Source of the DNA: an uncultured archaeon
Lineage (GTDB): Archaea > Thermoproteota > EX4484-205 > JAAOZP01
Length of the DNA: 15,228 nucleotides
Direction of reading: 5' to 3'
NCBI GenBank assembly: GCA_938045545.1
Contig: CALIBN010000037.1
Span: 1-15,228 of the forward strand
The notes beneath the pieces are model-generated. The model had not been told where the DNA came from and did not search any database. It saw nothing but the letters and a program-made list of their open reading frames with translations. The translations under genes were made by a program, and so were the position numbers. Positions 1 to 15,228 of the stretch are shown here, one piece after another; positions within the stretch are counted from its first letter, which is position 1; every line of letters starts with the position of its first letter.

Positions 1-187
1 CTTTCGAAGAGTAATAGTTTGCCAGGATTGACGCTGAGCCCGCTGGAAGATGTGGACCCTGATTCCTAACCGAGCCCAGGGGAACCAGACCTACAGTAGC
101 CTGTCCAAGCCTATATCTGATCTCGTAATATGTGGACTCGAATACTCCATGAAGCGTCTCCTCATTCTTATTGCCTAAGGGGGCCAT
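1..187 (-). CDS. Creatininase/ArfB/MftE-family protein, N-terminal part (continues past left edge); metal ligands substituted
   Basis: Not in the ORF track. The minus frame from ATG at 187 is open to the edge: MAPLGNKNEETLHGVFESTYYEIRYRLGQATVGLVPLGSVRNQGPHLPAGSASILANYYSSK. This matches the family N-terminal pattern T-x-x-E...(L/V)PxGSxEQHGPHLPxGTD. BRE/TATA-like AAAAGGATATATA (minus strand, 213-225) lies ~30 nt upstream. Confidence 0.7.
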   Translation of the reverse strand, partial: MAPLGNKNEETLHGVFESTYYEIRYRLGQATVGLVPLGSVRNQGPHLPAGSASILANYYSSK

Positions 188-398
188 TTCAACATAGACG
201 CTAGAATCCCCCTATATATCCTTTTAATGAATATGTGTCGATGCTAGTCACAGTGTTAAGCCTCTCAGCCATCGCTCAGCGTTGGGCTTAGATTTTAAAA
301 GCTTATTTACACTTCTCTTCAGTAAAATATTTTGCTAGTTGATCTCTGCCATCTCCAGCGATGTTAAAATATAGCTATGCTTAAAAACGACTTCATTA

Positions 399-530
399 TT
401 ACCCTAATGCGCGCGCTAATATGACCTCAACTTCTTGCTCTTCAAAACCAAGGGTGGTTAGAAGTGCTTTATCGATCTCGCAACGCGGTCCAACTCCTTT
501 TTCAAGCTGTTCTAACACTGAAAAGAAACT
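399..530 (-). pseudogene. Short relic resembling the extreme C-terminus of a large archaeal Type IIG/N6-MTase R-M protein
   Basis: Minus frame reads SFFSVLEQLEKGVGPRCEIDKALLTTLGFEEQEVEVILARALG* (stop 399-401), closed upstream by an in-frame TAA. It is protein-like and resembles, from memory, the S(I/V)LEQL...R.EID.A.L..LGF.E.E...IL tail of such enzymes. Unverified. Confidence 0.35.
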
Positions 531-537
531 TTAATAA
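520..537 (+). promoter_or_regulatory. BRE + TATA candidate for the nuclease gene
   Basis: GAAAAGAAAC-TTTAATAA located ~30-37 nt upstream of the TTG at 567. Confidence 0.45.
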
Positions 538-566
538 CCTCTATCATTATTCCCAAATAAGGAATA

Positions 567-1076
567 TTGGGAAGAATAACTGATCTGAATGTCACTGGGT
601 TAAATCCGTCAAAACATGCTGCACTTTTAGGAGATGCTCATGAAATGATTGTCGCGGGTATTTTAACACGTTTAGGATTTGAAGTGGGGTTAATAACTGC
701 CAAAGGAGGACCTTATGATCTATGGGTTATAGGATATAAAGAACCTGGTGGCGAAATAAAACCACTTCGTGTTCAAATTAAGACGGTCTCACAAAAAGGT
801 AATGTTAAATTTATTGGAGGGTTGAGAGGAGGCATAAATCGTCATTATATTCGTCCGAGCCCAAAGGAATATAAATATTCAGAGAAGGATCATGATTTAA
901 TAATAGGTGTTGATACCAATACGTTAGATCTCTATTTGATACCTACTAGATTTATTAAAAAGTGGGGTAAATCCCGCTCAACAGGAAAACTTCAGCCGCT
1001 AAAGAATAACTGGGATATTCTTTTAAACTGGAATGACAATTTTTTAAATAGACTTGAGGAACAATTGTCCCCTTAA
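567..1076 (+). CDS. PD-(D/E)XK-superfamily endonuclease, probable Type II restriction endonuclease
   Basis: GDAHE (motif I Glu), PYDLWV (motif II Asp) and RVQIKT (Q-x-K motif III). 169 aa, TTG start, convergent with a DNA MTase with 1 nt between the stop codons. Confidence 0.8.
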   Translation: MGRITDLNVTGLNPSKHAALLGDAHEMIVAGILTRLGFEVGLITAKGGPYDLWVIGYKEPGGEIKPLRVQIKTVSQKGNVKFIGGLRGGINRHYIRPSPKEYKYSEKDHDLIIGVDTNTLDLYLIPTRFIKKWGKSRSTGKLQPLKNNWDILLNWNDNFLNRLEEQLSP

Positions 1077-1077
1077 G

Positions 1078-2313
1078 TTACTTTTTTTGAAGGATTACCA
1101 AGTTTTCCGTCCTTGTTCTTTTATCGTTTATTCCCGTTGCAGGATTAATACGATATGAAAACAGTCGGCGTGCTACTATTGTGTCTATTAACGTAACTTT
1201 GTGCATCCAGCCTAGTGCCGAAAAATGTTCTGCAAAGATACGATCTATAGGAATCTGGTACCCTCTCATGCTTGTTCGTCCAACGAAGAGGCAAAGATAT
1301 GAGCAAATATTTTCTTGCAAGCGTGTTAATGCTCCTAGAACTCCCCAGAAGTATCTATCATAAATTTTTTGATAATATCCTTCTATCTTATCTCTATATT
1401 GAGAATAAACTTCCGAGTAAATTGTTATAGGATTTACATCTCGGTAAGGGATTTCTAGTTTAGAAAGTTTTTTAATGTAATCCTCTGAATATCCTAGCCA
1501 GAAGAGATCCATTTTAGCCTGACGGATATATTCATGAGATTGTAAATAAGGTGGAGAAGTAATAAGAATGTCCTTCTTTCCTTCCAGCTGCATACTTAAG
1601 GTATCTACACCACCTTTAACAACAGCTTTTGTTTGTTTTGGCGAAAGCAATTGATATTCTTTCATTCTCTTAATCATCTTTCCTATCTCTTCTCCTACCA
1701 TTTGGAAAAATTCATCTTTCCAATTGCGTGCCAACAGGGATTCTATTCTTTTTTTTGATTTTGGTGATTTCGAGAGTTTTTGTCGCTGTGGATCATCGTA
1801 GGAAAAATAACGAGAAGTTTTAAGTAGGGGTATAGTCAAAAGAAGCTTAATATAAGTATCAGTTAAAGAATGATAAAATCCCCATACCTTAAATAAAAAG
1901 GGAAGAAAATCTTGGGGAAACCAGTACTCAAAATTAGACCAGCGTGGAACAAATTCTTCTTTACAACTAGCCATTTCACGCAGCACTTCTCTTAAGTTTA
2001 CTTCTTTAGGTTTCATTATAGCGATTGAATGAAAGGTTTCCAATAGAGGATTAAGATCCCATAACTCATAATTACAGTTATAAATTCTTGCTACAATACC
2101 TGCAGTACCATAACCTGCAAATGGATCGAAAATCTCAATTCCGGGTTTAGCATATTTTTCTAGTACATAAGCAATCACATGAGGAATGAACTTAGCAGGA
2201 TACCTATATAGGCCGAATGTCGCATAAGTTGTTGAGGGAAATGCAATCAAATCACGGAAACGAATTCTTTTCTCTTTTTCCATCCATCTTTCTTTTTCCA
2301 TTTTTACTTGCAC
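1078..2313 (-). CDS. Site-specific DNA methyltransferase, amino-MTase alpha class, probably N4-cytosine
   Basis: Motif X-like YRYPAKFIP and motif I FDPFAGYGT lie near the N-terminus, followed by a central TRD region and then motif IV ITSPPY. This I-TRD-IV order is alpha class, and SPPY is typical of m4C enzymes. Alternative starts are ATG 2301 or 2283. Confidence 0.88.
   Translation of the reverse strand: MQVKMEKERWMEKEKRIRFRDLIAFPSTTYATFGLYRYPAKFIPHVIAYVLEKYAKPGIEIFDPFAGYGTAGIVARIYNCNYELWDLNPLLETFHSIAIMKPKEVNLREVLREMASCKEEFVPRWSNFEYWFPQDFLPFLFKVWGFYHSLTDTYIKLLLTIPLLKTSRYFSYDDPQRQKLSKSPKSKKRIESLLARNWKDEFFQMVGEEIGKMIKRMKEYQLLSPKQTKAVVKGGVDTLSMQLEGKKDILITSPPYLQSHEYIRQAKMDLFWLGYSEDYIKKLSKLEIPYRDVNPITIYSEVYSQYRDKIEGYYQKIYDRYFWGVLGALTRLQENICSYLCLFVGRTSMRGYQIPIDRIFAEHFSALGWMHKVTLIDTIVARRLFSYRINPATGINDKRTRTENLVILQKK
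1082..1088 (+). terminator. Oligo-T terminator candidate for the nuclease transcript
   Basis: T7 run 5 nt after the nuclease stop. It is the antisense of the MTase's terminal Q-K-K codons. Confidence 0.35.
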
Positions 2314-2580
2314 TTATTTAATCCCTAAGCACTTTTTAACCTCCTCTCTATTTGCAAGAACATAATGAGTATATCTTCTGCTTTTGTATTTTATATTCAC
2401 AATACCTTCTCTTATTAGCTTCATCAGTTCCGCTGGGTAGGCCCTAACATCGCTCCACTCCCACCCTAGGTAATGAGGGTCGTTTAAATGGGCTTCCTCA
2501 TGCTCCACAGCCTTCTTAAGTATCTCTATAAACCGGGGGTTCTGAGATATGAAGACCCTATACTTCTCCTCTAGAGACAT
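2314..2580 (-). CDS. 88-aa hypothetical protein with wHTH-like pattern; candidate R-M controller
   Basis: ATG start with a TATA box upstream, and its TAA directly abuts the MTase GTG. PAELMKLIREGIVNIKYKSRRYTHYVL resembles a recognition helix plus the 'L...G.V' wing hairpin of wHTH proteins. Confidence 0.75.
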   Translation of the reverse strand: MSLEEKYRVFISQNPRFIEILKKAVEHEEAHLNDPHYLGWEWSDVRAYPAELMKLIREGIVNIKYKSRRYTHYVLANREEVKKCLGIK

Positions 2581-2618
2581 TGTGTGTCATATATTGTGTG
2601 TATGTATACTATTTAAAT
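2579..2618 (-). promoter_or_regulatory. TATA box with tandem 9-bp direct-repeat operator candidate
   Basis: Minus strand reads ATTTAAAT (2611-2618) AGTATACAT ACACACAAT ATATG ACACACAAT G. The repeats occupy 2593-2601 and 2579-2587 (14-bp period), and the second overlaps the ATG. Confidence 0.6.
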
Positions 2619-2792
2619 TTAGTGTTTTTGTTGCAGGAAAATGGTAGCATGTTACGCTAAGCATCATAACATTTTCTAACATGATTCAGGTTAACGATTT
2701 CGGTAGCAACTTGAAAGCAAACTCTTCATAAGCTGTTAGATGCTAACCACTTTCACCCAACCCTCTCCCTCAAGCGCTTACATACCTACTGT

Positions 2793-2812
2793 TTTAAAAA
2801 GGGGTTTTTAAA
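2793..2812 (+). promoter_or_regulatory. BRE/TATA promoter candidate upstream of the radA-like remnant; also an 8-bp inverted repeat
   Basis: TTTAAAAA-GGGG-TTTTTAAA is a perfect inverted repeat. TTTTTAAA lies 17-24 nt upstream of ATG 2829. Confidence 0.45.
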
Positions 2813-2828
2813 GAACATGTTTTTCGGA

Positions 2829-2919
2829 ATGACTGGCGAATATGAGCTTGAGGATGTTGAGGGCGTTGGCCAAGAAGCTTATGGAGGCAGGCTACGCTAC
2901 CGTCGAACCCCTAGCGGTA
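2829..2919 (+). pseudogene. radA: Frameshifted 5' remnant of radA (N-terminal HhH domain)
   Basis: Frame A (2829-2870) gives MTGEYELEDVEGVG and frame B (2869-2919) gives AKKLMEAGYATVEPLAV. Joined, they match the archaeal RadA N-terminus LEDLPGVGPxTAxKLxEAGYxTxExIAV. Similarity ends at ~2919 and no ATPase domain follows. Confidence 0.7.
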
Positions 2920-2931
2920 TGGGGAGGGTTT

Positions 2932-3064
2932 TCACGGTTACCCCTGAGCGTTAAGCGATGATAGCATGTGCTAACAACAGGGCTGTCGGAGGCCCGGGGT
3001 AACCCTGTGAGGACAGCCCTAGCGTCGCAGGCGAGGCAAACCGGTGCGTGAAAAATCGAAGCCT
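2932..3064. ncRNA. Candidate structured RNA (three-way junction, K-turn-like motif, pseudoknot or alternative pairing)
   Basis: Pairings: GCGATG 2955-2960 / CGTCGC 3023-3028; TAGC-ATGT-GCTA 2962-2973; AGGGCTGTC 2979-2987 / GACAGCCCT 3012-3020; GGTTACCCC 2936-2944 / GGGGTAACC 2996-3004. CGGA 2987-2990 faces GTGAGGA 3007-3013, which favours the + strand. No family recognised. Confidence 0.45.
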
Positions 3065-3166
3065 ACTTCCTCTATTGACCACTAATGTTCTAGAAGGGGG
3101 TTCATCGCTGCATTTGCTCGCTGAAGCTTTTAAGCGTACTGCAAAGATTTATTTATCAAATCTTCA

Positions 3167-3448
3167 GTGCTTGAACTGATGATCCAAGATTACGTGAGCA
3201 GGATAGAGGAGGCCTGCGGGTCCGCTAAGACGAAGGACTATATAGTTATACTGAAACAGGATAGGAGGGAGGAGGCTCTTAAGAGGGCTCTTGAAAAAAG
3301 CAAGGTCTTAGCAGAGGTTCACGGGGTGGCTGTGAAGGCGAGCTTCATGGGCAGGGAGTTCACAGCTTTCACAAACGGAAGGTTGATGTTCAAATCCCTT
3401 AGGGACAGGGATGAGTTGAAAACGCTGCTTGAGGAACTCTTGAAGTAA
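3167..3448 (+). CDS. Small hypothetical protein, similar in pattern to the C-terminal domain of some ThiF/MoeB proteins (TBP-like half-fold)
   Basis: Codon usage appears host-like. Contains an N-terminal ACG and C-terminal FTAFTNGRLMFKSLRDRDE. Start may be ATG 3179; TTTATTTA at ~3148-3155 is a TATA candidate. Confidence 0.65.
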   Translation: MLELMIQDYVSRIEEACGSAKTKDYIVILKQDRREEALKRALEKSKVLAEVHGVAVKASFMGREFTAFTNGRLMFKSLRDRDELKTLLEELLK

Positions 3449-3518
3449 GCCTGCGAAAGACTTAACAGCCGTTTTCCAAACTTTTAAGCCTACGTGAGAA
3501 GCCACGGGGCGAGGGTCA

Positions 3519-4478
3519 ATGTCCTCCAAGAAAACGGAACTAGCAGGATGCCTGTTTGTTTCTGTCGCGGCAATCATATGGGGCTCAAACGGGGTGATTG
3601 TCAACAGCGTTCCCTTAAACGCTTACGCTATAGCTTTCCTCCGGGTTTTATTCGCCAGCATAGTCTTAACCCCTCTTCTGATCCTGGCTAGGAGGCAGGA
3701 AGCCTCCCGGGCTGCTAGAGCTTGGAGGAGCATGCTTGCCTTAGGAGCGTTTCTAAGCATGGGCTGGGCTTTCCTCTTCCAGTCTATGAAGCTTATCGCC
3801 ATCGCGGACGCTGTTCTACTCAACTACATGGCGCCGGTTTTCGTAGCGCTTTTAGCATCCTTGTTTCTGAGAGAGGGGGTTGAGAAGACGACTATCCCTG
3901 CCCTAGCCATGTGCATGATCGGAATGCTAATCATTTCATACGATTATGGTCTTCAAACCGTGGGCTTAAACATGCTTGGTGTACTATACGGGTTGCTCGC
4001 AGGCCTAGCTTACGCCGGGTTCATCATCCTCTCCAAGAAAACCCTCGCGGACTGTTCAAGCCTCGCAGTGGCCTCGTACTCCTATCTTGCCAGCGCATTA
4101 TTCCTCTCGCCTTCACTATCATTCTTCAACCCTTCTTTAAACCTGTTTTCATGGATGCTTCTGTTCATCCTGGGCTTCTTTAACACGGCCTTCGCGGTCA
4201 CACTCTATTTGAAAGGCCTTAGGCTGATTAAGGCTCAGAAGGCTGTTGTCTTCACCTATATGGAACCAGTTAGCGCCGCAATATTCGGGTTCCTCGCGCT
4301 GGGCCAGCAGCTCACCTTGCAAACTTTAATCGGCGGGCTGATGATCGTCTCCGCAGGATACCTAGTGGGATCCAGGTGGCACAGGGTTAGGCATCATCCT
4401 CCGAGCGCCCTCGCATATATTCTGCTAACGTCTTCCGGAGTCAGCGGGTTGGGATGCTTATCAAGGTTCCTCTCATAG
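3519..4478 (+). CDS. EamA/DMT-family transporter
   Basis: About 10 hydrophobic helices in two EamA repeats (AAIIWGS...AFLR; LLNYMAPVFVALL; YMEPVSAAIFGFL). The last ~33 codons run towards and into the convergent ADH gene. Confidence 0.93.
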   Translation: MSSKKTELAGCLFVSVAAIIWGSNGVIVNSVPLNAYAIAFLRVLFASIVLTPLLILARRQEASRAARAWRSMLALGAFLSMGWAFLFQSMKLIAIADAVLLNYMAPVFVALLASLFLREGVEKTTIPALAMCMIGMLIISYDYGLQTVGLNMLGVLYGLLAGLAYAGFIILSKKTLADCSSLAVASYSYLASALFLSPSLSFFNPSLNLFSWMLLFILGFFNTAFAVTLYLKGLRLIKAQKAVVFTYMEPVSAAIFGFLALGQQLTLQTLIGGLMIVSAGYLVGSRWHRVRHHPPSALAYILLTSSGVSGLGCLSRFLS

Positions 4479-5521
4479 GAAAGCGCGTCTGCAACCATGG
4501 AGTCCAGCTCTGAAGGTTCAACCCCCAGCTTTAAGAGGTTTCTCGGAAGACTAGTCCTGTTCGCAACCTCCTCGATCTTTTCAACAAGGCCTACACCGTT
4601 TTCAAAGCCGAGCTTCACAGCAGCATCCTCAAGCCTGCCGAGCTTCCTCTCGAGCTCAAACCTTAAGACGTGGGGGAGCAGAAGCCCGTTTGCAAGACCA
4701 TGGTGCACACCGTGATAGTTGGTTAAGTAGTACCCCATGCCGTGGACCGCCACGGTTCCAGCAAGGTTTATCGCTACGCCTGCGAGCATGCTGGCGTAAA
4801 GCATGTTTTCCCTCGCCTCAGCCACCCCTTCAAACGCTTCGGCGATGTTTCCAAGTATTATCCGCGCCGCCTCTAGGGCGAATAAATCCGAGAGGGGTGT
4901 GGACTCCCTGGAGAGATATGCTTCAACCGCGTGGGACAGCGCGTCGAAACCAGTGTAGGCGACAAGCTCTTTCGAAAGGCTGTTGAGAAGGTCAGCGTCA
5001 ACTATGGCGACGCTCGGCGTGAGGGGCTCGCCGAGAATAACCTCCTTCCTTCTCCTCCCAACGTCTGTCAGCACCGCATACCTAGTTACCTCGCTCCCGG
5101 TGCCGCATGTTGTTGGAACAGCCACTATAGGAAGGGCTTCGTCAACCTGGTTGGGGGCAAAGCTTTCCTCGAGCCTCGCTCCACTCTTCAAGAGGAAGGC
5201 GATGCCTTTGGCAGCGTCCATCGCGCTCCCGCCCCCAAGCGCTACGACAAGATTACAACTGTTCTCCCGCCCTTCTTCAGCACCCTTGTAAACGGTTTCT
5301 AAGGACGGATTGGGCTCAACCTGGTCGAACACCGTCACCTTTAAACCTGATTCCCTGAGGATTTCGACAAGCCTGTTCAAGTAGCCGCTTCTCCTGGCGA
5401 AGCTTCTGCCGGAAACAAGTAGACACCTGTCTCCAAGCTTAGCCGCTTCAACGCCCAGCCTGTTTAAACACCCCCTTCCGAAGACAATCCTAGTCGGCAA
5501 GTAGAATGTAAACGGCTTCAC
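4394..5521 (-). CDS. Iron-containing (group III) alcohol dehydrogenase
   Basis: VEPNP, ALGGGSAMDAAK, VPTTCGTGSEVT, DALSHAVE, HGMG and HHG motifs for NAD(P) and Fe binding. Confidence 0.95.
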   Translation of the reverse strand: MKPFTFYLPTRIVFGRGCLNRLGVEAAKLGDRCLLVSGRSFARRSGYLNRLVEILRESGLKVTVFDQVEPNPSLETVYKGAEEGRENSCNLVVALGGGSAMDAAKGIAFLLKSGARLEESFAPNQVDEALPIVAVPTTCGTGSEVTRYAVLTDVGRRRKEVILGEPLTPSVAIVDADLLNSLSKELVAYTGFDALSHAVEAYLSRESTPLSDLFALEAARIILGNIAEAFEGVAEARENMLYASMLAGVAINLAGTVAVHGMGYYLTNYHGVHHGLANGLLLPHVLRFELERKLGRLEDAAVKLGFENGVGLVEKIEEVANRTSLPRNLLKLGVEPSELDSMVADALSYERNLDKHPNPLTPEDVSRIYARALGG

Positions 5522-5672
5522 AGATAACCCGTTCCACCTCCTGGCTTTAAATACTTATTCTTTTCAACTACACACCAGGCCAGTCAAGCATGCATCCTGA
5601 TCCTTGGCTTAGAATAATGGAAGCCGTTGCTCTGCAAATAAGGGAAAACAGGCCGCTTGCCCCACCATTTTT

Positions 5673-6059
5673 TCATTGGCCATCCGGGGAGGGCAAGCAT
5701 TTCTCAGGCTCTAAAAATCTGCCGGCTGCTTTAATTATCTCAGGCTCTCCAGCCAGCAGCTTCCCATAGGCCATAACCTCTCTAACTATCCTTCTCCCCT
5801 CCCTAGCCATCTTGAGGAACTCTTCAGTGGTAAAGACGCGGGGTTCCACGTCTATCGGCAGCGAGGGGTCTATGAAGCCTGCACTCCTTTTAACAGGGTT
5901 CTCAGACACTTCATCCGATATTATTATAATGTCAGCGTCCGAGAACGCTGTATAATCTCCTCTTGCGAGGGAACCCACCAGAATCACGGCTTTAGCGCCC
6001 CCGGCCACAGCTTTCTCCGCGTACTCCACAAGCTTCCCGATGACCTTCTCATAATCCAT
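5673..6059 (-). CDS. Minimal nucleotidyltransferase (MNT), putative antitoxin
   Basis: ILVGSLARGDYTAFSDADII (GS...DxD) motif. ATG 6059 lies 1 nt downstream of the HEPN stop, so it is preferred over the track's start at 6104. Confidence 0.9.
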   Translation of the reverse strand: MDYEKVIGKLVEYAEKAVAGGAKAVILVGSLARGDYTAFSDADIIIISDEVSENPVKRSAGFIDPSLPIDVEPRVFTTEEFLKMAREGRRIVREVMAYGKLLAGEPEIIKAAGRFLEPEKCLPSPDGQ

Positions 6060-6060
6060 T

Positions 6061-6450
6061 TTAAAGAATCTTGCTTCTGCAGTACTCCAGGATCTCACGT
6101 GCATAATTCACCGCCTCTTCAGCATCCTTCCGAGTATAGTAATCCATGGGTGCGCCTTCGGGATGAAAATTCGGATATCTTGCGGGAATATAGTTCCTAT
6201 CGAGCTCCTTAGCCTTGTTCACAAGTTCCTCAGGGGGCTTGTATTCTTCGGGGAGAGAATTGATCAGGCGAGATACAGAGTGGCCCCAGACCTCAACTCT
6301 AAGCTTCTGGTAAAGAGCCTTAACTGCTTTCCCAGCAGCCTGGTGGGCAGCGAAGCAGGCCCACTCGTAATCGCCTAATTCGACCGATCTCTCGGCGTGT
6401 TCCAGGTCCTTCAAAGCCTGCCTAAGCCAGTCTGAGGCGCGGGAGACCAC
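6061..6450 (-). CDS. HEPN-domain protein (COG2250-type), partner of MNT
   Basis: WLRQALKDLEHA, YEWACFAAHQAAGKAVKA, GHS and YIPARYP motifs. GTG 6450 is preceded by a GGTGA SD-like sequence (6456-6460); the track starts at 6459. Confidence 0.9.
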   Translation of the reverse strand: MVSRASDWLRQALKDLEHAERSVELGDYEWACFAAHQAAGKAVKALYQKLRVEVWGHSVSRLINSLPEEYKPPEELVNKAKELDRNYIPARYPNFHPEGAPMDYYTRKDAEEAVNYAREILEYCRSKIL

Positions 6451-6984
6451 ATGAATCACCTGAAAGGATATTCAGCAAGGCAGGATATTAAGCTATCGCA
6501 ACCATTGTTCATCGAGCGATATTTCAAGGGTCGGGAGTTCAGTAAAAAAATTTTGGAGACGAGTGGTTAATTTTAATCGCATAACTGCTTGATCCCCGTC
6601 CAAAGCCTTATAATGCCAGTATCTAGTGTCCTCGACCAGGCTGTTAACCTCATCATTGTGAGATTAATCTGAAGCAAACGCTTCGTCAATATTCAACCAC
6701 TGAGAGAAGACCGTGCTTTGCCTCAGCGGCTCCTCGTCCCGCTGGGCTCCTCCCCTTAGAAGTTATTGCCATTATAATAGCGATGAATTAGCGAGATTAG
6801 CCCAGATATTGCTCCTACAATAGGTATGGGGGTGAGGTTTTCAGTCCTCCAGGCTGCGGTTAGGCTGAAGCCGTTGGTCGGCAAGTTTGAAACTATAGTT
6901 TCCAGCCTTCAAAAACGTTGGCTGGCAGGATGCTTCTACTTTTCTTCGATAAAGCTTATTACGAGGATTCTTAATAAGCATCCG

Positions 6985-8193
6985 ATGAAAACTTTCCGCC
7001 TACTAGTCTCTCTAGACGAGGCGCTTCAACTAATCTACGGGAGGATAAACCCGGTTGAGAAGGCTGAGGAGGTTAGCCTGGATGATGCCGTCGGAAGGGT
7101 TTCAGCGGAGAACGTGAAGGCTCCTTTCGACGTTCCCTGCTTCAACAGGTCTGCGATGGACGGGTACTGCGTGAGGGCTGAGGATGTTTACGGTGCGAGC
7201 CAGTTTAACCCTGTTAGGCTCAGGATTGTCGACACGATTGGCGTTGACGAGGAGCCTAAGCGGCCAGTGGGACCTGGGGAATGCATCCAGGTTGCCACAG
7301 GCAGCATTATCCCGGAAGGTGGTGATGCGGTGGTAATGTATGAGCATACTGACAGGGTAGGTGAAGAAGTTCTAGTGTATAGGCCCGTCTACCCGGGTGA
7401 GAATATTTCGAAGAAGGGTTCAGACATACCTTACGGGAAGGAGGTAGTTAAGCAGGGCGATTACCTTAACGCTTCCAAGATAGGTGTTTTAGCGGCTCTT
7501 GGAGTCGCGAGGGTGAGGGTTTACGAGAAGCCTAGGGTCCTTATAGTCCCTACTGGAAGCGAGCTTGCGGAGGTTGGAAAAGGCAAAACGGCCTTTCAGA
7601 TCTACGATGTGAACTCCCATACTCTCGCCGCAGTAGTAAAGGAGAACGGGGGGATACCTGTTCTTCACGAAATCGTTCCGGATGACGAGGATGCTATTGA
7701 GAAGGCTTTGGAGAAGGGTGTTGAGAACAGCCTGATCGTGGTAACTGGCGGAAGCTCCGTCGGCACCAGGGACGTTATTTACGACGTGCTCAGAAGAAGG
7801 GGGGAGGTGCTTTTCCACGGCGTGCAGGTTAAGCCTGGTAAACCCACCGTGGGGGCGGTTTTCGAAAACAGGGTTGTACTGGCCATGCCTGGACACCCTA
7901 CCTCCTGCTTGAGCAACGCCTATCTTTTCCTCAGGCCTGTTTTGAGAAGGATTGCCAGGCTGCCTGACGCAGGCTTGAAGACGGTTAGAGCCAGGCTTTC
8001 CAGGAGGGTTGTTTCAACCCTTGGGAGAAGGTTCTTCCTGACCGTCAGGCTGAGAAAAGGGGAGGCTGAGCCTGTTTTCAAAGAGTCCTCTGCAATAACC
8101 AGCATGGCTGAGGCCGACGGTTACGTCGTAATACCTGAGAACGCTGACACTGTCGAGAAAGGAGACTGGGTTGAGGTCCACCTGTTCGACTAA
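6985..8193 (+). CDS. moeA: Molybdopterin molybdotransferase (gephyrin E-like)
   Basis: FNRSAMDGYCV, VATGSIIPEGGDAVVMYE, TGSEL, TGGSSVG, KPGKP, MPGHP and SSAITSMAEADG motifs. Family similarity starts at ATG 6985 (402 aa). Confidence 0.95.
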   Translation: MKTFRLLVSLDEALQLIYGRINPVEKAEEVSLDDAVGRVSAENVKAPFDVPCFNRSAMDGYCVRAEDVYGASQFNPVRLRIVDTIGVDEEPKRPVGPGECIQVATGSIIPEGGDAVVMYEHTDRVGEEVLVYRPVYPGENISKKGSDIPYGKEVVKQGDYLNASKIGVLAALGVARVRVYEKPRVLIVPTGSELAEVGKGKTAFQIYDVNSHTLAAVVKENGGIPVLHEIVPDDEDAIEKALEKGVENSLIVVTGGSSVGTRDVIYDVLRRRGEVLFHGVQVKPGKPTVGAVFENRVVLAMPGHPTSCLSNAYLFLRPVLRRIARLPDAGLKTVRARLSRRVVSTLGRRFFLTVRLRKGEAEPVFKESSAITSMAEADGYVVIPENADTVEKGDWVEVHLFD

Positions 8194-8240
8194 GCCGTTT
8201 ACCCGTTAGGTTTATATCCTTAGGGTCCGGGTGGAACAGA

Positions 8241-9536
8241 ATGGTTGGAAGAAGCAGGATTGAGAAGGCTCTGGTCGCGGTCATCCTTATCAACGCCTCG
8301 GCCACGCCTCTCCCGGTTAACGCTGAGGAGGAGGTGAGGGTTAACTGGCTGGTTGAAGCCAACCCCGGCTTCCTTTTCGACGTCGCTTTCTCAACCTGCG
8401 AGAAGGGGCTGCACATCTACGTGGCTGGCTTCGACTCCTCCTCTGAGAGCGGCGCACTACAGATGCGTGTTGAAAAGAGGCTTAAGAGCGACGGCTCTTT
8501 GGTTGAAAACTGGACCTACATGCCATCGGAATACGGTGGATTGTTGTACGACTGTGTAATAGCCGGCGACAGGATTTATGCCGCCGGAGCAGTATACTCG
8601 GTTAACGAAAGCGGCTGGATGGTTCTCGTTCTAGACCTCGACCTTAACCTGCTCAGCGTCGTCAACCTGACAACGATACCTGGGGCGGCGATTTCAGCCT
8701 TTTGCGACCAGGAGTTCCTCTACGTCGCGGGCATAAGCACAACAGGGTTCAGCGAGGGAGTACATGTCAGAAAGATGAGGCTCAGTGACCTAAGCCTTGT
8801 TAAAGAGTATTCTTCCAATCTTTCAGATGTGAACTACGCTTACGATATTGCTCTAAACCCTTTGAGCAACCAGATATGGGTTGTGGGCAACGTCAAGTCT
8901 GAAAAATGGAGGATTGAAATTCTGGATAAGGATCTCAACCTTGTTAAATACTTGGAGACCGACATCGGTTCCTCCGCAACCTCAATCGGCTTTGACGAAG
9001 ACGGGTATTCTTATGTCGTTGGAGACGGCGGGATACTCAAGCTTAGCGGGGACGCTGGAGAGGTCAAGAGATACGTTCAGCCCGTGCTTTTCGCTAAAAC
9101 CCTGTTGCTGGGAAACCGTCTTTACGTGGCTGGCGGTGAAAGCGTGGGAGACTACATTAGGCAGGTCCTGTATGTTTTCGACCGTGAGCTTAACCTGCTT
9201 AACAGGACGGTCATAAGCATGAGCATGGATGCGGATGCGATGTTCCTCATGGGGAAAATGGTTTCCGACGGTGAAAACATTTACGTGGCGGGCCTAGCAT
9301 ACGTCGGCTACTATGACTATGAATGGGTCGTATGCTCGGTGAAAGCCGGCAGATACGCAGCTCCCCGGTATGTGGAATACTGGTACGTATTGCTGGTCCC
9401 CGTGGCAGCGATGCTGGCTGTTTCAGCGCTTCTCCTCCTTGTTATGAGGAGGAGAAAGAGGTTGCAGCAGGCTCCGCGGAGAGAACAGTTTCCAGAGGAA
9501 GAGGAGCAGCAAGAGGATACGCGTCGAATCGGCTGA
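8241..9536 (+). CDS. Secreted, C-terminally membrane-anchored beta-propeller-like surface protein
   Basis: Signal-peptide-like N-terminus ending PVNA|EE. Repeated blade motifs (IYVAG, IYAAG, LYVAG, IWVVG, SYVVG, LYVAG, IYVAG; LDxDLNL). C-terminal TM helix followed by RRRKR and an acidic tail. TTTATAT at 8211-8217 suggests a leaderless transcript. Confidence 0.8.
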   Translation: MVGRSRIEKALVAVILINASATPLPVNAEEEVRVNWLVEANPGFLFDVAFSTCEKGLHIYVAGFDSSSESGALQMRVEKRLKSDGSLVENWTYMPSEYGGLLYDCVIAGDRIYAAGAVYSVNESGWMVLVLDLDLNLLSVVNLTTIPGAAISAFCDQEFLYVAGISTTGFSEGVHVRKMRLSDLSLVKEYSSNLSDVNYAYDIALNPLSNQIWVVGNVKSEKWRIEILDKDLNLVKYLETDIGSSATSIGFDEDGYSYVVGDGGILKLSGDAGEVKRYVQPVLFAKTLLLGNRLYVAGGESVGDYIRQVLYVFDRELNLLNRTVISMSMDADAMFLMGKMVSDGENIYVAGLAYVGYYDYEWVVCSVKAGRYAAPRYVEYWYVLLVPVAAMLAVSALLLLVMRRRKRLQQAPRREQFPEEEEQQEDTRRIG

Positions 9537-9545
9537 CCAGCAGCG

Positions 9546-10547
9546 TTACAGGTCCTCGACGATTATTTCCCTGTTCTCCTCGGCAGACCTTCTTGCTGAA
9601 AGAACCAGGTTTAGGCTTCTAGCACCCTCCTCAATAGGGTTCCTAGTGGGGGTGTCGCTCTTTATAGCGTTGAGAAAGTCTAGGCTTACGGCTTCCGAAA
9701 GGTTCTTTCTCGAAGCCACGGTAATCTGCTCCTCCCACGGCTTATTCGTAAGGGTGAAAACAGCGTTATTAGCGTCGGTGAAGAAAACTGTCAGGTTCCT
9801 GGAGACAATGTTCAACTCGTGAAGCCACTTGTTCGGCATCGCGAAGTTCGTGGCGGCTATTGCTCCAAGCCCTCCGTGTTTAAACCTTAAGATGGAAACG
9901 CTAACGTCCTCCACACTGTAGCCTTCAACATCCCTGTGGAAAAGATTATCCATCTTGCAGTAGACGCTCCGAGGCTCTCCAGCCATAAACCTTGAGAGAT
10001 CATAAAGGTGTATGATTTGCTCAACAACCTGGCCGCCGCTCTTAGTCTTGTCCCTCCACCAGGGCGAGTGCAGGGAGTTACAGTAATACTTCGCCAGGAA
10101 CATGCCGACCGGCCCTGCTTCGCCCTGTTCAACCATCTTCCTGAAATGCTCAACGGCAGCTCCAAACCTCAGCTGGAACCCTACTTGCGTCTTTATGGCG
10201 TGCCTCCTGGCTGCGTCAACCATGCTCTTAGCCTTCGCCATGTCCAGGGCTATTGGCTTCTCGATGAAAACGTGAACACCGTTTTCAGCAGCGATCTCAA
10301 CCTCGTTTGAATGCGCAAACGGGGGAAGACAGACGTAGACAGCGTCAAGCTTCTCTCTTTCAAGCATCCTTGCGAAATCAGTGTACACTGCAGCACTACC
10401 CTTCGCATACTTAGCGTTGAACTCCCTAGCCTTATCCTCAACGATGTCGCAGAAGGAAACCAGTTGAACATCCTTCATGCTTGAGAGAACCTGCATGTGC
10501 GCGTTAGCTATCCCTCCGCAACCTATTAAGCCGATCCTCAGGACCAT
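9546..10547 (-). CDS. Gfo/Idh/MocA-family NAD(P)-dependent oxidoreductase
   Basis: IGLIGCGGIA Rossmann motif, HVFIEKPIA, VGFQLRF and SGGQVVEQIIHLYD. Confidence 0.95.
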   Translation of the reverse strand: MVLRIGLIGCGGIANAHMQVLSSMKDVQLVSFCDIVEDKAREFNAKYAKGSAAVYTDFARMLEREKLDAVYVCLPPFAHSNEVEIAAENGVHVFIEKPIALDMAKAKSMVDAARRHAIKTQVGFQLRFGAAVEHFRKMVEQGEAGPVGMFLAKYYCNSLHSPWWRDKTKSGGQVVEQIIHLYDLSRFMAGEPRSVYCKMDNLFHRDVEGYSVEDVSVSILRFKHGGLGAIAATNFAMPNKWLHELNIVSRNLTVFFTDANNAVFTLTNKPWEEQITVASRKNLSEAVSLDFLNAIKSDTPTRNPIEEGARSLNLVLSARRSAEENREIIVEDL

Positions 10548-10597
10548 GGCTCAACCGATTTCGAGAAGGGTAATAAACTTAACTTGAGGAAAAACAG

Positions 10598-11644
10598 CTA
10601 CCGGTACCAGTCTAAACTGTTCTCAACATAGGTGGTCATGCTGTAGAAGAAGCTCTTCGCCTCACTATTCATCCTGGTTTCAGCGATCAGCCTCCTAGCC
10701 TCCTCAGCATGCTTCTTCGAGGCTTCCTTAGCTTTTTCCAGGCCTCCGCTAAGCCTGACGAGGCTCCTGGCCTTTTCAACCTCCTCCCTGCTTACGCTGG
10801 CCCTTCCCCGAAGGCTTTTCAAAAAACGGGGGACTCCGGGATCAGGCGAGCCAAGAGCATAGATTACGTGAAGAGGCTTCTTGCCGAGCCTCAGGTCTCC
10901 GCACGGGGGTCTACCGTAATCCTCTTCAGAAGCGTAAGTGTCAATTATGTCATCCTGAATGTCGAAAGCATAACCTATGTTTACAGCAGCCTCTCTGAGA
11001 AGCCTCAGATCCTTTTCGGAAGCGCCTCCTAGAATTCCCCCTGCAAGCATGGTAACCTTGAAGAGGGAGGCTGCCCTCTTAGAAGCCATGACGCGCCACT
11101 CTTCAGCATCCACATCCCTGTATTCGAAGAGAAGGTCGAGCATTTGGCTCTCGTTAACCTCCCTGTATCCTTCTGAAAGCAGGAGCAATGTTTCAGCAAC
11201 CTTATCCACAGGGAAGCCTGAGCCGATTATTGTTTGAACAGCTAAAGCGTACGCGCTGTTTCCGAGGAAAATAGCCACCCCTTCCCCAAGCCTTTCGTCG
11301 AACATCTTTGAGAAGACGCTGTGGACGGTTCCCCCTCCCCTTCTAGTTTCCTCCACGTCAACGAGGTCGTCGTGAACAAGTATGCTCTGACGGTAGATCT
11401 CGATGCCGGCGCAGACGCTAAGTATTTTCTCGTCAACCGTGTCGACATAACCCTTGTACGTGGCTAGAGTGCTGCACGAGGCAAGCCTCTTACCCTTTCG
11501 AAGCGTAAACTCCCTTAAGCAGGTGTAAGCCTCCTTTACAAACGGATGGTATTTTTCAGCCTCCTTAACGGTTTTAGAGAAGACTTCTTCAACCTTTCTC
11601 TCAACCATCGCGCCATACTCTTTGAGAACCTCCTCCCAATCCAT
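10598..11644 (-). CDS. Trans-polyprenyl diphosphate synthase (IdsA/GGPPS-like) with atypical motifs
   Basis: GKRL, FARM HDDLVD...RRG, SQMLDL, SARM IQDDIID and GDLRLGKK. Confidence 0.92.
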   Translation of the reverse strand: MDWEEVLKEYGAMVERKVEEVFSKTVKEAEKYHPFVKEAYTCLREFTLRKGKRLASCSTLATYKGYVDTVDEKILSVCAGIEIYRQSILVHDDLVDVEETRRGGGTVHSVFSKMFDERLGEGVAIFLGNSAYALAVQTIIGSGFPVDKVAETLLLLSEGYREVNESQMLDLLFEYRDVDAEEWRVMASKRAASLFKVTMLAGGILGGASEKDLRLLREAAVNIGYAFDIQDDIIDTYASEEDYGRPPCGDLRLGKKPLHVIYALGSPDPGVPRFLKSLRGRASVSREEVEKARSLVRLSGGLEKAKEASKKHAEEARRLIAETRMNSEAKSFFYSMTTYVENSLDWYR

Positions 11645-11920
11645 CCCGGTGGGAAAACCGCCGTGGGCTCATAAACCTTAGGTTTGAACCCTTAACCCTA
11701 GGCTTGAAAAACATGTTAACGGCACGCGCTTTCTATAGAAAAACCCTATTCCTCCAGCTTAGAGAAGGAGGGTCAAACTGCTCATCGCCGCATAAGAATG
11801 GAGACTACTCTAACCATAGTCCTAGCCTAAGTCGTAATGTGCTTGAAAGTGAAGTTTCACGCCGCATCGCTTGGCTGAAGCACGGAGATGGCAATAGGCT
11901 AGTTTCCCATTCGAATAGTT

Positions 11921-11943
11921 GAAAAATAAAGTTTGAAAAAATT
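11921..11943 (-). terminator. T-rich archaeal terminator candidate downstream of the isomerase gene
   Basis: Minus strand AATTTTTTCAAACTTTATTTTTC, about 40-60 nt after the stop at 11982. Confidence 0.4.
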
Positions 11944-11981
11944 GGGGAGACAGGACTATTTTTCACAGTGGTACGTGCGAA

Positions 11982-12947
11982 TTACCACCATGGTTTAACT
12001 TCAGGGGGCTCGACGCGAACCAGGGGCTTGAGGAAGAACAACGCTTGCTCAACACCAGAATCCCTGCTGAAGCATGGGTCTTCATGCTCAACGCTTAAAA
12101 CGTAGTTGTACCCCGTTTCCAGCAAAGCCGTTATCACGTTTCGCCACGGTACCTGGCCCCATCCCACTGTCCTGAACCTCACAGGCCTCGCGACCCTGTT
12201 CCACGGCCCATACGCCAGAACCCCGGTTTTATCAGCCGTGTAGTGGACAACCTCAACATCCTTCGCGTGCACATGGAATATCCTGTCGTGAAGCTCATAT
12301 ATGAACGCCACGGGGCTCATGTGCTGCCAGATGAAGTGGGAAGGATCATAGTTGAAGCCAAGCGCCTTATGCCCTCCAGCGGCCTCAACCAGCGCTTTAG
12401 CTGTGTCAAGATTGTAGTTGAGCTCCATCGGGTGTGTTTCAAAAGCAATCTTAATCCCGTGGTCACCCGCATAGTCTAGAATGGGGAGCCACCTTTCCTT
12501 AAATATTTTGAAATAATTGTTCCAAATCTCCTCGTTCGTCGGTGGAAAGTTATACCATTTCCCCCACTCTGGCACCCCGGTGAAGCCGCATACCACTGGG
12601 ACGTTCAGCGTTTGCGCGGCGTCTATTGTCTTCTTCATCCTACTGATGCCGTATTCGACTTTCTCCTTAGGCGTCCCTTTGAACCAGATGTCTGTGGATT
12701 CGTCTAGTGGTCCAAGTATGAGCTGGCTTTCAAGATGGTTGCTTAAGGCGGATATTTGCACCCCGTACTTGGCGATGATGCTTCTTATTTCGCTTGCCCC
12801 GCCCGTGGTGACCTGATCGATGTCAATGTGGTTCGAACCCTTCCAGCATGCTAGTTCAACAGCCTCATAGCCTAGGGAGGAAACGTATTCCAGCGTCTTA
12901 TCCAGCGGCCGATCGTTGTACAGAACCGTGAAAATACCTATCTTCAT
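11982..12947 (-). CDS. Sugar phosphate isomerase/epimerase-family TIM barrel (AP_endonuc_2/IolE-like)
   Basis: GYEAVEL, AFETHP, GFNYDPSH, FHVHAKD and LSVEHED metal-binding motifs. Confidence 0.92.
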   Translation of the reverse strand: MKIGIFTVLYNDRPLDKTLEYVSSLGYEAVELACWKGSNHIDIDQVTTGGASEIRSIIAKYGVQISALSNHLESQLILGPLDESTDIWFKGTPKEKVEYGISRMKKTIDAAQTLNVPVVCGFTGVPEWGKWYNFPPTNEEIWNNYFKIFKERWLPILDYAGDHGIKIAFETHPMELNYNLDTAKALVEAAGGHKALGFNYDPSHFIWQHMSPVAFIYELHDRIFHVHAKDVEVVHYTADKTGVLAYGPWNRVARPVRFRTVGWGQVPWRNVITALLETGYNYVLSVEHEDPCFSRDSGVEQALFFLKPLVRVEPPEVKPWW

Positions 12948-13002
12948 GATTCCAACACCAGGTTTTTAAATAAGTGTCTGCTGAATATAAATATATCTCC
13001 AG
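12948..13002. promoter_or_regulatory. Divergent promoter region (isomerase / archaemetzincin)
   Basis: 55-bp AT-rich gap containing TTTTTAAATAA (2963-type box at 12963-12973) and AATATAAATATAT (12984-12996). Confidence 0.5.
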
Positions 13003-13599
13003 TTGAAAACCGGGTTTAACAGGGCGGCGATTGAAGTATTGATAGTTCTCATGGGGGACGCTAACCCCGGTGAGCTAGCCTTCCTCCCGGGATGCCTCTC
13101 CCAAGTCTTCAGCAAAGTGCGTTTCAAAACGAGTAGAGAAGTCGTCAGGCTGCCGCCTTATGCCTACGATAAGACGAGGAGACAGTATAACTCGACGCTT
13201 CTGCTGGAGTATCTAGCTTTAATTAATCCTGGGGGCTACGCGAAATACCTTGGGGTTACGGAGGCTGATCTCTACGCCGGGAGGCTGAACTTCGTCTTCG
13301 GAGAGGCGGTTTTAAACGGCCAGTACGCCGTCGTCTCGCTACACAGGCTTAGGCCAGAGTTCTACGGCAACCCGCCTGACAGGAGGCTTTTCGAAGCCAG
13401 GGTCCTCAAGGAGGCTGTTCACGAGCTCGGCCACACTTTCGGCTTAACCCACTGCGAGAACCCTGAGTGCGTAATGCACTTCAGCAACTCAATAATAGAC
13501 ACTGACGTTAAGAAGTCTCAGCCGTGCTTAAACTGCCAAGTTAAACTCTTCAGGAAGATTTTCAACAAGCCTTATAAGCGATCAGAGTTAAACTCGTAG
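13003..13599 (+). CDS. amzA: Archaemetzincin zinc metalloprotease (M54)
   Basis: RRQY, DLY...LNFVFGEA, KEAVHELGHTFGLTHC, CVMHFSNS (Met-turn) and a terminal CxxC completing the Cys4 zinc site. The exact start is uncertain. Confidence 0.95.
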   Translation: MKTGFNRAAIEVLIVLMGDANPGELAFLPGCLSQVFSKVRFKTSREVVRLPPYAYDKTRRQYNSTLLLEYLALINPGGYAKYLGVTEADLYAGRLNFVFGEAVLNGQYAVVSLHRLRPEFYGNPPDRRLFEARVLKEAVHELGHTFGLTHCENPECVMHFSNSIIDTDVKKSQPCLNCQVKLFRKIFNKPYKRSELNS

Positions 13600-13601
13600 C
13601 G

Positions 13602-14819
13602 ATGGGGAGGATTTCCACTCATATTTGTGGAGATGCTGGTCCACTGGACGAGTACAATCCTTTCAAAGTGACTCGTCAGGAGCATGCGCCGGAGATCCTG
13701 TTCCTATTGAACTTAGAGCCTCTCAGTATGAATGAGCTTTCAAGCAGGCTGGGCGTAGGAGTCGAGACCGTCAGCAGGCTGCTTCAAGACCTATCCAGGA
13801 TTAACGCTGTCGTTGAGAAAGATGGGAAATGGAGTGTCTTGTTCCCCATATTCACGAAGCAGGATATTCGCCTGGTTTCCGAGAAAACAAGGAAGCCCGC
13901 TGTGAGGCTCGCGGAGGAGATAATGGGGATGGGGTTGAAGCTTAAGGAGCAGCTGGCCGAGCTTTCTTGCGCCAGGCAGGTTGAAACTGGTAAGCTAATG
14001 TTCGCCGTCGTCGGCTGTTTCATCCTAGACTGGAAAGCATTGGAAACGCTTAACGAGAAGGACTTAAGCCTCTGCAGTAGGAAGCAGCAGCCCGGCGGCC
14101 GCAGATACGTCCTGCTGGGAAGGGAGGAGGGTGCAGGAGAAGGCTTGTATGATAAGATGTACTGGGGTAGCCATAGCAACAGGTTTGGCAGAATCACTTT
14201 CACAAGCTTTGGCGACCATGCTGGCTACAGGTACGCATTCCCGGACCTGGCTTGGAATCTTAACTCGCTGATTCTAAGACGGGAGGAAAACGGGCTGCCT
14301 GACTGGCTCCAGGGGAAGATCAAAGAGGCATTCAACGTTTTCCAGACGGGGTGCATGCTTGAGCTTGGAAGAATGCTTCTACTGCTAAACGATGAGGGGC
14401 CGATGGGCGTGTCGCTATTGAGAGAGAAACTTGGCTTGGAGAAGGAGCAGGCGGAAAACCTACTAAAGCTGTTAGCCGACATGAAATATGTTTCCCTCAG
14501 CGGGGATAAGGTGGGGCTGAACTACCCTGTTTTCACAGCCAGCGATAAGACTGTTATTGAGGATGTTTGGCGAATCCTGTCCGGTCTGGTTGAGAAGGAA
14601 GCCTGCGAATACTTTAACTCTCTACAAGCCGAGCTGGCTGAGATAACTCCGATCCACAGGGGGATTGACCCGAGGGAAATATATACTGACGTGTGGCACT
14701 GGGTCTTCGGGTGGGCCAACCGGATCATGGCTGAAAGAGGCTTCTTCTTCGACCCGCCTAGGGAAAGAGAAGGAGAAGGCAGGTATATTGCTTGGATCGA
14801 GGAAGACAGCACGCACTGA
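13602..14819 (+). CDS. 405-aa protein with two wHTH-like segments; putative transcriptional regulator
   Basis: EPLSMNELSSRLGVGVETVSRLLQDLSRINAV and GPMGVSLLREKLGLEKEQAENLLKLLADMKYV, followed by FPIFT and YPVFT respectively. TTATAA at 13572-13577 is a candidate own promoter. Confidence 0.8.
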   Translation: MGRISTHICGDAGPLDEYNPFKVTRQEHAPEILFLLNLEPLSMNELSSRLGVGVETVSRLLQDLSRINAVVEKDGKWSVLFPIFTKQDIRLVSEKTRKPAVRLAEEIMGMGLKLKEQLAELSCARQVETGKLMFAVVGCFILDWKALETLNEKDLSLCSRKQQPGGRRYVLLGREEGAGEGLYDKMYWGSHSNRFGRITFTSFGDHAGYRYAFPDLAWNLNSLILRREENGLPDWLQGKIKEAFNVFQTGCMLELGRMLLLLNDEGPMGVSLLREKLGLEKEQAENLLKLLADMKYVSLSGDKVGLNYPVFTASDKTVIEDVWRILSGLVEKEACEYFNSLQAELAEITPIHRGIDPREIYTDVWHWVFGWANRIMAERGFFFDPPREREGEGRYIAWIEEDSTH

Positions 14820-14848
14820 TTAACCGTCTCAATAGGCTAGGCGTCAAC

Positions 14849-15228
14849 CTATTGCTGCAGAGTGCTCTGGTTAAGTTCCTTGTCATACTTTCCCCTGTAT
14901 GCTTGAACCAGAACGTAGGCCCGTCGCGCGAATAAAGGCGCTGTCCAAATCATGAAAACCGCTATGTAAACCTTTTGGGTAGCTATGTCCGGTGGAGGCC
15001 TATCATACGCGTAGAAAAACGCGGATAAGAACCATAATGCCCAGGCGAGTGAGAGCGCAGGAGGGCTGAGAAAAGCATTATTCTCTGCCTAGCCCTGAAC
15101 TGCGTGATTAACACTCCGAGAAGATAATGGATTGAGAGGAATAGGAAGCTGCTGAGAAGCATTATGATGCTTAAATTAGGGTTCCATACGCAGGCTCCTA
15201 GAAAAAGCACGCCGCCCATTATAATCCA
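14849..15228 (-). pseudogene. 3' part of a multi-pass membrane protein gene with a frameshift at ~15058 (enters from right edge)
   Basis: Frame 1 (15228-15058) is hydrophobic: WIIMGGVLFLGACV...IMLFSALL. Frame 2 (15058-14849) continues ALSLAWALWFLSAFFYAYDRPPPDIATQKVYIAVFMIWTAPLFARRAYVLVQAYRGKYDKELNQSTLQQ*. Adding one G (CTG GCG) restores a single frame. Confidence 0.7.

Follow-up and report, generated by a model that had tools for sequence, protein, structure and literature searches.

A small winged-helix gene and its promoter as a putative portable leader of an archaeal type II restriction-modification unit

The stretch of DNA analyzed here (the window; 15,228 nucleotides) harbors a three-gene unit comprising an 88-amino-acid winged-helix (wH) protein, P0003, a type II DNA methyltransferase and a restriction endonuclease, all of which are located in an island of low GC content (Table 1). 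As the earlier note had described, the TAA stop codon of the wH gene (2314-2316) directly abuts the GTG start codon of the methyltransferase gene, and the nuclease gene converges on this pair from the other strand. The stop codons of the nuclease and methyltransferase genes are 1 nt apart. Of 16 further genomes belonging to the genus, none has the nuclease and one has the wH family, in the form of a wH-AAA fusion, and synteny with same-genus genomes starts at position 3179 (at 2909 in one of them). A scan of the window yielded no Rfam match and no tRNA gene, that is, no RNA gene or tRNA att site marking the island.

Table 1. Positions of the genes and sequence features discussed in the text
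Feature	Positions	Strand	Basis
Low-GC island with all three genes (35-37% GC versus 44-58% elsewhere)	300..2700		GC profile
TATA-like TTTAATAA; may serve the nuclease gene as its own promoter (29 nt to the TTG start)	530..537	+	read from sequence
Restriction endonuclease gene, 169 aa, TTG start; predicted PD-(D/E)XK (D51 ... Q70-x-K72)	567..1076	+	ORF list
Gene for the type II DNA methyltransferase (411 aa; GTG start at 2313)	1078..2313	-	PADLOC MTase_II
T7 run directly 3' of the nuclease stop, within the 3' end of the methyltransferase gene; candidate archaeal oligo-T terminator	1082..1088	+	read from sequence
Portable promoter+wH cassette, ~310 bp	2311..2618	-	blastn
P0003 gene, 88-aa winged-helix protein, first gene of the wH-methyltransferase operon	2314..2580	-	ORF list
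13-nt near-palindrome GACACACAATGTC, 5' leader into start codon; candidate operator	2576..2588	-	alignment of promoters
ACACACAAT copy 2, inside the conserved GACACACA element, 2-nt overlap with ATG	2579..2587	-
ACACACAAT copy 1, within a variable spacer of alternating purines and pyrimidines, TATA box to expected transcription start	2593..2601	-
TATA box TTTAAATA, 29 nt upstream of ATG; nucleotide homology begins here	2610..2617	-	family promoters

The proposal that the methyltransferase and the nuclease form a restriction-modification (R-M) module was borne out. The methyltransferase matches PADLOC MTase_II (1.8e-24, residues 28-410) and carries FAGYG at residues 65-69 and SPPY at residues 253-256, which we take to be motifs I and IV in the order of the alpha class; in-frame ATG codons at 2301 and 2283 are alternative starts. 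The match to Pfam N6_N4_Mtase was weak (7e-4) and no relative by sequence was found among solved structures or characterized enzymes, while orthologs with 43-69% identity are present in five other genomes of the phylum sample. Homologs of the methyltransferase and the nuclease are adjacent in two of the genomes compared, G269 (69% and 61% identity, respectively) and G161 (24% and 28%), and the pair thus shows what is expected of a type II system: a separate AdoMet-dependent methyltransferase with both motifs and an adjacent nuclease in conserved linkage. The nuclease family comprises 249 clusters of about 164-172 amino acids with D51, R68 and Q70 invariant; its alignments cover 99-100% of the query, and its N-terminal consensus, MGKITDLN, compares with (M)GRITDLN in the window. 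Lengths, coverage and N terminus therefore all support the TTG start, which had been described before along with the convergent orientation. The Pfam PDDEXK_5 match was weak and below the cut-off (E-value of 0.0089); a Foldseek search with the AF2 model (pLDDT 79) placed I-Ssp6803I at the top (4.9e-6), followed by the SPARDA nuclease, Hjc and EcoRV, and on this model the nuclease is assigned the PD-(D/E)XK fold. The spacing of the TATA-like TTTAATAA from the nuclease start is the same as that in the wH promoter, making this element a candidate for the nuclease's own promoter, and the T7 run beyond the stop codon may act as a terminator.

P0003 had been described as a winged-helix-like protein unlike the Xre type, and both parts of this description hold. 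It matches no Pfam, NCBIfam or PADLOC family (in Pfam, nothing at an E-value of ≤1), including every Pfam helix-turn-helix (HTH) family, the Xre type among them, and the AF2 model (pLDDT 93.4) confidently predicts a winged helix, with helices at residues 3-13, 17-30, 49-57 and 78-85, while strands 61-66 and 71-75 form a beta-hairpin, so that helix 49-57 is followed by a two-stranded wing. In VIA-align, the model was closest to the ORC2 WH domain (Z 9.4; rmsd of 2.7 over 87 residues), followed by Cdc6/Orc1, ArsR/SmtB, MarR and TubR proteins at Z 6.3-8.7 (for example, Sulfolobus solfataricus Orc1/Cdc6 at Z 7.9, SmtB/CzrA/ArsR at 6.4-7.3 and TubR at 6.8-7.6), with wH matches spanning 60-87 residues; the best Foldseek E-value was only 0.011. 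A profile search (alignment A1) against PDB sequences returned chance-level Tudor matches only (E-values of 0.38-0.7). The likeness to ORC/Cdc6 WH domains and ArsR/SmtB repressors is thus one of fold only, the best PDB profile match, at 0.38, being to an unrelated Tudor domain, and P0003 differs from both in having the LGWEWSDVRAYP loop rather than a regular helix. The GWEWSDVRAYPAELMKL motif, to which attention had been drawn earlier, is indeed the most conserved segment of the family. The invariant stretch corresponds to the loop-helix-wing region, where R46, K54, R57 and K66 are conserved as basic residues and positions 68-69 are mostly basic; in the model the long invariant Trp-rich loop precedes the recognition helix. 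A homodimer prediction (two copies, alignment A1) scored 0.00 against a mark of 0.42 and carries no weight either way.

The family to which P0003 belongs is unnamed and occurs in thermophilic archaea. Homologs were found in 40 clusters with 49-97% identity, and 178 representatives were obtained at an E-value of ≤1e-3. In many representatives, the wH domain is the N-terminal part of AAA+ ATPases of ~300-340 amino acids with MCM P-loop matches (MCM/RuvB-like), in one it is fused to a TatD-type DNase, and tandem arrays of wH and wH-AAA genes adjoin hsdR-ygjP. A genomic homolog in G175 (37% identity) lies beside nuo/mrp-type genes. In the Protein Atlas, the nearest clusters of P0003 (0.89-0.90) are unnamed, and the source names of cluster members read "hypothetical protein," with one stray and unsupported "MazG" label. 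A word search of sequencing runs found 80% of the words in one DNA run and 6% in four hot-spring runs, with no RNA run among those listed. The accessible portions of the literature, including PMC4158269, PMC3632139, PMC12707154 and PMC12255303, describe neither this wH family nor an archaeal R-M controller, and an arCOG-level mention in supplementary tables is possible.

The genomic context of the homologs was compared across the window and 43 full-length loci, the latter forming 30 clusters; two bacterial contigs with spurious matches of 11-20 residues (L003 and L004) and the partial matches L045, L046 and L048 were left out. As had been expected, homologs lie directly upstream of methyltransferases and other defense genes much more often than by chance: a recognized R-M or defense gene follows directly on the same strand in 14 of the 18 informative clusters that are at least 65% identical to P0003, in 14/29 clusters overall, and a recognized R-M gene does so in 0/11 clusters below 65% identity, although these counts overstate independence, because the loci share ancestry and were sampled from a few hot-spring metagenomes. 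Close members of the family typically head R-M or other DNA-targeting defense operons, including (i) HerA and NurA with HSDR_N/N6_Mtase (L001, L007, L011, L012 and L019, and truncated in L018), (ii) type I HsdM/HsdS (L005/6, L015 and L021/22), (iii) type IIG-like enzymes (L026, L029 and L030), (iv) a PLD-SNF2 protein (L017), and (v) the type II methyltransferase of the window. In most loci, the gap between the wH gene and the next gene is 0-10 nt, or the two genes overlap. A search of the uncharacterized downstream partners against NCBIfam gave nothing but weak methyltransferase matches for L026.

This fixed position bears on the suggestion that the wH gene is mobile-element cargo unrelated to defense control, serving in plasmid or virus maintenance, TubR-like partition or anti-restriction. 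The gene is tightly coupled to defense operons as their first gene rather than scattered in islands, and homologs are absent from 2.9 million viral contigs, 72,556 plasmids and 50,697 phage records, so that the suggestion appears highly improbable, even though the low-GC island is not common to the genus, TubR is among the fold matches, and in L025 an archaeal integrase fragment is located just upstream. A scan of the viral contigs for GGTGACACACAGTGTC gave nine exact matches, which by a rough estimate is within chance for a 16-mer, given the size of the collection.

Nucleotide homology between loci runs from the TATA box to the wH stop codon. When positions 1-3300 of the window were compared by blastn with 46 loci, the matches spanned 2618/2624 to 2311/2327, and the methyltransferase and nuclease genes gave none, except for 19 nt of the methyltransferase 5' end in the L013 relic. 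Between L029 and L030, 385 nt covering the promoter and the wH gene are 95% identical, while the downstream enzymes are 24% identical; L001 can be aligned with both L007 and L019 over the entire operon, beginning at the TATA box ~42 nt before the wH start. The reading that the wH gene is an ancestral part of the window's R-M unit does not agree with the orthologous pairs of G269 and G161, neither of which is accompanied by a wH gene; since the pair exists without it, the wH gene is an add-on, as regulators are.

These boundaries also weigh on the explanation that P0003 is a DNA-binding accessory or sensor subunit of the downstream enzymes, acting in their recruitment or in the sensing of foreign DNA as a free-standing version of the AAA+ N-terminal domain. 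The fusions to AAA+ ATPases and to the TatD-type DNase, the arrays beside hsdR-ygjP, the ORC/Cdc6 WH domains at the top of the structural matches, and the fact that all known partners (HerA, NurA, HsdM, type IIG and SNF2) act on DNA are in its favor. Moreover, the best structural matches (the WH domains of ORC2, Rio2 and ORC1) include protein-contact domains rather than sequence-specific DNA binders, which counts against a regulator, and as the N-terminal module of MCM/RuvB-like ATPases the wH domain could have a non-regulatory role in DNA handling. We nevertheless regard an accessory subunit as unlikely, on the following grounds: (i) the partners come from at least five unrelated families, yet the wH proteins are 65-97% identical; (ii) the near-identical cassette of L029 and L030 precedes strongly diverged enzymes; (iii) the window-type methyltransferase-nuclease pair works as a unit without wH in two genomes; and (iv) the promoter and leader are inherited along with the wH gene. 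Such swapping of partners would be tolerated by a regulator together with its cis site, not by a dedicated subunit.

The inherited promoter is itself well conserved. The TTTAAATA octamer is located 24-41 nt upstream of the start codon in 16/22 listed family promoters, the window's being excluded, and is also present in L015 and L037, where it lies farther from or closer to the start. In the window, the ATG of the wH gene occupies 2580-2578 on the minus strand, and the two exact ACACACAAT copies that had been reported between it and the TATA box, with a period of 14 bp, are present, copy 2 overlapping the ATG. The earlier note had proposed these direct repeats as an operator covering the transcription start; on this reading, two wH monomers would occupy them in tandem. 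Three points favor such a role: (i) transcription is expected to start 22-24 nt downstream of the TATA box, and relative to that start the 9-mers lie at about -14..-6 and +1..+9; (ii) in L001, L011 and L021, the TATA box is followed by an ACA-rich run of loose similarity, with GACACACA before the start; and (iii) bacterial RptR uses direct repeats (PMC12255303). The repeat is, however, barely above chance, since 20,000 shuffles that preserved the dinucleotides of the 63-nt promoter stretch gave a non-overlapping direct repeat of at least 9 nt within 40 nt in 4.0% of cases, and it is not conserved upstream of homologs: such repeats of at least 7 nt occur in 0/18 other distinct family promoters, two ACACA runs, where found, are spaced by 20-22 nt and not 14, and the close relatives L012, L016, L017 and L019 are devoid of any ACACA run behind the TATA box. 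The window contains 3 instances of the 9-mer at up to one mismatch, versus 1.83 expected. A direct-repeat operator is accordingly improbable, and of the two copies only copy 2 coincides with a conserved element.

That element contains a better candidate for a binding site. The near-palindrome GACACACAATGTC matches 12/13 positions of the perfect palindrome GACACACAGTGTC found in L001, L015, L019 and L021; GACAC is present at -8 or -6 in 14/19 distinct promoters (13/18 besides the window), and a palindrome across a GTG start in 7/18 of the others. GACA was observed 23 times in the region -32..+8 of the 19 promoters versus 3.6 ± 1.9 expected, and conservation of the leader (-12..-1) was 0.59 versus 0.42 at 4-fold degenerate sites. 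In the 2.03-Mb genome, the TATA box and the GACAC element are combined at a single site, the wH gene's own promoter, which fits autoregulation. On the other hand, the candidate operator is short (each arm has 4-6 bp), and coding sequence makes up half of it (GTG TCN, Val/Met-Ser), so that part of its conservation may reflect coding and Shine-Dalgarno (GGTGA) constraint. Promoters with an ATG start (the window and L007) retain GACAC and have no compensating change, which is why the palindrome is imperfect exactly in the window. In L001 and L019, an RNA hairpin formed by the palindrome would have a folding energy of -5.6 to -5.9 kcal/mol at 37°C (z of -1.7 to -2.0); this reading was set aside, the structure being too weak for a thermophile and not formed in the window leader.

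Among known regulators, the C proteins of R-M systems (such as C.PvuII, C.BamHI and C.Esp1396I) are of the helical Xre/lambda-cI HTH type, with C-box inverted repeats and bacterial sigma-70 promoters, and their genes usually precede the nuclease gene and share its transcript. P0003 resembles them in being small, in being encoded by the first operon gene inside an R-M unit, and in its predicted autoregulatory role. It differs in that (i) it is a winged helix with a beta-hairpin wing and matches no Pfam HTH family, (ii) its gene abuts the methyltransferase gene, the nuclease gene being convergent on the other strand, and (iii) any activity it has would be exerted at an archaeal TATA promoter, and it also heads systems other than type II; the counterpart of the C-box would be the near-palindrome over the start codon, as a candidate site only. 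C proteins are described as small autogenous regulators with a binding site at their own promoter, for which control of timing and level after transfer has been proposed, and a C-family gene is placed upstream of hsdMSR in Mycoplasma (PMC12707154). RptR of Gammaproteobacteria is a protein of ~80 amino acids (a 79-aa dimer) encoded by the first gene upstream of hsdM in a defense island, is all-helical (alpha1-alpha4) without close structural homologues, and represses its own promoter via 6-bp TAGCTA palindromes in direct repeats, protein and site being conserved together (PMC12255303). Three wH clusters (L005/6, L015 and L021/22) likewise precede type I genes, in L005/6 and L015 directly upstream of hsdM. 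By that description, RptR is bacterial and tied to type I systems, whereas P0003 has a beta-hairpin, is found in archaea and stands first in no fewer than five kinds of systems, and in contrast to the RptR promoter repeats the wH direct repeats are not conserved, while the GACAC element is. BrxR/CapW proteins (wHTH-WYL-WCX) reportedly co-localize with many defense systems and repress their operons (PMC9122601, PMC11662680). P0003 shares with them a winged helix beside many different defense systems, but BrxR/CapW proteins have ~300 amino acids and three domains including a ligand-sensing WYL domain, and the 88 residues of P0003 make up a single bare domain with neither a WYL match nor an evident sensor. 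The best reading of these comparisons is that the wH leader would be functionally like C proteins, RptR and BrxR but represent a new family. The suggestion of the earlier note that the control logic is undescribed finds no support, since bacterial RptR and the Mycoplasma C-family gene follow the same logic (PMC12255303, PMC12707154).

On balance, we lean toward the reading that positions 567-2618 constitute a portable promoter-plus-autoregulator wH leader in front of a horizontally acquired type II R-M unit, P0003 probably being a portable on/off controller of restriction and defense systems. The proposed sequence of events is as follows: (i) a type II unit consisting of the SPPY methyltransferase and the convergent PD-(D/E)XK nuclease would have been acquired horizontally; (ii) the methyltransferase gene would have been placed behind the portable leader cassette, in which a strong TATA promoter of the archaeal type is followed by a short conserved leader and the wH gene; (iii) P0003 would bind the GACAC-containing element overlapping its own transcription start and start codon, the proposed site being the palindrome GACAC-N(1-3)-GTGTC in most relatives and GACACACAATGTC in the window, and thereby repress its own operon; and (iv) expression of the methyltransferase or defense gene might thus be high on arrival in a naive cell and later be held at a set level, with the nuclease presumably transcribed separately from its convergent promoter.

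To conclude, archaeal transcription depends on TBP, TFB and a Pol II-like RNA polymerase, and a search of the literature on the regulation of R-M and defense systems in archaea found nothing, while regulation in bacteria is well studied, with C proteins, BrxR/CapW and, since 2025, RptR. More tentatively, the promoter+wH cassette may act generally as a mobile "controller leader" for the immune operons of archaea, an archaeal counterpart of C proteins, RptR and BrxR with a different fold and a TATA/TFB promoter, and the wH-AAA fusions may be a related DNA-sensing branch. If so, the cassette would serve as a guilt-by-association flag, and the uncharacterized genes behind it, such as the 224+250-aa pair (L002, L036 and L037), the four-gene operon of L024 and the ~125-aa gene of L023 and L027, along with the HerA-NurA-HSDR_N/MTase operon, would be candidates for new archaeal defense systems. 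An 88-aa regulator with its own promoter, swapped among type I, type II, type IIG, HerA-NurA and PLD-SNF2 operons, would explain how toxic gene sets can be installed safely after horizontal transfer in archaea, and it would provide a compact promoter/repressor pair for thermophile genetics as well as a marker for new archaeal defense genes.

The sequence features of the R-M module pointed out in the earlier note, namely abutting genes, a TATA box, two exact copies of ACACACAAT and a convergent nuclease gene starting with TTG, were all correct (see the table), and the assignment of its two enzymes was borne out as well. The 411-aa protein is a DNA methyltransferase (MTase): it matches the PADLOC model MTase_II (1.8e-24, residues 28 to 410) and carries the motifs FAGYG (65-69) and SPPY (253-256), with motif I about 185 residues ahead of motif IV, the order of the alpha class; it has no relative by sequence among solved structures. 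The 169-aa protein belongs to the PD-(D/E)XK nucleases: Pfam PDDEXK_5 is matched below threshold (E 0.0089), its family shows invariant D51, R68 and Q70 together with a conserved Q-x-K, and in Foldseek its structural model (pLDDT 79) matches I-Ssp6803I (4.9e-6), the SPARDA nuclease domain, Hjc and EcoRV. This family comprises 249 clusters, and the 120 listed are mostly 164 to 172 aa long, with a few shorter (142 to 156 aa) or longer (up to 211 aa) members; its consensus N terminus, MGKITDLN, supports the TTG start.

Features of the R-M module in the window (coordinates in nucleotides)
Feature	Coordinates	Strand	Remark
Nuclease TATA-like TTTAATAA	530-537	+	29 nt ahead of TTG
Nuclease ORF	567-1076	+	169 aa, TTG start
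MTase ORF	1078-2313	-	411 aa, GTG start
T7 run	1082-1088	+	only visible stop signal for the convergent transcription
wH ORF	2314-2580	-	88 aa, ATG start
TATA-like TTAAATAA	2315-2322	-	across last codons and stop of wH gene
ACACACAAT copy 2	2587-2579	-	exact match; enters ATG by two bases
Near-palindrome GACACACAATGTC	2588-2576	-	family 13-mer with one change
ACACACAAT copy 1	2601-2593	-	exact match
TATA box TTTAAATA	2617-2610	-	29 nt, then ATG of wH gene

The linkage of the two enzymes is conserved in two further genomes, being adjacent in G269 (69% identity for the MTase, 61% for the nuclease) and overlapping by 4 nt in G161 (24% and 28%), in both cases with the MTase first and on one strand. 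No gene for a winged-helix (wH) protein lies beside either pair or next to the MTase orthologs of G362, G316, G118 and G393 (43 to 62% identity), whose neighbors differ; the wH gene is therefore an addition to the R-M unit of the window rather than a core part of it. Its TAA stop immediately adjoins the GTG of the MTase ORF. MTase and nuclease genes are convergent here, with stop codons 1 nt apart. The GC content is 35 to 37% across about 300-2700 versus 44 to 58% in the remainder of the window. The nuclease is found in none of the 16 other genomes of the genus and the wH family in one (as a wH-AAA fusion), and synteny with same-genus genomes starts only at 3179 (2909 in one genome), which fits a recent acquisition of the island. 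Past the island and short of the conserved flank lie two short multicopy stretches, 2750-2920 and 2930-3021, which match several unlinked contigs of same-genus genomes at 70 to 94% identity. In the first there is a possible ORF, about 45 aa long, from 2817, preceded by a TTTTAAAAA motif; a similar sequence (CACCCAACCCTCTCCCTCAA...) directly follows a wH relic in locus L013.

The 88-aa protein, P0003, has no match in Pfam, NCBIfam or PADLOC. Its homologs form 40 clusters at 49 to 97% identity, all called hypothetical save for one stray label; an exhaustive HMMER search of 1.84 billion representatives returned 178 matches with E<=1e-3, of which 38 reach E<=1e-10 and a single one E<=1e-30, and the family is present in 3 of the 401 genomes of the phylum sample, the window's own included. 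The AlphaFold model, for which 32 sequences were aligned, has high confidence (pLDDT 93.4) and consists of helices 3-13 and 17-30, a long loop (31-48) with the invariant LGWEWSDVRAYP, a helix (49-57), a beta-hairpin (61-66/71-75) and a last helix (78-85). The best Foldseek match was weak (E 0.011); in a VIA-align comparison with 48,161 chains, the top scores went to the winged helix of ORC2 (Z 9.4), an M. jannaschii domain (8.7) and the N-terminal winged helix of Rio2 (8.4), followed by that of Orc1/Cdc6 (7.6 to 8.1) and by ArsR/SmtB, MarR, PagR and TubR (6.3 to 7.9). The earlier guess of a winged helix is thus upheld, and the model predicts such a fold and not an Xre-type HTH. Conserved basic residues sit in the short recognition-type helix and the wing (KYKSRRYT), which fits a putative DNA-binding role. 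Within the set of 178 matches, P0066 (199 aa), P0114 (252 aa) and P0168 (770 aa) show three further forms of the wH domain: a fusion with a TatD-type DNase, a position C-terminal to a ChlI/Lon-like domain, and an AAA+ protein with an intein carrying a LAGLIDADG endonuclease.

A scan of genome and metagenome contigs yielded 46 loci with a real wH homolog, L003 and L004 being dropped as spurious bacterial hits; after removal of L045, L046 and L048 (partial matches), the remaining 43 loci fell into 30 clusters at at least 97% nucleotide identity of the wH gene (31 with the window). None of these loci carries a homolog of the window-type MTase or nuclease. The gap to the next same-strand gene is usually 0 to 10 nt, or the genes overlap, and what follows falls into several classes: (i) a HerA-like ATPase, NurA and an HSDR_N+N6_Mtase protein in L001/10, L007/8/9 and L019/20, with L011 and L012 ending within HerA and L018 retaining only an N-terminal HerA fragment (89% identical); (ii) type I HsdM with HsdS in L005/6 and L015, and a 65-aa ORF followed by HsdS in L021/22; (iii) type IIG-like Eco57I/MmeI/PglX-like enzymes in L029 and L030, and one behind a short ORF in L026; and (iv) a PLD-nuclease/SNF2 protein matching the PbeA, ZacB and DrmD models in L017.

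An R-M or defense gene lies directly downstream in 14 of the 18 informative clusters at least 65% identical to P0003 (20 in all; L016 is uninformative at a contig end and L013/14 is a relic) and in 14 of 29 informative clusters overall, these clusters being kin from a limited set of thermal metagenomes and not independent events; the association with defense genes anticipated earlier was thus recovered. The four clusters without one are L023 and L027, which have an unknown protein of about 125 aa instead, L024, with four unknown genes, and L025/28, where a codirectional gene is lacking and an integrase fragment lies upstream. No recognized R-M gene is directly downstream in the 11 more distant clusters, three of which (L002/35, L036, L037) have an unknown pair of 224 and about 250 aa and five an MCM/RuvB-like AAA+ ATPase behind the wH domain or fused to it, the others showing nothing telling. 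Since MTase-like genes number only a handful per genome, we estimate that the association far exceeds any plausible base rate. It is restricted to the close subfamily, because a genomic homolog in G175 (37% identity) adjoins nuo/mrp-type genes.

Several of these loci have features of their own. The recurrent HerA operon (L001:4263-8252, L007:4263-8255 and L019:4212-8243; also L011, L012 and L018), with a HerA-like ATPase (DUF87), a NurA-domain protein and an HSDR_N+N6_Mtase protein matching PADLOC MTase_I (7.9e-43) and mad2 (2.4e-27), is a candidate HerA-NurA-coupled R-M-like defense system. A ClpP-like SDH-type serine protease gene (L006:2724-3650) lies between hsdM and hsdS and is missing from the otherwise 97% identical L005. 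The pair of about 224 and 250 to 275 aa (L002:4261-5687, L036:1861-3281, L037:479-1955), with overlapping starts and stops and no match in Pfam, PADLOC or NCBIfam, is by association a candidate new defense pair; the four genes of L024:662-4639 (213, 209, 273 and 639 aa) match no family save for a weak Csa3-like hit (4.4e-5) in the second protein. In L038:53-5390, L039:52-5256, L032 and L034, a free wH gene precedes one or two tandem wH-AAA+ genes with an MCM/RuvB-like P-loop, the L038 array standing directly behind type I hsdR and a YgjP-like metallopeptidase gene, and L031 and L033 have a deletion of about 206 nt within the array. A tRNA 3'-end-like sequence (...GGTTCAAATCCC...CCA) past the wH stop in L028 (about 4290-4400), in which ARAGORN calls no tRNA, and an archaeal phage-integrase fragment just upstream of the wH gene (L025:3478-3795) are a possible integrated-element border.

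The boundaries of homology define what these loci share. In blastn of window 1-3300 against all loci, homology runs only from 2618/2624, at the TATA box, to 2311/2327, at the wH stop. Alignments of L001 with L007 and L019, at 76% identity, begin about 42 nt ahead of the wH start and extend over the whole HerA-NurA-MTase operon, so that the conserved unit begins at the promoter; L021 and L005 have the wH gene and its upstream neighbor in common, and homology ceases at the wH stop; L029 and L030 have only 385 nt in common (95% identity), equal to promoter and wH gene, their downstream enzymes being 24% identical. The 5'-truncated relic at L013:3985-4330 (identically L014; 88% amino acid identity) keeps 19 nt from the 5' end of a window-type MTase gene, is flanked by GCGCGCGCTAG / GC-rich CTAGCGCGCGC-type sequences and lies 175 nt upstream of radA; it resembles a scar left by the deletion of an R-M unit. 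Thus, promoter and wH gene travel, or are kept, as one module ahead of interchangeable defense genes. Such a pattern would be expected for a trans-acting factor with its cis site and is difficult to reconcile with a dedicated subunit of a protein. The rival reading as an accessory or sensor module that binds DNA, favored by the ORC-like fold and by the fusions to AAA+ and TatD proteins, is rather unlikely.

The family promoters, in which TTTAAATA sits 24 to 41 nt upstream of the start and most members have a GGTGA Shine-Dalgarno-like motif, point to a different candidate operator from the one first proposed, the direct repeat of ACACACAAT with a 14-bp period. When the 63-nt promoter was shuffled 20,000 times with its dinucleotides preserved, an equal or longer repeat arose in 4.0% of cases, the repeat-bearing region alternates AC and AT, and none of 18 other distinct family promoters has a comparable repeat (L001 and L011 have a second ACACA run, at a spacing of 20 to 22 nt versus 14); the repeat thus offers weak evidence for an operator, and that reading is improbable. 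Copy 2 lies within a conserved element and holds up as part of it, while copy 1 falls in the variable spacer. This element, GACAC(AC)A directly ahead of the start codon, has its GACAC at position -8 or -6 in 14 of the 19 promoters (GACA count of 23 versus 3.6 +/- 1.9 in mononucleotide shuffles) and in 7 of the 18 others forms, together with the GTGTC that opens the coding sequence, the perfect palindrome GACAC-N(1-3)-GTGTC; the change in the window gives rise to the ATG start and makes the palindrome weaker. Conservation at -12 to -1 averages 0.59 (ungapped) among family members versus 0.42 at 4-fold degenerate sites of the wH gene, and the combination of TATA box and 13-mer is found at a single place in the 2.03-Mb assembly. 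Folded as RNA, the palindrome gives a weak hairpin, which the window lacks. The transcript start in archaea usually lies 22 to 24 nt past the TATA box, and at that distance the element would cover +1 to about +13, a common site of action of archaeal repressors.

We consider it somewhat probable that the wH protein would bind GACAC...GTGTC over its own start site and thereby autorepress the wH-MTase, or wH-defense, operon; the methylation burst on entry into a new host envisaged in the earlier note could then follow. What the data establish is the gene content, the fold, the association with defense genes, the limits of the cassette and the conservation of the leader, whereas binding, the identity of the operator, the sign of regulation and the methylation burst are inferred from them. 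The reading of the wH gene as unrelated mobile-element cargo appears very improbable. A TATA-like promoter of its own, near which no copy of the 13-mer is found, would drive the nuclease gene, and convergent transcription with the T7 run as sole visible stop would leave room for antisense interference. TTAAATAA stands about 25 to 30 nt ahead of an in-frame ATG of the MTase ORF (2283) and may act as an internal promoter that would free the MTase from wH control.

Functionally, the P0003 system resembles three kinds of known regulators: (i) C proteins, Xre-type HTH proteins usually encoded ahead of the nuclease gene, with a C-family gene ahead of hsdMSR in Mycoplasma gallisepticum (PMC12707154); (ii) RptR, a 79-aa helical repressor encoded ahead of hsdM, whose sites are direct repeats, each with a 6-bp palindrome (PMC12255303); and (iii) BrxR/CapW, wHTH-WYL proteins (PMC9122601, PMC11662680). 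P0003 belongs to none of these because it differs in fold and domain content, RptR being set apart by its description. Neither this wH family nor an archaeal R-M controller is described in the full texts searched or in main-text passages of two Makarova papers. We therefore rate P0003 as a new family that shares the logic of the known regulators but comes from a new domain of life and has a broader range of partners.
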